Below are positions 1 through 64,000 of a DNA stretch of 64,000 nucleotides, piece after piece. Position numbers and translations under genes: made by a program. Numbering within the stretch: the first letter of the stretch is position 1; every line of letters starts with the position of its first letter. The DNA comes from Dehalococcoidia bacterium (GTDB taxonomy: Bacteria; Chloroflexota; Dehalococcoidia; Lucifugimonadales; Australimonadaceae), in NCBI GenBank assembly GCA_965261385.1, contig CBDHDB010000001.1, forward strand, positions 161,145 through 225,144, read 5' to 3'. Below the pieces are notes generated by a model. The model saw nothing but the letters and a program-made list of their open reading frames with translations. It made no database searches and had not been told where the DNA came from.

Positions 1-102
1 GGAGGCCGAGGCCGCAGCCCCGACGACAGGGAAACCGCGCTAACCGCCTACCAAGAATCATTGAACAAGACCTAAGACAACGCTTAGACTCGCGTCTATG
101 TT

Positions 103-702
103 TTGAGGCGCCAGGGTTGCCTGTCGCCGGCTGGGAGCCCTGCTCTGCGCGTCACGGGCGGTACGGCAAGGGGATTCACCCTCGGCTCGCCGAAGGCCCC
201 AGGCGTAAGGCCCACCACGGATAGGGTCCGCGGGGCCCTGTTTAACATCCTGGCGCGCTACGGCATCGAGGATGTCCACGTGGCCGACTTCTTCGCGGGC
301 ACGGGGTCGTTGGGAATCGAGGCTCTCAGTAGAGGCGCGGCAAGGGCGGATTTCGTAGAGGCAGACCGGAGGCAGGTAGCAGTGATCAGGGCCAATCTCC
401 AAGCGACAGGCTTCGCTCAGCGGGGGACCGTTCACACCGACCGCGTCGAGAACGCGCTCGGCCGGCTCGGCCGCTACGACTTGGTGCTGATGGACCCCCC
501 CTACACCCAGCCTTTCCCCGCTGGCCTTATAGCGGCGATCGGCGAGGCGGGGCTGCTGAACGAAGGGGGAATCCTGGTGTGCGGCCACTCGAGCCGCGCA
601 TCCGCCGACGACGCCTGCGGTACGCTCACGAAATGGGACAGTCGACGCTACGGCGACTCCTCCCTGGCGTTCTACAGCCGCGATGGGGAGGCTCCGGCAT
701 GA
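103..702 (+). CDS. rsmD: 16S rRNA (guanine966-N2)-methyltransferase RsmD-like
   Basis: 199-aa ORF with RPTTDRVRGALFNIL, a GTGSLGIEALSRGA SAM loop and the LVLMDPPY catalytic motif. The stop overlaps the coaD start (ATGA at 699-702). The TTG start is uncertain. Confidence 0.8.
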   Translation: MRRQGCLSPAGSPALRVTGGTARGFTLGSPKAPGVRPTTDRVRGALFNILARYGIEDVHVADFFAGTGSLGIEALSRGAARADFVEADRRQVAVIRANLQATGFAQRGTVHTDRVENALGRLGRYDLVLMDPPYTQPFPAGLIAAIGEAGLLNEGGILVCGHSSRASADDACGTLTKWDSRRYGDSSLAFYSRDGEAPA

Positions 703-1196
703 CGACCGCAATCTATCCCGGTCGCTTCGACCCCGTAACTGCGGGACATCTCGATATCGTCCAGCGGGCATCACGCCTGTTCGAGCGAGTCATCGTTGCC
801 GTGTTCGAGGCGCCCGAGAAGCAAACGATGTTCTCGACGAACGAACGCATGGCGATGTTCGAGGCCGCGCTGGGCGATAGCCCCACCGTGGAGGTGAAGA
901 GCTTCCACGGCCTGATCGTGGACTACGCGCGCGCCCAACAGGCGACCGCAATCGTCCGGGGAATCAGGATGAACGCGGACTTCGAGTACGAGTTCGAGAT
1001 GGCGCTGATGAACCGGAAGCTGGCGCCGGACTTGGATGTCGTTTGCCTGATGACCGACATCCAATACCAGTTCGTTCGAGCGAGCCTCTTGAAGGAGGTC
1101 GTACGTCTAGGCGGCAACGTCAGCGGACTCGCTCCCGACAGCGTGATTGCGGCATTGAAGGACCGATTCGGGCAGGCATCCCCCGGGGACTCATAA
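699..1196 (+). CDS. coaD: phosphopantetheine adenylyltransferase
   Basis: Internal ATG at 699 of ORF 579..1196. N-terminus is MTTAIYPGRFDPVTAGHLDIV (nucleotidyltransferase T/HxGH motif). Typical ~165-aa length. Translationally coupled to rsmD. Confidence 0.9.
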   Translation: MTTAIYPGRFDPVTAGHLDIVQRASRLFERVIVAVFEAPEKQTMFSTNERMAMFEAALGDSPTVEVKSFHGLIVDYARAQQATAIVRGIRMNADFEYEFEMALMNRKLAPDLDVVCLMTDIQYQFVRASLLKEVVRLGGNVSGLAPDSVIAALKDRFGQASPGDS

Positions 1197-1229
1197 CCGG
1201 CAGCCCCGGCGACCAATTAAGGAGAGAGC

Positions 1230-1754
1230 ATGGAGATTCTAGAGCTAGTCGACAAGCTGGAAGCGATGGCCGCGCAGGCGCGGAAGACGCCCATCACGGG
1301 GCGCGCGAAGATTGACGCGGAAAAGTTGCTCGAGCTGACCGAGCTGATGAGGGCTTCGATCCCGCGCAACATGCAGGACGCCCAAGACGTGCTCCAACGG
1401 CGTGAGCAGATCGTCAACCAGACGATGCTCGACGCCCGGAGAATCCGCGCCACCGCCGAAGGCGACGCCCGAGCGCTCGTCGATGAGCATGGGCTCGTGA
1501 AGGCCGCCAACGAACGCGGTGCGGCACTCATCGAGGAGTCAGGCCAGAAGGCTGCGCGCATCATTTCCCTCGCCGAGCAAGAGGCGCGGCGGCGGCGTGA
1601 GGGCGCGGACCGCTACTGCCAGGAGACTCTCGAACGGCTCGAGGGGCAGATCGTCTCGCTGCTCGGCACGATTCGCGCAGGCCAGCGCGTGCTCTCTCCG
1701 GGCCTCGACACACCGCGCGAGGGCGTGGAGAAGCCCGTTCTCTCCGCCAACTAG
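1230..1754 (+). CDS. charged coiled-coil protein of unknown function (ATP synthase b / DivIVA-like composition)
   Basis: 174-aa ORF with GGAGAG 6 nt upstream of the ATG. Highly charged helical sequence with clean coding-frame bias. No catalytic motif recognised. Confidence 0.6.
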   Translation: MEILELVDKLEAMAAQARKTPITGRAKIDAEKLLELTELMRASIPRNMQDAQDVLQRREQIVNQTMLDARRIRATAEGDARALVDEHGLVKAANERGAALIEESGQKAARIISLAEQEARRRREGADRYCQETLERLEGQIVSLLGTIRAGQRVLSPGLDTPREGVEKPVLSAN

Positions 1755-1828
1755 GTCCACCCGAGGGAGACCGCAAGGAGCGGACACTCGGCGCGAGCGC
1801 CGCTCCGGCTCCGACAATTGGAGGAGCA

Positions 1829-1887
1829 GCGCCTCCCCATCCGTTCACGGAAGCTTCGAGAGGCTCCGGCGAACGGATGGGGAGCGC
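1829..1887. repeat. long imperfect inverted repeat (hairpin)
   Basis: GCGCCTCCCCATCCGTTC (1829-1846) pairs with GAACGGATGGGGAGCGC (1871-1887). The 24-nt loop can itself pair (CGGAAGC / GCTCCG). No T-run follows. Confidence 0.5.
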
Positions 1888-1961
1888 CCCTTCCAGGCGA
1901 TAGACCGCAAATCCCCTCCCAACTCGTCATTGCCTCGAAAATAAGCGCCCACGCCCCCTTC

Positions 1962-1987
1962 CGTCATTCCCGCGCAGGCGGGAATCC
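1962..1987 (+). repeat. REP-a palindromic element (CGTCATTCCCGCGnAGGCGGGAA)
   Basis: CGTCATTCCCGCGCAGGCGGGAATCC, with hairpin TTCCCGC/GCGGGAA. Same unit at 2077, 12832, 29093, 44601, 47135 and 47176. Confidence 0.85.
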
Positions 1988-1994
1988 AGGAACC

Positions 1995-2014
1995 CCTCCC
2001 GTCTGCGGGAGGGG
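1995..2014. repeat. REP-b type G/C hairpin
   Basis: CCCTCCCG-TCTG-CGGGAGGG perfect 8-bp stem. Related to the CTCCCCCGTCTGC...GCGGGGGAGAG units elsewhere. Confidence 0.6.
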
Positions 2015-2076
2015 ACGCGCAAGCACAGCGAAGCGCGGGGGAGGAGAGCGCCCCGCCCGCCAACCCCCTCCTCTTC

Positions 2077-2101
2077 CGTCATTCCCGCGCAGGCGGGAAC
2101 C
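2077..2101 (+). repeat. REP-a palindromic element
   Basis: CGTCATTCCCGCGCAGGCGGGAACC. The flank ...CTCG(T/C)AGCGGCGCG... also matches the copy at 47176-47220. Confidence 0.85.
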
Positions 2102-2147
2102 TCGTAGCGGCGCGGTCCCTGCCCTTCGTGGAGCGACGCCCCACTCC

Positions 2148-2538
2148 CACTGCGACATTTGCCCCTTACCCCAAACTCCCAACCTTTCGTAAAATTAACC
2201 CCTGCCATGCCCTCCAAAGACGAGAACGCCTCCTCCCCGACGCCCGCGCCCTCCGACGCGGCAACCTCCCTTATGCCCATTACGCCACTCGCCTCGCGCA
2301 ACAAACACAAAATTCTGGGTGATCCACTTTTGGCTCCCAGGAAGCAGGCCACGGCCATGAAAACACCCTCCAAAACCCCCGTCTCACCGTACAACTTGGA
2401 CAATTTTCACGCCTGGCACCCAGCGAATCCCAGCGAAACGGACAACTTTTTACGCCTGGCAAAAGTGAGTTGGACAACTTCTTCACGCCTAGCAAAATGT
2501 GGTGATCAACTTTTTTCGCGCAAACGGACAGCTTCCCC
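2148..2538 (+). repeat. composite element copy A (gene-less derivative of the 47334-49030 element)
   Basis: Left box CACTGCGACATTTGCCCCTTACCCC (2148-2172). CGTAAAATTAAC (2188-2199). 64-bp remnant of the rep 5' end from ATG 2207. Core AGGAAGCAGGCCACGGCC (2339-2356). Direct repeats at 2398, 2440, 2472 and 2503, plus terminal half repeat 2526-2538. Confidence 0.75.
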
Positions 2539-2633
2539 GCCCGCGCCGGCTCTCCCCGTCTGCCTACGGAGGAAGAACGGGAGGGGGTGCCCAATACGGC
2601 TATACTCGTTCGCATATCCTGCGGAGGTTTTTC

Positions 2634-3974
2634 ATGTCCGCCACCCAATCCCTAGCCGACTTCATCGCCCGCGCAAACACCGACGACCTCCCCGAGTGGT
2701 CCATTCACGAGGCGAAGCGCACGCTTATCAATATCCTGGGCGTATCGCTCTCGGCGTCGCCCGCAGCCGGCAGCCGGACGCTCCTCGAATGGGCCAAGAA
2801 CGAAGCATGCGCGCCCAAGGCCTCCATTGTGGGATCGTCGCTGCGAACGAGCGCCTTTACCGCTTCGATGGTCAACGGCTTCTTGGCGCACCTCCAAGAC
2901 TATGACGACACGCACTTCCCGACCGTTCTCCATCCCACGGCGCCTGTATGGCCTGCGGTGCTGGCCGCCGCCGAGGAGCTGGGCGCATCGGGCAAGGACG
3001 CTCTCGCCGCGTTCGTCCTCGGCGCTGAGGCAGCGTGCAGGGTCGCTATGTCGGTCCATCCTTGGCACTACGACATGGGCTGGCATATCACCGGCACCGC
3101 GGGAGTATTCGGGTCAGCGGCGGGAACCGGCAAGGTGCTGGGGCTCGACGCGTCCGCTATGAACATGGCCATCGGTCAGGCCGGAACCTACGCCGCCGGT
3201 GTTCGCGAAGTGTTCGGCTCCCACTCCAAGCCGATGCACGCGGCCCGCGCCGCGAGCAACGGTTTGCAGGCCGCCTACCTGGCCCAACACGGCTTCTCCG
3301 GAGCAGACGACATCCTCGGCGGGAGGCGCGGCTTCTGGGAAGTGCTGTCGCCGAACGGCCATAGCGAGGAGGCGCTTCTCGACGGCTTGGGCTCGCGTTG
3401 GGAGCTTCGGAACAACGGCCTCAAGCCCTACGCAAACGGCGTCGTGTCCCACCCGATTCAGGACGCTGTGATCGAGCTGCGGAACGAGCACGGGCTGCAA
3501 GCAGAGAATGTCGCCTCGATCGACGCGCGAGTGCACCCGTTGGTGTTCGAGCTGATGAATCGCCCCGAGCCGCGCCGGGGTTTGGAAGGCAAGTTCTCCT
3601 TCCAGCACTGCGCCGCCGCCGCCCTCGTGGACGGCGCCGGCCACGACACCCAGTTCTCCGACGCCAAGGTCGCCGACCCCACAATCGCCGCCCTACGCGC
3701 CAGGGTGCATGGCACGATTGACGAGTCCCTCCGTGAGGACGAGGTCCATCTCTCCATCAGCCTGAACGACGGACGCGCGGTATCGACCTATGTGGAGCAC
3801 GCCTCCGGCTCGCCCGATAATCCCATGAGCGACGCCGCCTTGGAAGCCAAATACCGCGACCTCGCAGGCGAGGTGTTGGACAAAGGCCAGGTCGAGGACT
3901 TGCTCGGCTCCATTTGGGAGATGGACAAGGCGAAGGACGTGGCGGCAGTGGCCCGGCTCATGACCAAGTCTTAG
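2634..3974 (+). CDS. MmgE/PrpD family protein (2-methylcitrate dehydratase-like)
   Basis: ATG 2634 preceded by GGAGG (2623-2627). ~446 aa. The N-terminus (LADFIA...DLPEW...AKRTLINILGVSL) and overall layout are typical of the MmgE/PrpD family. Confidence 0.85.
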   Translation: MSATQSLADFIARANTDDLPEWSIHEAKRTLINILGVSLSASPAAGSRTLLEWAKNEACAPKASIVGSSLRTSAFTASMVNGFLAHLQDYDDTHFPTVLHPTAPVWPAVLAAAEELGASGKDALAAFVLGAEAACRVAMSVHPWHYDMGWHITGTAGVFGSAAGTGKVLGLDASAMNMAIGQAGTYAAGVREVFGSHSKPMHAARAASNGLQAAYLAQHGFSGADDILGGRRGFWEVLSPNGHSEEALLDGLGSRWELRNNGLKPYANGVVSHPIQDAVIELRNEHGLQAENVASIDARVHPLVFELMNRPEPRRGLEGKFSFQHCAAAALVDGAGHDTQFSDAKVADPTIAALRARVHGTIDESLREDEVHLSISLNDGRAVSTYVEHASGSPDNPMSDAALEAKYRDLAGEVLDKGQVEDLLGSIWEMDKAKDVAAVARLMTKS

Positions 3975-3987
3975 ACGGTGTAAGACG

Positions 3988-4701
3988 ATGACGTACCCGC
4001 TATTCCACCACGATGCCTACGCCCGGAGCTTCCAGGCCCTAGTGACTGCCGCCGACGGCCCTGCGGCTGTGCTGGACCGCACAGCCTTCTTCCCCGGCGG
4101 GGGTGGTCAGCCCTGCGACACCGGTACGCTGACGGTCGGCGGCGCCGTTCTCAGGGTAACGTCCGTCAAGCGGCGCGACGGCGAAATATGGCATGAGCTC
4201 GACGGCGGCGGAGTCGACGTAGGCGCCAGTGTCCACGGAGAGGTGGACTGGGACAACCGGCATAAGCTCATGCGTACGCACACGGCGCTCCACATTCTGT
4301 GCGGCGTAATTTGGCGCGATTTCGGCGCCCACGTAACAGGCGGGAACATGACGCCCCTCGCGGCCCGGATGGACTTCGAGCTCGAGCAGATGAGCGTCGA
4401 TTTCGCCGAACGCATCGAGGAGCTGGCCAATGCCGAGATAGCGCGAGGGCGCGGCGTCAGCGTCCGTTTCCTTCCGCGCGACGAGGCTTTCGCCCACCCT
4501 GACCTCATACGCACGAAGATCAATCTGCTGCCCGAGGGCATCCAAGAGATCCGCATCGTCGATATCGACGGCCTCGACGTTCAGGCGGACGGTGGGACGC
4601 ACGTGGCCAACACGCGGGAGGTGGGCCGCATAAGTGTGGTGGGGCACGAGAGCAAGGGACGCATCAACAAGCGCCTCAGAATCATCGTGGAGGACGCATA
4701 G
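3988..4701 (+). CDS. alaX: alanyl-tRNA editing protein AlaX-M type
   Basis: 237 aa with HTALHIL and GGTHV zinc/editing-site motifs of the Ala/Thr-tRNA synthetase second additional domain. Confidence 0.8.
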   Translation: MTYPLFHHDAYARSFQALVTAADGPAAVLDRTAFFPGGGGQPCDTGTLTVGGAVLRVTSVKRRDGEIWHELDGGGVDVGASVHGEVDWDNRHKLMRTHTALHILCGVIWRDFGAHVTGGNMTPLAARMDFELEQMSVDFAERIEELANAEIARGRGVSVRFLPRDEAFAHPDLIRTKINLLPEGIQEIRIVDIDGLDVQADGGTHVANTREVGRISVVGHESKGRINKRLRIIVEDA

Positions 4702-4751
4702 CACGACTTCAGCGACCTGGCGCTGGCAGGCCGGCGGCGCTCTACTTCTGG

Positions 4752-5606
4752 GTGGGCGTCGGGGTGCTGTGCGTTTCGCTCGCCTCCATTTTCATAAGAC
4801 TCGCGGACACCGACCCGCTCACCGTCGCCGCCTACCGGATGACCATCGCCAGCGTGGTGGTGTCCGCCGTCACCGTCGCGCTGGCTCGGAATCAGCTCTC
4901 AGCGGTCAAGCTCGGCGACCTTCCGCTTCTGGGCGTCTCCGGCGTGTTCCTCGCGGCGCACTTCGCGCTCTGGATCACATCTCTCTCACATACTTCAGTC
5001 GCCAGTTCCGTCTTGCTGGTGACAACGACTCCCGTATTCGTTGCGGCAGCGGCTGTCCTCTACACGAACGACCGCATCGGGCGGGTGACCACGGCGGCTA
5101 TCTTGGCGAGCATGGCGGGCGGCGCCCTCCTCGCCGCGGGTGACTGGGCGGAGGGCGAGCAGCGACTGAGCGGAGACGCGCTCGCTCTCGCCGGGGCCGT
5201 TGCCGTAGCCGGCTACTTGATTGTGGGCCGGAAGGTCCGCGGACGCATCCCCAATCTTCCGTACATCACGGTGGTGTATGCGGCCGCCGCCGTGGTCCTG
5301 GTGGTGGCGGCGGTCGTAAGCGGCGCGCCGTTGCTGGGACTCCCCATCGAGACGTACTTCTGGATGGCGATGGCGGCGCTAGTGCCGCAGGCGATCGGCC
5401 ACTCTCTCCTGAACTGGTCGCTCGCCTACTGGCCCGCGACCAACGTGACGCTTGCCGTGAGGGCCGAGCCGGTCATCGCGACACTGCTCGCGATTCCGGT
5501 TCTCGGCGAGGTCCCGCCCTGGACGGTCATCCCCGGCGGAGCTTTGGTGATGCTCGGGGTATACCTCGCGGTCAAGAGCGAGAGATCGCGCCAGCCGGAC
5601 GTATAA
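4752..5606 (+). CDS. EamA/DMT family transporter
   Basis: 284-aa polytopic hydrophobic protein (~10 TM) with two EamA-like halves. GTG start. Confidence 0.75.
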   Translation: MGVGVLCVSLASIFIRLADTDPLTVAAYRMTIASVVVSAVTVALARNQLSAVKLGDLPLLGVSGVFLAAHFALWITSLSHTSVASSVLLVTTTPVFVAAAAVLYTNDRIGRVTTAAILASMAGGALLAAGDWAEGEQRLSGDALALAGAVAVAGYLIVGRKVRGRIPNLPYITVVYAAAAVVLVVAAVVSGAPLLGLPIETYFWMAMAALVPQAIGHSLLNWSLAYWPATNVTLAVRAEPVIATLLAIPVLGEVPPWTVIPGGALVMLGVYLAVKSERSRQPDV

Positions 5607-5615
5607 TCGCGTCCC

Positions 5616-7337
5616 ATGCTCGTCGAACTGACCGTCCAAAATCTGGCCGTCATCGAAGAGACCCGCCTTACCTTCACGCCGGGGTTGAACGTGGTCACCG
5701 GCGAAACCGGAGCCGGGAAGTCGCTCCTCGTCGACGCCCTGGAGTTCGTTCTCGGCGGAGCGGCCGACCGAGACCTGATGCGAGCAGGGGCGGCGTCCGC
5801 AAGGGTCGAGGCCGTGTTCGCGACGGCCGGCGAGCCCCAAGTGCAGCAAGCCCTCCGCGCGCTCGATGTGGAGATCGACGATGAGGGACTCGTTGTGCTG
5901 GCCCGCGAGGTTCACCGCGAAGGTCGGACTATCTCGCGGCTGAACGGTCGCGCGGTGCCGGTTGGGATTGTTCGCGCGGTGGGCGACGCGCTCGTGGACA
6001 TCCACGGGCAGGGCGCTCACCTGTCGTTGCTAGACCCTTCCTACCAACGCCGTGTCCTGGATGACTGCGGAGGACTCGCTGAGCAGCGGAGGGCTGTCGC
6101 GGGCGCTATTGCCGACGTGGAGCGTATCCGACAGGAGCTCCTAGCCATCGCATCCAACGCACGCGACGCTGAGCAGAAGCGCGACCTGCTCGCCTTCCAG
6201 GTGAACGAGATCGACGCGGCGGGGCTGGCGCGCGGGGAAGAGGAGGCGCTGGTCCGTGAGCGCGATGTCCTTGTGAGCGCGGAGTCCATCCGCGAGGCGT
6301 GCGCCGCAGCATACGGCATGCTCCGCGAGGAAGGGAGCAACGCGGCCGACCTCATCGCGGAGGCGGTCCAAGCTCTTCGTCGCGCACCCGACCCAACGGG
6401 CGTCCTAGGCGCGCAAATCGAGGCATTAGAATCAGCGTCCGCTCAGATCGAGGAGGCGGCCCGCGAGACGCGCTCCTTCGGCGAACGCGTCGAATCCGAC
6501 CCCACGCGCTTGGCTGAAATCGAGGAGCGCATCGAACTCCTCCGCCGCCTCAAGCGTAAGTACGGCGACTCCGATGTCGAGGTCATCGCATTCGCCGATG
6601 AAGCCCGCCGCCAGTTGGAAGGAATCGACAATGCCGAAGAACGACGCGACGAAGCGGCGCGAGCGCTCTCCGGCGCAATGGAGCAGGCGGGCAAGCTCGC
6701 GTGGGAGCTATCCGAGGCGCGGAGTGCAGCGGCACGCTCCCTGAGCGCCGCTGTCGAAGCGGAGCTCGGCGAGGTCGGTTTGGACGGTGCCGCATTCGGC
6801 GTTGAAATCGAACGAACTCAGGCGAGCGACGGCCTCCCTGCGCCGGACGAAGCACACTACGCCTACTCGTCCGACGGCATCGACCGAATATCGTTTTCGC
6901 TCCGCGCGAACCCCGGCGAGGACATGAAGCCCCTTGCCACGGTCGCCTCCGGCGGAGAGACCTCCCGCATGATGCTTGCCCTCAACAGCGCGCTCCAAGC
7001 CACGTCCGGCGCGCCGACGCTCGTGTTCGACGAAATCGACGCTGGCATCGGCGGGCGAACGGGAACGGTCGTCGGCGCAAAGCTGTGGACTGTCGCCAGA
7101 CGCGCGCAAACGTTGTGCGTCACGCACCTCCCGCAGATAGCCGCCTACGCGGACAGACACTTCCGCGTCGACAAGGCGGTGTACGGAGAGCGCACATACG
7201 CCAGCGCCGAGGTCGTGGAGGACGAGCAACGCGTTGCCGAATTGGCCGGGATGCTGGGCGACGGAGACTCGGCGAGCCTCTCCGAGGCGGCGAGAGAGAT
7301 GCTGAAAGACGCGACGCGCTCGAAAACTGGCGTCTAG
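5616..7337 (+). CDS. recN: DNA repair protein RecN
   Basis: 573 aa. N-terminal Walker A GETGAGKS, long coiled-coil middle, C-terminal ASGGETSRMMLAL signature and LVFDEIDAGIGG Walker B. Confidence 0.92.
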   Translation: MLVELTVQNLAVIEETRLTFTPGLNVVTGETGAGKSLLVDALEFVLGGAADRDLMRAGAASARVEAVFATAGEPQVQQALRALDVEIDDEGLVVLAREVHREGRTISRLNGRAVPVGIVRAVGDALVDIHGQGAHLSLLDPSYQRRVLDDCGGLAEQRRAVAGAIADVERIRQELLAIASNARDAEQKRDLLAFQVNEIDAAGLARGEEEALVRERDVLVSAESIREACAAAYGMLREEGSNAADLIAEAVQALRRAPDPTGVLGAQIEALESASAQIEEAARETRSFGERVESDPTRLAEIEERIELLRRLKRKYGDSDVEVIAFADEARRQLEGIDNAEERRDEAARALSGAMEQAGKLAWELSEARSAAARSLSAAVEAELGEVGLDGAAFGVEIERTQASDGLPAPDEAHYAYSSDGIDRISFSLRANPGEDMKPLATVASGGETSRMMLALNSALQATSGAPTLVFDEIDAGIGGRTGTVVGAKLWTVARRAQTLCVTHLPQIAAYADRHFRVDKAVYGERTYASAEVVEDEQRVAELAGMLGDGDSASLSEAAREMLKDATRSKTGV

Positions 7338-7495
7338 CGCGCCTTCGCCGCCTCCCCTGCTTGGAGCATTATCCGATCCATCTGGTCCACGATGGGACCC
7401 GAGGTGCGGAGACGCACCGCCTCAGCTTCTCTCTTCGCCGACCAAGGAACGCCGCCGCGCCGCCCAACAGACTCTCAATGGCGACGGTGACAAGG

Positions 7496-8527
7496 TTAGG
7501 GCGTTTGCGCCTCGGGGATCTCGTCCGTCGGGGCGGGCTCGACGGCCTCGCGCTCAGGCGCGGCGTTGCCCTCGACCGTTGCGTCGCCCTCGATTGCGGC
7601 GCTCATCGCAGCGATAGCCACTTCGATCTGGCCGTCGTCCGGCGGGCGGGTGGTCAGCGCCTGCAAGGCGAGGCTGGGCAGGGTTCCGGCGCGCACGAGA
7701 GCATTGCCGCTGTGCGCGGCGTTGAAACGGATTACCTCGTAGGCGACTCCCGCAATCACGGGAATGAGGATGATCCGCGAGGCGATGCGCAGGGGAAGAT
7801 CGGGCGTGCCGAGGAAAGCAAATATGATGATTGACACAATCATCACGGTGAGCAAAAAGGCTGTTCCACATCGGGGGTGCGCGGCGGGGAAGAGCCGCAG
7901 ATTCTTGTTCTCCAAGGACAGCAACGCCTCATGCGTGTGGACAGCCATGTGCTCGGCGGCGTGATAGCCGAACACCCGGCGAATACTCGGCATGAGGCCC
8001 ACCAGGCCGAGGTAGAGGAAGAAGATGACGAGCCGGAGCACGCCCTCGCCGGTGTTGCTGATTATCGAATTGTCCGTGAAGCGATCGATGAACCCGGCGG
8101 TGAGCAGCAGGGGCAGGATGAAGAAGAGACCCACGCCCAAGCCAAGGGATATGGCCAGCGTGAGCGCGAGGGTCCAAGGCGGGATCGGCTCGTCGTCGTT
8201 CTCGTCTTCCCCGGCGGCGACCTGGGCCGAGTAGGTCAGAGCACGCATTCCGACGACAAGGGACTCGGAGAGGACGAGTGTGCCTCGGATGAAGGGTATG
8301 CGCCGCCAGCGGTTGACGCTCCAAGTGGGCACGGAACGCGTAACGGTCTTGATGGCGCCGCTTGGGTGGCGGGCGGCTACGGAGTAGACGTGACGCCCCC
8401 GAATCATCACGCCTTCGATGACCGCCTGTCCCCCGTAGACCGAGTGTTGCTGTGGTGCTGCTGCCATGCCCTTAGGATACGAAACTGCCCCAGTCTTTGC
8501 GCTGGGGCAGTCGAACAGTCTCTTCAT
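7496..8527 (-). CDS. DUF1385 (YqhQ-like) membrane protein
   Basis: GGQAVIEGVMIRG N-terminal motif followed by TM helices. Sits directly downstream of rpmE, a common context. An alternative start at 8467 is possible. Confidence 0.8.
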   Translation of the reverse strand: MKRLFDCPSAKTGAVSYPKGMAAAPQQHSVYGGQAVIEGVMIRGRHVYSVAARHPSGAIKTVTRSVPTWSVNRWRRIPFIRGTLVLSESLVVGMRALTYSAQVAAGEDENDDEPIPPWTLALTLAISLGLGVGLFFILPLLLTAGFIDRFTDNSIISNTGEGVLRLVIFFLYLGLVGLMPSIRRVFGYHAAEHMAVHTHEALLSLENKNLRLFPAAHPRCGTAFLLTVMIVSIIIFAFLGTPDLPLRIASRIILIPVIAGVAYEVIRFNAAHSGNALVRAGTLPSLALQALTTRPPDDGQIEVAIAAMSAAIEGDATVEGNAAPEREAVEPAPTDEIPEAQTP

Positions 8528-8533
8528 CCGTGT

Positions 8534-8737
8534 CTACTGAAGGTTGAATCGCCTCTTGAGGCGCTCCACGCGGCCTTCCGTGTCCACGATGCGCTGCTCG
8601 CCGGTGAAGAAGGGGTGACAGACGCTGCATATCTCCACCTTAATCTGCGGCTTGGTCGCTCCGATGGTGAACGTGTTGCCGCAAGAGCAGGTGACGACGG
8701 CTTCCGGGTAGTAGGCGGGATGTATATCTGTCTTCAC
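8534..8737 (-). CDS. rpmE: 50S ribosomal protein L31
   Basis: [10 protein letters not shown]...CSCGNTF...[10 protein letters not shown] (zinc-binding type A L31), 67 aa. Confidence 0.95.
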
Positions 8738-8772
8738 GAAGCGCTCCTCAGCGGGTCCGGCGGCTCTCTGCT

Positions 8773-9027
8773 CTAGGCGGGCACGATGTTCGCGCGCTTG
8801 CGGAGCTTCGTGGCGTGGTCAAACTTGACCTCGCCGTCCACGAGCGCGTAGAGCGTGAAATCCCGGCCCATGCCGACGTTCACGCCGGGGTGAATCTTGG
8901 TTCCGCGTTGACGGGTGATGATCGTGCCGGCTAGGACTCTCTGACCTGCGAAACGCTTCACCCCGAGCCGCTGCCCGTTGCTGTCTCGTCCGTTCCGGCT
9001 GCTGCCGCCTGCCTTCTTATGCGCCAT
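8773..9027 (-). CDS. rpmA: 50S ribosomal protein L27
   Basis: [29 protein letters not shown]..., 84 aa. Confidence 0.95.
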
Positions 9028-9368
9028 TAGCCGCCTGCCTCCGCCGCTTCGCCGCCGCTCACGACCTGCTTAATCGTGAGCTTCGTGACCTGCTGCCGAT
9101 GTCCGTTCTTCACGTGGTGGCGGGTCTTCGGCTTGTACTTGAGCACGATGACCTTCTCGGCCTTGCCCTGAACTGCAACCTCCGCGACGACCTTGGCGCC
9201 GTCCACGGTCGGCTGACCCACGGCAACAGCTGAGTCCTTGCAGACCAGCAGGACCTTGTCCAGTTCGACGGTGTCTCCCTCGTCGCCCGCGAGCTTCTCC
9301 ACAGTGATGGAGTCGCCGGGTTTGACGCGGTACTGCTTACCGCCCGTTTCTACAATTGCATAGTCCAT
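9027..9368 (-). CDS. rplU: 50S ribosomal protein L21
   Basis: [19 protein letters not shown]... from ATG 9368 (the track ORF starts 3 codons earlier at a TTG). The stop overlaps the rpmA start. Confidence 0.9.
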
Positions 9369-9455
9369 GGCAACCAAGGGATTTTACGCGAGGAAGAGGC
9401 CATTGGGCAAGCAGGCGCGACGCGGTCCTAGCAGGACCCGCCGCACCTTGACCCT

Positions 9456-12260
9456 CTATGACTCCTCGCCGTCCTCCGCAAAGTCGTCGTCAAGGTCCTG
9501 CTCATCGAGGGGCTCCAGCACGTCTCCCACGGCGGGAAGCTCCATCGCAAGCTGGGGAGAGGCGGAATTGCCGTTCGCGCCCGTGCCGTTCGCGCTAACC
9601 GCGCCGTTGGTCTTTGGCTGCGGGGCTGCGACCTCCGGCATCTGGTCGAAATCCGCAGGGGTGCGCTCGCGGAACGCGCTCATCGAGATGACCACGTCGT
9701 CACCGGAGAGCTTAGTCATCACCTGCACGCCCTGCGTGTTACGGCCTAGGCTGCGAATCTCCCCGATCGCCGTCCGATAGACCATCGCCTTGCGTGAGCC
9801 AACCATAATCTCCTCGACGTCGGGGCCGGTGACCACCGCCCCGGCGATGGGGCCAGTCTTGTCGGTGATCTTCATGGCGATGACGCCCTGCACGTTGCGG
9901 CCCGTCTTGCGGAAGTTGCCTACTGCCGTGCGCTTCCCGTAGCCGCGCTCACTCAGAATCATCATCTGGCCGCTGCCGAGGATGTACTCCGCCTTCTGAT
10001 CGCATCCCTCGATGTCGCAGGGCTCGAAACGCTCCTCCGGCGGAAGGTGCAGGGGCCCCTTCTTCTCCTCGCCGGGGTGCTCCTTGCGCCACTGCGCGTA
10101 GTGGGGCTGGCACATATGCCGCTCCTGCGGGGCCACGTCCATCGCGGCGACCTCGTCGTCGTCCGCCAGGCGGATGCCGCGTACGCCGCCGGCGCCTCGG
10201 GTCTGACGCTCCGTAACCTTATCGAGCTCGAAGCGTACTCCCTTGCCGTTCCGCGTAACGAGCACGGTGGTCATTCCATCGTCGGCCAGCCGGGCGGTCA
10301 GCAGGCTGTCGCCCTTCTCCAGGTCGAACGCCGCCAGGCCGTTGCTGCGGATGTTCTGGAACTGGTTGAGGTGCATCTTCTTCACCTCGCCCTTGCGCGT
10401 GGCCATGAAGATGGACAGGTCCGCCTTCGGGTCCGATATGGCGACGACCGCCGTCACGGTCTCTTCCGCCGGATTTATCGCTTCGATCAGGTTCTGGACG
10501 GGCGCCCCGCGCGTCTGCCGGGTCGCGTCCTGCCCGACCTCGAACACGCGCTTGCGGTACACGCGGCCCTTGTCCGTGAAAAATAGGAGCCAGTCGTGCG
10601 TATCGGCAACAATTAGCTGTTGGACTGCGTCGCCCTCACGTGTTTCCTGCCCGCGCACTCCCTTGCCGCCGCGGCGCTGGAGGCGATAGAGGGCGATGGG
10701 CAGACGCTTGACGTAGCCACGGTCGCTCAGGGTAAAGACCACGTCCGCGTGGGGGGTCAGTTCCTCGGGTGTCTGGTCCCGCGCCTCCTCGTCCGATATG
10801 GCGGTGCGGCGGGGCTCACCGAAGGCCTTGCGGAGCTCGGCGGTCTCCTCCTTAATAACTTGGAGAACACGACCTACGTTGGCCAGAAGCTCTTCGAGGT
10901 CGGCAATCTTCCGCATCAGCTCCTGGTACTCGTTCTCGATGCGCTCGCGTTCGAGTGCGGCCAGGCGGCGCAACTGCATCTCCAGGATGGCTTGCGCCTG
11001 GGGCTCGGTGAGGCCAAACTCCTGCGTCAGCGCATTCCGCGCGCCCTCGGCGTCCGCCGACGCGCGGATGAGGCGGATGACCTCGTCCAGATTGTCCAGC
11101 GCGACGCGCAGGCCTTCGAGGATGTGCGCTCGCTCGCGGGCCCTGGCCAAGTCGTACTCGGCGCGGCGGCGGATGACGTTCCGCCGGAACTCGATGAAGT
11201 GCTGAAGCGCGGAGCGCAGGCTGAGGACGCGGGGCTGGCCGTCGACGAGCGCCACCATGTTGACGTGGAAGGCGCTCTGCATGGTCGTGTGCTGGTACAG
11301 GTTGTTCAGCACCACGCTGGCCGCGGCGTTCCGTTGCAGCTCAATGACGACCCGCATCCCCTCACGGTCCGACTCGTCGCGGACTTCAGAGATGCCGTCG
11401 ATCTTCTTGTCCTTGGCGAGGTGGGCGATCTTCTCCACGAGAGAGGCCTTGTTGATCTGGTAAGGCAGCTCTGTGACGATGATGCGCTGGCGAGCGCCTT
11501 TTTCCATTTCCTCGAAAGAGGCCTTGGCGCGAACGACGATGCGCCCGTGCCCCGTGTGGCAGGCCTGCTCGATGCCCTCGCGTCCCATGATGGTCGCAGC
11601 GGTTGGGAAGTCGGGGCCCTGGACGAAGTTCATCAGCTCGTCGGCTGTGGCGTCCGGATTATCGATGAGGTAGGTGAGAGCGTCGCATACCTCGCGGAGG
11701 TTGTGCGGCGGGATGTTCGTGGCCATGCCTACGGCGATGCCGGACGCGCCGTTGACGAGAAGGGTCGGAACGCGCGAGGGAAGCACCGTTGGCTCGCGCT
11801 GGGAGCCGTCGTAGTTGTCGACGAAGTCAACGGTGTCGCGGTCGATGTCCTGGAGGAGCTGCTCGGCGATGGGAGCGAGCCTGGCCTCGGTGTAGCGCAT
11901 GGCAGCGGGCGGGTCGTCGTCGACGGAGCCGAAGTTGCCCTGGCCATCGACGAACCGATGGCGCATGGAGAATTCCTGGGCCATGCGGACGAGGGCATCA
12001 TAGACAGGCGAGTCGCCGTGGGGGTGGTATTTCCCGAGGACCTCGCCGACGACGGCGGCGCTCTTCTTATAGGAAGAGCCGGGACGGAGGCCCATGCCCT
12101 GCATGGCGTAGAGGATGCGCCGGTGTACTGGCTTGAGCCCGTCACGAACGTCGGGAAGCGCGCGGGCCACGATAACGCTCATCGCGTAGTCGAGGTACGC
12201 GCTGCGCATCTCTTCTTCGATTCGAACGAGCCTGACGTTGCCGGTGTTGCCCGTTACCAT
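9456..12260 (-). CDS. gyrA: DNA gyrase subunit A, with an extra Cys/His-rich insert in the C-terminal domain
   Basis: 934 aa. [10 protein letters not shown] active-site Tyr region, QRRGGKGV GyrA-box-like motif, repeated beta-pinwheel blades, acidic tail. Insert at aa ~711-765 (nt 9966-10130). Confidence 0.95.
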
Positions 12261-12365
12261 GCGGGTCCTTTCACGTTCATGCAGGGAGGCGGACTACCGG
12301 TGAACCCACTACATATGGTGGTCCGGAAATCGTCCTCTCCCAGAGATACCCTAAAATACCACCTG

Positions 12366-12394
12366 ATTATAGCGGATGCCCCTCTAATCCCCAA
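12366..12394 (-). promoter_or_regulatory. candidate sigma70-type promoter for gyrA
   Basis: Minus strand reads TTGGGG (12394-12389), 17 nt, TATAAT (12371-12366). About 105 nt upstream of the gyrA ATG. Confidence 0.4.
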
Positions 12395-12504
12395 TAGGAA
12401 AGAGGATCGTGCTCCGCTCTTTCACTCCTCTGTCTATCCCCATGGGAGATTTACCTGCAGATCCCCCCGACTGCGAAGCTTGCGCGACTCCCGGCCGCGA
12501 CGCA

Positions 12505-12778
12505 GGGCAAAGTCCCCGACTTTCGATGAGGTTACGAGTGAAAAGTCCCTGATTCTCGGTGAGGTTACGAGTAAAAAAAGTACCCGAAAATCGACGACAT
12601 TGAAGGGTTGACAGAGGGCGTTTTCGTGGCCGTGGCCTGCTTCCTAGACCTTGGAACTACTTCCTGACCGAGATTGTTTTCTTATTGGCATGCGCCCCGC
12701 CTCCTCTCTCAGTCCCCCGCACACGGGGGCGGAGGGAACGAGTGCGGCGCCGGTTGGCAATGGGCAAGTGTCACTGTG
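12505..12778 (-). repeat. composite element copy B (gene-less derivative, inverted orientation)
   Basis: On the minus strand: CACAGTGACACTTGCCC (12778-12762). A REP-b hairpin. CGCATG remnant of the rep 3' end. TCAGGAAGTAGTTCCAA (12667-12651), an identical 17-mer to 48851-48867. AGGAAGCAGGCCACGGCC (12645-12628). Two 23-25 bp direct repeats plus a terminal half repeat (12585-12505). Confidence 0.75.
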
Positions 12779-12831
12779 CATCGGCGAAGCGCCTGCGCTG
12801 GAATGACGGGGAGGCGCGGGGAGGGCTGCGA

Positions 12832-12853
12832 GGTTCCCGCCTGCGCGGGAACC
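12832..12853 (-). repeat. REP-a palindromic element (core)
   Basis: GGTTCCCGCCTGCGCGGGAACC. An adjacent degenerate half, GCCTGCGCTGGAATGACGG, lies at 12791-12809. Confidence 0.8.
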
Positions 12854-12908
12854 CCTCATGTTGGGCTGATGCCCCACACCACAACCGACGAAAGTAGCGG
12901 GCCGGGCG

Positions 12909-12950
12909 GCCCCCTCTCTAACTCTCCCCCGCAGACGGTGGAGAGGACTT
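12909..12950 (-). repeat. REP-b element
   Basis: Reverse complement of CTCTCCACCGTCTGCGGGGGAGAGTTAGAGAGGGGG. Near-identical to units at 47003-47063 and 47231-47291. Confidence 0.8.
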
Positions 12951-13067
12951 TCGAAGCAATGACGGAGGGGGGGAATGGCGGAACGGCGGAGGGGGAATCG
13001 CGGGCGTAAACGAAGAGGCCCCCGCTCGATTGCGGGGGCCTCTTGAGTTTGCCTGGAAAAGGCTGGA

Positions 13068-14738
<1,671 letters not shown>

Positions 14739-15032
14739 CTAGCTAACCTTCGCCAGGACGTCGGTTTCCCTCATGACCAGGAACTCTTCTCCGTCCTCCT
14801 CAAACTCCGTGCCGGCGAACTTCGAGTAGATGATGGTGTCCCCGACCACGACATCCATCACGGCCCGCGTGCCGTCGTCATTCACCTTGCCGGGTCCTAC
14901 GGCGATGACGCTCCCCTCTTGGGGGCGCTCCTTCGCGCTGTCCGGGATGTAAATCCCGCTCTTGGTCTGGGTCTCTTGCTCGACCGCCTTCACAACGATA
15001 CGGTCGCCCAGGGGCTGCAACTTTCGCGCCAC
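14739..15032 (-). CDS. groS: co-chaperonin GroES
   Basis: 97 aa. LQPLGDRIVVK...KSGIYIPDSAKE. AAGGAGG lies 6 nt upstream of the GTG start. Confidence 0.95.
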   Translation of the reverse strand: MARKLQPLGDRIVVKAVEQETQTKSGIYIPDSAKERPQEGSVIAVGPGKVNDDGTRAVMDVVVGDTIIYSKFAGTEFEEDGEEFLVMRETDVLAKVS

Positions 15033-15085
15033 GGTTACCTCCTTGCGCTAGCTACCAGCGATTAGCACTCGCTTCGGTAGCCTGA

Positions 15086-15112
15086 TTAGCAGTCAGTGCC
15101 TCAGACTGCTAA
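15086..15112 (-). promoter_or_regulatory. CIRCE-like HrcA operator (variant)
   Basis: Perfect inverted repeat TTAGCAGTC-N9-GACTGCTAA, compared with canonical TTAGCACTC-N9-GAGTGCTAA. Lies 54-80 nt upstream of groES. A canonical half site TTAGCACTC is at 15062-15070. Confidence 0.75.
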
Positions 15113-15121
15113 TCAGGCGAA

Positions 15122-15151
15122 ATGGTATGGCCCGCTGCGACTGGCTGTCAA
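15122..15151 (-). promoter_or_regulatory. candidate groESL promoter
   Basis: Minus strand reads TTGACA (15151-15146), 18 nt, TACCAT (15127-15122). The CIRCE-like repeat starts ~10 nt downstream, which is the classical arrangement. Confidence 0.45.
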
Positions 15152-15254
15152 GTGCCCCCTGGCGGACCCGGGCAGCGCCGCCCGGCCTTCGCCGGTCCTC
15201 GATTGACACCCGCGAAAGCCGGGCCGAACATCCGCCAAGAGAGGGTGGGAGGCC

Positions 15255-15962
15255 ATGGCGGACGCGAGTGGAATAGTCGTCGGAACACAGGAGGGCATCG
15301 TCCGCGTCACGTGGAGCGAGGAAGCCGGTCCCGGCAGTCTCGCCACTGTTCTGCGCGACATCGACGACACTCCTGGGGCGCGCGTCCTCCTCATCTCCGG
15401 CAGGTGGGACCGCGCGACCGCCGACCTACCCTGGGCGCCCAACGACGACCCCGTCGCGGCCCTTGCCGCGCTCCGTCTTCCCACCGTCGCCTGGATCGAC
15501 GGCGCCTGCCGCGAGGAAGGCCTGGAACTAGCGCTGGCGACCGACATCCGCGTCGCGTCCCCCGGGGCGTCTTTCCGCATGGCTCACGCGGCCCAAGGGA
15601 GGATGCCGGCGCACGGCGGCACGCAACGGCTGGCCCGGCTCGCCGGAAGGGGGCGCGCCTTGCACATGCTGCTCACGGGCGAGGCGCTCTCCGCCGATGA
15701 AGCATCGCGGGCCGGTCTCGCGCAGACCGTGGGCGGCGTCGATGAAGCCCTCGCCACAGCCGCCGCGATCGCGAACGCCGCGCCCATCGCCGCGCAGTAC
15801 GTCAAGGAGGCAGTGCGCGCCTCCGCAGACCTCGCCCTTGGCGACGGGCTCCGGCTCGAAGCCGACCTGAGCTTCCTGCTGCACTCGACGGAGGACCGCG
15901 CCGAGGGTCTCCGTAGCTTCATCGAGAAGCGCCCGCTCCCGCCGAAATTCGAGGGCCGATGA
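15255..15962 (+). CDS. enoyl-CoA hydratase/isomerase (crotonase) family protein
   Basis: 235 aa. Crotonase-fold pattern (...AWIDGACREEGLELALATDIRVAS...). GGGAGG upstream. Stop overlaps the next gene (ATGA). Confidence 0.75.
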   Translation: MADASGIVVGTQEGIVRVTWSEEAGPGSLATVLRDIDDTPGARVLLISGRWDRATADLPWAPNDDPVAALAALRLPTVAWIDGACREEGLELALATDIRVASPGASFRMAHAAQGRMPAHGGTQRLARLAGRGRALHMLLTGEALSADEASRAGLAQTVGGVDEALATAAAIANAAPIAAQYVKEAVRASADLALGDGLRLEADLSFLLHSTEDRAEGLRSFIEKRPLPPKFEGR

Positions 15963-16675
15963 CCACCTTCAGCACGGTCCTCTACGAGAAGCGCGGCGCA
16001 GTTGCATTGCTGACGCTCAACCGGCCGGAGACGATCAACGCGTTCAACGTCCAGATGCGGGACGACCTATGGGAGGTCCTCGGCGCCGTCCGCGATGACG
16101 ATGACGTTCGCGGTCTGCTGATATCGGGCGCGGGGGAAAAGGGATTCTGCGCAGGGGCCGACCTCACCGAGTTCGGGAGCGCGCCATCTCAAGCGATAGC
16201 GCGGCGCGTGCGATGGGAAAGGGACCTGTGGACCGCGCTGGTGGAGCTGCCGAAGCCCACGATGGCCGCGGTGCATGGCTACTGCTTCGGCTCCGGCGTC
16301 GAGATTGCGGCGCTCTGCGACCTCCGCATCGTGTCCGCCGACACTGTATTCGGCATGCCGGAGGTCGGGCTCGGACTCATCCCTGCCGCAGGCGGCACGC
16401 AGGCCCTTCCGCGCATCGTCGGAGAATCCCGGGCGATGGCCATGATGCTGGCGGGCAGCCGTATCACGGCAGCGGAGGCGTTGGAGTCCGGCCTCTCGCA
16501 CTGGGTCGCGCCACGCGGACAGTTGCTGTCGGAGGCCGAACGCCGCCTGCGAGGAGTCCTCGATGCTTCCCCAGACGCGCTCGCGCTCATCAAGCGGGCG
16601 GTCAACGAGGGAGACGATATGACGCTCGACGACGGCCTACGGCTTGAGCGACGACTGGCCGCTCGGCTAGTCTGA
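15959..16675 (+). CDS. enoyl-CoA hydratase/isomerase family protein
   Basis: 238 aa. LNRPETINAF, FCAGADL, AAVHGYCFGSGVEIAALCDLRI oxyanion-hole motifs. Confidence 0.85.
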   Translation: MTTFSTVLYEKRGAVALLTLNRPETINAFNVQMRDDLWEVLGAVRDDDDVRGLLISGAGEKGFCAGADLTEFGSAPSQAIARRVRWERDLWTALVELPKPTMAAVHGYCFGSGVEIAALCDLRIVSADTVFGMPEVGLGLIPAAGGTQALPRIVGESRAMAMMLAGSRITAAEALESGLSHWVAPRGQLLSEAERRLRGVLDASPDALALIKRAVNEGDDMTLDDGLRLERRLAARLV

Positions 16676-16691
16676 GACGCCGCCCCTCCTC

Positions 16692-16720
16692 AATCCTCCC
16701 CTACAGACGGGGGAGGAGGG
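16692..16720 (+). repeat. REP-b' hairpin overlapping the Shine-Dalgarno of the acyl-CoA ligase gene
   Basis: AATCCTCCCCTACAGACGGGGGAGGAGGG. The CCTCCCC/GGGGAGG stem and its purine arm end 5 nt before ATG 16725. Same unit (reverse complement) inside midA at 19258-19284. Confidence 0.7.
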
Positions 16721-16724
16721 AATA

Positions 16725-18302
16725 ATGGGGCTTGGAGGCTTGGTCCTGCATACCCACGACATCCTCACCATAGCGGCGGCAATCGTCCCCGACCGTCCGG
16801 CGCTGGTCCTCGACGACCGGTCGATCACCTACGCGGAGCTGGCGGACCGCTCCAACCGGCTCGCGAACTCGCTGGCGTCGCACGGCGTCGGCGCCGGCGA
16901 CCGCATATGCATCATCGACATCAACACGCCGATGCATTTCGAGACCTACTTCGCCGCCGCACGGCTGGACGCCATCTACGCGCCGCTGAACTTCCGTGGG
17001 CGCGGCGACGAGATAGGCTACCCACTGCGGAACGCCGCTCCGAAGGCTGTCATCGCTGGCGAGCGGTACGTCTCGCTTATCGACGGGCTGCGGCGCGACG
17101 CGGAGTCCGTCGCGCTGTTCGCGGCGGAAGGCGGCGCGCAGCCGGGATGGCGCGCTTTCGAGGAGCTCGTGGCGGACGGCGAGCCGGAAGAGACGGCGTT
17201 CCCGGAAGCGTCGCCCGACGCAACCGCCGTGCTGCTGTTCACCGCCGGCACTACGGGCCGCCCCAAAGCCGTCATGCTGTCGCATTCGAGTTTCACTTCC
17301 TTCATGCTTACGAGCATGGAGCCGCCTGACCCCGACTCCGAGGAGCGCACGCTCCTGACGCTGCCGCTCTACCACGTCGCGGGCCTGCAGGCGGCGCTGG
17401 CGGGCGTCTACGGAGGCCGCACCATTGTGCTTCAGCGGCAGTTCGAGCCCCGCGAATGGATGGGGCTCGTGGAGAAGCACGGCATCGAGCGCGCACTTAT
17501 CGTGCCCACGATGCTGAAGCAAGTCCTCGATCACCCCGACTTCCAACGCCATGACCTCTCCAGCCTGCAGGTTGTGACCTACGGCGGAGCGTCGATGCCG
17601 CCTTCGCTCATTGAGCGCGCTCTCCCGCTGCTGCCCGGCGTCCAATTCATCAACGCCTTCGGCCAGACCGAGACCGGCTCGACGATAGCGATGGTCCCGC
17701 CCGAGGACCACGTCCTGGAAGGCCCGCCCGAACTCGTCGCGAAGCGCCGGCGACGCCTATCGAGCATCGGGAAGCCCCTGCCCGATGTCGAAGTCCGCGT
17801 AGTCGACGAGGACGGGCGCGACCTCGGGGTGGGCGAGCAGGGCGAAATAGTCGCGCGCGGCCCGAGGCTCATGCGGGGCTACTGGGGCGAGCCCGACGCC
17901 ACCGCTCAGGCGCTCCACGACGGCTGGCTATACACGGGCGACCTGGGCTATCAGGACGAGGACGGCTATCTCTACCTGGAGGGCCGGGCCAAAGACTTCA
18001 TCAAGCGCGGCGGGGAGATGGTCGCTCCCGAGGAGATCGAGCACCTGCTGCACGCCTGCCCCGGCGTCGAGGAGTGCGCCATCATCGGCCTGCCGGACGA
18101 GACTTGGGGCGAGCGCGTCGTCGCGGTCGTCGTCCCCACGCCGGGCGTCGAGCCGTCCGAGGAGTCGTTGCTGGAAGCGTGCCAAGCGCTCGCGCGGTTC
18201 AAGCGTCCAGAGCAGGTGATCTTCGTCGACGGCTTGCCACGGAACTCACTGGGCAAGGTGCTCAAGAAGGACCTGCGCGCCGAGTTCAGCCCCCCTGGTT
18301 AG
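16725..18302 (+). CDS. AMP-dependent acyl-CoA synthetase/ligase
   Basis: 525 aa. LLFTAGTTGRPKAVMLSH AMP-binding motif, YGQTE-like GQTETGS, GDLGYQDEDGYLYLEGRAKD, GKVLKKDLR. Confidence 0.88.
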   Translation: MGLGGLVLHTHDILTIAAAIVPDRPALVLDDRSITYAELADRSNRLANSLASHGVGAGDRICIIDINTPMHFETYFAAARLDAIYAPLNFRGRGDEIGYPLRNAAPKAVIAGERYVSLIDGLRRDAESVALFAAEGGAQPGWRAFEELVADGEPEETAFPEASPDATAVLLFTAGTTGRPKAVMLSHSSFTSFMLTSMEPPDPDSEERTLLTLPLYHVAGLQAALAGVYGGRTIVLQRQFEPREWMGLVEKHGIERALIVPTMLKQVLDHPDFQRHDLSSLQVVTYGGASMPPSLIERALPLLPGVQFINAFGQTETGSTIAMVPPEDHVLEGPPELVAKRRRRLSSIGKPLPDVEVRVVDEDGRDLGVGEQGEIVARGPRLMRGYWGEPDATAQALHDGWLYTGDLGYQDEDGYLYLEGRAKDFIKRGGEMVAPEEIEHLLHACPGVEECAIIGLPDETWGERVVAVVVPTPGVEPSEESLLEACQALARFKRPEQVIFVDGLPRNSLGKVLKKDLRAEFSPPG

Positions 18303-18422
18303 CTTTCCCTCGGAGACGCAGACCGGCAGGAACGCCACCCCCTGTAGGTTCGTGGTGAGCCTGTCGAACCACGGGGCCTGCCAATCAACACTCGTTAGGC
18401 GCCCTCCCCCGAAGGGACGCCG

Positions 18423-19661
18423 CTAACGCAGCAACTCGTCCCACGTGGGCATCGATTGCGGCTGAGGAGGCGTTCCCAGCGGCATGTGTTCAGGCGTCGG
18501 AAGCGGGGCCCGGCCCGGCGGGCCGGACGCGACGGCCAACACCCCTGCCGCAGCCGCAGCCTTCGCGAAAGCCATAACGCGGAACGAGCCCATCCCGTTG
18601 GGGTCGACCAGCGAGTCGATCTGCCGCAAATTGGCCGCCCGCGCCGCGGGGCTCATATCGGCGCGTCCGGCGATGTCCCGCCAGAACTCGTCGATACCCA
18701 AGCCGCGCAGCAGAGCGGACTGGCTCATCGCCCCAGCCTCGACGAACCCCGCGGCAGCAGCCGCTGCACGCAGCGACGTCAGCTCAACGTGAACGCTGAT
18801 GTCCTGACGCCCTACGTTGACATACGGATTCATGCCGAGCGTATGCCCTGCGTAGCAGCGCAGCGTCCCCTGGCGGCGTGAGTCGTCGTAATAGTCGGAC
18901 GCCTCGTGCCCGTAGTCGATGAGTAGCAGATAACCGGAATCTATCGCCCCGAACGCCGACTCCACCCACGCCCGCAGGCCCAGATTGACTTCCGCTCGAT
19001 GCCCCTCCGAGAACCGCACGCCCAGCGATGCGAGCCGCTCGGCGAGGGCGGGCGTCGACGGAGCGCCGGCCATCTCCACGAGACGCCCGTCCGGCGACAG
19101 CCCAACGAACAGCTCCCGCAGCTCGCCTTCCTCGATCGTCACCCGGTGGACCGGCATCGCGTCGAGAAGCTCGTTCCCGAGCGTCACCCCCGGACTTCCG
19201 GCGGACGGCAGCTCTCCCCCCTCGACCCTCGCCCACTCGATGCCTCCCCTTGCCTCTCCTCCCCCATCTACAGGGGAGGATTGGGGTGGGGGCTCCCGCC
19301 GCTCGACCCCCACGTACGCCAGCGCCCTTGCGAAACCGGCGTCCAGCGCGGGCGCGTGCTCGATGATGTCTGCAGCAAGCCTGCCCGTTCCCGCTCCCGC
19401 CTCGACAACCGCGAACCGCTCAGGCCGGCCAACAGCCCGCCACATCGTCTCCAACTGCCGGGCAATCAGCGCCCCGAAGACCGGGTGTGTGAGGGGCGCC
19501 GTATAGAAGTCCCCCGCCGCTCCGAACGCCCGGCGCGTCGAGTAGTACCCCCCGTCGGGCCAGTACAGCGCGACCTCCATGAACTCGGCGAACGTCATCG
19601 TCCCCCGCTCACGGATGCGCCGCCGCGTCTCTTCCTCAGCGCCCGTGGGCTTGAACAGCAT
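18423..19661 (-). CDS. MidA/NDUFAF7-like SAM-dependent methyltransferase (DUF185) with an in-frame REP-derived insert
   Basis: VVEAGAGTGRLAADI SAM loop and GNELLDAMPVHRV motif. ATG 19661 overlaps the antitoxin stop (TGATG). Residues PPPQSSPVDGGGEARGG are encoded by a REP-b' unit. Confidence 0.8.
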   Translation of the reverse strand: MLFKPTGAEEETRRRIRERGTMTFAEFMEVALYWPDGGYYSTRRAFGAAGDFYTAPLTHPVFGALIARQLETMWRAVGRPERFAVVEAGAGTGRLAADIIEHAPALDAGFARALAYVGVERREPPPQSSPVDGGGEARGGIEWARVEGGELPSAGSPGVTLGNELLDAMPVHRVTIEEGELRELFVGLSPDGRLVEMAGAPSTPALAERLASLGVRFSEGHRAEVNLGLRAWVESAFGAIDSGYLLLIDYGHEASDYYDDSRRQGTLRCYAGHTLGMNPYVNVGRQDISVHVELTSLRAAAAAAGFVEAGAMSQSALLRGLGIDEFWRDIAGRADMSPAARAANLRQIDSLVDPNGMGSFRVMAFAKAAAAAGVLAVASGPPGRAPLPTPEHMPLGTPPQPQSMPTWDELLR

Positions 19662-19954
19662 CAAGCCGCTTTTGTTGCGATGGTCAGCCGGACGCCCAAC
19701 GCGCTCAGCACCTTCATCACCGTGCCGATTCGCGGGTCGCGGTCGCCGGACAGCGCCTTGTACAAGCTGGGCCGGCCAAGTTGAGTCTCCTCGGCGATAG
19801 CGGTCATGCCCACGGCGCGGGCGGCGTTGCCGACGGCCTTCACAAAGAATTCCGGATCGTTCTCTTCGAGCGCCGCCGCCAAGTACTCGGCGACCGCCGC
19901 CTCATCGGTGAGAAGCTCTGCGCTGTCCCACGGGGTATAGGTCTCTTTGCTCAT
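19661..19954 (-). CDS. addiction-module antidote protein (HigA-like HTH antitoxin)
   Basis: Internal ATG 19954 gives 97 aa: MSKETYTPWDSAELL...EYLAAALEENDP..FVKAVGNAARAVGMTAIAEETQLGRPSLYKALS. This is the typical partner of the upstream toxin. Confidence 0.8.
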   Translation of the reverse strand: MSKETYTPWDSAELLTDEAAVAEYLAAALEENDPEFFVKAVGNAARAVGMTAIAEETQLGRPSLYKALSGDRDPRIGTVMKVLSALGVRLTIATKAA

Positions 19955-19964
19955 GCCCGCCTCC

Positions 19965-20258
19965 TCAGAACTCACTCGCCATTCGATGGGCGCGCCGTAT
20001 GTCGCGCTCCTGGCTCGACTTGTCGCCCCCACAGAGTAGAAGCAGCACGTTGCGCCCCCGTATCGTGTAGTAGACCCGGTAACCCTTGCCCACATTGATC
20101 CTGAGTTCGCTAACGCCGCCGCCCACTGCCGTATGGTCGCCGAAGTCTCCTTCCTCAACGCGGTCGATTCGCACCAAGATGCGCGCCAAGGCTCGCCTGT
20201 CGCGCAGTCTCCTCAGCCAGGTAAGGAACGTATCGCTCTTGACGGCGGTGTAGCTCAA
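19965..20258 (-). CDS. addiction-module killer protein (RelE/ParE superfamily toxin)
   Basis: 97 aa. FLTWLRRLRDRRALARILVRIDRVEEGDFGDH..VGGGVSELRINVGKGYRVYY...LLLCGGDKSSQERDI, characteristic of this toxin family. Confidence 0.8.
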   Translation of the reverse strand: MSYTAVKSDTFLTWLRRLRDRRALARILVRIDRVEEGDFGDHTAVGGGVSELRINVGKGYRVYYTIRGRNVLLLLCGGDKSSQERDIRRAHRMASEF

Positions 20259-20333
20259 AGGGAATTGTATCCATTAGGAGACGGTATGCCAATATCTCCT
20301 AGCCGCTCTTTCTTGGCGGGGCAAGAGATATAG

Positions 20334-20363
20334 CGAAAACGCCCCGGTTCCCACCGGGGCGTT
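20334..20363 (-). terminator. rho-independent terminator
   Basis: Minus strand reads AACGCCCCGGT-GGGA-ACCGGGGCGTT followed by TT. 11-bp perfect stem, 24 nt after the stop of the small Zn-ribbon ORF. Confidence 0.6.
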
Positions 20364-20386
20364 AAGCCATTCGTATCGAAGTCTGT

Positions 20387-20581
20387 CTATCCGCGGTTGC
20401 GGTTGGCGTGGCTGCCTTCCGACTCCCAGCTCGTTATCTGGATGGAGTTCTTGAACTCGCGGACTTCCCCGCAGCGCCTGCAGGTGCCGTAGCTCGTTGG
20501 GCCGTTCGGACTCTCGATGGCCCAATGATGTGGACAGTCAGACTCCGTTGCGACAACTACCTCGGTCCCCTGCTGCGTCAT
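20387..20581 (-). CDS. small zinc-ribbon protein (CPHH...CRRC)
   Basis: 64 aa from ATG 20581, with GGGGGAG 7 nt upstream. Contains DCPHHW...GTCRRCGEVREF. Followed by a strong terminator. Confidence 0.55.
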   Translation of the reverse strand: MTQQGTEVVVATESDCPHHWAIESPNGPTSYGTCRRCGEVREFKNSIQITSWESEGSHANRNRG

Positions 20582-20613
20582 ACTCGAACTCCCCCTCTGC
20601 ATGGTTCCGCGCC

Positions 20614-21753
20614 TTAGCCCCGCTGGTCTATCGGGACGAACTTAACGTCCATCGGCCCGTCGTACCTGATCTGCGGGCGGATGAGCATGTTCTTGTCTTG
20701 CTGCTCCAGTATCTGCACCACGTAGCCGGGCACGCGCGCCACGGCGAAGATGGAGATGAACAGGTCCTCGGGTATGCCAAGCAGGTAGTAAACGGAGCCG
20801 GCCCAGAAGTCGACGTTCACGCAGATGCCCCGCTCCGCGTACGGCCGCATGTTCTCCTCGACCCTGCTGAGTATCTGGAACCACTTCGGGTCGCCTTCCT
20901 TCTCGGCCAGGAGCCGCGAGCCCTCCCGAAGGTGGCGGGCGCGAGGGTCCTCGGCGCGGTAGACCGCGTGCCCGAACCCCATGATGCGCTCTTTGCGCTC
21001 GCGTTTGCCCGCCAGGAAATTCTCGACGTTGTCCTCGTCGCCGATCTCTAGCGCCATCTTCATCACGCCCTCCGCCGCGCCGCCGTGGAGCGGGCCTTTG
21101 AGCGTCGCGATGCCGGTGACGACCGCCCCATGCACGTCGGCGAGGGTGCTGGCCGTGACGCGAGCCGCGAAGGATGAGGCGTTCGAGCCGTGGTCCAGGT
21201 GGACGATGAGGTCCTTGTCCATCAAACGCGCCGTGTCCTCGTCCGGGCGCTCGCCGAGGAGCATATAGAGGAAGTTCGCCGCGTGGGAGAGAGATGGGTT
21301 GGGGGGAACGATGGGTTGGCCGGTGCGGATCCGGTGATGCGCGGCCACGATTGTCGGGGTCTGGGCGCTGATCTTCATCCCTTTGCGGAGGGTCGCCTCG
21401 TGGGAGATGTCATCCACCTCCGGGTCGAAGGAGGCTAGCGCCGAGACGGCGGTCCGTAGGACGTCCATCGGGTGACCACCCTTGATCCGCTCTATGACCT
21501 CGATGACCTCTTGCGGAATCTCCCGGGACTGCCGGAGCGTGGCGTCGAACTCATCGAGCTCGGCTCTGGTGGGCAAATGCCCCTTCATCATGAGGAAGAC
21601 GACTTCTTCGAAGGTGGCCTGGGTGGCCAAGTCGTGGATGTCGTAGCCCCGGTAGATGAGCCGACCGATGTCGCCGATCACGAAGCTCGACTCGGTGGAC
21701 TCGAAGTAGACATCCCTAAGGCCCCTCTTTAGCTCAACGCCCTGCTGGACCAT
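20614..21753 (-). CDS. citrate synthase (short, ~380-aa type)
   Basis: Internal ATG 21753 with GGAGG upstream. LKGPLHGGA, MGFGHAVYR and DFWAGSVY motifs. The 40-aa N-terminal extension in the track is probably not translated. Confidence 0.9.
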   Translation of the reverse strand: MVQQGVELKRGLRDVYFESTESSFVIGDIGRLIYRGYDIHDLATQATFEEVVFLMMKGHLPTRAELDEFDATLRQSREIPQEVIEVIERIKGGHPMDVLRTAVSALASFDPEVDDISHEATLRKGMKISAQTPTIVAAHHRIRTGQPIVPPNPSLSHAANFLYMLLGERPDEDTARLMDKDLIVHLDHGSNASSFAARVTASTLADVHGAVVTGIATLKGPLHGGAAEGVMKMALEIGDEDNVENFLAGKRERKERIMGFGHAVYRAEDPRARHLREGSRLLAEKEGDPKWFQILSRVEENMRPYAERGICVNVDFWAGSVYYLLGIPEDLFISIFAVARVPGYVVQILEQQDKNMLIRPQIRYDGPMDVKFVPIDQRG

Positions 21754-22310
21754 GCAACCTCCTCCGTATTCCGCCCTTGAGCGGGACCGCCCGAGAGGGC
21801 TGTCGCGCCCCGTGAGCGGATGCGGGCAAGCCCGGCTACCATCCCCTAGCGCAAACCAACCCCTTCCGCTCAATCAACGGACCGGGGTTAGTTTGAATGC
21901 GGGTTTATGACATCGCGCCAGATGTCTATCGCCTGGATGGAGTCCGGCAAACCCAAGCTCGCGCCAGCGGAAGCGAGAATACACACGACGCCAAGGGGGT
22001 GTCAAACGCCCAAAGCCCCTCTCCGTCAGGCAACCTTTCCCACCGTGCGGCCCGTCCTTCAGCGGCGGCTCCGTTTGCGCGTAGCAGGACCTGTGCACGA
22101 ATCCGTCACGCTTCGGCGCGCCGGAGCGTGATACGTGCGCTTTCCACAGGGCCGTCGTGAGCAAAACGGCAGTTGACACTCCCTCTGCCCGACACATAGC
22201 CTATTGCGGCTGAGGCTCCGAACGGACTCCCAGGTCTAACGCGCGCGCCGCGCCTTTGAGCGCGTCAGACTTCCCGGGCTCCGTTCGCCACTATCGGGAG
22301 GATCCCAGCT

Positions 22311-24023
22311 ATGGCCTACCAGAGTGAGGTCGTCGTCCGTTTCGCGGGTGAAGGCGGCCAGGGAGTCGTCACCGCCGCCGAGATGCTCGCACGGGCTTCC
22401 ACCGGCGTCGGTTTCCACGCTCTCACCTTCGCTACTTTCCCGTCCCAGATTCTCGGAGGGCCCACTTGGACGCAAGCCCGCGTTTCGCGGGAGCCCGTCC
22501 TGAGCCCAGGGGACATGGTCGACATCCTCGTCGCCTTCAACGATTTCGCCTACGAAGAGCATCGGGGCGAGGTCCGCGACGGCGGCGTCATTCTCCTCGA
22601 CCCTTCCGTCACCCCCGACCCGGACGACACCGCCCACCGATGCATCACCGTCCCCTTCGACGAGCTCGCCAAGCAGACCGGCGAGACCCGCGCCGCCAAC
22701 ATGGTGGTGATGGGCGGCCTGTCCAAGCTCGTCAACATGCCCGTCCAATTCTTCAAGGACTTCGTCTCGCAACGATTCGCCGGACGAGCGGGCGTCGTCG
22801 AGGCGAACCATAAGGCCCTCGACCTTGGCCTCGCCCATCTAGCCGAGGAACCCTCGATCAGCGACCTCGGCATACCCGACAAGCCTGACTACGAGCAGAT
22901 ATTCATCAAGGGCAACGACGCCCTCTCCATCGGCGCCCTACACGCCGGCATCGACTTCTACTTCGGCTACCCCATCTCTCCCGCCACCCCCATCCTCATC
23001 TTCATGGAGCGCAACCTCGTCGGGGAAGGCAAATTCGCCTACCAGGCAAGCTCCGAGATCGAGGCCATCACCGGCATCATCGGCGCCGGCTTCTCCGGCA
23101 AGAAATCCATGACCGCCACCTCCGGCCCAGGTTTCACCCTCATGGGCGAGGGCATCGGCTTGGCGTGGATGGCCGAGATTCCTTGCGTCATCATCGACGT
23201 CCAGCGCGGCGGCCCGGCCACGGGCCTCCCCACCAAGACCGAACAGTCCGACCTGCTAGCCGCCCTTAGTCCCGCCCACGGCGACTCTAAGATTCCGGTC
23301 ATTGCGGTCGGGACCGTCGAGGAGTGCTTCCTCGCCGCCGTCCACGCCTTCAATTGGGCGGAGCGCTACCAAGGCCCCGTTATCATCCTCAGCGAGCACT
23401 CCCTCGCCGAGCGAGCACAGAACATCCGGCGGCCCGATCTCTCTCAGATTCCCGTCGAGACCCGCAGTCTCTACAAGGGTGACAACGGCTACCTCCGATA
23501 TGAGGCCAAGGAAATCTCTCCCTTCCCCGTCCCCGGCGGCGCCGGGGCTTATGTCGCCAACGGCTCCGAGCACGACATCTACGGCGACACGACTCACCTC
23601 GCCAAGTATCACATCCACATGACGGAGCGCCGGTTCAGCAAGCTCAAGGTCCTCGAAAACGGCTCCTACGAGAGCGACAACCCCTCCGCCCCCGTCGCAG
23701 TGATGCCGTGGGGCGCCTCGAAGGGCTCTGTGCTCGAGGCCTACAACCGGCTGCGGGCCGAGGGCGTCGACCTCTCTTGGCTCTACACCATGTTCCTCAA
23801 TCCGATGCCGACGGCGCTGCTGGATGAGCTGCGCTCGAAGGACCTCGTCATCGTTCCCGAGCTGAACTACCAAGGCCAGCTCGCCAGCATCCTGCGGTCG
23901 GAAGGCGTCAACGCCCAGGCCATCACCCAGTACACGGGCCTCCCTTTCCGGCCATACGAGCTCTGCGAGTTCATCAAGGCGCGCCTGGCCGAAGCCGGGC
24001 AGAAGCAGGCGGTTAAGGCATGA
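22311..24023 (+). CDS. korA: 2-oxoacid:ferredoxin oxidoreductase, fused gamma/alpha subunit
   Basis: 570 aa. N-terminal FAGEGGQGVVTAAEMLA (gamma-like) followed by the alpha domain (YPISPATPI...). GGGAGG upstream. Stop overlaps korB (ATGA). Confidence 0.85.
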   Translation: MAYQSEVVVRFAGEGGQGVVTAAEMLARASTGVGFHALTFATFPSQILGGPTWTQARVSREPVLSPGDMVDILVAFNDFAYEEHRGEVRDGGVILLDPSVTPDPDDTAHRCITVPFDELAKQTGETRAANMVVMGGLSKLVNMPVQFFKDFVSQRFAGRAGVVEANHKALDLGLAHLAEEPSISDLGIPDKPDYEQIFIKGNDALSIGALHAGIDFYFGYPISPATPILIFMERNLVGEGKFAYQASSEIEAITGIIGAGFSGKKSMTATSGPGFTLMGEGIGLAWMAEIPCVIIDVQRGGPATGLPTKTEQSDLLAALSPAHGDSKIPVIAVGTVEECFLAAVHAFNWAERYQGPVIILSEHSLAERAQNIRRPDLSQIPVETRSLYKGDNGYLRYEAKEISPFPVPGGAGAYVANGSEHDIYGDTTHLAKYHIHMTERRFSKLKVLENGSYESDNPSAPVAVMPWGASKGSVLEAYNRLRAEGVDLSWLYTMFLNPMPTALLDELRSKDLVIVPELNYQGQLASILRSEGVNAQAITQYTGLPFRPYELCEFIKARLAEAGQKQAVKA

Positions 24024-24892
24024 GCGGGACCACAAAGAACCCCGAGTACGACTTTAATTGGTGCCCCGGCTGCGGAGACTTCGGCGTCCGTCGCGCCATG
24101 GAATTCGCCATGAGGGACTGGAACATCGAGCACGAGATACCGATGTCCCACAACGTGGTCGTCGCGGGCATCGGCTGCTCGGGCAACCTCGTCCACCTGC
24201 TGGAGGGCGAGCAGCCCTACGGCTTCCACGGCATCCATGGCCGGTCGCTTCCCCTCGCCCTTGGCGTGAAGATGGCCCGCGAGGACCTCAACGTAGTCGT
24301 CGTCGCGGGGGACGGCGACTTCCTCAGCATAGGCATGGAGCACATCGCCCCACAAGCCTCCCGCAACCTCAACATCTGCGCCGTCGTCATGGACAACGGC
24401 GTCTACGGCCTCACCAAGGGCCAGTCCTCTCCCACGACCCTCGAAGATGTCGTCACGAGCTCCACCCCCTTCGGCAAGCTCGAATCTCCGATGAACCCCC
24501 TAGACCTCTACCTCACCCTAGGCGTCACCTACATCGCCTCCGGCTACTCCAGCAAGCCGCGAGACCTTGCCGGCCTCATCAAGGGCGGCATGGAGCATTC
24601 CGGCTTCTCCATCGTTCACGTCGCGTCCCCTTGCACCACCTATAACGATACCTACGCGCAGCTCAAGGGCAACGCGAAACAGGGCATCGCCGGCACGGCC
24701 TGGGACATTCCCGACGATCACGACGCGAGCAGCAAGAGCGCGGCGCGAGGCATCATCGAGCAGGGCGGAGTCCCCATGGGCCTCGTCTACGAAGACACCG
24801 ACCGTCCCTCCCTCGACCAGCGGATCGGCGCGGTCCGCCAGCGGGTGACCTCCAAGACCCCCGACGCCCTACTCGAGTCCTTCGTCATCTAG
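24020..24892 (+). CDS. korB: 2-oxoacid:ferredoxin oxidoreductase beta subunit (TPP-binding)
   Basis: 290 aa. WCPGCGDFG and GDGDFLSIG TPP motif. Confidence 0.88.
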   Translation: MSGTTKNPEYDFNWCPGCGDFGVRRAMEFAMRDWNIEHEIPMSHNVVVAGIGCSGNLVHLLEGEQPYGFHGIHGRSLPLALGVKMAREDLNVVVVAGDGDFLSIGMEHIAPQASRNLNICAVVMDNGVYGLTKGQSSPTTLEDVVTSSTPFGKLESPMNPLDLYLTLGVTYIASGYSSKPRDLAGLIKGGMEHSGFSIVHVASPCTTYNDTYAQLKGNAKQGIAGTAWDIPDDHDASSKSAARGIIEQGGVPMGLVYEDTDRPSLDQRIGAVRQRVTSKTPDALLESFVI

Positions 24893-24978
24893 CCGCTGGC
24901 CGGGTTCCTCCTCTCCTTAGGATTGTCGCCCGGAACCCACTACCGTCGCGCATGCCGGTAGGGCTGCAAGGCACTCAA

Positions 24979-25174
24979 ATGATCAAGAATGAACGGCAGT
25001 ACCGGATCATGAGAGCGCAAGCAGACCGGTTCTCGCAGACGCTCCACGGCCTCAAACAGCGCCCTAGCGGAGCTTGAGGGGATGCACCCCGCTATCGCGA
25101 AGGCCCAGGAGGACGCCCTGAGGAGCCAGCTAGCCGACCTTGAGCAGGAGTTGCGCGCTTACCAATCTCTGTAA
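24979..25174 (+). pseudogene. frameshifted, truncated remnant of an antitoxin-like regulator N-terminal domain
   Basis: MIKNERQYRIMRAQADRFSQTLHGLKQ then a +1 shift to ..ALAELEGMHPAIAKAQEDALRSQLADLEQELRAYQSL*. Span is 196 nt, not a multiple of 3. No HTH follows. Both pieces are below the ORF-track size cutoff. Confidence 0.3.
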
Positions 25175-25202
25175 GCCGATAGGCGCCAGCCGCTGGCCGG
25201 CG

Positions 25203-25718
25203 CTAACGCTGCCCCACGTACCGGCCCAGATACTCGCGCAACGCCACCCGTCCGCGGTGGAGTCTCGCCTTGAACGCCGGCACGCTTATCCCAACGACGT
25301 CCGACGCTTCCTCCGTGGATAACTGCTCCACGTCCCGAAGCACCACCGCCGTCCTCATTTCTTCTGGCAGCGACGCCAGCGCCTCCCCCAGCTTGTCGCG
25401 CAGCTCCGTATTCAGCGCCGCCGACTCCGGGCCGGGGGTCCAGTCCGCGACCTCCAGCTCCTCGACGCCACCCTGGGTCATCTCGCGCGGCCGCTTCTCC
25501 TTCCGGATCTTCTGCAGCGCCGCGTTCACCACGATCCGGTAGAGCCAGGTAGTGACCTGAGCGTCGCCCCGGAAGCGGCCGCGCGCGCGGTAAGCCGACA
25601 CGAACGCGTCCTGCACGACATCGTCCGCGTCCGCCGGGTTGTTCACCATCCGGTAGGCGATGTTATAGGCGTAGTCGGTGTACTGCTCGACTATCTGTGA
25701 AAAGGCTTCGTCGTCCAT
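25203..25718 (-). CDS. ECF-type RNA polymerase sigma-70 factor
   Basis: 171 aa. Region 2 (DADDVVQDAFVSAY...) and region 4 HTH (LSTEEASDVVGISVPAFKARLHRGR). Confidence 0.9.
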   Translation of the reverse strand: MDDEAFSQIVEQYTDYAYNIAYRMVNNPADADDVVQDAFVSAYRARGRFRGDAQVTTWLYRIVVNAALQKIRKEKRPREMTQGGVEELEVADWTPGPESAALNTELRDKLGEALASLPEEMRTAVVLRDVEQLSTEEASDVVGISVPAFKARLHRGRVALREYLGRYVGQR

Positions 25719-25870
25719 GGTTGAAAAGCAGCGGGGCCGCGTAGCATCTTAACCCGTGGCTGCCGCATCATAAGGATACGCGAGGCGCGATGGCGCTGGG
25801 GCATTCTCTCGGAGCAGGCAGTGGGGACTCGGCATGGGCGAGCTGGTCTCAGCGCAGCGGATATGAGCCA

Positions 25871-26161
25871 ATGCGGCGACCTGAAATGATGAACACACCC
25901 CTCAAATTCCTACGCCGGTTATTCGGGAAGCCTGGCTTCGACTGCAACGACGTAATGGAGAACTGCTCGGACTACGCCGACAACGAGCTGCCGACCGAGA
26001 CCCGCGCGAAATTCGACGCCCACCTGCTCGACTGCCCCGACTGCCCCGACTTCGTGCGCTCCTTCCTCGCCACCATCAACGCCCTGCGCAATCTCCCACG
26101 CCTATCGGCCGCGCCATCCCTCAAAGACCGCATTCGGAGCCAGATCGCCTCTTCAGGCTAG
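25871..26161 (+). CDS. zf-HC2 anti-sigma factor-like protein
   Basis: CNDVMENCSDYADNEL...HLLDCPDCPDFVRSF (H-x3-C-x2-C). Divergent from the ECF sigma gene. Start is ambiguous (25790, 25871 or 25886). Confidence 0.6.
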   Translation: MRRPEMMNTPLKFLRRLFGKPGFDCNDVMENCSDYADNELPTETRAKFDAHLLDCPDCPDFVRSFLATINALRNLPRLSAAPSLKDRIRSQIASSG

Positions 26162-26167
26162 CTCGCC

Positions 26168-26788
26168 CTAGTACCCTGAGAAACGCTCCTCTCGCCAAGG
26201 GTCTCCGCGCATGTGGTAGCCGTTCACTTCCCAGAACCCCGGACTGTCCGCGTCCAGCAGCTCCACCCCTTTCACCCATTTCGCGCTCTTCCATCCGTAG
26301 CGCGACGGCACGACCAAGCGCAGCGGCCCCCCGTGCCCCCGTTCGAGAGGCGCTCCGTCCTGCCGGTGAACAAACAGCACGTCCGGCGGGCGCAGGGCGG
26401 CGAGGTCAATGTTCGTCGTATAGCCGTCGTAGCAATGAATCATCGCGAACCGCGCGCGGGCGTTCGGCGACGCCAGTCCAATCACGCGCATTGCCTGCGC
26501 CCCCTCCCAGCCCACGTTCAGCCGCGACCACTGCGTTACGCAATGGAAGTCGGCCACGACCTCCTCGTCCGCCAGACCCAGGAAATCGTCCCAGGTGAGC
26601 TCGACCGGGCTTTCGACCTCGCCGGAGACGGTCAGCCGCCAGTCCGCCATGTCGATGCGGGGCGTGCCGTTGATGCTCATCAGCGGCATCTTGGGCGTGA
26701 CGTACTGCCCCACGGGCACGCGCTCCTCCATGCCATCCGGGATGCCCCGACGGCCGAACGCGGCCCCGACCCGCCGAAATAGCTCCAT
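26168..26788 (-). CDS. sulfite-oxidase-like molybdopterin oxidoreductase (short form)
   Basis: Internal ATG 26788 gives 206 aa. DFHCVTQWS, GGPLRLVVP and YGWKSAKWV motifs. The remaining 258 N-terminal codons of the track ORF run antisense to ccmA and across a REP. Confidence 0.8.
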   Translation of the reverse strand: MELFRRVGAAFGRRGIPDGMEERVPVGQYVTPKMPLMSINGTPRIDMADWRLTVSGEVESPVELTWDDFLGLADEEVVADFHCVTQWSRLNVGWEGAQAMRVIGLASPNARARFAMIHCYDGYTTNIDLAALRPPDVLFVHRQDGAPLERGHGGPLRLVVPSRYGWKSAKWVKGVELLDADSPGFWEVNGYHMRGDPWREERFSGY

Positions 26789-26802
26789 ACCGCCTAACCT
26801 CC

Positions 26803-26885
26803 TCCTCTCCCCGTCTGCCCCAATCCCTTCCCCTGTCTGCTCCGGTCCTCTCCCCCGTCTACGGGGGAGAGTTAGAGAGAGGGTC
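26803..26885 (+). repeat. REP-b element
   Basis: ...CTGTCTGCTCCGGTCCTCTCCCCCGTCTACGGGGGAGAGTTAGAGAGAGGGT. Same family as 47003-47063. Lies between the divergent Mo-oxidoreductase and ccmA genes. Confidence 0.8.
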
Positions 26886-26956
26886 CGCGCGTCTGCCCGC
26901 CAAGCAGGGCGACCCGCAGGGTACACTAGCAGCCAGGCGCGCCGCGCCGCCTCATC

Positions 26957-27700
26957 ATGGCAGAGAACGCTCCAAACGCCCCGACGGGCGACTCCTACGC
27001 TGTCGAGCTGCGAGGCGTTTCCAAGGCATACGGCCGGACGGTAGCGCTCAGGTCGGTCGACCTCGCTGTCGGCTGGGGGCGCGTCCTCGCTCTGTTCGGT
27101 CACAATGGGGCTGGGAAGAGCACTCTCCTGCGCGTGGTCGCCACTCTTGTGAAGCCTGGCGAGGGCGCCGTGGCCGTCGCGGGCTTCGATCCCCAATCCA
27201 AGGCCCGGCTCGTTCGCGCTTCCGTCGGCTACGCGGGCCATCAAGACCTGCTGTACGACGACCTCACCCCCGTCGAGAACCTCCTGTTCTATGCCCGCCT
27301 CTACGACGCGCCCGCCGCTGACGAGCGCGTCCAGCGAGTGCTCGCCGACGTCGGGGCGCAGGGCTGGGCCGACCGCCGCGTACGAACGCTCTCGAACGGC
27401 ATGCGCAAGCGCGTCTCCATCGCCCGCGCGCTCCTCCACCGCCCCTCCGTCCTCCTCCTCGATGAGCCCGACTCCGGCCTCGACATCGAGGCGCAGGAGC
27501 TGGTCGACCTCGTCATGCGCGCCGTCGCCTCGGGCGGCGGGACCGTCGTCCTCACGACCCACGACGCGGCGCGCGGACTCGCCATCGCCGACGAGTACGC
27601 CGTCCTGCGCGGCGGCCGCCTCACCGCACGCGGGGCCGCCGCCGGAACGACCGCACCCGAGGTCGCGGCGATGCTCAGCGGAAGGGCGAGGGCATCCTGA
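26957..27700 (+). CDS. ccmA: heme exporter ATP-binding protein CcmA
   Basis: 247 aa. GHNGAGKST Walker A, LSNGMRKRVSIA signature, LLLDEP Walker B. Followed by ccmB and ccmC. Confidence 0.85.
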   Translation: MAENAPNAPTGDSYAVELRGVSKAYGRTVALRSVDLAVGWGRVLALFGHNGAGKSTLLRVVATLVKPGEGAVAVAGFDPQSKARLVRASVGYAGHQDLLYDDLTPVENLLFYARLYDAPAADERVQRVLADVGAQGWADRRVRTLSNGMRKRVSIARALLHRPSVLLLDEPDSGLDIEAQELVDLVMRAVASGGGTVVLTTHDAARGLAIADEYAVLRGGRLTARGAAAGTTAPEVAAMLSGRARAS

Positions 27701-28374
27701 TGGGAGCCCTCACGCGGGCCGCAGCCGCCGTGTTCATGAAGGACCTGCGCCTCGAAGCGCGCACCCGAGAGTCCCTCACGGCCATCCTCGCTTTCTCCCT
27801 CGTCGTGGCCTTCATCTTCAATTTCGCCTTCGACCCCTCTCCGCAGATCGTCGCCGTCGTCGGCCCCGGCATCGTTTGGGTCGCGTACATCTTCACGGGC
27901 GTCCTCGGCATGAACCGGACGTTCATCCTGGAACGCGAGCGCGGCACGCTGGACGGACTCCTGCTCGCGCCCGTGGGCCGCGAGGCAATCTACCTCGGCA
28001 AGCTTCTCGGCGCGCTGACGCTCCTGCTGGTCGTCGAGGCGCTCATGCTCCCCGTCTTCCTCGTCCTCTACGACCTCTCGCTGCTGAATCTCTGGTTCAT
28101 CGCCATCGCCGTCGCGGCCACGGTCGGGTTCGCGGCGGTCGGCACGCTCTTCTCGGCCCTCGCCGTCCACACGCGGGCCCGCGAGGCGATGCTCCCGCTG
28201 CTCTTCCTCCCGGTTGTTCTGCCCATCGTCATCGGCGCGGTGGCGGGCACCGGCGAGGCCCTCGACGGAAACGGCTGGAGCGGCGTTGGGCGGTGGCTCC
28301 AGCTCATCGTGGCCTTCGATGTCGTCTTCCTCGTGCTATCATCTTGGGCGTTCGAATTCGTGCTGGAGGAGTGA
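27700..28374 (+). CDS. ccmB: heme exporter protein CcmB
   Basis: 224 aa, 6 TM, typical CcmB pattern (FLKDLRLE..., LLAP...). Start overlaps the ccmA stop. Confidence 0.85.
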   Translation: MGALTRAAAAVFMKDLRLEARTRESLTAILAFSLVVAFIFNFAFDPSPQIVAVVGPGIVWVAYIFTGVLGMNRTFILERERGTLDGLLLAPVGREAIYLGKLLGALTLLLVVEALMLPVFLVLYDLSLLNLWFIAIAVAATVGFAAVGTLFSALAVHTRAREAMLPLLFLPVVLPIVIGAVAGTGEALDGNGWSGVGRWLQLIVAFDVVFLVLSSWAFEFVLEE

Positions 28375-29135
28375 TCTTGGCAATTGTGAGGGCCAACCGC
28401 GAGGCGCGGTCGGCCGTGTGGCGGCAGGGGCTGCTCCTCTTGGCCGGAGCCCTCGTCCTGATCGACCTCTACATGATTTTCGAGCACGCGCCGACCGAGC
28501 GCGTCATGGGGATCGTGCAGCGGCTCTTCTACTTCCACGTCCCCGTCGTCCTCACCAGCTTCATCTCGTTCGCCGTGGCGGCCGTGGGCAGCGCCGTCTA
28601 CCTGACGAGGCGCAGCCGCGCATGGGACCGGCTCGCCTACGCGTCCGCTGAAGTCGGCCTCGTCTTCTTCACCATCGCCATCATCACCGGCGCGGTATGG
28701 GCCAAGCCCGTGTGGGGAACATGGTGGGTCTGGGACGCCAACGGCACCCTCACCTTCGTCCTCTGGCTCATCTTCATCGGCTACCTCATGGTCCGCGCCT
28801 ACGCCCCCGACGCCGACCGCGGCCGCCGCTGGTCCGCCGTCGTCGGCATCATCGGCGCGGCGGCTGTTCCGTTCGTCTACAAGGCCGCGGACTGGTGGGG
28901 CGGCCTGCACCCCGAGCGCGTCACCGGCCCCGGCGCCGAGGGCTCGCTCGAAAGAGCAATGCTCACCACCCTCCTCTTCTCCTTCGCCGCCTTCCTTGTC
29001 CTCTACGTCGCGCTCATCGCCGAGCGGACCGCCCAACGCAAAGACGAGGAAACGCTCGAAGACCTACGCCGGACCATCGACGACCACTCTTCCGTCATTC
29101 CCGCGAAGGCGGGAACCTCGCAGCCCCCAGATTAG
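28371..29135 (+). CDS. ccmC: heme exporter protein CcmC, with a REP-derived C-terminal tail
   Basis: Last ~254 codons of track ORF 27291..29135. GTG 28371 overlaps the ccmB stop (GTGA). WGTWWVWD tryptophan-rich (WWD) motif. The last 16 aa (SSVIPAKAGTSQPPD) are encoded by a REP-a unit. Confidence 0.85.
   Translation: MILAIVRANREARSAVWRQGLLLLAGALVLIDLYMIFEHAPTERVMGIVQRLFYFHVPVVLTSFISFAVAAVGSAVYLTRRSRAWDRLAYASAEVGLVFFTIAIITGAVWAKPVWGTWWVWDANGTLTFVLWLIFIGYLMVRAYAPDADRGRRWSAVVGIIGAAAVPFVYKAADWWGGLHPERVTGPGAEGSLERAMLTTLLFSFAAFLVLYVALIAERTAQRKDEETLEDLRRTIDDHSSVIPAKAGTSQPPD
29093..29117 (+). repeat. REP-a palindromic element inside the ccmC 3' end
   Basis: CGTCATTCCCGCGAAGGCGGGAACC, translated in-frame as VIPAKAGT. 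The stop codon follows 18 nt later. Confidence 0.85.
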
Positions 29136-29138
29136 GAC

Positions 29139-29384
29139 ATGATGCGGACTAAGATCACAGGGCTGCTCGCCGTTCTCCTCCTCCTCGCCGTGGCCGCGCC
29201 GACAGCGATGGCCGCCACGTCCGCCCAGGAAGCGCCGGGCGAGAGCAACCTCGGCTTCCTCCTCGCGGGCACGCTCCTCACCTGGGCCGGCTTCTTCGCC
29301 TACGCCTTCTACATCTCCCGAAAGAACCGGGACCTCCGCCGCGAGATCGAGGAGCTTCGCCAGCTTCTCGACGAGCGGGAGTAG
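29139..29384 (+). CDS. CcmD-like small membrane protein
   Basis: 81 aa. N-terminal signal/TM, a second TM followed by YISRKNRDLRREIEELRQLL. Sits directly after ccmC. Confidence 0.6.
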   Translation: MMRTKITGLLAVLLLLAVAAPTAMAATSAQEAPGESNLGFLLAGTLLTWAGFFAYAFYISRKNRDLRREIEELRQLLDERE

Positions 29385-29395
29385 GCTGGCAGCTT

Positions 29396-29421
29396 CGTCA
29401 TTCCAGCAGAAGCTGGGATCC
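29396..29421 (+). repeat. REP-a variant (CGTCATTCCAGCAGAAGCTGGGATCC)
   Basis: Same architecture as REP-a, with stem CCAGC/GCTGG. Lies 12 nt after the ccmD-like stop. Confidence 0.7.
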
Positions 29422-29546
29422 AGAGTGCGCGCGAGCGCACGGGGTGAGGTAGTCGGGGAGGTGGGCGCTTGTCGTTTCGAACGGAACTCAGTGAGTCGAG
29501 GACCTCTCAGAAGATGGACGACCAGTAAACGTCCCGCAGTCAGTTC

Positions 29547-29807
29547 TTACGACAACGGCTCAATCTTCCCAGGCGTCTCTAGGCGCGTCCTGCGCTCCCA
29601 TGCCTCGTACAACTCTTCCCTGTGGAGCGCTGCCCATTCCACTACGAGGCCCAGCGCCCGCGCGGGAAGTTGGCCGCGCGTAACAGCGAGGGGGCCTATC
29701 TCGACCGTCGCTTCGTGGTCCTGATAGATCGCATGGAAGTGAGGCGGCGCGTGGTCCCTAAAATGCATCCGTATGACAATGCCGTAGAACCGTGAGAGCT
29801 CAGGCAC
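29547..29807 (-). CDS. DUF4160 domain protein
   Basis: GTG 29807 gives VPELSRFYGIVIRMHFRDHAPPHFHAIYQDHEA..., the hallmark DUF4160 N-terminus. Overlaps the upstream DUF2442 gene by 8 nt. Confidence 0.75.
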   Translation of the reverse strand: MPELSRFYGIVIRMHFRDHAPPHFHAIYQDHEATVEIGPLAVTRGQLPARALGLVVEWAALHREELYEAWERRTRLETPGKIEPLS

Positions 29808-30084
29808 TGGCCTGCGTGCTCTTCTCGGCAAGCTCCAACTCTTCCAACGTCTTGCCCGTGAGCTCCATGTAGAGGGCGTCCGCGCAGATATCGATATCGT
29901 CACCCCAGGCGATGGCGCGGTAGTCGGTGAGATGCACCGACTCGAAGAAGGCTCGGTCATCCCACGCGGCGAACACGCCTTGGCCCACCATGTCGGACAA
30001 GTCCACCTCACCGGAAGCGCCGTCGCTGTAGCGCACCCATATCCGGTAGCCTTCGCGAGCCTCTACTGCCATTGGCTTGAGCAT
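29800..30084 (-). CDS. DUF2442 domain protein
   Basis: 94 aa. ...YRIWVRYSDGASGEVDLSD......AIAWGDDIDICADALY pattern typical of DUF2442. Confidence 0.75.
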   Translation of the reverse strand: MLKPMAVEAREGYRIWVRYSDGASGEVDLSDMVGQGVFAAWDDRAFFESVHLTDYRAIAWGDDIDICADALYMELTGKTLEELELAEKSTQASA

Positions 30085-30223
30085 ACCTTCCCTCTGTCGG
30101 GAGTATAACAGTGAACGGAGCGGAAGGCGGTTGGTGCGAGGGACAGCTTCGGCGCGTACAGCCTCCCGCTTGCATCACCCCTGCGGAGGTTCGCCCCCGC
30201 CCGCCACTGCGCAGTCCTCCCAC

Positions 30224-30460
30224 CACTGTGACACTTGCCCCTTACCCAAACCCTCTGCCGTGTTCTATAACTCGCCGCCGCTCATAGAGAGAGCCAATGC
30301 CGATTTGCGTGTTTTCACATTTAATTCGCGCTCTTGAACGCAGGAAGCAGGCCGTGGCCTGCTAAACAGCCCCGATCAAGAAGCCGAAGGTACCCCTTTC
30401 AGCGACACAAACCACCAAGGTTTACGAGTAAAAACCCCCATCAAGAAGTCGATTTGCTCC
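30224..30460 (+). repeat. composite element copy C (most diverged, gene-less)
   Basis: CACTGTGACACTTGCCCCTTACCC (30224-30247). AGGAAGCAGGCCGTGGCC (30342-30359). One inverted iteron-like unit GGTTTACGAGTAAAAACCCCC (30419-30439). Direct repeat CCC(G/C)ATCAAGAAG(C/T)CGA at 30371 and 30436. Confidence 0.65.
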
Positions 30461-30585
30461 CACACCGCGGACGGGCCGGGGAGGCTATCTCCCTCGCAGA
30501 CGGTTCCACCCGCCGCCCGCCCATCTTGGCGCAGCCGCGCGGCTCGTGTACGCTCGCGGCATCCTGGCGCGCGGGAGGAATAGCT

Positions 30586-31692
30586 ATGGGCGACGAAATC
30601 GAGGTCAACCCTTACTACGGGGTCTTTCCGTATACCGACTTCATCAAGGACGAGGGCATCCCAATCCACGAGGCCTACTCCATCGACTGCCATACCGTGG
30701 AGCTCGAGCCGTGGGAGCGCATGGGAGGACTGGGCGCCTATGTCCACCTCGCCGGACGCTCCGACTATCTCTCGTCCTACGTGGTCGAGATTCCCCCGGG
30801 CGGACAGCTCAACCCCGAGCAGCACCTGCACGACGAGCTCATCCACGTCGTTTCAGGACGCGGCGCCACCGTCATCGAGACGCCCGAGGGCAAGAAGTAC
30901 TCCTTTGAGTGGGGGCCGTCCGCCATCTTCGGCATCCCGATGAACGCGAAGCACCAGATATTCAACGGCTCCGGCACGGAGCCCGCCCGGCTCGCGGCCG
31001 TCACCGACCTCCCCATCATCTTCAACGTCTTCCGCGACAAGAGCTTCATCTACGACAACCCGGTCACCTTCCCGTCCCGCTCCGACACCGCCCGATACTT
31101 CGACGGCGAAGGCGAGTTCCGCGAGGTCAAGCCCGGTCGGCATCAGTGGGAGACCAACTTCGTCCCCGAGCTCGTCAATTTCGAGCTTCCGCCGTGGGCC
31201 GCCCGCGGCGCCGCCGGGAACAACATCCAGTTCTTGCTCGCCGACTCGTCGATGCACTGCCACATCTCCGAGTTCCAGCAGGGCACGTACAAAAAGGCCC
31301 ACCGCCACAACGCCGGCGCCCACATCTTCTGCGTCACCGGCGAGGGCTACTCTCTGCTCTGGAAGGAAGGCGAGAACCCCGTGGACACGGTCCGCGTCGA
31401 TTGGAAGCCCGGCTCCCTCTACGCTCCGCCCGACGGGCCCACCTACCACCAGCACTTCAACGTCGCCGACGGCCCCTCCCGCTACTTGGTCTTCGGCTTC
31501 GGCGGCGCGCGCTACCCCGTCCTCGAGTCCAAGATGGTCGGCTACGAGAACATGGACAAGTCCGCCAAGGAAGGCGGCCACCAGATCGAGTACCAGGACG
31601 AGGACCCCCGTATCCTCGACCTCTACGAGACCGAGCTGCAGAAGCGCAGTCTCAATTCCAAGATGCGAGAGTTCGTCGGTTCGCGGACCTAG
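30586..31692 (+). CDS. bicupin metalloprotein (putative dioxygenase), paralog 1
   Basis: ATG 30586 with GGGAGG upstream, 368 aa. Two cupin metal motifs (PGGQLNPEQHLHDELIHVVSG and GTYKKAHRHNAGAHIFCVTGEG). Confidence 0.8.
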   Translation: MGDEIEVNPYYGVFPYTDFIKDEGIPIHEAYSIDCHTVELEPWERMGGLGAYVHLAGRSDYLSSYVVEIPPGGQLNPEQHLHDELIHVVSGRGATVIETPEGKKYSFEWGPSAIFGIPMNAKHQIFNGSGTEPARLAAVTDLPIIFNVFRDKSFIYDNPVTFPSRSDTARYFDGEGEFREVKPGRHQWETNFVPELVNFELPPWAARGAAGNNIQFLLADSSMHCHISEFQQGTYKKAHRHNAGAHIFCVTGEGYSLLWKEGENPVDTVRVDWKPGSLYAPPDGPTYHQHFNVADGPSRYLVFGFGGARYPVLESKMVGYENMDKSAKEGGHQIEYQDEDPRILDLYETELQKRSLNSKMREFVGSRT

Positions 31693-31722
31693 ACCACGCG
31701 GCTGGCCTAAAGGAGATTGCAG

Positions 31723-32826
31723 ATGGGCGACGACGTCGAGTTCAACCCGTATTACGGAATCTTTCCCTACCGGGAGTTCCTCAAGGAAGAGGGCGTCCCC
31801 GTGTTCGAGGGCTACGCAGTCGACTGCAACACGGTCCCCGTGGAGCCGTGGGGGCGCTTAGGCGGACTGGGCACCTACGTGCATATCGCCGGCAAGAGCG
31901 ACTACCTCTCCGCCTACGTGGTCGAGATTCCCCCCGGCGGACAGCTCAACCCCGAGCAGCACATGCACGACGAGCTCATCCACGTTATCTCCGGGCGCGG
32001 CGCCACCGTCATCGAACGCCCGGACGGCAAGAAGTACTCCTTCGAGTGGGGCCCGAGCGCGATCTTCGCCATCCCGCTCAACGCGAAGCACCAGATATTC
32101 AACGGCTCCGGCACGGAGCCAGCCCGGCTCGCCGCCGTCACGGACCTCCCCGTGATCTTCAACGTCTTCCGCAACCCGGACTTCATCTACAGCAACCCCT
32201 TCCAGTTCCCCGAGCGCATGGCCGCCGAGAAGTACTTCGACGGCGAAGGCGAGTTCCGGCAGGTCAAGCCCGGCCGGCACCAGTGGGAGACCAACTTCGT
32301 CCCCGAGCTCGTCAACTTCGAGCTCCCCCCGTGGCTCGCGCGCGGCGCCGCCGGAAACAACATCCAATTCCTCCTCGGCGACAGTTCGATGCACTGCCAT
32401 ATCTCCCAGTTCTTCGAGGGCACGTATAAGAAGGCCCACGCCCACAACGCGGGCGCGCATATTTTCTGCGTCACCGGCGAGGGCTACTCCCTGCTCTGGA
32501 AGGAAGGCGAGAACCCGGTGGACGCGGTCCGCGTCGACTGGAAGCCCGGCACCCTCTACGCTCCGCCCGACGGCCCCACCTACCATCAGCACTTCAACGT
32601 TTCGGAGGGCCAGTCCCGCTACCTGGTCTTCGACTTCGGGGGCGCCCGCTACCCTGTCCTCGAGTCCAAGATGTGGAGCTACGAGAACATGGACAAGTCC
32701 GAAAAGGCCGGGGGCATGCAGATCGAGTACGAAGACGAGGACCCGCGCATCCACGAGCTCTTCGAGAGCGAACTCGCCAAGCGGGGCCTCAGGTCCCGTA
32801 TGCACGAGTTCGTCCCGGCCAGATAA
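31723..32826 (+). CDS. bicupin metalloprotein, paralog 2 (tandem duplicate)
   Basis: ATG 31723 with AAGGAG upstream, 367 aa. Colinear with paralog 1 and identical at roughly four fifths of positions by eye. Confidence 0.8.
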   Translation: MGDDVEFNPYYGIFPYREFLKEEGVPVFEGYAVDCNTVPVEPWGRLGGLGTYVHIAGKSDYLSAYVVEIPPGGQLNPEQHMHDELIHVISGRGATVIERPDGKKYSFEWGPSAIFAIPLNAKHQIFNGSGTEPARLAAVTDLPVIFNVFRNPDFIYSNPFQFPERMAAEKYFDGEGEFRQVKPGRHQWETNFVPELVNFELPPWLARGAAGNNIQFLLGDSSMHCHISQFFEGTYKKAHAHNAGAHIFCVTGEGYSLLWKEGENPVDAVRVDWKPGTLYAPPDGPTYHQHFNVSEGQSRYLVFDFGGARYPVLESKMWSYENMDKSEKAGGMQIEYEDEDPRIHELFESELAKRGLRSRMHEFVPAR

Positions 32827-32876
32827 CCGCCGTACGATAGCCCACGATAGGCCCTCCGAATTGGAGGGCCTTCGTT

Positions 32877-33332
32877 TTGTCCGCGGCCTACCCCTGTCGA
32901 CCACGGTCGTTCTTCGGAGCAGCGCTGGCGGTCGACCAGGCCGCTGAAATCGGTCTGCCGGTCGCCAACCTGACCTCCCAGAAGACCATGGATGAAGGGC
33001 TGACCGCGGAGATCGGCGGCGAGGTGGCGGTCATGGCCGATGCTCCCCACCCGGCGGCGGCCCAGCTGTTCATCAACTGGTTTTACTCCAAGGAGGGTCA
33101 GGACGTGAACACGCGCCTAACGCTTGACCCCGACCCAGACCCATCACTGCGCAAGGACATCCCGCAGAACAAGGTCTCCGACGAGCGATTCGCTCTGGTC
33201 AGTCAGATCCCCCAGCTCCAGGAGGAGGGGAGGATCGAGGTGATTGAGTTCACCGAGGAATGGCTGAACCTCATCGAAGAATCCCGCATCTACATGGACG
33301 GCCTCTACCAAGAGTTGGGCCTTCCCTGGTAG
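32877..33332 (+). pseudogene. C-terminal fragment of an ABC substrate-binding protein
   Basis: Only ~130 C-terminal residues look SBP-like (...AVMADAPHPAAAQLFINWFYSKEGQ...). No signal peptide or N-terminal lobe. Abuts the bicupin pair. Confidence 0.55.
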
Positions 33333-33547
33333 ACCGCAGGCCTATTGATATGAATGACGAGAGGGCCGGTGCACCAAACTTGTGCACCGGCCCTCTGAGC
33401 GGAAGACAGGTCCGCGTCGGCTGCGATCCGGCCACACCAAGGATATTGACTAGTCGGTAGGAGTGGCGGTGGCTCCAACCGGAGCCGCTGTCTGTAGAAG
33501 AACGGCGGAGCCCAATCTCTCCCATAGCGGATTGGGAGCCCCAGAAC

Positions 33548-35381
33548 TTGGTAGGAGGAACGATGGGGCAGGAACGGTTGGGGGCTCTCCGCCGCCTCAG
33601 TCCGATCAAACTCAAGCCTGGCACGGGGACGCTGATAATGGCCGTCACCATTCTGGTGATTGGCTTCTATCTCATCTACCCCGTCGTGCTCCTGCTCATC
33701 ATGAGCTTCAACACTGCGCGGGATGTGCTCATCGGGCCCGCAACGTGGGGTCTGGATAACTGGATCAACGCCTGGGACCAGCCACCCCTCTTCACGTCGC
33801 TCAGGAACTCTTTCACCGTCTGGTTCTTGGTGATGATCACGAGTTTCCCGATTGCAATCACAATCTCGCTGGTCCTCGCACGGACCAACATACCTTTCGC
33901 CTACGGGCTCGAGTACGGCTTCTGGGTGGCCTACCTGTTCCCCGAGCTGTCCTCCCACAATCGGCTGGATGATGCTGGCTGACCCGGACATCGGCTTTCT
34001 CAACAAGGCCTTGGAGCTACTTCCGTTCGTGGACGAAGGGCCGTTCAACATCTTCAGTTTGCCAGGGATTGTCTGGGCCAAGCTGATGGCTGACGGGATA
34101 GCGTTCAAGGTGATGCTCTTCACTCCGGCTTTCCGGAACATGAACCGGACGTTAGAAGAACCGGCTCGTGTGTCCGGGGCGTCCAACCTGGCAACTGTGT
34201 TCAGGGTCACATTGCCGGTGATGGCCTCGCCGATCATCCTGATTCTGGCGCTCCAGCTCATCAGAGTGTTCAACGGGTTCGAGATTGAGTTCTTGCTCGG
34301 CATGAGGTGGGGGTTCTTTGTCTACTCCACCCAGATCTACAACCTCGTGTCCGGCGCCAACATCCCCGACTATGGCCAAGCAATCGTGTTGGCGAGCGTG
34401 ACGCTCTTGATAATCGGCGCGGTGTTCCCGCTCCAGCGTTGGATACTCTCGCGGCGGCACTACACCACGATCACCGGTACGTTCCAGCCTGGCCTGATGG
34501 ACCTGGGGCGCTGGAAACTGCCGGTTGTGGCGACGATTGTCCTGATTCTGCTGCTGCTCACGGCCTTGCCTTTCATGATTGTTGTCATGGGCAGCTTCAT
34601 GGCGCGCGCTGGATTCTTTAACACGACCCCGCTCTGGACGCTGGGACACTGGCAATACGTGCTCACTGACCCCGGATTCCTCAAAGGGTTCCGTACCACC
34701 ATGATCCTGGCGCTCACCGCCGGCTTCGGCAGCCCGATTCTGTTCTCCTTGTTGGCCTACATGATGGTGCGCACGACGTGGCGAGGGCGACGTCTCCTTG
34801 ACTCCATCATCTGGGTGTCGGCTGCGATTCCCGGCATCTTGTCCGGGCTGGGCCTGCTCATCATGTTCCTCAGCACGCCAGGGCTTACGTGGTTGTATGG
34901 GTCAATCTGGGCCCTGATCCTCGTCGTCGTCATCTCAGGCAACACGACGGGTACAAACGTGTTCAAGGGCGTGATGGTCCAACTCGGCAAGGACCTCGAG
35001 GAAGCGGCTCGCGTTTCCGGCGCCCGATGGCTGAGGACCTACTTCAAGGTCGTCATCCCTGTGCTCATGCCCACGATGGTGCTGATCGGGACGTTAAACT
35101 TCGTGAGCGCGGCCTCCACCACGTCAAGCATTGTGCTCTTGGCTTCACACGAAACGCGCACACTCTCGCTCATCGCATCGGAGCTCGCGTCGCCGGAGCT
35201 CAACCAGCGGGAGGCTGCCGGCGTGGTGAGCCTGTTCATCATGATGCTTACGCTAGGCCTCGCGTTGGTCGCGCGCCAACTGGGGCTGAGGATCGGGCTC
35301 CGTCAGGACATGCGGTCGAATGACGCGAAGCAGCGGAGGTCTCAAGAGCGTTCCACCGTCCCAGCGACCGATCCGATCTAG
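33548..35381 (+). pseudogene. two-domain ABC transporter permease (FbpB/ThiP-like), frameshifted
   Basis: ORFs 33548..33982 and 33852..35381 are one permease split by a 1-nt frame change near 33941-33956 (...GFWVAYLFPE | PTIGWMMLADPDIGFLN...). Two EAA-type loops (EEPARVSGAS and EEAARVSGAR). Confidence 0.7.
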
Positions 35382-35552
35382 GGGTGAAATCGTCCTGGTG
35401 GGGTTCGCCCCGCACATGCCCGCCGAGCGCGGACAACCCAGCGACCCTCTCCGTGCTGCACGCCGCGCTCCTAGGCCGAAGCGAACCCAAGGGGCCCAAC
35501 GCCGCCGCCGCATGCGGCCCCATGCCCGCCGACCCTCCATAGGCGTTATAAT

Positions 35553-36053
35553 ATGACAGGTATCACGATGCAGTACACGCCCGCACATCATACCGAACCT
35601 GCCCCGTCTCCAGGCATCGCCTCCGTTCTCACGCGGCGGCGCAAACTCATCGTGCTCGGCGTCGTGCTCCTCGCCGCCTTCGCCTACTTCGGCTTCACCG
35701 CTTTCCAGACCGCCACCTCGTTCTACCTCACCGTCGACGAGCTCGTCGAGAGCGACGTCGGCGCGGGGCAGTCGGTCCAGGTCAAGGGAAAGCTCGTCGA
35801 CGGCAGCTTCTCGCGGGACAGCGCCAACAACACTCTCGCAACCTTCCTGCTCGAGGAGAACGGCGTACAGCTTCCGGCAAGGTATGACGGCGTGCTCCCG
35901 GACCTTTTCTTCAACCCTCACTCCGAAATCGTGCTCGGCGGGACCTACGAGCCCGACGGCGGCCTCACCGCTAACCGCGTCTACGTGAAGTGCCCCTCCA
36001 AGTACCAGTCCCTCGAAGTCGAAAATCCCTACGACGACCTGACTAGCGCCTGA
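35553..36053 (+). CDS. ccmE: cytochrome c maturation heme chaperone CcmE, CXXXY variant
   Basis: 166 aa. N-terminal TM anchor, OB-fold region (VQVKGKLV...). Heme-binding site reads VKCPSKY (Cys147 at nt 35991-35993) instead of HxxxY. Start may be ATG 35568. Confidence 0.8.
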   Translation: MTGITMQYTPAHHTEPAPSPGIASVLTRRRKLIVLGVVLLAAFAYFGFTAFQTATSFYLTVDELVESDVGAGQSVQVKGKLVDGSFSRDSANNTLATFLLEENGVQLPARYDGVLPDLFFNPHSEIVLGGTYEPDGGLTANRVYVKCPSKYQSLEVENPYDDLTSA

Positions 36054-36559
36054 TGGCCCAGGCCCCTACGCCTCCCCCGCAGCGATTCGCGCAGGGCGGT
36101 CGCCAGGTTCTCGACGCCCAGTGGCTCGCCTACCTCGTGCAGACCCGCGACATCGGCGACGGCGCAGCCCTCGGGACGACCGGCCTGTTCATGCGCGGAA
36201 TCAACGAGTTCAACGAGGCGCGGTTCCAGGCCAGCCACGAGACGTGGGAGGCGCTGTGGGTCAATGCGGCCTACCCGGAGCGGCTATTCCTCCTCGCGCT
36301 CACCAAGCTCGGAGCAGGTTTTGCCCACGCGCTCCGGCGCAACCCGAAAGGCGTTCGTCGTCTGCTCGACGACGCCCTCAGATTCGCAAGGCCGTTCGCG
36401 CCTCAGTACGCGGGCGTAGACATGGAGCGGCTTCTCACGGACGTGGGCGACTGGCTGAAGTCCGGCTTCTATGGTCCGCCCTTCCCCGAGCTCACCGTCA
36501 TAGGCGAGCGTTCGCGCCCAACAGAAACCCCCGCCCTTCCGAAGAAGGACGGGGTATGA
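36053..36559 (+). CDS. DUF309 domain protein
   Basis: 168 aa. FNEARFQASHETWEALW...LLALTKLGAGFAH pattern of DUF309. Start overlaps the ccmE stop. Confidence 0.7.
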   Translation: MAQAPTPPPQRFAQGGRQVLDAQWLAYLVQTRDIGDGAALGTTGLFMRGINEFNEARFQASHETWEALWVNAAYPERLFLLALTKLGAGFAHALRRNPKGVRRLLDDALRFARPFAPQYAGVDMERLLTDVGDWLKSGFYGPPFPELTVIGERSRPTETPALPKKDGV

Positions 36560-36579
36560 ACCATGGCGATATGGAGGTC

Positions 36580-36750
36580 TTAGGCCGCGGCGTCGACTCG
36601 CTGCTCCGCGACGGCGACGGCAACCACTGGTCGATGTTGGGGCAGGTCGATCATGTGGCCGCACTGCACGCACTGGAAGTAGTCGCCGTACATGTCGCCC
36701 GACTCCCGCAAGTCCCCACCGCACCGCTGGCATGCCTTGAACTGAATCAT
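36580..36750 (-). CDS. small zinc-ribbon protein (not in the ORF track, 56 aa)
   Basis: MIQFKACQRCGGDLRESGDMYGDYFQCVQCGHMIDL... with two CxxC pairs. GGGAGGTGGAG sits directly upstream of ATG 36750. Confidence 0.5.
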   Translation of the reverse strand: MIQFKACQRCGGDLRESGDMYGDYFQCVQCGHMIDLPQHRPVVAVAVAEQRVDAAA

Positions 36751-36911
36751 CGCTCCACCTCCCTACATCCTCACTCTAACTACGATCAGGCCGTACCCTT
36801 GGGTTCTAGTCCTTCCGCGCCTGTACTGGTTAGATGCCGAAATCGCTGGACCGATGTCGCGCGCTCTAACTCTCAACAGGCTCACTCCTCAATCTTCTCG
36901 CATGCGCTTTC

Positions 36912-36940
36912 TTGACATGGACCGTATCAACCAGTACTAT
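36912..36940 (+). promoter_or_regulatory. candidate sigma70-type promoter of hspR-grpE-dnaK
   Basis: TTGACA (36912-36917), 17 nt, TACTAT (36935-36940). Lies 70 nt upstream of ATG 37011. Confidence 0.5.
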
Positions 36941-37010
36941 ACGACTTGTCCCGATAGAGCGCAATACCGCGCAGTAGGCCTGCTGAAACACGAGTAACGG
37001 GAAGTTCGAC

Positions 37011-37508
37011 ATGCAGCACCGTGGCAGACCAACCAACAGTCAGCGTTTCAGTCCTCTCTTCCAGCCCATCGGCCCTACCGAGCGCGCCGGCGTCCCCATG
37101 CGTCGTCGGCAGCCGGAGCCTGGACCCGACTCGCAGGACGCAGACCCCCGGGACGCCGAGGAAGGCCTCTACATCATCAGCGTCGCCGCACGCATCCTCC
37201 GCATGCACCCACAGACCCTGCGCAAGTACGAGCGCGTCGGCCTCGTCCAACCCTCGCGCACCATCGGCATGCTCCGCCTCTACTCGGAGCGCGACATCGC
37301 AAAGCTCCGCATGATCAAGCACCTCGTCGATGAGCTGCGCCTCAATCTCGCCGGCGTTGAGATGGCCCTCGCGGTCTTCGACCGCCTCACCAACGCCATG
37401 GACGCGGCGGAACGCCAAGCCGCGCGGCCCCCCGCGACCTTCGAGCAGGCCATGCAGGACATCTTTGACCTGTTCTTCGGTCGCGCCCACCCTTCAAACG
37501 AGCGGTAA
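37011..37508 (+). CDS. hspR: MerR-family heat-shock regulator HspR
   Basis: LYIISVAARILRMHPQTLRKYERVGLVQPSRT...RLYSERDIAKLRMIKHLV MerR HTH. Lies directly upstream of grpE-dnaK. Start could be the internal ATG (MRRRQPE). Confidence 0.8.
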   Translation: MQHRGRPTNSQRFSPLFQPIGPTERAGVPMRRRQPEPGPDSQDADPRDAEEGLYIISVAARILRMHPQTLRKYERVGLVQPSRTIGMLRLYSERDIAKLRMIKHLVDELRLNLAGVEMALAVFDRLTNAMDAAERQAARPPATFEQAMQDIFDLFFGRAHPSNER

Positions 37509-37512
37509 GCAA

Positions 37513-38070
37513 ATGTTTGCAGACGACGATCAACAGCCCCTCTCTCAGTCCTTCCCCGGGAGTGAAGAGGAAGCCGGACAAAGCCCCGAGGAGCACCTGC
37601 CCGACGACCCTATCTCCAGGCTCGAACGGGAGCGCGACGAGATGAAGGCCATCGCCTTGCGCTCCCAAGCCGACTTCGTGAACTACAAGCGGCGTGTCGA
37701 GGAGGAGCGTTGGGCGCTGGCCCGCAACGCCTCCAATCAGGTGATATTCAGACTCCTCCCCATCGTCGACGACCTGGAGCGGGCAGTCGACGCCCTCCCC
37801 GAGGACGCGCCCGAGAGCTGGGGAGGCGGCGTCAAGCTCATCCTCCAGAACATGGATGCGCTCGTCTCAGCGGAAGGCGTAACGAAGTTCGAACCCACGC
37901 CCGGCGACCCCTTCGACCCCGCCGAGCACGAGGCCGTCTACCATCAACCAACCGACGACCAACCCGCCGGCTGCGTGCTCAGCACGTTCCGCTCCGGTTA
38001 CCGGAGCCAGGACCGCGTGCTCCGGCCGGCCCAAGTGATAGTGGCGCGAGCCGCCGAGTCTCCCGATTAG
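37513..38070 (+). CDS. grpE: nucleotide exchange factor GrpE
   Basis: Internal ATG 37513, 185 aa. RSQADFVNYKRRVEEER...LLPIVDDLERA...FDPAEHEAV motifs. Confidence 0.9.
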   Translation: MFADDDQQPLSQSFPGSEEEAGQSPEEHLPDDPISRLERERDEMKAIALRSQADFVNYKRRVEEERWALARNASNQVIFRLLPIVDDLERAVDALPEDAPESWGGGVKLILQNMDALVSAEGVTKFEPTPGDPFDPAEHEAVYHQPTDDQPAGCVLSTFRSGYRSQDRVLRPAQVIVARAAESPD

Positions 38071-38137
38071 ACCGGCGGCAATCAATCAACGACTGCACAA
38101 CCCGACTGCGTAACCAAGGAGAACGAGGAGCTACGGA

Positions 38138-40051
38138 ATGGCCAAGGTAATCGGCATAGACCTAGGAACGACGAACTCGGCGATGGCCGTCATGGAAGCA
38201 GGCGAGCCCCTAGTCCTCGAAAACTCGGAGGGCGGCCGCACCACTCCGTCGGTCGTCGCCATCAACCCGAAGAGCGGCGAGCGATACGTCGGCATGGTGG
38301 CGAAGCGCCAAGCCGTCACCAACCCGGAGAACACGGTCTACTCGGTGAAGCGCCTCATCGGCCGCAAGTTCGCCGAGATCGAGTCCGAGAGGAAGACTCT
38401 CGGCTACGTAACCAAGGCCGGGAAGGTCGGCGATGTCGCGGTCACCATGGGCGGCCGGGACCACACCCCGCCCGAAATCTCCGCAATGATCCTCCAGAAG
38501 CTCAAGGCCGACGCGGAGGCCAAGCTGGGCGAGACCATCACCCAAGCCGTAATCACCGTCCCCGCCTACTTCAACGACAGCCAGCGCCAGGCCACGAAGG
38601 ACGCCGGCGCCATCGCCGGACTCGACGTGCTCCGGATCATCAACGAGCCCACTGCGGCATCCCTTGCCTACGGCCTCGACAAACGGCAGGACGAGGTCAT
38701 CGCCGTCTTCGACCTCGGCGGCGGCACTTTCGACATCTCCATACTCCACGTCGGCGAGGGCGTCTTCGAGGTGAAGTCCACCAACGGCGACACTCACCTC
38801 GGCGGCGACGACTTCGACCAGCGCATCATCGAGTGGCTTGCCGACGAGTTCAAGAAAGACCAGGGCATCGACCTCCGCAACGACCGCATGGCCATCCAAC
38901 GCCTCAAGGAGGCCGCCGAGCGCGCCAAGATCGAGCTCTCCACCGTCCAGCAGGCCGACATCAATCTCCCCTTCGTCACCGCCGACTCATCCGGTCCCAA
39001 GCACCTGACCACGACCCTCAGTCGCGCCAAGCTGGAACAGCTCACCGCTGACCTCGTCGACCGGACCGTCGGCCCCTGCCGCCAAGCGATTAAGGACGCT
39101 GGTCTCTCCCCCAACGAAATCGCGGAGGTTGTGCTCGTCGGCGGCATGACCCGCATGCCCGCCGTCATCGAAAAGGCGAAGGAGCTCTTCGCCAAGGAGC
39201 CTCACCGGGGCGTCAATCCCGACGAGGTCGTCGCCATCGGCGCCGCCATCCAGGCAGGCGTGCTCCAAGGAGAGGTGACGGACATCCTCCTCCTCGACGT
39301 AACGCCACTCACCCTTGGCATCGAGACCCTCGGCGCCGTCGCCACCGCCCTCATCAAACGCAACACCACCATCCCCACGTCCGCGACCGAGACTTTCACC
39401 ACCGCCGCCGACGGCCAGTCGAGCGTCGAGATTCATGTCATCCAGGGCGAGCGCAGCATGTCTGCCGAGAACAAGACCATCGGCCGCTTCAACCTCGACG
39501 GCATCGCCCCCGCTCCCAGGGGCATCCCCCAGATTGACGTGAGCTTCGACATCGACGCCAACGGCATCCTCAGCGTCTCCGCCAAGGACAAGGCCACCGG
39601 CAAAGAGCAGCGCATCACCATCACCGCCAGCTCCGGCCTGGCGAAGGACGAGGTCGAACGCCTCGTGCGGGAGGCCGCGGAGCACGCCGAGGAGGACAAG
39701 CTCCGCCGCGATCTCGTCGAGGCCCGAAACCTCGCCGACACCGCCGCCTACCAAGCGGAAAAGACCCTCGCCGAGTTCGCCGACAAGATCGACGCCGACC
39801 TCAAGGCCGAGGTCGAGGCTAAGATAGCCGACATCCGCTCCGTCCTAGCCCGCGAAGACGCCGACGTTCCGTCCCTCAACGCCGCAGTGGAAGCCCTTAA
39901 CGCGTCGCTCCAGAAGATCGGCGAAGCCGTCTACGCCCGGCAGCAGTCCGAGGCTGCGGCGTCCGGCGACGCTCCCGACGACACTCCACCGAGCGACGGC
40001 GGTCCTGCCGGGGACGACGACACCATCGAAGGCGAGTACCGGGAGGTCTAG
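38138..40051 (+). CDS. dnaK: molecular chaperone DnaK
   Basis: 637 aa. [17 protein letters not shown] and [10 protein letters not shown] Hsp70 signatures. Confidence 0.97.
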
Positions 40052-40203
40052 GGAGAGAATCCCCTCTACCCCAGCCTGTTGCCGACAGCCCGTGTAGAGC
40101 ACGAGCAAAGGCTTGCTACCGCATCAAGGGGTGTGTAGACTGTCCCAAATGCCCCCTGGCGTCCCCGGTCGGTTCTAGGCCGCGCATGCCAGGTTAACTG
40201 TAA

Positions 40204-40239
40204 GGGGCTGGGTAATAACCCCCAGCCCCTCTCCTTTTT
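40204..40239 (+). terminator. rho-independent terminator
   Basis: GGGGCTGGG (40204-40212), loop, CCCAGCCCC (40221-40229), then CTCCTTTTT. Lies ~150 nt after the dnaK stop. Confidence 0.6.
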
Positions 40240-40265
40240 AAATGACCATCTTGGAGGAGACCTGA

Positions 40266-40868
40266 GTGGCTAGGCTGGCAATCTTCATAGATGGAGGCTA
40301 CTTGGCGAAGCTGGCCCAGCAAGAGTTTGGAGTATGGGTGGATTTTGAAAAGCTCAGCGAGGAAGTGCGGGCTGCGATTGCGGCCAAGACCCTTGAGCCT
40401 CTTGACCTACTGAGAACGTACTTCTACGACGCTCTGCCTTACCAGAGCTCCCCTCCAACACCCGATGAGGCTATGCGATTTAGTCAACGGCGCGGGTTTT
40501 TTGCCAAGCTGAGGCAGTTGCCTAAGTACAACGTGAGAGAAGGACGATTGATGTACCGCGGGAACGACAATCGCGGGCAACCAATCTTCCAGCAGAAGCG
40601 CGTTGACCTGTTGCTTGGGCTTGACTTCGCGTTGCTTGCCGGTAAGCACCAAATCACTCATGCCGCCGTCATTTCAGGGGACAGTGATTTGCTGCCCGCA
40701 TTCGACGTCGCTCAGCAAGAAGGAATTGTCGTTTGGCTTATCCATGGACCGCGCGCGCCTCGACATGGCGGTCCTTCTACCTATGCGGAGGAACTCTGGG
40801 AAGCAGCCGATGAACGTTTCTTGCTCGACGATGCTTTCATGGCCAAGGTCGCGCGGCTAGATCGATAG
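40266..40868 (+). CDS. NYN (LabA/PIN-like) domain protein
   Basis: 200 aa. RLAIFIDGGYL...KRVDLLLGLDF...AAVISGDSDLLPA acidic-residue pattern of NYN nucleases. Visibly more A/T-rich than its neighbours. Confidence 0.75.
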   Translation: MARLAIFIDGGYLAKLAQQEFGVWVDFEKLSEEVRAAIAAKTLEPLDLLRTYFYDALPYQSSPPTPDEAMRFSQRRGFFAKLRQLPKYNVREGRLMYRGNDNRGQPIFQQKRVDLLLGLDFALLAGKHQITHAAVISGDSDLLPAFDVAQQEGIVVWLIHGPRAPRHGGPSTYAEELWEAADERFLLDDAFMAKVARLDR

Positions 40869-40938
40869 CCAATAGCTCAGACTTCACGCAGCACACCACC
40901 GAGGGCGAATACTGTGAGGTGTGGAGGCTGCCGAGCCC

Positions 40939-41289
40939 CTACCGCCCGTAGTCGTCCTCGAGCCGCACGATGTCGTCCAGTTCCGTCGTGCTCACCTCGA
41001 GGATGACCGCGTCCTCCTCCGACAAGCCCTCGATGCGGTGCACCGTACCGGGCTCGATGGCATACGCCTCGCCCGGCTCCATCAGGATGTGCCCGTGCCC
41101 GTGCTCCTCGGAGACCATTAAGTCCGCCGAGCCTTTGAGCAGCATCATCGTTTCACGCTTGCGCTCGTGGTACTGCATGCTCAGACGGTGGCCGTGCCGC
41201 ACGTTCAGGCGCTTGACACAGTACGCCTCGCACAGGTCAACGATCTCCTCGCTGCCCCACGGCTTCTCTATCACGTCGCCGGGCTTCAT
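40939..41289 (-). CDS. single-domain cupin (phosphomannose isomerase type II C-terminal-like)
   Basis: 116 aa. KPWGSEE...VKRLNV..GHRLSMQYHERKRETMMLL.G...DDIVRLEDDYGR. Confidence 0.7.
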   Translation of the reverse strand: MKPGDVIEKPWGSEEIVDLCEAYCVKRLNVRHGHRLSMQYHERKRETMMLLKGSADLMVSEEHGHGHILMEPGEAYAIEPGTVHRIEGLSEEDAVILEVSTTELDDIVRLEDDYGR

Positions 41290-41325
41290 CGCCGCCCGAT
41301 TCTACCGCGCCGCTCGGTGCGCATC

Positions 41326-42405
41326 CTAGAGTGCGGAGGCGACTAGACGCGCCTCATCGAACGCGAGCCCGAGACCGGGCGCGTCGGGCATGACGAGGCG
41401 GCCTTCCGCGTTGACCTGCGGGACCTCCTCGAATAGCGCGAATGCCCACGGCATGTGCTCGACGTATAGCCCGTTCGGCGCCGCCGCCAGCGCGTGGCCC
41501 AGAATCTCCGGCGCCAGGTGCGTCACCACCGGCAGGTTGTACGCCTCCGCCATGTGAGCGACCTTCATCCACTGCGTGATGCCGCCCACCCGCAGCAGAT
41601 CGACCATCACGATGTCGATGGAGCGCGCCTCCAGCATGTGCCGGAAGGGCTCGATGCCGTAGTGGTACTCCCCTGCCGCGATGGGCGTGGCCAGCGCGTC
41701 CGCGATGCGCGCGAGCCCCGCGTAGTCTTGGAAATGCGTCGGGTCCTCCAGCCAGAAGAGACCGTATTCCGCCATGCCGCGCCCTACCGCGATGGTCCGA
41801 TTCACGTTCCATCCCTGGTTGATATCCACCATCAGGTCGACGCCGTCGCCCACCGCCTCGCGCATCGTCCGCAGCCGGGCCAGCTCCGCCTGCGCCGACG
41901 CCTCCGCGCCCATGCGAAACTTCATCGCCCGGAACCCCTCCGAGACCAGCTCGGCCGCCGTCGACGCGAGCGCCTCCAGGTCGTAGTGCCGCCACAGATA
42001 GCCGCTGGCGTAGGTCGGCACGACGCCCGAGCTCGCGCCCAGGAGCTTCCACACCGGCATCCCTAGCGCCTTCCCCCGGATGTCCCACAACGCCACGTCG
42101 ATGGCCGATACGGCGCGCGTCACGAGCCCCGCCGGCGAGCCGCCCCCTGCCCTTGCGAGCAACCGCCCCACGATTGCGCCGGTCTCGTGCGGGTCCGCCC
42201 CCACCACAGCCCCCGCCAGTGCGTCGACGACCTCCTTCAGCCCCTTGGTCACGAGCGTCGACGCAAACCCCGCGTAGGCGACGCCCTCGATGCCGTCGTC
42301 CGTCCGCAGCTTGAGCGTGACGTAGTCCGCTTCCTCACGAGGCGCGGACGGCCCAGGCTCGCGGGGGATGCGGACGGCCCGGCTCTCGAATGACGCAATC
42401 TTCAT
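41326..42405 (-). CDS. enolase superfamily enzyme (mandelate racemase/muconate lactonizing family)
   Basis: 359 aa. ...ALWDIRGKALGMPVWKLLG..., VDLMVDINQGW, FWLEDP metal-ligand pattern. Confidence 0.85.
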   Translation of the reverse strand: MKIASFESRAVRIPREPGPSAPREEADYVTLKLRTDDGIEGVAYAGFASTLVTKGLKEVVDALAGAVVGADPHETGAIVGRLLARAGGGSPAGLVTRAVSAIDVALWDIRGKALGMPVWKLLGASSGVVPTYASGYLWRHYDLEALASTAAELVSEGFRAMKFRMGAEASAQAELARLRTMREAVGDGVDLMVDINQGWNVNRTIAVGRGMAEYGLFWLEDPTHFQDYAGLARIADALATPIAAGEYHYGIEPFRHMLEARSIDIVMVDLLRVGGITQWMKVAHMAEAYNLPVVTHLAPEILGHALAAAPNGLYVEHMPWAFALFEEVPQVNAEGRLVMPDAPGLGLAFDEARLVASAL

Positions 42406-42417
42406 GACATCAACCTC

Positions 42418-43611
42418 CTAACTGACGCCCGACATGCCCGTGAGCAGCGCGCCTCTGTCGATCTCGCCGAGCAGGCTTCCGTTGTCGGCGACGACCGCTA
42501 TCGGGTGTTCCGTCTGGGCCGCCATCGGGATGATCTCTTCGATGAAGGTCTCAGGCTCCGTGGTCATCGCGGGAACGACCTCCGCTCCTTCCAGGGTCTC
42601 CTTCCGCTGGGCAACGAGCTCCCTGACGTGGTCTTCCGTCAGTATCCCCTTGAGCGTGAAGTCGCGCGCTATCAGGAACACCGCGTCGATGCCGTAGTTC
42701 CGCATAGCGTGCAGGGCCGCGCGCGGGCCCTGCCGCTCGTACATAACCACATCCGGCTCCCGCATGATCGCCTTCGCCTGAATGACCTTAGCCCTGGACA
42801 CGTCCCGCACGAAGTCGGTCACGTAGTCGTCGCTCGGCAGCGTGACGATCTCCTCGGGCGAACCCTCCTGGATGATCTCGCCGTCCCGCATGATTGCAAT
42901 GCGGTCGCCCAGTTTGAGGGCTTCGTTCAGATCATGCGTGATGAACACGATGGTCTTGTGGAGCTCGGTCTGAAGGGTGATGAGCTCGTCCTGCATCTCC
43001 CTCCGTATAAGGGAATCGAGACCGCTGAACGGCTCGTCCATGAGCAGCACGTCGGAATTGACCGCCAGAGCCCTCGCTAGGCCGACCCGCTGCTGCATCC
43101 CGCCGCTCATCTCCCGGGGATAGTTCCCTTCCCAGCCCTTGAGCCCGACGGTCTCGATGGCCTCCGCCGCGGCCTCGTACCTGGTCTTCTTGCTCAGGCC
43201 CCTTACCTCCAGACCGTAGGACACGTTGTCCAATACGTTGCTGTTCGGAAGAAGGGCGTAGTGCTGGAAGACCATGGCGACCTTGCTGCGCCGGAATCGC
43301 ACCAGCTGCTCCGAAGAGTACGTGCGAATGTCCTCGCCGTCGAAATGGACCTGCCCCGCGGTGGGTTCCGTGAGCCTGATTAGACAGCGCACCAAGGTCG
43401 ACTTGCCGCTGCCGGACAGGCCCATGACGACGAAGACCTCTCCGCTGTTCACGGCGAACGAGACATCTCTGAGCCCGACGACGACGCCCAGCTCCTGCCG
43501 GAACTCCGCACGGCTCTTCGACGCATGCTCCGGATCGAGAGCGCGCTCCGGTCTATCGCCGAACACCTTCCAGACGTTCTCGACCTCTATCCGGCGGCCC
43601 TGCTCGCTCAT
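42418..43611 (-). CDS. glycine betaine/proline-type ABC transporter ATPase (ProV/OpuAA-like) with a tandem CBS C-terminus
   Basis: 397 aa. GLSGSGKST, MSGGMQQRVGLARAL, LLMDEPFSGLD. The C-terminal ~120 aa are CBS-pair-like. No cognate permease or SBP adjacent. Confidence 0.85.
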   Translation of the reverse strand: MSEQGRRIEVENVWKVFGDRPERALDPEHASKSRAEFRQELGVVVGLRDVSFAVNSGEVFVVMGLSGSGKSTLVRCLIRLTEPTAGQVHFDGEDIRTYSSEQLVRFRRSKVAMVFQHYALLPNSNVLDNVSYGLEVRGLSKKTRYEAAAEAIETVGLKGWEGNYPREMSGGMQQRVGLARALAVNSDVLLMDEPFSGLDSLIRREMQDELITLQTELHKTIVFITHDLNEALKLGDRIAIMRDGEIIQEGSPEEIVTLPSDDYVTDFVRDVSRAKVIQAKAIMREPDVVMYERQGPRAALHAMRNYGIDAVFLIARDFTLKGILTEDHVRELVAQRKETLEGAEVVPAMTTEPETFIEEIIPMAAQTEHPIAVVADNGSLLGEIDRGALLTGMSGVS

Positions 43612-43719
43612 GTGGCGCCTCCCGCCGGGGTAGGTCTACTACACCGAAGGTGGGCGGACAACGACATAGACCGTCAAGTAGCGCCCCTCCTTCTCAACCC
43701 CCACGCCCTTCTCGCCCCA

Positions 43720-44913
43720 TCACCGCAACCCGTGGACGGGGAATACCAGGCGCTTGATCTCGTCCGTCTGCTCCTGAGCGTAGGCGCGGGCCTTGGCGCG
43801 GATATCGGGGGCGACCGTCGCCGTCCCCTCGTCGTCGCGCAGCCGCGGGCTTTCGAGGAAAGCGCCGGCCTCGACGGGCAGCTCGTCGGGCCAGTCGCGG
43901 CCCAGCATCGCGCCGTAGGCGAGGGTCCAGCACCGGGGCACGGCGTCCAGGTCGTAGCCGCCGCCGCCGAACGCCAGCCACGGATAGCCCATCGCGCCCA
44001 GACGCTCGACGGCGGCCATGTACCCGTGCGTGCTCAGACTCAGATGCGTGAGCGGGTCGTCCACGTAGGCGTCCGCGCCGAGCTGCGTCGCGAGCACGTC
44101 CGGCGCGAACGCCTCGATCAGCGGCGGGACCACCTGGTCGAACGCATCGAGGTAGATGGCGTCGTCCGTGTACGGAAACAGCGGCAGGTTCACCGAGTAG
44201 CCCGCCGCGTCCCCAGCCCCCAATTCGGCGACCGCGCCCGTGCCGGGGAACAGCCAGCGCCCGCTCTCATGGATGGATATCGTCATCACGTCCGTGTCGC
44301 GGTAGAAGGCGGCCTGTACACCGTCGCCGTGGTGCGCGTCGATGTCCACGTAGACCACCCGCAGCCCGCGCTTCCGCAAAGCGTTGATGGCGACGACGGG
44401 GTCGTTGAAGATGCAGAACCCGGAGGCCCACCCGCGCATCGCGTGGTGCAGCCCGCCCGCCGGCGCGAACGCCGCCGACGCCGCGCCGTCCGCTACGAGC
44501 TCCGCCGCCTGGACCGACGCTCCCGTAGAGAGCAGCGCCGCCTCGTACATCCCCGGATAGACCGGATTGTCGCCCTGTTCGGAGAACCCGTGCCCCCCTC
44601 CGTCATTCCCGCGTAGGCGGGAATCTCGTCCCCTCGCCGTTCCCCCGATAGCCGGATCGGGCTGCTCCTCGCCGCTGCTCAGACGGCGCACGACGTCGAT
44701 GTAGCTCTCAGTATGGAACGTTGTGAGCTCGTCCATCGTCGCCGGACGCGGCGCGACGAGCATCGCGCTCTCGTCCTCGAATGCCCCGTAGGCGCGGAGT
44801 AGCTCGTAGGTGCGCTGAAGGCGGACGGGGACCATCGGGTGGCCCTCCCTCAGCACGTGGCGCGATAACACCTCGTCATAGACATACGCCGCCCTACCGC
44901 CTAGATGAGTCAT
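43720..44913 (-). CDS. histone deacetylase family / acetoin utilization AcuC-like deacetylase with an in-frame REP-a insert
   Basis: 397 aa. GGLHHA, DIDAHHGDG and ...GGGGY motifs. The segment ...TARGRDSRLRGNDGGGHG... is encoded by a REP-a unit on the opposite strand. Confidence 0.85.
   Translation of the reverse strand: MTHLGGRAAYVYDEVLSRHVLREGHPMVPVRLQRTYELLRAYGAFEDESAMLVAPRPATMDELTTFHTESYIDVVRRLSSGEEQPDPAIGGTARGRDSRLRGNDGGGHGFSEQGDNPVYPGMYEAALLSTGASVQAAELVADGAASAAFAPAGGLHHAMRGWASGFCIFNDPVVAINALRKRGLRVVYVDIDAHHGDGVQAAFYRDTDVMTISIHESGRWLFPGTGAVAELGAGDAAGYSVNLPLFPYTDDAIYLDAFDQVVPPLIEAFAPDVLATQLGADAYVDDPLTHLSLSTHGYMAAVERLGAMGYPWLAFGGGGYDLDAVPRCWTLAYGAMLGRDWPDELPVEAGAFLESPRLRDDEGTATVAPDIRAKARAYAQEQTDEIKRLVFPVHGLR
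44601..44625 (+). repeat. REP-a palindromic element inside the deacetylase CDS
   Basis: CGTCATTCCCGCGTAGGCGGGAATC. Read on the minus strand in-frame as DSRLRGND. Confidence 0.85.
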
Positions 44914-45407
44914 CGCAGCCGGAGTCTAGCAAAGCGGAGCCTCAACCCCACAGGATGGAAAAGGGGGAGGGAGCGGGCTTTTCGGGAGCAAGTTGGCTTC
45001 TCAATGGGATTTTTACCCATAATGTTTGGTCCTCGTGTCGCCGGAGGGGCGCCTTCGGCTTCTTAAAGAGGGGTCCACAACGGAGTCGTCGTGGCCACCG
45101 ACCGGCGTGCTCTCATGCTGAACTCCGGCATGGCGTCAAAAGACGTGGTCGAGGTTCCTATCCGGGCCTGCAAGTGGACTATAACGAGGGGTTGACCTGC
45201 TCCGGCTTGAATTTGTCCGGCAGCACGGACCAGGACTACGCTTACTACCTTGACCACAACGGCAAGAAGCAAATCAGAAGCCGGGCCAGGCCGTTGTTCG
45301 AATGCGTGCTCCGGCAAATCCACGCCGCGGCCAACCCCGCCGGCGACTAACCGGGGAAGGCACACAGGGACGGCGAACCGGAAGAAACTACGCCGGAGGG
45401 AACAATC

Positions 45408-46730
45408 ATGGCGTCACGAGAGAAGCAGAGAAGGATCGACGACCAATGGCAAGCCCTGCAACCGGGCTGGGGCCGGAAAGACTACAAGGGTGAGCGAAAG
45501 ATGCTCTACGATCTGCTGGAACCCGGCGAAGACGTCGAGCTACTGCACACGTGCGGCTTTGAGACCAAGAATGTAACGTGGGGCTCCCGCCATGACCGGG
45601 GGGTCGTGGTCGCTACCGGGCGCCGGGTAATCTTGCTGAACCGGGGCCGGTTGTCCAAGAACCGCTTTGGTCTGACTTACCTGGAAATTGACGAAATCAC
45701 GGAACCGGGACCCGGCAGGATTAGGCTCAGAGAGTCTGGAAGTGGCGACGCTACGGACAGCGAGTCGGGAGCAGTCTTTGACCTGGACTTGCAATTTGCG
45801 GCCGCTGACTTCTCCCGGTTTGTAAGAGGCCGTCTGCTGAGCGACGAAGAGTCGGTCGCGGCGGCATTTTCCCATGTCCTGGCGCGTGGAGAACAGGTCC
45901 GGCATTGGGCGCGCTGCTCAGCGGGACCGGAAACGGTCTTTCATAATCCTGGCAGTGGGGGCGGCCCGAGCGGGAGTCACACTCCGGAATCTTGGGAAAC
46001 GTCATGGGATGGCTGGCCGGCGCTCGCTGTGGACACCGGGCCCCGTATACTGCTCATTACGCTCGCTGTGGACACCGATTTGCTCCTTCATGCGCGGGAG
46101 GAGGAAGTAATCGAAATCCACGGGAGCATCCTGTCGGTGGAGTACTGGGGAGGCACGCGAGTCCGGTTCGTAGACGTGGACGCCCGGGTCCACGCTCTAG
46201 AGTTCAGGAAGGAAGCCGACGCAACCCAGTTTGTGGACCTGATTAGTCAGCATTTCGGGACAGCGGCGCGGCGGGTGTCTGCTGAGGTCAGGATTTCCGC
46301 CGAATGGAAACTGCAACACCCCCTTTGGGACCGCAGGAAAAACCATGGCGGCGAGCGCCGCAAGCTCGCGGAAATCATGGATGACGACGAGCATATCGAA
46401 GCGCTAGCTTGGGGCGATTATCGCCCGGCGGGGGCGAAAGAGGAACTCTACGGAGGCATCATAGCCGCCACCGGTCGCCGGCTCCTGTTGGTGAGCAACG
46501 GCCTGCTGCAGAAGAATGTCAGCCAGTTGCCTTACGAAGGGATAGATGGCGTCGCCTTGAAAAGCGGTGATCTGATCATCACCGCCAAGTCGGGACATAG
46601 CGGGTATGAGATCTTCAGCATAGACGACATGGATCCTCACCATTCCCGAAACAAGGGATACGGCGAAGTATTTGCATCACGTCTTCAGGTGCTGGTCGGA
46701 ATCGCTCACCGACAGGCATCAGCACCATGA
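45408..46730 (+). CDS. protein with three bacterial PH (YokE/bPH-like) modules
   Basis: 440 aa with GGAGGG upstream. N- and C-terminal modules share the pattern E(R)K(M/L)...L.PGE/DDE.(V/I)E.L..G.....G(V/I)..ATGRR.(I/L)L(L/V)..G...KN......Y..ID. Lower GC than the backbone. Confidence 0.65.
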   Translation: MASREKQRRIDDQWQALQPGWGRKDYKGERKMLYDLLEPGEDVELLHTCGFETKNVTWGSRHDRGVVVATGRRVILLNRGRLSKNRFGLTYLEIDEITEPGPGRIRLRESGSGDATDSESGAVFDLDLQFAAADFSRFVRGRLLSDEESVAAAFSHVLARGEQVRHWARCSAGPETVFHNPGSGGGPSGSHTPESWETSWDGWPALAVDTGPRILLITLAVDTDLLLHAREEEVIEIHGSILSVEYWGGTRVRFVDVDARVHALEFRKEADATQFVDLISQHFGTAARRVSAEVRISAEWKLQHPLWDRRKNHGGERRKLAEIMDDDEHIEALAWGDYRPAGAKEELYGGIIAATGRRLLLVSNGLLQKNVSQLPYEGIDGVALKSGDLIITAKSGHSGYEIFSIDDMDPHHSRNKGYGEVFASRLQVLVGIAHRQASAP

Positions 46731-46826
46731 GCACAACGGCAACAGCTCATTTAGCCTTGGCGGCAACATCCACATCTGCTCCCTGGTCATCGGTCGAAGC
46801 GGCAACTCAGAATCCCCCTAACTAAG

Positions 46827-46849
46827 CCCCACTGGCGGGGACTCGAACC
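46827..46849 (-). other. orphan tRNA 3'-end-like fragment (possible att remnant)
   Basis: Minus strand reads GGTTCGAGTCCCCGCCAGTGGGG, i.e. T-loop, T-stem 3' half and acceptor 3' strand. The upstream 50 nt cannot be folded into D, anticodon or T-stem 5' arms. Confidence 0.4.
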
Positions 46850-47002
46850 ATGTGAGGGCCCTTAAGTGCTATCGCCTGCCCCAGAGCGCAAGTCTACCGC
46901 CCACGAGTATCGAATCTTTCCGTTGCTATTACTATAAAGGGGCTCCTCGACGGCCTCGTCCAAGCCCAAGCCGACATCTCCCGCCTCAACGCCGCCTCCT
47001 AA

Positions 47003-47063
47003 CCCCTCTCCCCCGTCTGCTCCGGTCCTCTCCACCGTCTGCGGGGGAGAGCTAGAGAGGGGG
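47003..47063 (+). repeat. REP-b element (first copy of a ~95-bp direct duplication, 47001-47095)
   Basis: CCCCTCTCCCCCGTCTGCTCCGGTCCTCTCCACCGTCTGCGGGGGAGAGCTAGAGAGGGGG. Confidence 0.85.
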
Positions 47064-47134
47064 CCGCCCCACCCGCCAATCAACGCCCCCGCACCCATCA
47101 TCGCCAAGCCCATCCGTCATCGCCACGCCCCACC

Positions 47135-47159
47135 TGTCATTCCCGCGAAAGCGGGAATC
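47135..47159 (+). repeat. REP-a palindromic element
   Basis: TGTCATTCCCGCGAAAGCGGGAATC. Confidence 0.85.
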
Positions 47160-47175
47160 TAGGACGCCCACTTTC

Positions 47176-47200
47176 CGTCATTCCCGCGCAGGCGGGAACC
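47176..47200 (+). repeat. REP-a palindromic element
   Basis: CGTCATTCCCGCGCAGGCGGGAACC. Confidence 0.85.
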
Positions 47201-47230
47201 TCGCAGCGGCGCGACAGCGGCGCGGTCCAT

Positions 47231-47291
47231 CCCCCTCTCCCCCGTCCGCTCCGGTCCTCTCCACTGTCTGCGGGGGAGAGCTAGAGAGGGG
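47231..47291 (+). repeat. REP-b element (second copy of the direct duplication, 47229-47323)
   Basis: Differs from 47003-47063 at two positions (TCTGC/TCCGC and ACCGT/ACTGT). The flank GGCCGCCCCAC(C/T)CGCCAATCAACGCCCCCG is also repeated. Confidence 0.85.
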
Positions 47292-47393
47292 GCCGCCCCA
47301 CTCGCCAATCAACGCCCCCGTCCCACCAACCACCACTGTGACACTTGCCCCTTACCCCAACCCCCCTCCCCCACGTAAAATTAACGCCAGACA

Positions 47394-47427
47394 GGCCCTG
47401 GGAAGCACGGCGACCCGGGGCCTTTTT
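47394..47427 (+). terminator. terminator-like hairpin in the leader of the rep-like gene
   Basis: GGCCCTGGG, 11-nt loop, CCCGGGGCC, then TTTTT. Lies 28 nt upstream of ATG 47455. This segment is absent from copy A. Confidence 0.4.
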
Positions 47428-47454
47428 GCATCCTTGAAACAGAGGCCCCCCACC

Positions 47455-48830
47455 ATGCCCACTCCCCAAGACGACAACTACCTCCACGCCGTCTCACGCG
47501 CCCTCCGGTGCGGCAACCCCGATTGCCCGTGCGCCTCCGAACCCCCGCGACTCCACTGCCCCATCCACCCCACTCCCGACGTCCCCACCCTCACCGTCGA
47601 CTTCGACGATTACCTCGGCTTCACCTTCCAATGCTCCTCCGACTCCTGCGACGACGCCCGCATCGCCTCCGCCCTCGCCAAACGCGGACTCGCCCCCGAC
47701 TCATGGCTCTACACCTCCACCGGCGCCCAGGAAGCCGGACTCAACCCCCTCTCTCTCATGGTTCCTCACCCGCAAGACTGGCTATGGCCCAACCGCATCC
47801 CCATGGCCGCTCTCACACTCATCGCCGGATTCCCCGGCTCTGGCAAGACCGCCATCGCCCTCGACATCGCCGCACGCGTCTCCGTCGGCGCCCCTGCCCC
47901 CGACAACCCCAATGCTGCCTTCCTCCGTGCTCCCGTCCTCATCGCTCCCTTCAACCGCGCCCCCGCTTCCGCCATACCCCTCCTTCGCGCTTTCCGCGCG
48001 GACCTCTCCCTCATCTACTTCGCCGATACCCTCTCACCCGAGCACCTCGCCGATCTCCCCGAAGGCCAGTCTCTCCCGGACTACGAGGCCCTCGAGCACA
48101 AGGCCAAGCTCCACGACAGGGCACGCTCCATGGAGGACCTCTGGCAGTCCCCCATGCCCGACGAGATGAAGCGGCCCCTCAAGGTCCCCGACCGTCCTCC
48201 CTGGCCCGGACTTGACCTCCTCATGCGACGCCTCCACAACCTCATCGTCCGCGGCAGCGTAGCTCTCCTCATCGTCGACCAGGTCCGAAGACCTCGCCGC
48301 CCGCCGCGCCGCACGGCCCCTCACCGTCCTCGGCAAGCTCAACGGACTCGCCGCGCGCACCGGCGCCGCCGTTATCGCCATCGCCCACAATCCCGAGCCC
48401 GCGCTCCCAAAGGCCGCTCACTCCCTGCGCCGGACCCTCTCCGCCGCCGCCGTCGTCTTCACCACTGCCCTCGCCAGACCCAACCGTCGACGTGTCCTCT
48501 TCCCCCTCCGCCCGCCCATCGACGATGCCCCTCCCCCCATTCCCTACTCCCTCGCATCCCCCCAAATCGCCTGGCGCAAACCCATCCCGCAACGCCGCTC
48601 GCAGCTTCATCCTGCACGCCCTCGCCGGCGGCCCCAAACCCGCCGCCCGGATCAAGCAGGAAGCCGAGGACCTCGGTATCTCCAAACACCAACTCGCACT
48701 AGCCCGCGCCTTCTACAACGTGACAACTGTGAACACCCGGTCCAAGGATTCCACTGGGAAGCGGTGGTGCTGGACTTTCCCTCCCGCGCCCCCCTCGCAA
48801 GAGACGGTTCCCCTGGAAATCCCCGCATGA
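47455..48830 (+). pseudogene. replication-initiator-like gene (primase-type Cys/His finger, P-loop RepA/DnaB-like ATPase, C-terminal wHTH), two frameshifts
   Basis: Frame 1: MPTPQDD...CGNPDCPC...HCPIHPTPDVPTLTV...FQCSSDSCDD, Walker A GFPGSGKT, Walker B LLIVDQV. Shift near 48283-48287 to EDLAARRAARPLTVLGKLNGLAARTGAAVIAIAHN. Shift near 48581-48593 to ARSFILHALAGGPKPAARIKQEAEDLGISKHQLALARAF...KRWCWTFPP. Confidence 0.7.
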
Positions 48831-48932
48831 ATTACAGAACAAACATCAGTCAGGAAGTAGTTCCAATACCCAGGAAGCAGGCCACGGCCATAAAAACACG
48901 CCCCGCCAGCCCTGTTTTCGCATGTTTTTCCG

Positions 48933-49030
48933 GGAAGTTTTGACTCGTAAGCCAATGGGAGACTCGGGAATTTTTTACTCGTAGCAAAAATGAGGTGGGG
49001 AACTTTTTTCACCCAACGGGGAACTTCCCG
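48933..49030 (+). repeat. iteron-like direct repeat array
   Basis: GGGAAGTTTTGACTCGTAAGC (48933), GGGAATTTTTTACTCGTAGC (48967), GGGGAACTTTTTTCACCCAAC (48998), terminal half GGGGAACTTCCC (49019). Spacing is 34, 31 and 21 nt. Confidence 0.7.
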
Positions 49031-49051
49031 TATCCGTCCTCCGCCGCCCGC

Positions 49052-49620
49052 CTAACTCCAGACCGGGAGGGGTCCAAGGAGTGCTTCGTCGGCGCGGCGG
49101 ATGATCGTCTCGACCGTTTCATCGGGGGTCATGCCCGACGTGTCCAGCCAGAGGCCCAGGCCTTGCATCTGCTCGCGCAGCTCCGCGTCCAGGTAAGCGA
49201 ACCTCTCGGCCACGTGCTTTTCGACGCGTCCGCTGTCCCGCTCGATCGCGACCTCGACAGGGGGCGCGAGCACGATGTACCGGAGCGACCAGCGGGAGAG
49301 GACCTCCCGGTAGCGCGCCATTTGCGGCCGCAGAATGACATCGTCAACGATGGGCGTGAACCCGGCGCTCATCAACGAGTCCGCCAAGAGCGCGGAGTTG
49401 CGGGCGCCAAGCTCCAGCTGCGCGTTGGATTCAGCCAGAGGCTCCTCGCCGGGGAGCACGTACCCGGACAGGATCATCGCCCTGACCAAGTCCGTCTCGA
49501 CGTGCGCGGACCTCGGAAGCCGCCGGGCGAGTCCCCTCGAAACCGTGCTCTTCCCCGCCCCGGGCACGCCGGTGATCAGCCATACGCTATCGCTGCCCGC
49601 ACTGTCGCTGATAGAAGGCA
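49052..49620 (-). CDS. P-loop kinase-like protein (AAA_33 / chloramphenicol-phosphotransferase-like)
   Basis: GTG 49620 lies 7 nt after the helicase stop. VWLITGVPGAGKSTVSRGLARRL Walker A, ~189 aa. The track ORF extends further upstream into the helicase gene. Confidence 0.65.
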
Positions 49621-49626
49621 CCGGCC

Positions 49627-51912
49627 CTACGCTCCCAGCAGCCCGCGCAGCAGGTCCTGCGCAACGTGCTTGTCCAGCGGGTGGTTGTTGTTGCCGCACT
49701 TCGGCGACTGTATGCAGGACGGGCACCCACTAGCGCATGGGCACTGCGACACCGCATCGAGGGTCGCCGACAACAGCTCCTCGATGGCCTCGTAGCCATG
49801 CTCCGCGATGCCGACGCCGCCGGGATGGCCGTCGTAGATGAACACCTGCGGCTCGCCAGTGTCGGGATGCAAGGCCGTGGAGACGCCGCCGATATCGTTG
49901 CGGTCGCACAGGGCGAAGAGGGGCAGCACGCCGATTGCCGCGTGCTCCATGGCGTGCAGCCCGCCCGGCAAGTCGACGCGCTCGCGCAGCGCCCGGCTGT
50001 ACGTCGGCACGGGCAGGTCGAACCAGACAGCCATCGTGCGGAACTCCCAGGGCGGCAGGTCGAGCAGCTCGTCGCCCAAGTCGTCGTCCGGCCGCTCCGA
50101 GTAGAGCCCGCGCTTGCGGTAGCCGACGACGCGCCGCGACACCTCGACCTCGCCGACGCACACCCGCGCGCCGTTCAACTCCTTCTCCGCGCGCGTCTCG
50201 ATGACCCGGATGTCGGTCAGGTCGCGCGACTCGGTGTAGTAGGGCGCGTCGGTCCTGTTCAGGTAGGCGACGCCGGCGTCGAGGTCCAGGGATCCGACAA
50301 CGTAGGAGTCTCCCTGGTGCAGGTAGACGGCCCCAGGGTGGAGCTGGCTGAACGCGGAGAAGGCGTCCACATGCTCCAACACGCGACCCGACTGGGATTC
50401 GACGGCGAGGAATTGCCGGTGCGAGAGCGACCTGATGTTCACCTCTTGCGCCGGATACTCCACCGACGGCGAGATGAACCAGCGCCCGTTCCGCTCGTGC
50501 AGGGCGCCCTCGGCGGCCAGGGCCTCCACCTGCGGACCAAAGCTCCCACCGAAAAGCGCCGCGTCCTCCGGGGTGAGCGGCAGCTCGTAGGCCGCCGCCT
50601 TGAGATGCGGCCCCAGCACGTAGGGGTTGCCCGGCCGGATGCGGGCGTGCTCGTGGGAGCGTCCGAAGAAGAAGTCCGGGTGACGCATCAGATACTGGTC
50701 GAGCGGATTGTCCTGGGCGACGAGCACGCTCAGCGAGCCGTCGCCGCTCCTGCCGCTGCGCCCCGCCTGTTGCCACGTGCTGGCGATGCTGCCGGGGTAA
50801 CCCGTGAGCAGCGTCGCGTCCAGGTCGCCGATGTCGATGCCCAGCTCCAGCGCGTTCGTCGCCACCACGCCCAGCAGGTCGCCGTTCAGCAGGCCCCGCT
50901 CGACCTCGCGGCGGTCCTCGGCCAGGTACGATGCGCGGTACGGCCGCAGGCGTTTCGCCAGCGGCTCGTCGTCGCCGGTCAGCCGATCGCGGACGTTCAC
51001 GTAGACGAGCTCGGCCTGCCGCCGGGTGCGCACGAAGGCGAGGGTGCGGACGTCGCGGCGCAGCAGCATTTCGAGGAGCCGTGATGTCTCGCTCCGCGCG
51101 CTCGCCCTCGCGCCGCGCTCCTCGTCGAGGATCGGCGGGTCCCAGAACACGAAATGCTTCGAGCCGTGGGGCGCGCCGTCCTCGTCGATGACCTCGACGG
51201 GCTTGCCGATGAGGCCCTCGGCCAGCTCGCCCGGGTTCGCTATCGTGGCCGAGCAGAGGATGAATACCGGGTCGCTCCCGTAGCGGGCGCAGAGCCTGCG
51301 AAGCCGGCGAACCACGTTCGCAACGTGCGAGCCGAATACGCCCCGGTAGACGTGCGCCTCGTCGATCACCACATACCGCAACGACGGGAGCAGCCGCGGC
51401 CAAGCTCGGTGGTTCGGCAACATGCCGAAGTGCAGCATGTCCGGGTTCGTCAGGACCGCCTGCGCCGACCGACGTATCCCGCTCCGCTCCGCCGACGGCG
51501 TATCGCCGTCGAAGATGGCGACCTTCGCCGCAAGCTTGGGCGGGAGCAGCCCCTGCAACCCCCGCAGCTGGTCCTGGGCGAGCGCCTTGGTGGGGAAGAG
51601 GTAGAGCGCACGCGCCGAGGGGTCCGTCAGGAGCGCCTGGGCGACGGGAACGTGGCAGCACAGGCTCTTTCCGCTGGCCGCGGGCGTGACGACCGCCATG
51701 TCCCGCCCGTCCAGCGCCGTATCGATCGCGTGCGCCTGGTGGGTGTACAGCGGCATCTGCCCGCGGGCCGACAGCGCGGCCTCGAGGCTGGGGACGAGGT
51801 CGTGACTCAGAGATGCGTGAGCAGCAGGCCTCTGGGGGACCTCTTCGACGTGCGCGAGCTCGTTGTGCAGCGAGGTCACGCCCAAGTGCTCGACGAAGCG
51901 CGCGGCGTCCAT
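49627..51912 (-). CDS. DEAD/DEAH-box helicase with C-terminal DUF1998 zinc domain (MrfA/YprA-like)
   Basis: 761 aa. TPAASGKS motif I, VIDEAH motif II, CSATIANP, GRSGR. C-terminal CPCASGCPSCIQSPKCGNNNHPLDK four-Cys cluster. Confidence 0.9.
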   Translation of the reverse strand: MDAARFVEHLGVTSLHNELAHVEEVPQRPAAHASLSHDLVPSLEAALSARGQMPLYTHQAHAIDTALDGRDMAVVTPAASGKSLCCHVPVAQALLTDPSARALYLFPTKALAQDQLRGLQGLLPPKLAAKVAIFDGDTPSAERSGIRRSAQAVLTNPDMLHFGMLPNHRAWPRLLPSLRYVVIDEAHVYRGVFGSHVANVVRRLRRLCARYGSDPVFILCSATIANPGELAEGLIGKPVEVIDEDGAPHGSKHFVFWDPPILDEERGARASARSETSRLLEMLLRRDVRTLAFVRTRRQAELVYVNVRDRLTGDDEPLAKRLRPYRASYLAEDRREVERGLLNGDLLGVVATNALELGIDIGDLDATLLTGYPGSIASTWQQAGRSGRSGDGSLSVLVAQDNPLDQYLMRHPDFFFGRSHEHARIRPGNPYVLGPHLKAAAYELPLTPEDAALFGGSFGPQVEALAAEGALHERNGRWFISPSVEYPAQEVNIRSLSHRQFLAVESQSGRVLEHVDAFSAFSQLHPGAVYLHQGDSYVVGSLDLDAGVAYLNRTDAPYYTESRDLTDIRVIETRAEKELNGARVCVGEVEVSRRVVGYRKRGLYSERPDDDLGDELLDLPPWEFRTMAVWFDLPVPTYSRALRERVDLPGGLHAMEHAAIGVLPLFALCDRNDIGGVSTALHPDTGEPQVFIYDGHPGGVGIAEHGYEAIEELLSATLDAVSQCPCASGCPSCIQSPKCGNNNHPLDKHVAQDLLRGLLGA

Positions 51913-52205
51913 CAGGCCCAGTCGAGCGCCTCGCGCTCGACGTCGACGAGCTCGGCGTCGAAGTCCTGCGCCTCCACGAAGCGCACCGCCTTATCGAGCA
52001 TCTCGTTCACGTGTCCGAGGTCGTTGCTCACGCAGGCCAGGCCGATGACGAGCCGCTGGTGCTCGTCCACGCCGTCGACCTCCGCAGCCGCGAGGTTGAA
52101 CTTCTGCCGCAGTCGCGTGATGAGCGAGCGCGAGACCTGGCGCTTGCCCTTGAGCGAGTCGTTGCCATGGAGCCGGAAGGTGAGGCGACAAGAGCCGATA
52201 TGCAC
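51912..52205 (-). CDS. DUF503 (YlxP-like) protein
   Basis: GTG 52205 gives 97 aa: VHIGSCRLTFRLHGNDSLKGKRQVSRSLITRLRQKFNLAAAEVDGVDEHQRLVIGLACVSND. Stop overlaps the helicase ATG (TGATG). Confidence 0.75.
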   Translation of the reverse strand: MHIGSCRLTFRLHGNDSLKGKRQVSRSLITRLRQKFNLAAAEVDGVDEHQRLVIGLACVSNDLGHVNEMLDKAVRFVEAQDFDAELVDVEREALDWA

Positions 52206-52372
52206 TGAACGTCCGCCAGGGAGGGGTAGGAGCAATATAGCACGGGCCCAGCGAGGTCGGAGGACTCGGCTTCACGATTGGCAGGCGCAGTGCTATGGTC
52301 GAATTGCTATCGGCGAGGAAGCCGCCGCGCGCGGCGTCGGCTCCAGTCTGTCTATCTTAGGAGGGCAACGGC

Positions 52373-53434
52373 ATGCCAGTAATAGATGCGGATGCGCATG
52401 TTGTGGAGACGGAGCGGACCTGGGAATTCATGGACCCATCGGAGGCTGGCTTCAGGCCTGTTCTCGCAGCCCCCACGAACGCTCCCGGCAACCTTCGATG
52501 GCTGATCGACGATAAGCTCCGGCGCCGAGCGATGCTGTCGAGGAGCAACGAGTCCCTCCCGCAGGGGAGGAACACGGCGACGCCGGCCGAAGCGCGGGAG
52601 ATGGCTGACCTCGACGCCCGGCTGCGGCATATGAACGAGCTTGGGATCGACGTGCAGGTGCTGCACAACACGCTGTTCATCGAGCAGGTCGCTGAGCGGC
52701 CGGAGGTTGAGCTGGCTATCTGCAAAGGGTGGAACCGCTGGCTGGCCGATATCTGGGAGCGCGGGGATGGCCGCTTCCGATGGTCTTGCGTTCTGCCGCT
52801 GATGCGGATGAACGACGCGCTTGACGAGCTGCGATTCGCCAAGGAGCATGGCTCCGTCGCCGTCTGCCTGCGCCCCATCGAGGCGTCACGCACGCTGCCG
52901 GACGTGTACTTCTACCCGATCTACGAGGAGGCTAGCCGACTGGACATGGCGATTGCCGTCCACATAGCAAACGGAAACTCGGAAGTGTGCGACGTGCTGC
53001 GGTCCCCCTACGACCCAGGGTCGGCGTTCGGGATGTTCCGGGCGATGACCGCGGTGTCCTGCCATTCATACATGGTGAGCGAGCTGCCGAAGCGCTTCCC
53101 GGACCTCCGCTGGGGGTTCATCGAGGCAAGCGCTCAGTGGGCGCCGTGGGTGGTCCACGAAGCCGCGCGCCGACACGAGGCAGCCGGAAAGGCGTTTCCC
53201 GAGAACCCGTTCCGCGAGTTTCGGGCGTACGTGACGTGCCAGAATGACGACGATCTCCCCTATGTCCTCGGATATACGGGGGAGGACAATCTCGTCATCG
53301 GAACCGATTACGGCCACTTCGACCCGTCAAGCGAGATTGATGCAATCGCGATATTGCGAGGGCGGAGCGACATCAGTCCGCGCGTGATCGAGAAGATTAC
53401 GGACGACAACCCGCGCGCACTCTACGCGCTGTAG
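52373..53434 (+). CDS. amidohydrolase-2 family metal-dependent hydrolase
   Basis: 353 aa. MPVIDADAHVVE N-terminal His pair, ...AVHIANG..., GTDYGHFD. Confidence 0.8.
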   Translation: MPVIDADAHVVETERTWEFMDPSEAGFRPVLAAPTNAPGNLRWLIDDKLRRRAMLSRSNESLPQGRNTATPAEAREMADLDARLRHMNELGIDVQVLHNTLFIEQVAERPEVELAICKGWNRWLADIWERGDGRFRWSCVLPLMRMNDALDELRFAKEHGSVAVCLRPIEASRTLPDVYFYPIYEEASRLDMAIAVHIANGNSEVCDVLRSPYDPGSAFGMFRAMTAVSCHSYMVSELPKRFPDLRWGFIEASAQWAPWVVHEAARRHEAAGKAFPENPFREFRAYVTCQNDDDLPYVLGYTGEDNLVIGTDYGHFDPSSEIDAIAILRGRSDISPRVIEKITDDNPRALYAL

Positions 53435-53471
53435 TCAGCCTGTCCCTGGATGCACCCCCTCCCGGTGGCGA

Positions 53472-54488
53472 TTATGCCAATAGACAGGCGGCTTCGTGCA
53501 AGGGGCCGACCCGCTTCAGTTCAGGAATGGTGACCTTACATTCGTCGATCGCCACGGGGCAGCGCGTGTGGAAGACGCAGCCTGAGGGTGGATTGGCAGG
53601 GCTGGGGATAGAGCCCTGAAGCGGCACACGCTCCCGAGTTGCTTCGATGGCCGGGTCTGGGATAGGCACCGCAGAGAGCAGGGCTTGCGTATAGGGGTGC
53701 TTGGGGCTGTTATAGATGTCCTGGGAACTTGCGATCTCCATAATCTTGCCGAGGTACATCACTGCGACCCTATCCGCGATGTGCCGAACAACCGCCATGT
53801 CGTGGGCCACGAACAGGTAGGTGAGGCCCAGCTGCTCCTGGAGGTCTTGGAGCAGATTGATCAGTTGCGCCTGAATGGATACGTCTAGCGCTGAGATGGG
53901 CTCGTCGGCGACGATGAAATCGGGTTCGACGGCTAGCGCGCGCGCGATGCCGATTCGCTGACGCTGGCCCCCACTGAACTCATGGGGGTATCGCGATTTC
54001 ATATTCGGATGGAGACCGACCAAGCCGAGGAGCTCGTTGACACGCGTATCTTTCTCCTCTTTCGTACTGGCGAGCTTATGCACCCGCAACGGCTCGCCGA
54101 TGATGCTGCCGGCCGTCGCCCTCGGGTCAAGTGAGGAATAGGGATCCTGAAAAATGACCTGGAGATGCCGCCGAAACGGCTGCATCTTTCGAGGACCCAA
54201 TGCGGTGAGGTCAATTCCATTGAAGTCGACGTGCCCAGCGGTAGGCTTTTGGAGGTTGAGGATCGAGCGGCCGACCGTGGTCTTCCCAGAGCCGCTCTCA
54301 CCGACAAGGCCGAGTGTCTCGCCACGCTTGACGTCGAAGGTGACGTCGTCGACGGCTTTGATGTCGCCGATGCGCCGCCGGAGGATTCCGGAAGTAATCG
54401 GGAAGTACACCTTGAGATGGTCAACTGCGACTATCGTGTCGCCCTGGCCCATGAGGCTGGTTGCTGCATTGGACGCTTGCTCAGTCAC
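53472..54488 (-). CDS. oligopeptide/dipeptide ABC transporter ATPase (OppF/DppF-like)
   Basis: GTG 54488 overlaps the upstream stop (GTGA). GESGSGKTT, FSGGQRQRIGIARAL, ADEPISALD. C-terminal Cys-containing oligopeptide-transporter domain. Confidence 0.85.
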   Translation of the reverse strand: MTEQASNAATSLMGQGDTIVAVDHLKVYFPITSGILRRRIGDIKAVDDVTFDVKRGETLGLVGESGSGKTTVGRSILNLQKPTAGHVDFNGIDLTALGPRKMQPFRRHLQVIFQDPYSSLDPRATAGSIIGEPLRVHKLASTKEEKDTRVNELLGLVGLHPNMKSRYPHEFSGGQRQRIGIARALAVEPDFIVADEPISALDVSIQAQLINLLQDLQEQLGLTYLFVAHDMAVVRHIADRVAVMYLGKIMEIASSQDIYNSPKHPYTQALLSAVPIPDPAIEATRERVPLQGSIPSPANPPSGCVFHTRCPVAIDECKVTIPELKRVGPLHEAACLLA

Positions 54489-55477
54489 GTCGCCGTCCCT
54501 AGGGTTGTCAGATCGCCGTTCCTCAAGCACGCCGACTGGTGACCGTCGCCAACGGCGACGAGAGGGGGCAAATCCGTCGCGCATGCATCGATCGCATATC
54601 GGCAGCGCTCTCGAAAGGCGCATCCGTCGGGCAGGCTAGCGAGGTCAGGCGGCATGCCGTCGATGGACTGAAGGCGGCGCCCCAGCCTGTCAAGCCTCGG
54701 CACGGACTGCAACAGTCCCAAGGTGTACGGGTGTGCAGGCCTTGCGTACACGTCGGCAGCCGTGCCCTGCTCGACGATTCGGCCGGCATACATGACGTTC
54801 ACCCGGTCGACGTAGCGCGCGACGACGCCCAGGTTGTGGGTGATGAGGATAACGGCGGTGCCAAACTTTGCTCCAAGCTCACGGATCAGGTCGAGTATCT
54901 GAGCTTGGATGGTCACGTCCAAGGCGGTGGTTGGCTCGTCTGCAATCAGCAATTTCGGCTCGCAGCTCAGAGCAATGGCAATCATCACCCGCTGCCGCAT
55001 ACCGCCGCTGAACTGATGAGGGTAATCGTCGAGACGCCGATGCGCCTCGGGGATACCCACCATCTCCAAGAGTTCCGCGGCCCGGTCCTTCGCCGCGTTC
55101 TTGCTCATCTTCAGGTGCAACCTGAGCGGTTCGGTGATCTGGGCGCTTATACTTAATACGGGATTGAGCGAGGTCATGGGCTCCTGGAAAATCATCGCAA
55201 TCCGGTTGCCCCGAATGTCCTGCATTCGTTCGTTGGCGACCTTCAACAGGTCTTCGCCTTCGAAGAACACGTGTCCATTCGTTATGCGGCCTGGAGGAGT
55301 GGCAATCAGCCGCATGATGGCGAGCGCGCTGACGCTCTTTCCGCACCCGCTTTCTCCCACTATTGCAAACATCTCCCCGTCATGCACTTCATAGCTAATG
55401 CCATTGACGGCGCGGACGGGGCCGTCATGCGTGTTGAACTGCACTTCGAGGTCGCGGACTTCCAGCAAGGTGCTCAA
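54485..55477 (-). CDS. oligopeptide/dipeptide ABC transporter ATPase (OppD/DppD-like)
   Basis: 330 aa. [32 protein letters not shown]. Confidence 0.9.
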
Positions 55478-55603
55478 GTCAATAGGCCTGCGCTCGTGGT
55501 AGTCCGGGGGCGCTTAAACTGGGCAGTAGGCGTGTTCCCTCCCTTGGCTGTGACGTTTGGAGGGAGGCGCCGTATGCGAAGGAGCAGTCCAGCACTGAAT
55601 CCA

Positions 55604-56512
55604 TCACCGCCGACTTCGAAGAGCGGGATCGAGGAGATCCCGGAGGGCGTCGCCAAACATATTCCATGCGAAGACGGCCAAGCTGAGCGCGATCCCGGGG
55701 GCCAACGCCATCCACGGGGCTTCTAGCATCCTCGCCCGCGCGTCGGGGCCGAGCATTGCGCCCCATGAGGGAGTGGGCGGCGGCACGCCGAAGCCGAGGA
55801 AGCTGAGGGATGCCTCAATCAGGATAACGGCGGGAACCTCAATCGTGGCGAGAATGATGATTGGCGCCATCGAGTTCGGGATGAGGTGCCGCAGCATGAT
55901 GCCGACATCGCCCACGCCCACCGCACGTGACGCCTCGATGTACGGTAGTGACTTGATGGCGAGCACCTGGCTTCGAATCACGCGCGAGTTGCGAATGCCG
56001 AACAGCAGGCCGATGACGATAATGAGCTGCCACTGCCCGGGTCCTAGGACGCTGAGCATGGCAAGGGCAACCACAAGGCCAGGGAACGACATCCACGCGT
56101 CGACGAACCGCTGTCCAATCACGTCGAACCATCCACCGTAGTAAGCGCTCAGCGTGCCCACAACCGTGGCCAGGGTGATAGCTAGGCCCGTTGCGCCGAA
56201 CCCTATGAATATGGATATGCGGGCCCCGTAGATGATGCGGCTGAGCTGGTCCCGGCCAAGGTGGTCGGTCCCGAGAGGGTGGGCCAAGCTCGGCGGCATG
56301 AGCTGGTCCAAGCGCTCCGTGTGCGCGTAGTGCTGCGGCGCGAGCCAGTCGGCGAAGACAGTCATGATAATCAGCGCAACGACGACGACGAGGCCCACGG
56401 CTCCGAGGGGTTTCTCTCTGTACAGGCGCCCCAGGAACGATCTCGGCTCGAACAGCCGCCGCAGCCGACGGGTGGCGGGCCGCCCGCCCGCGGTGACGTC
56501 AACCGCAGCCAT
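55604..56512 (-). CDS. ABC peptide transporter permease (OppC/DppC-like)
   Basis: 302 aa, 6 TM, EAA-type loop YIEASRAVG. Confidence 0.85.
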   Translation of the reverse strand: MAAVDVTAGGRPATRRLRRLFEPRSFLGRLYREKPLGAVGLVVVVALIIMTVFADWLAPQHYAHTERLDQLMPPSLAHPLGTDHLGRDQLSRIIYGARISIFIGFGATGLAITLATVVGTLSAYYGGWFDVIGQRFVDAWMSFPGLVVALAMLSVLGPGQWQLIIVIGLLFGIRNSRVIRSQVLAIKSLPYIEASRAVGVGDVGIMLRHLIPNSMAPIIILATIEVPAVILIEASLSFLGFGVPPPTPSWGAMLGPDARARMLEAPWMALAPGIALSLAVFAWNMFGDALRDLLDPALRSRR

Positions 56513-56560
56513 GGGTCAGCTTCCTTAGGCATCCCGATGGGGAAGGTATAGTTGGACCCT

Positions 56561-57505
56561 TCATGCGAACCTAATCCTTGGGTCTAGCCATCCGTACGTA
56601 AGATCGATGAGGAGGTTGGTTATCACTACGATTACGGCGAGAAAGAGCGTGCCGATCTGGACAACCGGGTAGTCGAAATTCTGGATGCCGACGACGATCC
56701 ACCGACCGACGCCTGGCAGGCCGAACACGTTCTCCATTACCACGGCCCCCGATATCAGGGTAGGTATACGGAGGCCAAATAGGGTTACGACGGGGATGAT
56801 TGCGTTCTTGAGCGCGTGCCTGAAGACGACAGCGCGCTCCCTTAGACCCTTGGACCAGGCAGTACGGATGTAGTCCTGCCGCTGGACCTCGAGAATCATC
56901 GCGCGGGTGAGGCGCATCATGGGAGCGGCGCCGCCGAGGCCAATAATCAGTGCGGGTGTGATGACGTGCTGAAGGTTGGCGATAGGGTCTTCCAAGAAGG
57001 GTGTCCAGACGACTCTTGGCGCCCAGCCCAGGTAGTACGCAGGGAAGATGAGGATGAGGGTGGCGAGCCAGAAGTGCGGAACGGATAAGAAGAAGATGGC
57101 CGAGCTGCGAAGCGCGTAATCGGTCTTGGTATCTTGGCGCAAGCCCGAATAGACGCCAATGGGCACCGCCACAATGGCGGAGATGAGGAGCGCAAGCCCT
57201 CCCAACTCGAGCGTGACAGGGAGTCGCCTGAACAGCTCGCCGAACACGCTTTGGCGGTTCCACAGCGAGTTGCCGAAGTCGCCGCGCAGGGCGTCCCACA
57301 CCCAGATTGCGTATTGCACAGGCAGTGGACGGTCGAGCCCGAGCTTCTGGCGCAGGGCGTCGATGGTTGGGGCGTACGCATACTCTTCGGTCATCGCCTC
57401 GGCGACATCACCAGGGATGAGCCGCAGGATAGAGAAAACGATGACCGAGACGAGGAACAGTGTCGGTATCGCGAGCAGAAGCCTTCTGATTACGTATGCG
57501 GTCAC
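56561..57505 (-). CDS. ABC peptide transporter permease (OppB/DppB-like)
   Basis: 314 aa. MTAYVIRRLLLAIPTLF start, YIRTAWSKGL EAA loop. Confidence 0.85.
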   Translation of the reverse strand: MTAYVIRRLLLAIPTLFLVSVIVFSILRLIPGDVAEAMTEEYAYAPTIDALRQKLGLDRPLPVQYAIWVWDALRGDFGNSLWNRQSVFGELFRRLPVTLELGGLALLISAIVAVPIGVYSGLRQDTKTDYALRSSAIFFLSVPHFWLATLILIFPAYYLGWAPRVVWTPFLEDPIANLQHVITPALIIGLGGAAPMMRLTRAMILEVQRQDYIRTAWSKGLRERAVVFRHALKNAIIPVVTLFGLRIPTLISGAVVMENVFGLPGVGRWIVVGIQNFDYPVVQIGTLFLAVIVVITNLLIDLTYGWLDPRIRFA

Positions 57506-57635
57506 AGCGCCCTTGGGACCTCACATGTTCTTGGAGGAGCAGAACTGCCTTACGGGGCCCAACCTATCCGATGAGCCCCCGCTTCGGCGCATACTGAAAG
57601 CGGGGGCTCATCATACCGGTCGATGCGAGTCGGTG

Positions 57636-59372
57636 CTACGGGCTCATCCAAGTGATCTCTAGGTCGCGCCCAAAGGAGTGGAATCCCTTGTGCGGCCTGA
57701 AGTCGTGGACGTTGGCGCGCACCGCGGTAACCGGGTTGCCTATCGGGATGCGGAGTACGTAGGCCTGGGCCGCGAGATGGCGTTGTGTTTCTAGGGCGAT
57801 TTCGCGCCTGCGAGCCGGGTCGGTGGCTAGCTTCATCTCCTGCGCCAGCCTGTTGAGTTCGGGGTCGTCGACATGCGCGACGTTTGCCACGCTGCCAGGT
57901 TCAAAGGAGCGAAGGACATCCTGGAAATCGGCAATGGAGACGCGGCTGTGGGCTGCATGCTTGTAGTCGCCGCGGTTGCTGGTGCGGATGTGAACGGCGT
58001 GCGGAACGATGTCAGCGGTCGCGTTCAGCCCGATCTTCGTCCAGAAGTCGACGACCAGCTCAGGGAAGTAGTCACGCGTGCAGCAATCGCTTGCGCGGAA
58101 TTCAATCTCAAACCCCTCTGGGTAACCGGCTTCGGCGAGGAGCTCCTGGGCCCGCGTGGGGTTGTACTCCCACCATTGGGCCGCGTCGCCAAGCGCGCTG
58201 GCGTCGGCAAAGAGGTCGGGGAATGCGTTCTGGGCGATGCTGCCGTAGGTCTGGGATGCTTCGGAGCCCGACCAGCGCGTGTCGATAATGGCCTGCTGAT
58301 CGATGGACATCATGATGGCGCGCCGGACGTTGATATCGTTGAACGGCGGGGTGTCAGCACGCAACTGCATGGTCGGCATCGTCTGGATGGGGACCTCATG
58401 CCATACCTGCACGTCCGGGTTGTTGTCGATGAAAGAGTCTTGCGTTCCGGCAGGGAGCGCGCCGCCATCGGCCTGTCCAGAGGCCAGAGCGGCAACTTGG
58501 GCGGCTGAGTCTGAAGCGACGATGTATTCCCAGCCGTCTAGGTACGGGAGGCCCTCGCGGAAGTAATCCGGGTTACGCACTGCGGTGAGCTTGGAATCGA
58601 GCAGGTGCGACTCGAACATGAACGGCCCTGTCCCGATAATCTGGTCAGGCCCTTGGAACTCGTCTTCAAGAGGCCATGTATCGACCGTCGGGGCGCCGGC
58701 GACGCCCATCGGAAGGATGTTCATCATGCCCTCTGCGAGGTGCGTCAAGAACGATCCGTCCGGCTCCGACAGGTGGAATGCAACCACGTAGGGGCTAACC
58801 ACCTCCACGCTTTCGAGGGGATCGAAGTACCACCCGAAGTTGTGGCCCTCGTTCGCAAGGATCCTGTCGGCGGAGTACTTCACGTCTTCAGCCGTCATCT
58901 CACGACCGTTGGTAGCGGGCTTGTTGTGGAAGTTGACCCCTTGGCGAAGGGTAAACGTGTAGGTCAAGCCGTCGGCGGATATCTCCCAACTCTCGGCGAG
59001 GTCCGGCACAACTTCGGTTTCCCATCCGGGAACGTCGGGGCCATGCTTGTACTTGACGAGGCTGTTCGTCCAAGTGCTAAGCGCTTGGGCAGCGAGGCTT
59101 CGGATGCGAGTGACGCCGTGGGGGTCCCACCCGGACTGGTTGTCGTTGGTGGTGGTCCAGGTAAAAACGCCGCCGGTCATGGGCTCCATGGCCATGCTGT
59201 CGTCGACCGCAGCGCCACTGTCCGCGCCGGTGTCGGTCGTGCTATCAGGAGTCGCCGTGGGCGGAACCGCAGTGGGCGTAGCCGTTGGGTCCTCCGAACT
59301 GCATGCAGCCAAAGCCGCCATGGATAGGACTAGCCCCAAAGTTAGAACCGAGAGTGTTCTTCTCACCTTCAA
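57636..59372 (-). CDS. ABC transporter substrate-binding lipoprotein, family 5 (peptide/nickel)
   Basis: 578 aa. Lipobox LAAC followed by a T/P/D-rich linker. Family-5 SBP length and layout. First gene of the 5-gene operon. Confidence 0.85.
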   Translation of the reverse strand: MKVRRTLSVLTLGLVLSMAALAACSSEDPTATPTAVPPTATPDSTTDTGADSGAAVDDSMAMEPMTGGVFTWTTTNDNQSGWDPHGVTRIRSLAAQALSTWTNSLVKYKHGPDVPGWETEVVPDLAESWEISADGLTYTFTLRQGVNFHNKPATNGREMTAEDVKYSADRILANEGHNFGWYFDPLESVEVVSPYVVAFHLSEPDGSFLTHLAEGMMNILPMGVAGAPTVDTWPLEDEFQGPDQIIGTGPFMFESHLLDSKLTAVRNPDYFREGLPYLDGWEYIVASDSAAQVAALASGQADGGALPAGTQDSFIDNNPDVQVWHEVPIQTMPTMQLRADTPPFNDINVRRAIMMSIDQQAIIDTRWSGSEASQTYGSIAQNAFPDLFADASALGDAAQWWEYNPTRAQELLAEAGYPEGFEIEFRASDCCTRDYFPELVVDFWTKIGLNATADIVPHAVHIRTSNRGDYKHAAHSRVSIADFQDVLRSFEPGSVANVAHVDDPELNRLAQEMKLATDPARRREIALETQRHLAAQAYVLRIPIGNPVTAVRANVHDFRPHKGFHSFGRDLEITWMSP

Positions 59373-59564
59373 ATCCTCCCGTCCCTGGTCGGCTCAACGT
59401 TACGTGAAATGCACCCGATTACGGCGGCCAACTCGAGCGAATCGAACACCGCCGTGGGTTCTCACTGAAAACGCGACTATAACCACCGCCGCATTGCGGC
59501 GTCAACTTATCGCATCCCATTAGTCTTATAGTCCTTTGGCTTCGCTATGAGCGAGCCGACACGC

Positions 59565-60095
59565 TCAGCTCGCAAACGGCGGTTCAGTCGCCAAGCGGGC
59601 CAAGACTGCCCGCCACGAGCGATCGACAAGGTAGGCGGTAGGCTGTCCGGCGACACGCACGTAGTCGGCGGTCCCCGCAGGATTGGCCGCGCCGACATCG
59701 ATGACGAGAGATCGTTCCCCCCGCAGACGGAGCTCGATGCGGGTTACGGGCGCCGCAAGTCCGTACGACGTATCGGGCTCGGGCAGAGAGGGCAGTGCCC
59801 TGGTCGCCTTCAAACCTCGCAGGATAAGGGTGACCCCACCCCACCGCTGTTGGAGCACAGGGACAGCCGGTTCATCCTCGGAGCGCCAGCCGCCACTCAT
59901 CTTGATGAAGCCTTGGATCGTGCCTTCATGGGTTATCCGGATGCGCTCGATGTCGTCCTCGTCGACAGCGTACACCCAAGGGGCTGCCAAGGACGCTGAC
60001 GCAGGCTCCTCCGCCCACTGCGGCACGGAGAGCGCCATTACCCCCGTGACCAATACGGCGGCGAAGAGCAGCGCCCGCCCGCGGGGCAGCTTCAT
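59565..60095 (-). CDS. DUF4340-like secreted protein
   Basis: ATG 60095 overlaps the GldG-like stop. Signal/TM MKLPRGRALLFAAVLV. Usual third partner of GldG-type ABC-2 clusters. Confidence 0.6.
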   Translation of the reverse strand: MKLPRGRALLFAAVLVTGVMALSVPQWAEEPASASLAAPWVYAVDEDDIERIRITHEGTIQGFIKMSGGWRSEDEPAVPVLQQRWGGVTLILRGLKATRALPSLPEPDTSYGLAAPVTRIELRLRGERSLVIDVGAANPAGTADYVRVAGQPTAYLVDRSWRAVLARLATEPPFAS

Positions 60096-61690
60096 CGCCG
60101 GACCGCCCAGGCAACCACCGCTCCAGCAGCAGCAGCAGCAGGCAAGAGGAACCAGGCGACGTACCGGATTAGATCGAACCCCCACTGGGTCAGGACGAGG
60201 GGGCGGGCGGTTGTTGGGTTCGGGTGAAGGGAGACGAGTTCAAACTCTCCAGCCGCCCAACTCACTGCGTTTAGCATGAGGTCTGCGTTGCTGAAGGCAG
60301 TGAAATGCTCGTTGGAGGCGAACCCTGAATCGCCGATAACCACGATGGAGGTGCGTGCTCCCGGCGCTGCGGACGGCGTACGCAGCGCCAGCGCTATAGC
60401 GAAGGGGCCCGCTTCATTGGGAACGCGCTGGTCCGGGCGGCTGGGGTCCGCAGTGATCCAGCTCGCGCGCGAGGTGAACGCGAGTGTTGTGTAGCTAACG
60501 CTGTCTTGTCCCAAGGCGTCCAAGGCAGCAATTGCTTCTTCGTGGAGGCCAAGTGCGCGAGCCTCAGGGAAATAAGTCACGTCTAACTCGTTGCTGATAG
60601 CGCCACCGCCCCCTATAGCGTGATCCAAGGCATACTGGCCGCGCTGGAGCAGCACAGTAAGCGGGTCACCCACGATAGAGCTCGACGGTTCCACAATGGC
60701 TCCGGGGCCGAGAGAGACACCCCAGGCTCCGAGCAGCTGGGCGAAGGTGTCCGGCGCGTCCGGATCGAGGAGGAACACGGCATCACCGCCTGCCGCAAGC
60801 CACTGAGCGAGGGCCGCCTGCTCCACCGGCAAGAGGTCTCGCTTGGGCCCTGCCACCACCAACGCGGCAGCGTCATCGGGCACTGAGCCGGACTGGCCGA
60901 GGTTCAGTTCACTAACGATGTATCCATTCGCGGCAATCTCGTCAGTAGCGAGTCCGAACGCGTCCCGACGCGTCGCGTCTCCAGCGTCGAGCTCGAGGTG
61001 CCCAGTCAGCAGGTACACCTTCTTCAGCTGCGTCCTAGTGACAGCTAGCAGAGCGGTGAGAACGTCTCGTTCGCTGACAGGCAACGCGGAACTCGCTGCT
61101 CGGACACCGGTATCGACTGCGTCAAACACGAGCACCGGGAAACTAGAAACTCCGAACCTCCTGGCAAGCGAGGGTTGCAGGTCCGGGTCTACGGAGCGAT
61201 ACGACACCCTGCCACTGGATGCCCGGCCCATCTCGAACAGTAAGTCGTCAGCCCGGCGCATCGCCGTGAGGTGGTCTTCGCGGTCGCTCAGGAAGAACCC
61301 AGTAACCTCGATCTGCTGCGTCAGCCCGCCCAGCACGGCCTTTGTCTTAGGGGCAAGCGTGAACTGCTGGGTCTCGGTTAGGTCCCAACGCACCTGCAGT
61401 CGCTGCGCGATGAGATTGACGAAGACGCCGGTCAGCCCCACGGCCAAGACCGTCACTGCAAAGAGTGTCGTGTACCGCCCACGCGGCCCTGTGAATGTAG
61501 TGCGGATAGAGCCGGCCGAAACCACGAGGGCCAGAACGATCGCGGCGATTCCCGCTAGTGCCGTGGCTACGGAGAACGCGCGGAGGTCCGGCGCCCAGGC
61601 AACGAGGCTTGCGCCACCCACGACAGCCATGAATCCAACGATGGCGAGTGGCGCGCCGACATCCTTCAGGATTGCTCTCAACCGAAGCAC
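60092..61690 (-). CDS. GldG-like ABC-transporter auxiliary protein
   Basis: 532 aa. N- and C-terminal TM anchors flank a large extracytoplasmic domain. Follows the ABC-2 permease. Confidence 0.7.
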   Translation of the reverse strand: MLRLRAILKDVGAPLAIVGFMAVVGGASLVAWAPDLRAFSVATALAGIAAIVLALVVSAGSIRTTFTGPRGRYTTLFAVTVLAVGLTGVFVNLIAQRLQVRWDLTETQQFTLAPKTKAVLGGLTQQIEVTGFFLSDREDHLTAMRRADDLLFEMGRASSGRVSYRSVDPDLQPSLARRFGVSSFPVLVFDAVDTGVRAASSALPVSERDVLTALLAVTRTQLKKVYLLTGHLELDAGDATRRDAFGLATDEIAANGYIVSELNLGQSGSVPDDAAALVVAGPKRDLLPVEQAALAQWLAAGGDAVFLLDPDAPDTFAQLLGAWGVSLGPGAIVEPSSSIVGDPLTVLLQRGQYALDHAIGGGGAISNELDVTYFPEARALGLHEEAIAALDALGQDSVSYTTLAFTSRASWITADPSRPDQRVPNEAGPFAIALALRTPSAAPGARTSIVVIGDSGFASNEHFTAFSNADLMLNAVSWAAGEFELVSLHPNPTTARPLVLTQWGFDLIRYVAWFLLPAAAAAGAVVAWAVRR

Positions 61691-61706
61691 GGCGCGCTCC
61701 TAGTGG

Positions 61707-62432
61707 TTAGGCCCAACGCCGCCATTCCAGCGACTTCACGGTTGCGAATAAGAAGAAGATTGCAAAGGCGACGAAGTAGACCACGTCGCGGGTGTCCACG
61801 ATTCCCCGCGCCAAAGGTTCGTAGTGGGTCACGGGGGACGCCCCTGCAAGCAGCAGGGAAGGGAATCCGGCGATGGCGCCCGCTGTGCCGCTCGCGACAG
61901 TAAGCAGGAAGAGGGAGCCCGCGCTAATCACGGCCGCGACGAGCTGGTTAGAGGTGAGCGAAGAGGCGAACAGCCCGAGGGCCATCGCCGCGGAACCGTA
62001 GAGGAACAAGCCAAGGTAGCCGGATAGCAGCGGGCCGAAATCGGGGTCGCCGTACCAGAAGAGCAAGGCCGCGTAAGCGAGTGTGGGTAGAGCAGTGGCC
62101 GCAAGCACGCCGAAGCTAAAGACGAACTTCCCCAGCACAATGTCGGAGTCGTGTACAGGCATCGTGCGGAGCAGCTCGAGGGTCCCCTCCCGGTCCTCTT
62201 GCGCCAGAAGCCGCATCGTGACCAAGGGCGCCCACGCGACGATGAGTAATGATGCGCCTTTGAGGTAGGGTTCGACGGAGGCTTCAGGGAAGGGCTCCGA
62301 GATGCTGGTTACGAAGAAGGCTCCAGTGGCGGCGAGGAATAGCGCCAAGGCGATATACGCGAAGGGCGAGCCGAAGTAGGAGCGAGTGTCTCTCGCCGCG
62401 ACCTGCAAGACGACTGCCGTCCTAGCCCTCAT
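61707..62432 (-). CDS. ABC-2 type transporter permease
   Basis: 241 aa, 6 TM. Overlaps the upstream ATPase stop. Confidence 0.8.
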   Translation of the reverse strand: MRARTAVVLQVAARDTRSYFGSPFAYIALALFLAATGAFFVTSISEPFPEASVEPYLKGASLLIVAWAPLVTMRLLAQEDREGTLELLRTMPVHDSDIVLGKFVFSFGVLAATALPTLAYAALLFWYGDPDFGPLLSGYLGLFLYGSAAMALGLFASSLTSNQLVAAVISAGSLFLLTVASGTAGAIAGFPSLLLAGASPVTHYEPLARGIVDTRDVVYFVAFAIFFLFATVKSLEWRRWA

Positions 62433-63420
62433 CTCTCGCCTTTACATCAGCTACATCAACCCCGTTTGCTATCAGGCGAATGAAGGCCTCCTCAAGGTTA
62501 GGCGCTGCTTCATTCATACTGACGATCCGCCACCCGTGATTGATGATAGCCCTCACCACCCCAGCGCTTATGTCGACCTCATTCTGGGGCTCTATTGAGT
62601 AGTAATCGGCTTCGGGGCCTGGCTTCCAGGTAACGTTGGCTACTCCTGGGACAGCAGCGAGGGCTCCTGTGACGAGCTCGTGAGGGCCTACGACGGTCAA
62701 CTCGACGCCGCGGCTGCGCAGTGCCGCAGAGAGGCGAGCCGGCGACTCCTCCGCCACGAGCCGTCCCCCATGCATCACAAGCACTCGGTCGCACAGGATG
62801 GCGGCCTCGGCCAAGATGTGGGTGCTCAGCAGCACAGTCTGCGTTTGGGTGTGGCGTCTGATGAGCTCGCGGGTCTCAACAAGCTGGACAGGGTCGATGC
62901 CCAGGGTTGGCTCGTCGAGGATGAGGACGTCTGGCTCGTGGAGCACTGCCTGGGCAAGGGCCACGCGCTGGCGGTACCCCTTCGAGAGCTTCGCAATCGT
63001 CGCGCCGGCGTAGGGGCTCAGCCCGTAGTCGTCGATGACTTGCGCCAGCCGCTCACGGAGCATCTGCCCAGGCATGCCGCGCATCCGGCCAACGTGAAGG
63101 AGGTAGTCCGAGAGGGTCATGTCCGTGTACAGCGGCGCGTTCTCCGGCAGGTAACCGAGGCGTCGGCGGGCCTGCATCGGCTGAGCGGCGACGTCCCAGC
63201 CTCCTATCCGCGCGAACCCGCTAGTCGGTGCGATTGCCCCGGTGAGGATCCGAATTGTGGTTGTCTTTCCGGCGCCGTTCGGCCCTAGGAGGCCAATAAC
63301 CTCGCCCTTCTTAGCCCGGAACGACACGCCAGAGATGGCCGGATAATCGCGGAAGTATTTGGTGAGCGCTTCTGCTTCGATTGTCGTCTCGTGCATGCTG
63401 GGATTCTCCGCCTTAGCCAT
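62422..63420 (-). CDS. ABC transporter ATP-binding protein (ABC-2/GldA-like)
   Basis: 332 aa. GPNGAGKTT, LSKGYRQRVALAQAV, LILDEP. Confidence 0.9.
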   Translation of the reverse strand: MAKAENPSMHETTIEAEALTKYFRDYPAISGVSFRAKKGEVIGLLGPNGAGKTTTIRILTGAIAPTSGFARIGGWDVAAQPMQARRRLGYLPENAPLYTDMTLSDYLLHVGRMRGMPGQMLRERLAQVIDDYGLSPYAGATIAKLSKGYRQRVALAQAVLHEPDVLILDEPTLGIDPVQLVETRELIRRHTQTQTVLLSTHILAEAAILCDRVLVMHGGRLVAEESPARLSAALRSRGVELTVVGPHELVTGALAAVPGVANVTWKPGPEADYYSIEPQNEVDISAGVVRAIINHGWRIVSMNEAAPNLEEAFIRLIANGVDVADVKARDEG

Positions 63421-63428
63421 GGTCCGGT

Positions 63429-63938
63429 CTATCCCAGCGGTAGGACTACGAAGATATCGTCGGTCTGTTCCCAGGCGACGACGAACGGTTTGGCGTCCGG
63501 TGGGAGGTCGAACACCAGCCGACCGGATGCCTCCGAACCCGGCGCAAGGCTGAAGGAGCCCCAGAGCGGAGAGGGCTCCGCCGAGGCGGCGACCGCCGTG
63601 GGGTCTGCGGGCTCGCCGCCGAACGGGTCCAAGAGCGGATAGCTCTCCGTCAGGTCCCGGTTTTGCACCACAGCCGCTTGCTCGTCAACTAGCACTAAGG
63701 CCACGCCGATTTTCTCGTTTCGGAGAGTGACGTGGGCCAAGAGCAAGCTACCGTCCGGCGCGCTCGGCCGCAGGGTGAATATCTGATCATCGACCGCATG
63801 ACTCACTTCAGTGAGCGTTTCGACGCTGGATATCTCGATGACCAAAGCGCGGCCGACCCCAACCACCGGAGAGTGGTCCTGGCAAGCCACCGCCAAGAGG
63901 TGGAGCGCGGCAATCGCGCCTGCGAGGAGCACCGTCAT
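63429..63938 (-). CDS. DUF4352-like lipoprotein
   Basis: 169 aa. LAVAC lipobox. Beta-rich with ...LAPGSEASGRLVFDLPPDAKP pattern. Confidence 0.5.
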   Translation of the reverse strand: MTVLLAGAIAALHLLAVACQDHSPVVGVGRALVIEISSVETLTEVSHAVDDQIFTLRPSAPDGSLLLAHVTLRNEKIGVALVLVDEQAAVVQNRDLTESYPLLDPFGGEPADPTAVAASAEPSPLWGSFSLAPGSEASGRLVFDLPPDAKPFVVAWEQTDDIFVVLPLG

Positions 63939-64000
63939 GAGCGGCTGCCAGCGGTAGTTCGCATCAGGGAGTATTTACAGGAAAGGGCTCTCCATAGCAA

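Follow-up and report, generated by a model that had tools for sequence, protein, structure and literature searches.

A short non-coding repeat upstream of a Dehalococcoidia prpD-family gene, a probable member of an amplified internal-deletion subfamily of a 1.7-kb single-gene unit

The window analysed here is a stretch of 64,000 nucleotides of chromosomal DNA that contains gyrA, groEL, ribosomal protein genes and an MmgE/PrpD gene, in a genome with a GC content of ~65%. An Rfam search at the gathering threshold and a tRNA scan gave no Rfam match and no tRNA in the window, and on these grounds a known RNA family or a tRNA-linked island was rejected as an identity for the element described below. 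The MmgE/PrpD-family gene (2634-3974, + strand; Pfam PF03972 and PF19305) lies downstream of, and co-oriented with, a gene-less element of ~390 bp termed copy A (~2148-2538). Copy A ends at ~2536-2538 and the start codon of the gene is at 2634, in agreement with the separation of ~95 bp given in a preliminary description of this DNA. A REP-like palindrome (GTCATTCCCGCGCAGGCGGGAAC, 2074-2114, + strand) is located ~45 bp upstream of copy A, outside the element and part of its context, and such a palindrome adjoins the unit likewise at copies B and D and at many other loci. Copy B (12505-12777, - strand) is gene-less and lies between groEL and gyrA in the same orientation as gyrA; it consists of a left box, a REP insert, a conserved box (12645-12628) and repeats. 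Copy C (30224-30462, + strand), also gene-less and belonging to a second class of element, is found upstream of a cupin gene. It contains the junction ATGCC / post-stop sequence, its conserved box (30342-30359) is placed at the tip of a 48-nt stem-loop and followed by CAAGAAGCCGA sites, and it carries an extra slippage deletion. Copy D (47334-49030, + strand) is a full-length unit. A pattern search for the left box returned three matches in the window against 0 expected, and a search for the conserved box returned four against 0.18 expected; the latter box is invariant in the alignments.

Several parts could be distinguished within copy A, all on the + strand. The left box (2148-2199) contains CACTGCGACATTTGCCCCTTACCCC and has a promoter-like arrangement in which TTACCC is separated by an 18-nt spacer from TAAAAT at 2190-2195. 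It is followed by what is left of the 5' end of an AAA_25 gene, now non-coding (2207-2299), for which the alignment is clear to 2270 and degenerate to ~2299, and the deletion junction falls at ~2290-2300. The region homologous to the sequence directly behind the stop codon of full-length units (2300-2338) has the repeat half-site GGTGATCCACTTTT within it, and the repeat designated D4 pairs 2318-2331 with 2501-2514. The conserved box (AGGAAGCAGGCCACGGCC, 2339-2356) has the form GGCC-N2-GGCC and is common to all element classes. The element closes with a direct-repeat array (2385-2538) of four repeats and a terminal half-repeat (GGACAACTTTTT-ACGCCTGGCAAAA), with a period of ~32-33 bp and gaps that widen to ~43-54 bp at both array ends, terminating in ...ACGGACAGCTTCC at ~2536. 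The GC content of the array is 49-54%, compared to ~65% for the genome.

The preliminary description had proposed that copy A is an internal-deletion derivative that keeps the start of the gene of copy D and rejoins the sequence behind it. Alignment of 2207-2270 with 47455-47521 gave a score of 50 in a global alignment with free ends and 53 in a local alignment, while dinucleotide shuffles gave 6.0 +/- 3.3 and 16.3 +/- 2.6, respectively; in neither test did any of 2000 shuffles reach the observed score, and the proposed similarity to the gene start is borne out. Comparison of the two copies by blastn revealed four colinear blocks in the order that had been described. These comprise the left box (2147-2213 with 47333-47399, 81% identity), the gene start (2199-2266 with 47447-47518, 78% over 72 nt, E = 3e-9), the conserved box (2336-2366 with 48869-48899, 97%) and the direct repeats (2479-2537 with 48971-49029, 75%). 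The gene-start block of copy A matched intact relatives of the gene better than it matched copy D, giving 80% identity and E = 1.6e-12 with L001 and E = 2e-11 with L002 (blastn). Copy A is colinear with copy D except for two gaps, one corresponding to a 47-nt hairpin in the 5'UTR (47400-47446) and the other to ~1.3 kb reaching from approximately codon 22-33 to the stop codon. The post-gene sequence is rejoined at AACAAACA (2300) and CCCAGGAAGCAGG (2336), as had been noticed. The remnant is non-coding and both ends are colinear with the long form, so that the description of copy A as an internal-deletion derivative retaining the 5' end of the gene is upheld.

The parent unit is ~1.7 kb long, contains a single gene and is confined to a clade of Dehalococcoidia (Chloroflexota). 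Within copy D the left box is at 47337-47358, TAAAAT at 47376-47381, the 5'UTR hairpin with a run of five T at 47394-47428, the AAA_25 pseudogene at 47455-48830, the conserved box at 48872-48889 and the repeats at 48925-49030, all on the + strand. This layout is common to the intact relatives L001-L004, L016 and L037 in other genomes, and the 5'UTR hairpin is present in some full-length copies. In full-length units the left box reads GACAYTTGCCCCTTACCCC, with a TAnnnT hexamer at a fixed distance from it in all copies, and a left box was found upstream of every gene of the family, including relatives with 47% identity. The conserved box of these units, GGAAGCAGGCC(R)(Y)GGCC, sits inside an inverted repeat. 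The genes that flank full-length units differ from locus to locus, and no integrase or transposase was a constant neighbour across the unit loci. IS30-like and IS110-like genes near units were traced to separate insertions into REPs, outside the unit.

After correction of the reading frame the gene of copy D encodes a 456-aa protein with a Pfam AAA_25 domain (PF13481, E = 1.6e-13). The intact L001 gene, which is 87% identical, served as reference and revealed a 1-bp insertion (+1 at ~48285) and a 65-bp deletion (at ~48588), and the gene of copy D is therefore a pseudogene. Shortened versions of its open reading frame occur in other assemblies (P0002, P0007 and P0008), which suggests that the first lesion did not arise through a sequencing error in this one assembly. 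L040 is, like copy D, a decaying pseudogene. The locus of copy D is syntenic with that of L004, where the same intergenic gap holds a unit of another repeat type (type II) in the opposite orientation, with 62% protein identity; the two units seem to have entered this gap independently.

The preliminary description had called the gene rep-like. An alignment of 54 family members contained eight invariant Cys/His residues within the first 65 residues, and GxPxSGKT and DQxE as invariant Walker A and Walker B-like motifs, respectively. In the AlphaFold model (pLDDT 77) a RecA-like core is preceded by an N-terminal Zn domain and followed by a C-terminal winged-helix-like domain, and a Foldseek search with the core gave KaiC/RecA-class ring ATPases with E-values of 1e-8 to 1e-9. 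When the N-terminal Zn domain was modelled alone (pLDDT 82) Foldseek found no match among PDB folds, the best E-value being 1.9, and its assignment as a CHC2 primase zinc finger was discarded for lack of a match to this model. AAA_25 was the only Pfam match above the curated cut-off, with no primase domain by Pfam, and a PDB sequence search with the family protein returned nothing below E = 0.05. A profile search of 1.84 billion representatives showed the exact architecture in only a few 50%-identity clusters. Five of six distant relatives sampled were longer proteins in which the AAA_25 core alone was recognised, and the sixth, P0317, was a fusion of Prim-Pol, PriCT and AAA_25. Searches with PHROGs, NCBIfam and PADLOC gave P-loop-level matches only, and identification as a known defence protein was dropped, the PADLOC matches being of that level. 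A tblastn search of a plasmid collection with the intact protein gave no match and a scan of viral contigs no relative; a viral or plasmid-borne element was rejected because relatives were absent from the viral and plasmid collections searched. The family protein thus carries an AAA_25-type, RecA-fold ATPase domain of the hexameric-helicase type with Walker A and B motifs, as do Rep proteins acting at iteron origins. The earlier wording holds to the extent that the protein is an AAA_25 RecA-fold ATPase, and a role of the full-length unit in replication or mobility is putative. On the strength of these motifs and folds 'Rep-like' appears to be a reasonable label.

Beside the gene there are at least three direct repeats, and the DNA that holds them is lower in G+C, the arrangement of an iteron Rep/origin pair. 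Two types of right-hand module were recognised. Type I modules contain 3-5 direct repeats with a ~33-bp period, of the form GGGAAC/CAACAAC...ACTCGTA, and accompany proteins with the C-terminal sequence ...WCWTxPP. Type II modules contain CAAGAAGCCGA sites and accompany proteins ending in ...AWLWSLP, and their conserved box is at the tip of a 48-nt stem-loop in which three of the eight outer pairs show compensatory changes. Repeat and protein may co-vary, each of the two C-terminal types occurring with its own type of site in a comparison spanning only two or three clades. L002, a type I unit, departs from the others in both the putative recognition helix and the repeat half-site. The half-site just before the conserved box also co-varies with the repeats, being GGGAAGTTC with GGGAAC and GATCAACTT with GGACAAC. 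For class 1 elements, which include copy A, RNAalifold found no structure, and covariation in the GAGAC/GTCTC inverted repeat did not exceed that of shuffles. The repeats of copy D are of the GGGAA...ACTCGTA type while those of copy A are GGACAAC...ACGCCTGG, and because the repeat types differ copy D is not the cognate of copy A. The part of the preliminary description that made copy D the partner of copy A is consequently abandoned, copy D being a pseudogene with a +1 frameshift and a 65-bp deletion as well as the other repeat type. No full-length unit with the GGACAAC...ACGCCTGG repeats of copy A was present among the loci examined.

A census by exact left-box search of 185,579 species-representative genomes gave 47 loci, with ~39 in four Dehalococcoidia MAGs and the remainder as scattered single matches in unrelated taxa. 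Among the ~39 Dehalococcoidia matches, 6-7 are full length, with the conserved box ~1.55 kb downstream of the left box and the gene between them, and ~30 are short. The distance from left box to conserved box is 138-208 nt in the short copies (~185 in copy A), with two more at ~350-370, and gene-less copies outnumber gene-bearing ones by ~5-8 to 1. A gyrA-upstream copy in OZ244741 that had been considered gene-bearing was shown by its full locus to be a short copy only. Copy A belongs to a subfamily, 1a, with L014, L020, L034, L047, L049, L052 and L053. Relative to L037, the nearest full-length unit, the members of 1a keep the gene from nt -3 to approximately +65-100, the remnant joins the post-stop sequence within a few bases of the stop codon, and the 5'UTR hairpin is missing in every copy. 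The reading frames that start at the retained ATG differ between members and stop at different places, leaving no conserved ORF. The seven other 1a copies occupy at least five distinct loci in two other genomes, making three genomes with copy A, and their flanks differ except in two orthologous pairs. Since the same junction is found at different loci, copying must have involved the short form and have followed the deletion. Pairwise identities within 1a are 67-87% (13-33% divergence), and the copies are old, with no sign of recent movement. Class 2, the subfamily of copy C, comprises 13 copies, all joined as ATGCC / post-stop sequence. Other class 1 short copies have other 5' junctions and yet keep everything from the stop codon on, and the short copy L050 keeps ~81 codons. 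The left box and the 3' module are always retained while the loss of the ORF is variable, a pattern that cis-acting requirements would be expected to produce.

The distribution of copy A was followed at ten orthologous loci retrieved through the ribosomal protein L27 of the window, its own contig (L064) included. Copy A was present upstream of prpD in L064, L062, L058 and L057, and the orthologues in the related contigs L057 and L058 are 93-95% identical to it. It was absent at the orthologous prpD loci L059, L060, L065, L066, L007 and L008. It is missing in the OZ244741 clade, whose PrpD is 96% identical, and in L007 and L008 (82% identical), while OZ252088 has a different, degenerate element at this site. 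The question raised at the outset, whether prpD orthologues exist free of the insert, is thus answered by the sister clades. No base-exact empty site was found in the genomes without copy A, their intergenic regions having been remodelled by REP turnover. Copy B was found at the orthologous site in seven related genomes, and the copy in the window has lost a further ~100 bp; being common to seven genomes, copy B is the older insertion. Copy A therefore combines features expected of a non-autonomous derivative, namely ends colinear with the long form together with a gene remnant, a junction shared across loci and a presence/absence polymorphism.

The preliminary description regarded copies A and D as an autonomous/non-autonomous, MITE-like pair. 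Like a MITE, copy A is short (below ~600 bp) and non-coding. No terminal inverted repeats linking the ends of copy A or of copy D were found, even with a 6-nt seed, and the alignments showed the two ends of the element to be unlike one another. The flanks of ~15 class 1 copies showed no repeated bases across the element, REP turnover blurring the sites that lack copy A. Full-length units hold one gene, with no transposase or integrase in the parent unit, and no enzyme able to cut and join DNA is encoded there. As terminal inverted repeats and a transposase are lacking and no target duplication was seen, copy A does not qualify as a strict MITE. What survives of the proposed pair is the non-autonomous derivative, on the evidence of the shared junctions, but neither the pairing with copy D nor the strict MITE designation. 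Repeats of ~22 bp that flank L028, L029 and L043 were considered as attachment sites or target duplications and proved to be the terminal inverted repeats of an unrelated MITE. A separate observation is that CCCCTTACCCCAACC, downstream of L003, resembles a solo left box.

Copies are typically located 100-300 bp upstream of a co-oriented host gene. With gene predictions from a crude GC-frame caller, known to have erred at least once, 29 of 33 copies were co-oriented with the next gene, and the same crude caller gave 14 of 15 copies pointing to the downstream gene within OZ252088; database gene calls were available for ten copies and nine of these were co-oriented. In many copies a REP precedes the left box by 10-60 bp. 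A sigma70-like sequence, TGGACA-16-CAAAAT (2471-2498), found once against 0.1 expected, lies in one of the repeat units of copy A. The family members L005 and L009, at 47-50% identity, have the left box and no box-and-repeat module, and are syntenic neighbours of Rieske (oxygenase) genes in two genomes. Lacking the module and being syntenic with the Rieske genes, these members raise the possibility that the gene family is an ordinary chromosomal paralogue family.

Taken as a whole, copy A is probably a non-coding member of an amplified internal-deletion subfamily whose parent is the ~1.7-kb single-gene repeat unit. In the ancestor of this subfamily one deletion would have removed the ORF from approximately nt +100 to the stop codon and a second the 5'UTR hairpin, after which the short form would have been copied to several loci. 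One such copy may have landed upstream of prpD in the lineage of the window and drifted since. The direct repeats and the box are putative binding sites, which the C-terminal domain of a cognate family protein may recognise as a Rep protein does its origin iterons. If the repeats and box are read in this way, the short copies would depend in trans on the protein of a gene-bearing copy with the matching repeat type, which would not be copy D. We further infer that transcription from the left box runs through the unit in the direction of the host gene behind it.

The resemblance of copy A to the gene start might in principle be a chance product of C-rich, high-GC sequence, both regions being strongly C-rich with a GC skew of ~-0.4 to -0.5. 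It can be set aside with near certainty, since none of the 2000 shuffles, which preserved dinucleotide composition, matched the observed score and independent intact genes resemble copy A even more closely. That copy A is simply the relic of a full-length unit that decayed in place at prpD, short forms never having propagated, is highly improbable. A deletion series does exist, with ~81 codons left in L050, a further 100 bp lost from copy B and a slippage deletion in copy C, and copy D and L040 are full-length units decaying as pseudogenes; but copies with different flanks, at five or more loci in three genomes, have both deletions and the junction in common, 13 class 2 copies share the junction ATGCC / post-stop, and independent deletions would not hit identical end points again. 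Passive spread, in which the units would be passengers of composite MITE/IS structures or of REP-mediated recombination, is quite unlikely. The class 2 copies L028, L029, L030 and L043 carry the same ~120-bp MITE with terminal inverted repeats at their right, L028 and L043 on both sides, so that some of the class 2 copies may have been carried along passively, IS30-like and IS110-like elements insert into REPs beside units, and many left boxes have a REP 10-60 bp upstream. Most copies, however, have no flanking element and cease abruptly to resemble one another beyond the left box and ...AACTTCC, and both end modules are consistently kept, as would be expected if the unit itself had requirements in cis.

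The emphasis may also be placed on regulation instead of dispersal. The family proteins would then be ATP-dependent DNA-binding regulators and the left box and array a portable promoter/operator, so that copy A would place prpD under a trans-acting family protein. Such a dispersed regulatory cassette, which is compatible with the origin of copy A by deletion, is a possibility we hold only tentatively. It would account for the strong bias towards positions 100-300 bp upstream of, and co-oriented with, host genes, and it fits the sigma70-type match in a repeat unit of copy A (1 against 0.1 expected), the retention of the left box and TAnnnT spacing even upstream of 47%-identical genes, the syntenic association of distant, repeat-less members with Rieske oxygenase genes and the lack of relatives in plasmid or viral collections. 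The prpD gene nevertheless keeps its own conserved promoter region (GGCTATACT...) downstream of copy A, as do the orthologues without copy A, the ATPase is nearest to AAA_25 proteins of the replicative-helicase type, and the copying of the cassette would be left without explanation; in addition, we know of no regulator family of this architecture. A bolder interpretation, and an unlikely one, is that the 1.7-kb unit represents a new kind of prokaryotic selfish element that has no transposase, integrase or HUH nuclease. Its protein, with Zn domain, RecA-like ATPase and winged helix, would recognise the array and, with host functions, replicate and disperse the unit and its gene-less derivatives; copies would prefer promoter-proximal, REP-rich intergenic DNA and feed transcription into host genes.

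For annotation, the long ORF at 2159-2905 is spurious, the gene of copy D should be treated as a pseudogene, and repeat masking of the ~240-400-bp blocks is advisable in these Dehalococcoidia, which are uncultured and little studied. Placed almost always just upstream of co-oriented host genes, here prpD, gyrA and a cupin gene, the units are candidate dispersed promoter/operator cassettes, through which genes otherwise unrelated might come under a single family of ATP-dependent DNA-binding proteins. If the short copies are truly mobilised, tens of copies per genome would have spread without a recognisable recombinase, and either the AAA_25/Zn-domain protein would possess an unrecognised DNA-mobility activity or a helper would be encoded elsewhere. 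No description of this repeat family was found in the literature searched, and to that extent the parent unit is unusual and undescribed.

Non-autonomous derivatives of bacterial transposable elements are exemplified by the Correia/NEMIS elements of Neisseria. The family described here resembles MITEs and such derivatives in being short, non-coding, multi-copy and intergenic, with a possible influence on neighbouring genes, in keeping both ends of a longer gene-bearing unit with a shared deletion junction, and in that the short copies outnumber the full-length form. It differs in the lack of terminal inverted repeats, of a detectable target-site duplication and of a parental transposase, and in its asymmetric ends, one a promoter-like box and the other a direct-repeat array. 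With REP/BIME repeats it shares abundance, an intergenic location and clustering with the REP-like palindromes of the genome, but it is much longer and modular, has a protein-coding origin and is no simple palindrome.

A further comparison is with the Rep-ori modules of phage satellites, in which SaPI Rep has iterons just 3' of rep and the P4 alpha protein has the ori and crr repeats. In common with these, the family has a hexameric-helicase-type ATPase with a C-terminal DNA-binding domain, predicted here, and direct repeats immediately 3' of the gene, and the site type appears to track the C-terminal type. Unlike them, the unit has no integrase, packaging or interference genes, primase domain or tRNA/att site, the family reaches tens of mostly gene-less copies per genome, and it has no relatives in the viral and plasmid collections searched. 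RepA of the IncQ plasmid RSF1010 is an AAA_25-type helicase. Satellite plasmids of RSF1010 are reported to be deletion derivatives that have lost rep, retain the iteron origin and live off the Rep proteins of the full plasmid (PMC6925257). The satellites are free plasmids, whereas the present family is chromosomal, dispersed and known here from sequence alone. The likeness is that an AAA_25-type gene has been deleted while the adjacent iteron-like array has been kept, and that the short derivative would rely on a protein supplied in trans.

The AAA_25 ATPase gene of the full-length copy D (window 47455-48830) was compared with the intact relative at locus L001 of another genome, which revealed that the copy D gene has gained 1 bp near 48285 and lost 65 bp near 48588 and is a pseudogene. 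The called 461-aa ORF of copy D (P0002) is the product of the frameshift. Many full-length units also contain a GC-rich hairpin followed by five T residues (GGCCCTGGG...CCCGGGGCCTTTTT) in the 5'UTR, downstream of the promoter-like box and ahead of the start codon, at window 47394-47428 in copy D and also at L001, L003, L037, L041 and L050 in related genomes. This arrangement looks like an attenuator or terminator. The subfamily of copy A lacks the hairpin and T-run, which have been deleted.

A 248-aa ORF on the forward strand (window 2159-2905) runs through copy A into the MmgE/PrpD gene (prpD); it was rejected as an artefact, since the repeat is C-rich and poor in stop codons, and the paralogous copies do not conserve it. 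The start of the conserved box of copy A (GGAAGCAGGCC, window 2340-2350) and the right terminus (GGACAGCTTCC, 2526-2536) are 82% complementary to each other, which may be due to chance or may indicate a 3' module with short inverted ends of its own. The termini (TTTGCTCCC) of the class-2 copies, the type to which copy C belongs, resemble this same right terminus.

The flanks of the class-2 copies at L028, L029, L030 and L043 contain an unrelated MITE of ~120 bp with terminal inverted repeats of ~20 bp (AACTGTTCAGAGTTGATGAGG ... CCTCATCAACTCTGAACAGTT), which is also found upstream of gyrA at L063 (OZ252088). The MITE adjoins each of these four copies at the right end, and two of them at the left end as well, an arrangement that could be a composite moving the class-2 copies. 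At both orthologous sites of L063, upstream of prpD and of gyrA, there is a third, degenerate element type, with a left box GACA(T/C)TTGC(C/T)CCTTCCCCCATCCC, also TACCATGG, together with CACGGCC...TAAA motifs and AT-rich GATTCTTGG repeats. Copy A is absent from the L066 genome, and the region upstream of prpD there (~17830-17960, reverse strand) contains a different array of ~8 short direct repeats with TGTCGCA (GTGTCGCATTAGTGTCGCAAAGTGTC...).

Copy B of the window contig lacks ~100 bp (around window 12700-12760, reverse strand), including a TACAAT hexamer; the stretch is present at L062, from another sample, where the rest of the copy B intergenic region is near-identical. Directly downstream of copy C are two tandem paralogous cupin-domain genes (window 30586-31692 and 31717-32826), which share a 300-nt repeat of 79% identity at a spacing of 1137 nt.

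REP-like palindromes of the family GTCATTCCCGCG-nnn-GCGGGAA(C/T)C were located at window 1959-1999, 2074-2114, 12825-12851 (reverse strand), 29090-29130, 44598-44638 and 47132-47213, and five of the seven REP copies in the window lie within ~150 bp upstream of the left box of an element. In related genomes REPs are interrupted by IS30-like or IS110-type insertions (L003 6804-7870; L004 6727-7775; L002 4321-5268; L061 16545-18498), and the palindromes seem to act as hot spots for insertion. The IS30-like element (334 aa, HTH_38/rve) sits within a REP immediately adjoining the units, and IS110-type genes (DEDD_Tnp_IS110) are found in these REP arrays too, among other places at the L061 site upstream of prpD. 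At L037 (~3170-3210) a REP (CCGTCATTCCCGCGCAGGCGGGAATCC) is itself inserted in frame within the final codons of an AAA_25 gene that is intact in all other respects, altering the C-terminal tail. The ATTCCC-N8-GGGAAT core of the palindromes in the window is identical to that of the Neisseria dRS3 repeat.

Follow-up and report, generated by a model that had tools for sequence, protein, structure and literature searches.

The window is a 64,000-nucleotide stretch (C1:161145-225144) of an assembly of two contigs (1.34 and 2.89 Mb, 65% G+C). The host genome (G000) is that of a SAR202-type Dehalococcoidia bacterium, and the relatives that carry the family protein described below are MAGs labelled Dehalococcoidia, Chloroflexota or SAR202. 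Within the window, groES, groEL and gyrA follow one another on the minus strand. The spacer between groEL and gyrA, 807 bp in G000, holds copy B of a dispersed repeat family, and the ATG of gyrA lies at 12260. All copy B coordinates are read on the minus strand. The features of the locus are listed in the direction of gyrA transcription.

14739-15032, minus strand: groES
13068-14684, minus strand: groEL
12779-12812, minus strand: left terminal inverted-repeat flank (CCCCGTC...GCGCTTCGCCGATGCA), degenerate, resembling the arm CCCCGTCTGCGAGACCTTTGCGTAAC..CGCGTCGCCGGCGCA
12762-12778, minus strand: left box CACAGTGACACTTGCCC, read from the sequence
12755-12760, minus strand: -35-like TTGCCA of copy B's own putative promoter, the partner -10 being gone
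~12695-12734, minus strand: REP-b hairpin inside copy B, the same insertion being present in the G001 ortholog
12672-12696, minus strand: remnant of the 3' end and stop of the ATPase gene, GGCGCATGCCAATAAGAAAACAATC, aligning with the stop region of gene-bearing copies
12651-12667, minus strand: iteron-like 17-mer box TCAGGAAGTAGTTCCAA, 5' of the core
12628-12645, minus strand: invariant core AGGAAGCAGGCCACGGCC, 18 bp, with 87 copies in the genome
12564-12586, minus strand: direct repeat 1, CGGGTACTTTTTTTACTCGTAAC
12531-12551, minus strand: direct repeat 2, CAGGGACTTTTCACTCGTAAC, 35 bp after repeat 1
12505-12518, minus strand: terminal half repeat CGGGGACTTTGCCC, 33 bp after repeat 2
12462-12504, minus strand: right tail GGGAGTCGCGCAAGCTTCGCAGTCGGGGGG, a degenerate right terminal inverted repeat matching GGGAGTTACGCAAAGGTCTCGCAGACGGGGGAG, which closes many sister copies
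12389-12394 (-35) and 12366-12371 (-10), minus strand: predicted gyrA promoter TTGGGG-17-TATAAT, outside copy B
12261-12365, minus strand: gyrA leader, 105 nt, outside copy B
9456-12260, minus strand: gyrA

The sequence-only reading had placed a box, a REP-b hairpin, a stop-region remnant, a 17-mer and direct repeats in copy B, and all of these were present as placed. The limits of 12505-12778 that it gave to the element were too narrow. Based on comparison with sister copies, and on the degenerate arms found at both sides, the true extent is approximately 12462-12812. In sister copies and the G005 ortholog, CCCCGTCTGCGAGACCTTTGCGTAAC..CGCGTCGCCGGCGCA forms the left arm, ahead of the left box; copy B keeps part of it. 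Behind the left box, the G001 ortholog of copy B exhibits TTGTCC-17-TACAAT and 75 bp that are absent in G000, corresponding to a deletion of approximately 75 bp, including the element's own -10, from the G000 copy. The REP-b family to which the hairpin belongs is scattered over the window. The gene remnant GGCGCATGCCAATAAGAAAACAATC is homologous to GCATGAAWTACAAAAACATCTCGG, the consensus of the stop-codon region in gene-bearing copies; it aligns with units D and F3 and with many gene-less copies, and its stop codon is mutated. The claim that the whole gene body had been deleted was correct in that only the last bases of the gene, the box, the core and the repeats are left, but the copy is a mosaic that also contains a REP insertion and a second deletion.

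An identical match to the 17-mer TCAGGAAGTAGTTCCAA was found on the plus strand at 48850-48866, one position from the 48851-48867 first given for it; window shuffles gave an expectation of 0 matches. Genome-wide, five exact matches and 20 with at most two mismatches were counted, every one directly 5' of a family core. The possibility that the 17-mer was common outside these elements was thereby dismissed, and since it always adjoins a core it is a feature of the family and not a common word. The terminal half repeat CGGGGACTTTGCCC and the left box are alike at 10 of 13 positions. The repeat subfamily of copy B is shared with C2:2483403-2483589 (85% identical) and C2:1443992-1444190. Copy B is a decayed, gene-less, non-coding and chimeric member of the family.

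The right half of copy B was considered as a structured RNA, and this was rejected as its folding z-score was +1.3, less stable than shuffled sequence. An Rfam scan of the groEL-gyrA spacer gave no match at the gathering score. Since neither an RNA structure nor an Rfam family was found, a role as double-stranded DNA that would bind protein fits best for this half. A scan for consensus promoters and terminators yielded no site within the element, and its sole terminator candidate lay in the gyrA promoter region. The same scan misses TTGGGG-17-TATAAT, as only three of the six -35 positions match.

As originally proposed, copy B points toward gyrA, with its repeat end facing the gene, and the TTGGGG-17-TATAAT candidate between the two is conserved among relatives whether or not they have the element. 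The full promoter is present in G001, G002 and G005 and in the element-free G004, and the TATAAT -10 is also conserved in the element-free G006; by this conservation it is identified as gyrA's own promoter. The promoter and leader together are 95.7, 92.0 and 90.6% identical to G000 in G001, G005 and G002, respectively. All six congeners have the invariant leader motif CCA[T/G]ATGTAGT[G/A]GG. A small hairpin is predicted for it, whose loop contains the start-stop pair AUGUAG; in the stem, one base pair has undergone a compensatory change from AU to GC. This hairpin may be a conserved leader control element that is independent of the repeat. As judged from these alignments, copy B neither supplies nor interrupts the gyrA promoter or leader.

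The repeat family and its parent unit

The 87 genome copies of the core AGGAAGCAGGCCACGGCC comprise approximately 83 in gene-less units of roughly 300-450 bp and four gene-bearing units, D, F2, F3 and F4, of approximately 1.7 kb with one gene each. Unit D, which lies in the window, has two frameshifts and F3 is also frameshifted; the intact ORFs are those of F2 (463 aa) and F4 (499 aa). The order of parts in the parent unit is a left box with a sigma-70-like promoter, the ATPase gene, the iteron-like box, the core and three to four direct repeats spaced approximately three helical turns apart. In all four gene-bearing units the ATPase gene thus stands next to its own direct repeats, of which copy B keeps the repeats only. 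The core follows the stop codon nearly invariantly, even where the module proteins are only ~45% identical. The longest word that a box shares with its own copy's repeats averaged 7.9, compared to 6.26 +/- 0.18 for permuted copies. The box resembles its own copy's repeats more closely, and by this measure is an extra repeat-like site. Based on the same covariation between box and repeats, the winged-helix domain of the family protein most likely docks at the direct repeats.

The subfamilies have deletion junctions in common, which indicates that the gene-less units multiplied after the loss of the gene. A fifth family fragment in the window, at approximately 44975-45075 on the minus strand, lacks the core and has repeats of the inverted-repeat ('C-type') subfamily. 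At the corresponding site in two congeners (L016 and L017), a complete gene-bearing module is found in front of the same downstream gene. No description of this family in this lineage was found in the searchable literature.

The family protein matched the AAA_25 domain profile (E = 2.6e-14), and Cys/His residues near its N-terminus are invariant. An alignment-based structure model (mean pLDDT 74) exhibited a RecA/KaiC/RadA-like core followed by a C-terminal PadR/Pex-like winged helix, with Foldseek matches at probabilities of 0.9-1.0 and weak E-values. The single-sequence prediction, at pLDDT 40, was not usable. The protein is read as a RecA-like, zinc-binding ATPase of the AAA_25 family that ends in a winged helix. 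More than 200 homologs were identified, named at most 'AAA family ATPase'. NCBIfam searches gave no match, PADLOC reported a weak Walker-region match alone, and both the RSF1010 RepA profile (E = 0.043) and the PDB sequence and profile searches were marginal. The terms 'rep' and 'iteron' had been chosen in the sequence-only reading for a gene that does adjoin direct repeats; the protein is, however, a RecA-like ATPase with a winged helix, and both labels are used here as analogies.

The left-box motif TGYGACAYTTGCCC occurred 83 times in the genome with at most one mismatch, compared to 2 in a reversed-genome control, and 180 times with at most two mismatches. TT comes after it at +15/16, and 122 of the 180 copies have TAnnnT at +38/39; from this spacing the left box is predicted to head a -35/-10 pair with a 17-18 bp spacer, that is, a promoter. 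The box stands at the head of several further repeat families too, such as those that go on as ...CCCTACCCTGTCTCCCATGCCCC... or ...CTACCATGGACTCCGACAG..., and within the window it can be seen at, for example, 2148-2165, 30220-30240 and 47334-47350. A reading as a classical IS was also considered; inverted pairs of the left box were searched for and none were found.

In the subfamily of copy B, many copies open with CCCCGTCTGCGAGACCTTTGCGTAAC...CGCGTCGCCGGCGCA and close with ...GGGAGTTACGCAAAGGTCTCGCAGACGGGG after the last half repeat. The right-arm motif was found 132 times, against 11 in the control. These terminal inverted arms, of approximately 29 bp, surround the copy B subfamily and are absent from D-type units; copy B has both, in degenerate form. 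Elements of 120 and 165-186 bp that contain no cargo have the same arms on either side (for example C1:569724-569909 and C2:272613-272797). Short elements framed by inverted CTCCCCCGTCTGCGAGACCTTTGCGTAAC are REPIN-like, and the outer part of the arm equals one stem of the REP-b hairpin.

No transposase linked to the family was found, the parent units encoding the ATPase only. A Y1/RAYT gene (PF01797) gave no match in G000, whose assembly is 93% complete; six of 14 control genomes were positive. Among the 12 loci returned by a composite flank query, and in three alignments of filled and unfilled sites among congeners, no clean empty site or target duplication was found, these sites being REP-rich and rearranged. 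No conserved target sequence was found upstream of the left box. The congener alignments did reveal the presence, the absence and further internal-deletion variants of copies. To the left of the copy at C1:112721, 250 bp at an ORF end (C1:111361-111611) occur approximately 25-40 times in G002 and G005, and are probably an insertion sequence abundant in those genomes.

The family shares features with several known systems. MITEs are non-autonomous deletion derivatives of bacterial mobile elements, and the Correia elements of Neisseria carry promoters and lie next to genes. Likewise, the family copies are short, non-coding, present in approximately 80 copies and internally deleted relatives of a few gene-bearing units; they carry promoter-like sequence upstream of genes, and some subfamilies, including that of copy B, have terminal inverted repeats of ~29 bp. 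Unlike a MITE, the family has a parent that encodes a RecA-like ATPase with a winged helix in place of a transposase. No target-site duplication was found at the three sites compared, D-type units have no inverted repeats, and the ends of the core unit are direct and not inverted repeats; the inverted arms are degenerate at copy B and are common to unrelated short elements. A second resemblance is to the Rep-ori modules of phage satellites and plasmids, such as the SaPI/PICI Rep with its iterons, the phage P4 alpha protein and RSF1010 RepA. In both, direct repeats that are specific to the subfamily and contain T-rich tracts come directly after a P-loop, RecA-like (AAA_25) ATPase whose tail binds DNA. 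The family unit differs in being chromosomal, in dozens of copies, and in having no integrase, primase domain or partner genes; its matches to RepA-type helicases are marginal in both sequence and fold, and copy B has no gene at all.

REP and REPIN elements are mobilised by RAYT transposases (PMC8049555). The copy B subfamily is similarly framed by inverted REP-like CTCCCCCGTCTGCGAGACCTTTGCGTAAC, and its elements lie within REP clusters, but G000 has no Y1/RAYT gene, and a REPIN spacer is much smaller than the cargo here, which consists of box, core and repeats. Homologous sequences upstream of unrelated genes have been described as putative mobile promoters, in a paper that also mentions Correia elements (Nijveen, Matus-Garcia and van Passel 2012, PMC3575422). 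The family sequence likewise lies upstream of, and co-directional with, ~70 unrelated genes, with a promoter predicted from its -35/-10 architecture. It differs in having several defined parts, a parent that codes for a protein and an orientation rule that has been quantified, and at gyrA the host promoter is separate and intact.

Orientation of the family towards gene starts

For the analysis of orientation, genes were called by a simple GC3-based ORF caller and not by standard annotation; the known genes around gyrA were recovered. No strong replication-strand bias of genes was seen in these genome-wide calls. Of the 87 cores, 81 were intergenic and were counted. The repeat end faced the start of the next gene in 70 of the 81 (p = 1.2e-11), compared to 36 of 81 for the upstream side, which exhibited no bias. 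Between tandem gene pairs, 39 copies were co-oriented and 5 anti-oriented (p = 1.4e-7), and divergent spacers outnumbered convergent ones by 31 to 6 (p = 4e-4). All 18 members of the inverted-repeat ('C-type') subfamily faced a gene start (p = 8e-6). The bias extended to other families that have only the left box in common, where 28 of 34 intergenic solo boxes were so oriented (p = 2e-4), and to gene-bearing modules in other genomes (15/19, p = 0.02, these being partly non-independent). The orientation rule is real: nearly every family copy is directed towards the start of the gene that follows it. In the window, three of four copies had been seen to face gene starts and coincidence had been offered as one reason; by the genome-wide count it is not coincidence.

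The bias was found both in copies with a left box (49/55) and in those without (21/26). In 29 of the 70 co-oriented cases, less than ~60 bp separated the approximate end of the element from the predicted start. The genes downstream of copies are functionally diverse, many being metabolic. By eye, from N-terminal sequences, they include uvrB, uvrC, ku, a lexA-like gene, gyrA, katG, trxB, hrcA and copA. An excess of repair and stress genes was apparent by eye, and was judged not significant.

The trxB locus provides a second example of a filled spacer. The spacer is 66-68 bp in G001 and G002 and 622 bp in G000 (C1:254602-255225; loci L037-L040), where REP hairpins, an inverted-repeat element of 185 bp and a family fragment that lacks the left box occupy it. 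The insertions lie downstream of a conserved promoter-like block, and the sequence before the start codon, including the ribosome-binding site, differs. With the promoter-like block upstream of the insertion, trxB transcripts probably cross the inserted element.

Origin of copy B and of the orientation rule

The groEL-gyrA spacer was compared among congeners. In G001 an element lies at the same place and shares the REP-b insertion and the gene remnant of copy B. G005 also has an element at this place, of a third subfamily, and G002 has the left box only, followed by other repeats. In G004 and G006, which have small genomes without these repeats, the spacer is ~290 bp and contains no element. 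The sequence-only reading had asked for this comparison, which points to an insertion and not to conserved gyrA DNA, as judged from presence and absence among congeners and not from clean junctions. The alternative of native gyrA regulatory DNA that resembles the family by chance had in its favour the sequence at the same place in G001 and G005. It is refuted, with next to no probability left to it, by the dozens of homologous copies elsewhere in the genome, by the absence of the element from G004 and G006, and by the restriction of the 17-mer and core to family members.

The identity between G000 and G001, its closest congener, changed sharply along the spacer. It was 95.3% in the left half up to the core, 68.3% from the core to the last repeat and 56.6% from the tail to the gyrA promoter, followed by 95.7% across the promoter and leader. 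The break falls at the core. In the tail G001 and G005 agree with each other, and the right half of the G000 copy is 82-85% identical to other copies within G000. Both observations indicate that the G000 lineage has had ~230 bp replaced, most simply, and probably, by ectopic gene conversion. The presence of three subfamilies at one site in three congeners could instead reflect repeated, targeted insertion.

Based on these data, it is likely that copy B is an old non-autonomous copy, apparently inert and made chimeric by conversion, and that the orientation rule reflects selection on units that are read rightwards. A family copy would have entered the groEL-gyrA spacer upstream of the gyrA promoter in a common ancestor of at least three congeners. 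The G000 copy would then have lost its gene, gained a REP hairpin and lost its own -10, and from the core rightwards ~230 bp would have been overwritten by another subfamily, probably by ectopic gene conversion via the conserved core. Each unit would be read rightwards from its own promoter or by read-through, with no terminator, and copies would survive only where this transcription meets a co-directional gene. The equal bias of copies without a left box departs from a purely promoter-driven prediction, unless boxes were lost after insertion.

That independence from the left box would also fit a model in which units instead integrate preferentially, and in a fixed orientation, into 5' regions or promoters, for example beside left-box promoters or REP hairpins. 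Such oriented targeting could also account for three subfamilies behind the same left box at groEL-gyrA in three congeners with the left box alone in G002, for a G005 ortholog of another copy that consists of the left box and promoter remnant without the interior, and for the embedding of family copies in REP clusters. We consider it unlikely, while still giving it appreciable weight: the family has no associated recombinase or transposase, the parent encodes only the ATPase and Y1/RAYT is absent from the genome; neither a target-site duplication nor a conserved target was found upstream of the left box; and the G000/G001 break falls at the longest conserved stretch, as homology-driven conversion predicts. 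The rule might otherwise arise from the avoidance of replication or helicase conflicts, if the repeats were a unidirectional loading site for the ATPase and copies persisted only where the machinery moving rightwards from it was co-directional with the next gene. The downstream-only bias, the Rep-ori-like layout of gene then repeats and the place of the ATPase in the RepA/DnaB/RecA-like AAA_25 family are in keeping with this proposal, to which only slight probability is given. The helicase or replication activity that it calls for would be putative. The match to the RSF1010 RepA profile is marginal, and the families with only the left box in common show the same bias, which points to transcription instead.

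At gyrA itself, copy B could be a working cis-module, acting as an operator or upstream activating array to which family ATPases bind in trans; or its transcription could generate supercoiling that affects the supercoiling-sensitive gyrA promoter. It is directed at gyrA, with the -35 of that gene 110-200 bp downstream, an element has been kept at this site in three congeners, and the whole family is associated with gene starts. The probability of this reading is nonetheless very low. The element's own promoter is broken in G000, and its repeats differ among congeners (68% to the closest) and so are not under conservation; on these two grounds a role of copy B in gyrA expression appears unsupported. 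The same gyrA promoter and leader are kept without the element in G002, G004 and G006, so the regulatory contribution once suggested for gyrA is not borne out, and family-wide the downstream genes are functionally diverse. More broadly, the gene-less copies could be dispersed cis modules, each a promoter with a docking array, at ~70 genes including gyrA, on which the family ATPase/winged-helix proteins would act in trans. In that case they would form a 'mobile regulon' that has no transposase, or sites where helicases load and so adjust transcription or supercoiling locally. We regard this as a speculative proposal of small probability.

On the favoured reading, that of an old copy made chimeric by conversion, copy B alone is a dead repeat with a history of ordinary decay, and gyrA keeps its own conserved promoter. 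Annotators should not take these units as gene-specific regulatory DNA. The family nevertheless accounts for a noticeable part of the intergenic DNA in this uncultured group of marine and sponge-associated Dehalococcoidia, where it multiplies without a recognisable transposase and obeys a strict orientation rule. The rule is new, as is the chimeric history. Should outward transcription underlie the rule, the units would rewire the expression of many housekeeping and stress genes, dozens in all; should targeting underlie it, an undescribed insertion mechanism would be at work.

Follow-up and report, generated by a model that had tools for sequence, protein, structure and literature searches.

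Palindromic repeats located in frame within protein-coding genes are known from the Rickettsia palindromic elements (RPEs; Ogata et al. 2000/2002; Claverie and Ogata 2003, as summarized in PMC3733652), and the closest described relatives of the repeat analyzed here are the CGTC-1 REPs (Di Nocera, De Gregorio and Rocco 2013, BMC Genomics 14:522, PMC3733652). CGTC-1 units carry a terminal CGTC (or one of its variants, TGTC or CCTC), an 8-bp stem with A-T at positions 1-2, a 4-nt loop and a short unpaired tail, mostly CCA, and were equated by the authors with the Neisseria dRS3 element and Rickettsia conorii RPE-6 (PMC3733652). CGTC REPs lack a dedicated transposase and are mainly arranged as head-to-head dimers, which is a habit rather than a definition; the copies in Neisseria and Wolbachia form large clusters (PMC3733652). 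They were recorded in Proteobacteria, Chlorobi, Bacteroidetes, Spirochaetes and Thermotogae, with Chloroflexota not among these phyla. Furthermore, intragenic GTAG and CGTC REPs were described in several non-rickettsial species, many of them as dimers coding for 20-30 aa, and different REPs were found at approximately one site of recB in Xanthomonas campestris and X. oryzae (PMC3733652).

Here, we analyzed a 64,000-nt stretch of DNA from a Dehalococcoidia bacterium (Chloroflexota), referred to below as the window, together with its source genome (G000, a long-read MAG that is 93% complete, with 4.6% estimated contamination) and the genomes of its relatives. The sequence-only reading of the window had placed a palindrome of a repeat family denoted REP-a in frame within a minus-strand gene of the AcuC/HDAC family, just before the conserved DNPV(Y/F) region, with the reading frame and the catalytic motifs preserved, and all of this holds. 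The 25-mer CGTCATTCCCGCGTAGGCGGGAATC is found at 44601-44625, inside the deacetylase gene, and is translated as G95-G107 (GRDSRLRGNDGGG) in the minus-strand frame of a 397-aa open reading frame, which matches Hist_deacetyl (PF00850) over residues 25-333 with E = 1e-84. The features of the locus are as follows:

43720..44913, minus strand: coding sequence of a class-I HDAC/AcuC-type deacetylase, 397 aa (ORF list, Pfam, orthologs, AF2 model)
44569..44571, minus strand: codon of Asp115, in the GDNPVY motif, aligned with HDAC2 Asp104 of GEDCPVF
44592..44629, plus strand: REP-a unit 1, intact, consisting of a C-rich lead, CGTC tag, 8-bp stem, GTAG loop and CTCG tail
44593..44663, plus strand: 71-nt segment in place of 14 nt in the empty allele (from DNA alignment of the two alleles)
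44601-44604, plus strand: CGTC tag
44605-44612, plus strand: stem arm 1, ATTCCCGC
44613-44616, plus strand: loop, GTAG
44617-44624, plus strand: stem arm 2, GCGGGAAT
44626..44665, plus strand: probable second, degenerate REP-a unit, 34 nt after unit 1 and oriented like it

The arms ATTCCCGC and GCGGGAAT form a stem of 8 perfect pairs, and the tagged strand of the repeat is the plus strand, which makes the repeat antisense to the deacetylase gene. The hairpin at 44601-44625 is not a chance palindrome: the pattern ATTCCCGCNNNNGCGGGAAT has 8 matches in the window at up to 2 mismatches, against 0.04 expected, and 324 matches genome-wide at up to 1 mismatch, with 0 for the reversed control. Other genomic copies match unit 1 from 44587 or 44592 to 44629 in blastn-short searches, and a profile built from the other REP-a copies recovers unit 1 with E = 1.2e-12 (nhmmer); its score against the position weight matrix is 50 bits. 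The copy in the deacetylase gene ends in AATCTCG. The Rfam search of 44300-44950 returned nothing relevant, and the insert region does not fold with a better energy than shuffled sequence (z = 0.30).

To define the family, 379 copies were oriented by their loop, and a weight matrix yielded 433 units in the 4.23-Mb, 65% GC genome. The consensus of the 379 copies is CCCC-n-TCCGTCA TTCCCGC G-N-A-G GCGGGAA C/T C-Y-M-G, with a conserved core of ~37 nt. At tag positions -5 to -2, C, G, T and C are present in 333, 349, 326 and 335 of the copies, respectively, and four loops (GCAG, GAAA, GAAG and GTAG) together account for more than 90% of the copies. Stem pair 2 (T-A) is nearly invariant genome-wide; pair 1 is A-T in only ~29% of the copies and A·C in the others, and REP-a in this genome is thus partly a 7-bp-stem variant. 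The major subfamily ends in AACCTCG, and one subfamily ends in AATCCAGG. Neighboring units are arranged head-to-tail in 115 pairs, head-to-head in 9 and truly tail-to-tail in 5; the head-to-tail spacing starts at 34 nt and has its mode at 40-42 nt. REP-a units are also interleaved with other small palindromes in mosaic arrays. Copies with the exact stem number 146-311 in 5 of 7 genomes of the genus, and the two small genomes, G003 and G004, have next to none. Outside the genus, a few genera of the order contain 10-34 copies of REP-a. The Y1/RAYT transposase family PF01797 (Y1_Tnp) had no match in the 93%-complete genome, whereas 6 of 14 control genomes were matched, and a RAYT/Y1 transposase was accordingly rejected as the mobilizer of REP-a.

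Judged by its tag, stem and loop, REP-a belongs to the CGTC-1 type. The sequence-only reading had proposed that the phenomenon established for Rickettsia operates here with a different repeat family. The analogy stands, but the repeat is not so different, in that REP-a fits CGTC-1, which has been equated with RPE-6. Because REP-a has the anatomy of CGTC-1, and because intragenic REPs outside Rickettsia have already been published, the analogy with Rickettsia is closer, and the novelty smaller, than that reading implied.

Alignment of the filled and empty alleles sets the borders of the insert. The net gain is 57 nt, or 19 codons: Q84-G107 (QPDPAIGGTARGRDSRLRGNDGGG), 24 residues in all, stand in place of 5 (RMAER), with GEEQPDPAIGGTARGRDSRLRGNDGGGHGFS in the window protein at the site where empty orthologs have GEERMAERHGFS, and the flanks are collinear with the orthologs on either side. 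The extra segment proposed in the sequence-only reading is thus real, although its size of 25-30 aa was not borne out as a gain. Homology to other genomic REP-a copies is confined to the part from 44587 or 44592 to 44629 (blastn-short, nhmmer). The remainder probably contains a degenerate second unit, with the core CGCCGTTCCCCCGATAGCCGGA (44635-44656) compared with cgtcaTTCCCGCGaAgGCGGGA in the REP-a consensus. This is the second-best weight matrix position in the region, with a score of -18.7, which only 2.6e-4 of genome positions reach; its alignment to the REP-a profile is weak (nhmmer, E = 1.6), and its distance of 34 nt from unit 1 equals the shortest head-to-tail spacing found genome-wide. 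We infer that the insert is a head-to-tail REP-a dimer with a decayed second unit, which is not significant on its own. Among the five genus genomes, the second-unit sequence is absent everywhere except in the deacetylase gene of G000 and of G002, a separate species-level genome, and because it is unique to this gene in these two genomes, the insert arose once. Another copy of the whole 71-nt unit was considered as the donor and rejected, none being found in the five genus genomes.

The empty allele also bears on how the repeat might have arrived. Read on the repeat strand, it contains CCGCTCCGCCAT, which matches the REP-a tag region CCCCTCCGTCAT at 10 of 12 positions, at the place where the tag of unit 1 now lies. 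This single case might suggest that CGTC REPs insert next to a pre-existing CGTC-like sequence, with the tag serving as the target, in a manner resembling the insertion of IS200/IS605 elements next to a short target sequence, although we consider this idea unlikely. If it were true, the filled and empty alleles, together with the two repeat families found at one site (see below), would offer a handle on the movement of CGTC REPs.

The start of the host gene at the ATG at 44913 is backed by the N-terminus MTHLGGRAAYVYDE, which is conserved among orthologs, and H156, H157, D190, D192, H194, D281 and Y320 are invariant columns in the ortholog alignment. Outside the loop, dN/dS is 0.12 between G000 and G002, 0.09 between G000 and G001 and 0.09 between G000 and G005, with dS of 0.20, 0.10 and 0.23, respectively. 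By these comparisons, the insert-bearing gene is still under purifying selection with its catalytic residues intact, and the enzyme would be expected to remain active.

The AF2 model of the window protein (mean pLDDT of 82, pTM of 0.87) is confident except for residues 90-103, for which pLDDT falls below 50. It superimposes on HDAC2, HDAC3 and HDAC8 with TM of about 0.8-0.88, and a Foldseek search with the model reached E = 1e-33 to HDAC2/3. When aligned to HDAC2 chains with phmmer, the insert maps to the 85-98 loop, which immediately precedes F99-NVGED104-CPVF. The L2 loop is flexible in class-I HDAC enzymes. Asp115, which lies 8 residues after the insert in the GDNPVY motif, is what we take to be the substrate-contacting rim Asp of class-I HDACs (HDAC8 Asp101). 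The modeled insert is probably a floppy, disordered surface extension of the L2 rim loop beside the active-site entrance, and, given the 8-residue distance to the rim Asp, it may affect substrate access. Compared with the structures of class-I HDAC/AcuC/HDLP enzymes (HDAC2 7kbh, HDAC3 4a69, HDAC8 1t64 and HDLP 1c3p), the window protein has in common the fold, the zinc ligands, the His-His pair, the catalytic Tyr and the rim Asp motif. What sets it apart is the loop preceding the rim Asp, which exceeds that of the nearest orthologs by 19 residues and is longer than the loop of any of the 118 homologs compared.

The best 120 homologs, mostly 375-379 aa long, were gathered to place the insert among its relatives. 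The nearest orthologs (97% protein identity; four assemblies: P0002, P0003, P0004 = G001) are 378 aa long and lack the insert. The stretch from VRRLS to GDNPV measures 25-27 aa in 111 of 118 homologs and exceeds 30 aa only within the source genus. Orthologs lacking the repeat thus have a short loop, as the sequence-only reading had stated for family members, and none of the 118 homologs has an equally long, similar segment at this position. A cluster of proteins identical to the window protein contains 6 member sequences on 2 contigs. G002, with 94% nucleotide identity over the gene, carries the REP-a insert at the matching codon, in frame, with 1 difference in 71 nt and an adjacent 3-nt deletion, and in G000 and G002 alike all 8 bp of the unit 1 stem are paired. 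This near-identity was rejected as proof of recent transfer or selection, because 1 difference against 4.4 expected corresponds to a Poisson P of ~0.07 and is not significant; for comparison, the UDG-family gene contains a vertically inherited REP insert with 3 differences in 66 nt. The ancestral state is the empty allele, given that (A)ERHGFS recurs in other genera. For the same reason, we rejected the possibility that the empty allele of G001 is the remnant of a deletion that left a REP tail, as the resemblance of GCATGGCGGAGCGG to GAATGACGGAGGGGGG could suggest: (A)ERHGFS is common to the orthologs of other genera.

The insert is not distributed as the backbone of the gene would predict: in the backbone, G000 matches G001, which has no insert, at 51 of 57 informative sites, but the insert is common to G000 and G002. 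This discordance would reflect either an old polymorphism for the insertion that was sorted differently among lineages or recombination over a short patch. Furthermore, in G005 and in the P0005 contig, the same deacetylase loop contains a different palindromic repeat, accounting for 66 extra nt in G005 and 21 in the P0005 contig. This repeat belongs to the CCCCCAGGATGGTGGAGGGG family, with the consensus CCCCCTCCCCAGCCCTCCCCCAGGATGGTGGAGGGGGTT, which has 43 copies in G005 and 0-4 copies in G000, G001 and G002. A decayed REP-a insert, as the common GACGAGA...CCCGCC could suggest, was rejected as the origin of the G005/P0005 insert, because the consensus of the 43-copy family explains those bases. 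Thus, the deacetylase loop was colonized independently by two repeat families in one genus.

We also searched the genome for REP-a copies located in frame within genes, as the sequence-only reading had suggested, using codon-usage log-odds trained on long ORFs. A copy was counted if the frame ran through it without interruption and coding signal was present on either side. One antisense duplicate and two chance non-REPs, namely tagless stems with 1 mismatch in hydantoinase-like and oxidoreductase-like ORFs, were left out. Only 3.6% of REP-a matches lie deep within coding sequence, compared with 43% of random positions, a depletion of ~12-fold. In-frame copies were nevertheless found in about 12 genes, including, besides the deacetylase:

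RecG: in-frame REP-a copy, Pfam-confirmed
Acyl-CoA dehydrogenase: four tandem REP-a units in the middle domain, Pfam-confirmed
FGGY kinase: in-frame REP-a copy, Pfam-confirmed
Type ISP restriction enzyme: in-frame REP-a copy, Pfam-confirmed
UDG-family glycosylase: in-frame REP-a copy, Pfam-confirmed
PyrB (pyrB): in-frame REP-a copy, Pfam-confirmed
Five terminase-like paralogs: in-frame REP-a copies, no Pfam match

In the six Pfam-confirmed families other than the deacetylase, the inserts lie within or between domains. Four of the five open frames of REP-a are used among the census genes:

Frame VIPAQAGT, sense to the tag: 4 genes
Frame RHSRE(S/G)GNP, sense to the tag: 4 genes
Frame SRLRGNDG, antisense to the tag: 3 genes, including the deacetylase
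Frame VPAFAGMT, antisense to the tag: 1 gene

The sixth frame, as read from the sequence, contains TGA, the complement of the TCA of the tag. The inserts differ in their distribution among relatives: the one in the UDG-family gene is common to G000, G001 and G002 and absent from G005, whereas the one in RecG is present in G000, G001, G002 and G005. Half-units, for example GNDG and SVIPA, show local amplification.

We consider it likely, with a probability of about 0.83, that a REP-a dimer with one decayed unit inserted in frame at the L2 rim loop, that it is translated, and that the gene was kept. A head-to-tail pair of CGTC-1-type REP units would have entered the DNA coding for the L2 rim loop of the deacetylase. 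Because five of the six frames of the repeat are free of stop codons and the net change of +57 nt is a multiple of three, the deacetylase frame stayed open. Translated antisense to its tagged strand, the repeat would contribute a Gly/Arg/Asp-rich segment of 24 residues in exchange for 5, and the extra segment would protrude from the surface by the active-site entrance, where it would probably be disordered. The recurrence of the loop as an insertion site can be attributed mainly to tolerance, with selection presumably filtering where insertions survive.

It could be argued, on the contrary, that the insert inactivated or crippled the gene, which would be on its way to becoming a pseudogene, with the open frame no more than a short-lived accident. 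The insert is located in the L2 loop at the rim of the active site, 8 residues before the rim Asp, and it took the place of five residues of the ancestral loop, among them the E-R that is widely conserved before HGFS; moreover, a repeat-bearing allele of the deacetylase loop is frame-broken in the low-coverage contig L088. However, dN/dS outside the loop is 0.09-0.12 in comparisons covering both insert-bearing lineages, every catalytic and zinc-binding residue is invariant, and the insert is in frame in two species-level genomes that are about 0.2 apart in dS. The break in L088 coincides with a poly-C run in an assembly of 5x coverage and probably stems from a sequencing error. We therefore regard loss of function as very unlikely. 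That the insertion is itself an artefact of assembly or binning of the long-read MAG, such as a chimeric join or a mis-polished repeat, is extremely improbable: the independent chromosome-level assembly of G002, which is the main safeguard of the correctness of the insert, carries this 71-nt segment in frame at the corresponding codon, the sequences next to the insert are collinear with those of the orthologs to the left and right, and the identical-protein cluster spans 6 member sequences on 2 contigs. The 4.6% estimated contamination of the MAG and the homopolymer errors that occur in related assemblies would speak for such an artefact.

The remaining alternative is that the insert has been co-opted and is kept by selection, either because the loop alters substrate choice or regulation, or because the hairpin acts in mRNA or DNA, for instance as a pause or processing site. 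The insert does adjoin the substrate entrance, but it is predicted to be disordered, and the region, as noted above, folds no better than shuffled sequence. Conservation of the insert would point in the same direction, with an 8-bp stem of unit 1 that is perfect in both genomes and 1 difference in 71 nt between G000 and G002, compared with 6% divergence of the whole gene and dS of 0.20. Yet 1 difference against ~4.4 expected is not significant (Poisson P about 0.07), and the vertically inherited insert of the UDG-family gene is similar in this respect (3 differences in 66 nt). Furthermore, the closest relatives do well without the insert, and REP inserts are present in a dozen proteins unrelated to one another, which points to tolerance and not to function. 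Co-option thus appears quite unlikely, and we favor the in-frame insertion of a translated, tolerated REP-a dimer into a gene that was kept.

The in-frame dimer is a new example of a known phenomenon, the translation of palindromic repeats in frame, previously described in Rickettsia and other bacteria. It extends the reach of in-frame translated REPs beyond reduced intracellular genomes and Proteobacteria to GC-rich, multi-megabase Dehalococcoidia, members of Chloroflexota, a phylum without CGTC-type REPs in the 2013 survey (PMC3733652). For annotation, this implies that RLRGNDG, VIPAQAGT and RHSRESGNP in otherwise normal enzymes of these MAGs are repeat-derived loops rather than domain features or errors. 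Two modest extras, the colonization of an active-site-rim loop by two repeat families and the discordance between the distribution of the insert and the gene backbone, are of some interest in their own right. The three alleles of the deacetylase found in close genomes, namely one without an insert, one with the REP-a dimer and one with the second repeat family, amount to a natural experiment at a substrate-entrance loop, by which the limits of L2-loop remodeling in class-I HDAC-type enzymes could be tested.

In comparison with the known systems, REP-a resembles the CGTC-1 REPs in its CGTC tag, its 8-bp stem, which begins with A-T in the deacetylase copy, and its 4-nt loop. The two are also alike in having hundreds of mostly intergenic copies, no transposase found, and some copies in frame within genes of known function, frequently as dimers coding for 20-30 aa. 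Unlike CGTC-1, REP-a is hosted by Chloroflexota and its units are mostly arranged head-to-tail, compared with the published head-to-head arrangement. In addition, most REP-a copies have A·C at the first pair, which results in a 7-bp stem, and the main tail is CCTCG; the CCA tail, the usual one in CGTC-1 REPs, is present in one REP-a subfamily. As far as the account of RPEs in the 2013 survey goes, the two systems share palindromic repeats in frame, at surface positions, in probably functional genes and in many unrelated proteins per genome. The hosts differ: RPEs are found in a reduced, AT-rich, obligate intracellular genome, whereas the ~37-nt unit of REP-a occupies a 65% GC, 4.2-Mb genome of an apparently free-living Dehalococcoidia bacterium. 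RPE-1 is longer, at about 100-150 bp. Finally, as with recB of Xanthomonas, two repeat types occupy approximately one site of a gene, with REP-a in G000 and G002 and the CCCCCAGGATGGTGGAGGGG family in G005 and P0005; in this case, however, the target is an HDAC-family deacetylase instead of a repair gene, in another bacterial lineage.

The deacetylase loop, the L2 rim loop upstream of GDNPVY, accommodates a second palindromic repeat family, CCCCCTCCCCAGCCCTCCCCCAGGATGGTGGAGGGGGTT, in addition to REP-a, the CGTC-1-type palindromic repeat. The intragenic elements and the further copies in the window are as follows.

L006 (G005), deacetylase loop: CCCCCTCCCCAGCCCTCCCCCAGGATGGTGGAGGGGGTT repeat, in frame, dimer
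L002 (the contig encoding homologue P0005), deacetylase loop: CCCCCTCCCCAGCCCTCCCCCAGGATGGTGGAGGGGGTT repeat, in frame, monomer
G000:C2:442870-442930, outside the window, acyl-CoA dehydrogenase gene: in-frame tandem array of four REP-a units, PRHSREGGNPAAQS x4
G000:C2:2838920, pyrB: GNDG repeats from locally amplified REP-a half-units
G000:C2:1948924, UDG family gene: GNDG repeats from locally amplified REP-a half-units
L077 (G005), recG: SAIPSSSVIPASSVIPA from locally amplified REP-a half-units
Window 1966-2100, 29097-29116 and 47139-47199: REP-a copies elsewhere in the window

The CCCCCTCCCCAGCCCTCCCCCAGGATGGTGGAGGGGGTT family is present in 43 copies in G005, as opposed to 0-4 in the congeneric genomes G000 (that of the window), G001 and G002; besides the two deacetylase loci, L081-L087 are listed for it. 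In G005, REP-a units often adjoin copies of this family. REP-a is nearly missing from a further genome of the genus, G003 (2 copies), where the deacetylase P0022 (locus L010) contains a separate Gly-rich insertion of 6 residues, DGGVGGGGERQAAGQYGFS, a few residues upstream within the loop. In a repeat-bearing allele of the loop from a metagenome contig with 5x coverage (L088:1150-1215), the frame is broken within a poly-C run (C9), and the gene caller placed the start of the protein (P0023, 294 aa) at a TTG within the insert. This break is probably a homopolymer sequencing error, a real frameshift being the possible alternative.

Gene order flanking the deacetylase (window 43720-44913) is not conserved in comparison with loci L004, L005 and L007: the upstream region differs between G000, G001, G002 and G005, and the downstream region is common to G000, G001 and G005 and rearranged in G002. 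Elsewhere in the window, REP-a copies at 1966 and 2081 form a pair 115 nt apart, and those at 47139 and 47180 a head-to-tail pair 41 nt apart. A recurrent order was observed: the GAAA-loop/CCAGG-tail REP-a subtype comes first, the GCAG-loop/CCTCG-tail subtype second, and a GCGGCGCG-ACAG-CGCCGC hairpin third.

In the acyl-CoA dehydrogenase, the REP-a array interrupts the middle domain, and the Pfam match before the array covers only positions 3-51 of 97. The intragenic half-unit giving GNDG in PyrB and the UDG-family protein, or SAIPSSSVIPASSVIPA in the G005 RecG, consists of the tag and one stem arm. This local amplification of half-units within the three genes points to hairpin slippage, more than to insertion of whole units, as its likely source.

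Follow-up and report, generated by a model that had tools for sequence, protein, structure and literature searches.

What is the element at positions 47,334–49,030, in which a decayed gene stands between a conserved box and an array of direct repeats, and how did its boxes come to recur elsewhere in the window, that is, in the whole 64-kb stretch of DNA analyzed here? The earlier note took it for a rep-ori unit, with an initiator gene followed by iterons, and for the longest member of a four-copy family, either of mini-replicons or satellites with MITE-like deletion derivatives or of mobile elements mobilized in trans. Of this reading the layout and the replicative ancestry have held up, and the classical initiator, the MITEs and the satellite have not. 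To our knowledge, the host lineage is abundant in the ocean and in sponges and uncultured, and its mobile-element biology is almost unknown.

The locus and its parts

This locus, copy D, opens with a left box (47,334–47,385, + strand), a likely promoter of the form TTACCC-N18-TAAAAT with a conserved TGACAC..GCCCC upstream, the parts of which are CACTGTGACACTTGCCCCTTACCCC (47,334–47,358) and CGTAAAATTAAC (47,374–47,385); a scan of copy D for sigma-70 and terminator consensus sequences did not flag this promoter. The box is followed by a 5'UTR hairpin with a T-run (47,393–47,428, +), whose loop, GGAAGCACGGCGA, resembles the 3' box; the hairpin is kept in the related loci L001 and L004–L007, and in L009 its loop is the reverse complement. 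The gene (47,455–48,830, +) is a pseudogene for a ZnF-like/AAA_25/winged-helix (wHTH) ATPase; two frame changes are required to read through it, an extra C near 48,285 and a deletion of about 56 nt near 48,590, and the decay of this 1.38-kb gene, already suspected, is thus genuine. Its nearest intact relative (P0001) is 87% identical.

Past the gene lie a short palindrome, GGAAGTAGTTCC (48,853–48,864, +), which is the counterpart of the S' arm of the wider family, the universal box GGAAGCAGGCCACGGCC (48,873–48,889, +), and the array (48,932–49,030, +), laid out as in L001, L006, L007, and L010. The array has two full units (48,932–48,965 and 48,966–48,996), a partial one (48,997–49,017), and a terminal palindrome, GGGGAACTTCCCG (49,018–49,030); each unit consists of the locus word GGGRAnTT and the core TTTACTCGTA. 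CACTGTGACACTTGCCCCTTACCCC, CGTAAAATTAAC, the T-run hairpin, and the repeats up to 49,030 lie exactly where the earlier note placed them; TCAGGAAGTAGTTCCAA and AGGAAGCAGGCCACGGCC are likewise present as motifs, but each one nucleotide away, at 48,850–48,866 and 48,872–48,889.

The other copies in the window

The 17-nt box GGAAGCAGGCCRYGGCC is found in the window at 2,340, 12,628 (−), 30,343, and 48,873, and the left box at 2,152, 12,755 (−), 30,228, and 47,338. For each of the two, these four matches compare with 0.01 expected, and none of 100 shuffles reaches four; the recurrence of the boxes in one order at copies A, B, C, and D stands far above expectation.

Copy A (2,148–2,538, +) retains the left box and about 21 first codons (ATG at 2,207), followed by an internal deletion, the box (2,340–2,356), and four units with the word GGACAAC; it resembles L006 and L007. 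Copy B (12,505–12,778, −) has a degenerate left box (12,774–12,755), a REP-like insertion, the box (12,644–12,628), and two to three units with the word GGGNACTTT; comparison with the syntenic loci L048, L064, and L068 places it at the boundary of an inversion. Copy C (30,224–30,460, +) has the left box, the box (30,343–30,359), and an array whose core is inverted (TTACGAGTAAAA) and whose word is ATCAAGAAG; the array is of the subtype of L004 and L005, loci which the copy resembles. The four copies described before are joined by a fifth, copy E (44,990–45,075, −), in which the array is broken off right after the position of the box, and box and gene are lost; by position it is orthologous to the L009/L008 module, which is intact, and it is 95% identical to positions 7,442–7,576 of L009.

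The repeat words thus differ from copy to copy, that of D being GGGAAC. Copies A–C do not derive from D and are independent internal-deletion relics of different subfamilies. They are not the MITE-like derivatives once supposed, as they belong to separate subfamilies, carry different words, and are not amplified; about 0.9 Mb of flanks around the other loci contains no further gene-less copies. All five copies are dead relics of one module family, which explains the five repeat clusters of the window. Scans of the window for tRNAs and Rfam families gave no matches.

A single-gene module in Dehalococcoidia

The related loci number 80, from about 22 Dehalococcoidia/SAR202 genomes with three to eight per chromosome, and share one layout: a promoter box is followed by the gene, the 17-nt box GGAAGCAGGCCRYGGCC, the core ACTCGTAA, and locus-specific words. 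These words are 10–12 nt long and occur in four to six copies per module, with inverted pairs that flank the box and that close the array at its distal end; their offsets from the box are fixed, at −25(−), +35, +43, +88, and +113(−), and 13 kb of sequence contains practically no others. Tandem direct-repeat units, two to four of them at a spacing of 32–34 nt that keeps them on one face of the helix, are seen in D, A, B, L006, and L007; the wider family has direct and inverted words at fixed offsets. In about 70 of the 80 loci the universal box lies 50–100 nt past the stop codon, also at protein identities of no more than 41–48%, and it is conserved more strongly than the protein. A/T-rich sequence is confined to short stretches, TTGNAAAC after the box and T-runs in the clade of the window.

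The promoter box of the copy D type precedes the intact homologs in L001–L010; that of the wider family reads TGACACGCGCCCGTTGCGC-N18-TACSAT-N6-ATG, a spacing to the start codon that implies a leaderless mRNA. The left box was also considered as a further copy of the locus word, but the idea was dropped, since the word varies from locus to locus and the left box does not.

The arrangement of a gene directly followed by its own direct repeats is thus real, being kept in 80 loci of other genomes, with adjacent repeats in the conserved layout also at intact homologs. The gene is intact in 63 of 66 loci, with dN/dS of 0.16–0.35. Across the 80 loci there is no conserved partner or neighbor gene, the neighbors being metabolic; the lack of an integrase, transposase, or relaxase, remarked on for the window, extends to every related locus. 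We found no description of the family in the literature on SAR202 mobile elements, AAA_25 (PF13481), and Chloroflexi iterons. The module is an undescribed single-gene unit, present in several copies per genome of SAR202-type Dehalococcoidia. A metagenome scan with the 17-nt box gave at least 120 matches; among the matches listed none has the array core, and these were set aside as chance for that reason.

Sites, flips, and replacement

The modules occupy fixed intergenic sites between metabolic genes, which are stable across species; from one orthologous intergenic site the module is missing. Comparisons between modules at one site number 48; in 19 of them the module lies flipped between flanks that are collinear over 5 kb. 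Three site groups contain true inversions, since flipped gene and flanks there show equal similarity; at other sites the gene exceeds the divergence of the flanks by about 10 points, which points to replacement by another family member, a frequent event. The hairpin loops and the center of the box are themselves found in flipped states (GT 33, AC 17, AT 4, GC 0). How the copies became dispersed, a puzzle to the earlier note, can thus in part be described, as a pattern of fixed sites, presence and absence, flips, and replacement and not as a mechanism.

The empty site, the flips, the replacements, and the flipped states of loops and box would suit a site-specific mobile cassette, as would the retention of both ends by the internal-deletion copies A–C and the weak profile matches of the protein to TnsC and a phage transposition ATPase. 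Recombination would then take place at the ends, the left box and the array hairpins, through a recombinase that the host or another element provides in trans; like TnsC, MuB, or IstB, the ATPase-wHTH protein would have an accessory role or select the target. We consider this unlikely. The module has no terminal inverted repeats, since neither of its ends (CACTGTGACAC... and ...AACTTCCCC) is the inverted form of the other; a linked recombinase is missing in all 80 loci; the gene-less copies are unamplified and lack the words of D; and at the empty sites (L208 and L209) the intergenic DNA is too diverged for a target-site duplication to be read. The same pattern could also result from homologous recombination in the flanks (allelic replacement) or from differential loss out of head-to-head pairs such as D and E, and the unrelated REP-like palindromes that often crowd the junctions could mediate the flips. 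A free minicircle was considered for three gene-only contigs of 1.8–2.1 kb; they lack terminal overlap and end in repeats, which marks them as assembly fragments, and none of the three is a free circular form.

The protein and its lost catalytic residues

The protein comprises an N-terminal Cys/His domain of 80 residues, a RecA-fold AAA_25 ATPase, and a C-terminal winged helix. A search with the repaired copy D protein gives AAA_25 alone in Pfam (8.5e-14) and no Rep-family domain (Rep_3, RPA, etc.) in Pfam or NCBIfam; without a Rep_3-type domain, it is not the classical iteron initiator that had been proposed. In the predicted model (pLDDT 77.6) a RecA core and the wHTH are seen, the latter at about 90. 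Walker A (GxxGSGKT) and Walker B (hhhhD) are invariant in the family. In an alignment with the 55 nearest outgroup proteins, the catalytic Glu is replaced by N or K, the SAED of the relatives having become LNG, FNR, or PLK, and HLxK has become HNP, with the Lys gone; with both residues lost, a processive helicase is doubtful. Since the protein is not a classical iteron Rep and has lost the catalytic Glu, initiator is used here in a putative sense.

The replicative lineage suggested for the gene is borne out by AAA_25 itself and by the relatives: among viral proteins the closest in structure are phage primase, Prim-Pol-AAA, and replicative-helicase proteins (E = 2e-15), and the next tier in sequence consists of proteins with Prim-Pol/PriCT or Toprim, AAA_25, and wHTH. 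No primase Pfam domain is found in the family protein; Prim-Pol or Toprim is present in the outgroups. The family is one of putative DNA-binding ATPases descended from mobile-element primase-helicases, with the primase domain and the catalytic Glu lost. Profile searches of PDB sequences gave matches at the P-loop level only, and fold searches of the PDB only the generic KaiC/RAD51 RecA fold. NCBIfam and PADLOC name no family and return only P-loop matches, to mad8 and TRIP13, which leaves a defense-system reading unsupported. A satellite is likewise without support, as no relatives are found among PLSDB plasmids, INPHARED phages (tblastn), or IMG/VR.

The loss of the catalytic Glu and Lys beside intact Walker A and B motifs could also mean that the helicase chemistry was given up deliberately, in an ATP-switch DNA-binding protein that serves the host, anchored to a private site as a fork barrier, a chromosome-organizing anchor, or a regulator of neighboring genes. 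Purifying selection over deep paralogs, the stability of the sites across species, and promoter-containing intergenic locations between metabolic genes, for example at the divergent P and Q promoters, would agree with such a role. It is nevertheless rather improbable: the pairing of one protein with one site, with diversifying specificity, is what selfish or incompatible units typically show and host regulators do not; in several loci (L051, L053, L066, L067) the array abuts the stop codon of a convergent downstream gene; and the module is dispensable, given an empty site and five dead copies in the window.

Words and winged helix

The distance between words follows that between winged helices (partial rank correlation 0.515, reached by none of 2000 permutations) and not that between the N-terminal and ATPase parts (0.006). 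Mosaics of word and winged helix are seen in both directions, and a single residue of the recognition helix switches along with the word. The repeats are thus copy-specific and co-vary with the C-terminal winged helix, which is predicted to recognize them; in part this co-variation may reflect linkage, since winged helix and array are physically adjacent. One locus word serves both hairpins of an array. Mismatches between the arms (17 GT/TG versus 22 AC/CA) show no strand bias toward G:U, which argues that the words are protein sites on DNA and not RNA stems.

It is very unlikely that this is an ordinary paralogous family, flanked by a promoter and by terminator or 3'UTR hairpins whose 'iterons' are RNA stems drifting by compensatory change: the array does fall in the 3'UTR, some loci have strong predicted hairpins (z = −4.6, −3.8), and the left box suits a promoter with a leaderless start, but besides the lack of a G:U bias, hairpins and tandem copies share one word, of which stems have no need, the arrays of D and L014 fold no better than shuffles (z = +0.4, −1.05), a box of 17–30 nt invariant over 41%-identical proteins goes beyond what a terminator needs, and an Rfam match is absent.

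With dozens of natural pairs of winged helix and DNA word, and an apparent switching residue, the family lends itself to the study and engineering of DNA recognition.

A proposed minimal initiator-plus-origin unit

The reading that we tentatively favor is that the module acts as a minimal unit of initiator and origin. The winged helix of each protein would read solely the words beside its own gene, and the universal box would be read by the conserved N-terminal domain or by a host factor; ATP-dependent oligomers would assemble on the array and open it or remodel it. A module of this kind would be comparable to P4 alpha with its ori/crr or to the Rep-ori of phage-inducible islands. Having lost the primase domain and the catalytic Glu, it would depend on recruiting the helicase and primase of the host, and several orthogonal modules could share one chromosome because their specificities differ.

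What speaks for initiator and origin are the architecture, the fixed words, the use of one word in both hairpins, the tracking of the winged helix by the words, the fold, the relatives, the selection, and the autonomy of the module; what speaks against them are the loss of Glu and Lys, the absence of a primase, the lack of a clear AT-rich unwinding element, of a free circle, and of plasmid, phage, or viral homologs, and the possible linkage of winged helix and array. Over 67 loci the GC skew shifts only weakly (+0.017, p = 0.013), with gene orientation as a confounder, and within the window the skew switches, but not at copy D. Replication does not account for how modules reach, flip, and replace each other at fixed sites.

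It is a distant conjecture that SAR202-type Dehalococcoidia would maintain, on one chromosome, orthogonal and individually addressed pairs of initiator and cis-site as privately controlled extra starts of replication or local over-replication, built from a domesticated primase-helicase without its enzymes, in cassettes exchangeable at fixed intergenic sites; the multi-origin chromosomes of archaea would be the closest parallel. If the modules are origin-like, no smaller self-contained units of initiator and site would be known, and many orthogonal units on one bacterial chromosome would be seen for the first time, which would bear on the avoidance of cross-talk between replicons and on multi-origin bacterial chromosomes. 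Whatever its function, the module is a clear case of a cassette of one gene, exchanged and inverted at fixed sites without a recombinase linked to it.

Comparison with known systems

Unlike an invertible (phase-variation) segment, the module has neither a recombinase gene nor border inverted repeats of its own. Copies A, B, and C are like MITEs and palindrome-associated elements in being short and gene-less with both full-length ends kept; unlike MITEs, they lack terminal inverted repeats and are not amplified, and A, B, C, and E go back to different full-length ancestor subfamilies. The module differs from known structured RNA families in that the window has no Rfam match and there is no strand-specific tolerance of G:U. 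Streptomyces TraB is a RecA-fold ATPase with a C-terminal wHTH and recognizes short repeats (clt) at or just past the 3' end of its own gene, a combination of ATPase, wHTH, and repeats which the module shares; however, TraB has an FtsK/SpoIIIE domain and is membrane-associated, and the module protein is of the AAA_25 type with no FtsK match.

With the Prim-Pol/Toprim-AAA_25-wHTH primase-helicases of integrative elements and phages the family shares the ATPase (PF13481) and the C-terminal region, at E ~1e-40 to the family profile, as well as Walker A and B; it differs from them in that the 80-residue Cys/His N-terminus replaces the primase and SAED and HLxK are lost. RSF1010 RepA, the archetype of AAA_25, matches only at E = 0.3.

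In SaPI Rep/ori and in P4 alpha with ori/crr, an NTPase of replicative lineage carries a C-terminal winged helix, and its cognate, element-specific repeats lie 3' of the gene. The module likewise has cognate repeats 3' of its gene and a specificity that differs between coexisting elements; judged by the co-variation of these words with the predicted wHTH, it would match the PICI/P4 type in this feature. Unlike those systems, it has no primase domain or catalytic Glu, consists of a single gene with no integrase, excisionase, packaging, or regulatory genes, is present in three to eight chromosomal copies without phage or viral relatives, and has a universal 17-nt box and core common to all members.

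In the multi-origin chromosomes of archaea (Sulfolobus, haloarchaea), each origin adjoins its own Orc1/Cdc6 or WhiP gene. The module belongs to another protein family and to a bacterial host, and its origin role is putative, with a weak GC-skew shift; it is like these origins in that several initiator-like genes, each with private inverted and direct repeats and with a specificity that differs gene by gene, share one chromosome.

Five decayed copies of one module

Every motif that the earlier note had listed for copy D (47334-49030, plus strand) is found in the sequence, TCAGGAAGTAGTTCCAA and AGGAAGCAGGCCACGGCC each starting one base before the position reported. The left box and the 17-nt box GGAAGCAGGCCRYGGCC each occur four times in the window, with constant order and relative orientation, against 0.01 occurrences expected by chance. 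The D gene (47455-48830) is indeed decayed: its frame has to be changed twice, for a surplus C near 48285 and for ~56 nt missing near 48590. Once repaired, the protein of 461 residues matches Pfam AAA_25 (8.5e-14).

The gene-less copies retain different parts. In A (2148-2538, plus) about 21 codons from the start of the gene survive between left box and array. C (30224-30460, plus) has kept its left box together with an L004/L005-subtype array whose core is inverted (L numbers denote related loci in other genomes). What is left of B (12505-12778, minus) is the array, a REP-like insertion and a left box that has degenerated. A fifth copy, E (45075-44990, minus), has its array truncated at the expected position of the box. 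By position, E is orthologous to the intact module of L009; D is of another subfamily, lying in opposite orientation at the far end of the same intergenic gap. Relative to L048, L064 and L068, B falls on the edge of an inversion. Each copy has its own version of a locus-specific repeat, the word; A, B and C are thus independent internal deletions of different modules rather than copies mobilised by D, and the MITE-like derivation once proposed for them is not borne out. The ~0.9 Mb flanking the other loci holds no further gene-less arrays; five dead copies within 64 kb are a feature of this genome's lineage, whose nearest relatives carry pseudogenes too (for example L004).

Two neighbouring features are recorded here. 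A 440-residue ORF (45408-46730, plus) that weakly matches a bacterial PH domain (bPH_3, 4.5e-7) occupies the expected place of the gene of E, and has no counterpart in syntenic L008/L009. A 300-nt direct repeat (30586-30885 and 31723-32022; 79% identity, 1137-nt spacing) represents tandem paralogous genes directly downstream of C.

Conserved layout of the family

Close homologs of the D protein number more than 190, all AAA_25 and all from Chloroflexota assemblies, with several paralogs per contig. Scanning one genome per species gave 80 loci in ~22 Dehalococcoidia/SAR202 MAGs, with 3-8 modules per ~3-Mb chromosome; comparable modules are absent from IMG/VR, INPHARED phages and PLSDB plasmids, and the satellite part of the earlier interpretation is not supported.

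Common to every locus are an upstream box, the gene and a 3' array. The upstream box (TGACACTTGCCCCTTACCCC-N..-TAAAAT in the window's clade, GTYGAWT-N3-TGACACGCGCCCGTTGCGC-N18-TACSAT-N6-ATG in other loci) looks like a promoter for a leaderless or short-leader mRNA. In ~70 of the 80 loci GGAAGCAGGCCRYGGCC lies 50-100 nt downstream of the stop codon, a position kept even between loci whose proteins are 41-48% identical; 3' of it the tail TTGNAAACACCCC and the core (C/T)ACTCGTAA are conserved as well. These are surrounded by the word (10-12 nt, consensus CAAG-N4-CCA), which is constant inside one locus, variable from locus to locus, and placed at fixed offsets from the box: -25 (inverted), +35, +43, +88 and +113 (inverted). 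Outside the array, the remaining 13 kb of each locus is essentially without it. Two to four units of 'word + T-run + ACTCGTA' stand in a row at 32-34 nt spacing in the window's clade, with a word palindrome at the end; this is what had been described as iterons plus a half repeat. Immediately 3' of the L015 array (~7672-7730) stand five tandem 11-nt units (CAAAGTCACCC), and L022 has two units at the same flank.

Winged helix and word

Inverted word pairs have the potential for two hairpins, and some arrays fold far better than shuffles (z = -4.6, -3.8); the D and L014 arrays fold no better. One word serves both hairpins and the tandem copies of a locus, an identity that RNA stems do not need, and arm mismatches show no G:U bias (17 GT/TG vs 22 AC/CA). 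Both observations point to protein sites on DNA.

An AlphaFold model built on a 108-sequence alignment (pLDDT 77.6) predicts four parts: an N-terminal domain of 80 residues, in which Y9, C19, C24, C26, H34, C35, H38, C60 and C65 are invariant, a disordered linker, a RecA core, and a C-terminal winged helix (pLDDT ~90). A single position of the recognition helix changes together with the word: TL-F-RAR accompanies AAGAGTGCCA, AL-H-RAR AAGATTTCA, TL-V-RAR AAGAATGTCA and TL-K-RAR AAGGAGTGCA. Word distance correlates with winged-helix distance (Spearman 0.53, 406 locus pairs; partial correlation 0.515 with N-terminal/ATPase distance controlled, reached by 0 of 2000 permutations) and shows no such relation to N-terminal/ATPase distance (partial correlation 0.006). 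Physical linkage of winged helix and array adds to this signal, so that word binding is something we only infer. There are also mosaics, proteins ~90% identical over the first 400 residues yet with different winged helices and words, as well as the reverse. Winged helix and array thus form an exchangeable specificity cassette.

Protein ancestry

Fold searches of the PDB return only the generic RecA/KaiC/RAD51 fold; among viral models the best matches are phage AAA, primase, Prim-Pol-AAA and replicative-helicase proteins (2e-15). In an exhaustive profile search the family proper is small, and the next tier (E ~1e-40; more than 11,000 proteins at 1e-10) has the ATPase and C-terminal region in common with it but longer N-termini, which in sampled proteins bear Prim-Pol and PriCT_1 or Toprim. 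Aligned with 55 next-tier proteins, the family has LNG, FNR or PLK for the conserved SAED (catalytic Glu) and HNP for HLxK; Walker A and B remain, and a DQ(V/I)E motif is new. The family thus descends from primase-helicases of mobile elements, lacks a primase and is probably dead as a helicase; a role as ATP-dependent site-binding switch is likelier than one as a motor. The frame is intact in 63 of 66 complete loci and dN/dS is 0.16-0.35 for close pairs; the gene is maintained despite its lost catalytic residues.

Genomic sites, flips and replacement

No neighbour gene is conserved across the loci; neighbours include MFS transporters, short-chain dehydrogenases, amidohydrolases, CoA transferases and Rieske oxygenases. 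The module is an accessory insertion that L208/L209 lack: there the amidohydrolase pair bordering the L017-type module stands divergently with only 217 nt between the genes. In occupied genomes the module lies between their promoters.

Of the locus pairs with both flanks in common, 29 show collinearity; in 19 the module is reversed in place between collinear 5-kb flanks. In L012/L021, L015/L022 and L017/L040/L046 gene and flanks are equally similar despite the flip, and these are thus genuine inversions in place. Most other pairs, in either relative orientation, have a gene that falls ~10 percentage points below the flanks in similarity (for example 73% vs 94%), indicating a different family member at the same site. 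Copies E, D and B mirror this behaviour in the window. Small-scale flips occur as well: the box centre reads GT in 33 loci, AC in 17, AT in 4 and GC in none, and in L009 the 5'UTR hairpin loop is reverse-complemented. Turnover may come from site-specific re-insertion or allelic replacement via flanking homology, or else from the loss of one member of a head-to-head pair or from recombination at REP-like palindromes, which crowd the junctions. Flipping and replacement at fixed sites would fit the strongest rival explanation of the family, a site-specific cassette mobilised in trans. As the earlier note had it for the window, none of the 80 loci has an integrase, transposase or relaxase linked to the module, which counts against that rival.

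One REP-like palindrome, TTCCGTCATTCCCGCGCAGGCGGGAA, which we take to resemble the Neisseria dRS3-type ATTCCC-N8-GGGAAT repeats, occurs at 1959-1999, 2074-2114, 29090-29130, 44598-44638 and 47132-47213, and inverted at 12825-12851; two copies (44598, 29090) lie within or at the end of ORFs, and in some AAA_25 homologs the unit is translated in frame (VIPAEAGIQ in protein P0024, VIPAKAGIQ in P0100). A second REP-like hairpin family, CTCTCC..CCGTCTGCGGGGGAGAG, occurs at 26823-26911, 47003-47091 and 47232-47320, inverted at 12897-12948, and elsewhere in L002 (5268-5330) and L010 (~5780-5830). IS110-family transposase genes (L002/L003, L010) terminate exactly inside this unit, which suggests that these insertion sequences target it.

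At least six genomes carry two modules of different subfamilies ~37-45 kb apart on one contig (for example L013/L026, L014/L034, L011/L077, L028/L030, L023/L053 and L052/L066); with the five copies in the window, this means that modules may cluster regionally. In L051 a low-GC gene of ~1.6 kb (4063-5918, minus), absent from syntenic L014, separates the conserved flank from the promoter of the module; module sites may also gather other insertions.

A cognate pair and its possible function

The module is a cognate pair of a site-specific ATPase and its private array, a single-gene unit with its own promoter, descended from mobile-element replication proteins. The pair would act as initiator and origin do: oligomers of the protein would form on the array and open or remodel it, host enzymes would carry out the remaining steps, and coexisting modules would diverge in specificity, avoiding cross-talk. 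Layout, ancestry and orthogonality favour this reading, and the earlier rep-ori proposal is partly supported; against it are the lost catalytic residues, the absence of a recognisable unwinding element and of any free replicon found, and a weak skew signal. A host-serving anchor or barrier is a further rival. The least likely one is that the flanks are simply the promoters and terminators of a family of paralogous genes.

The family appears to be undescribed, no description having been found in the literature searched. It is a variant of the initiator-plus-repeat arrangement, unusual in its single-gene autonomy, in a non-coding box whose conservation exceeds that of the protein, and in flip-and-replace at fixed sites.
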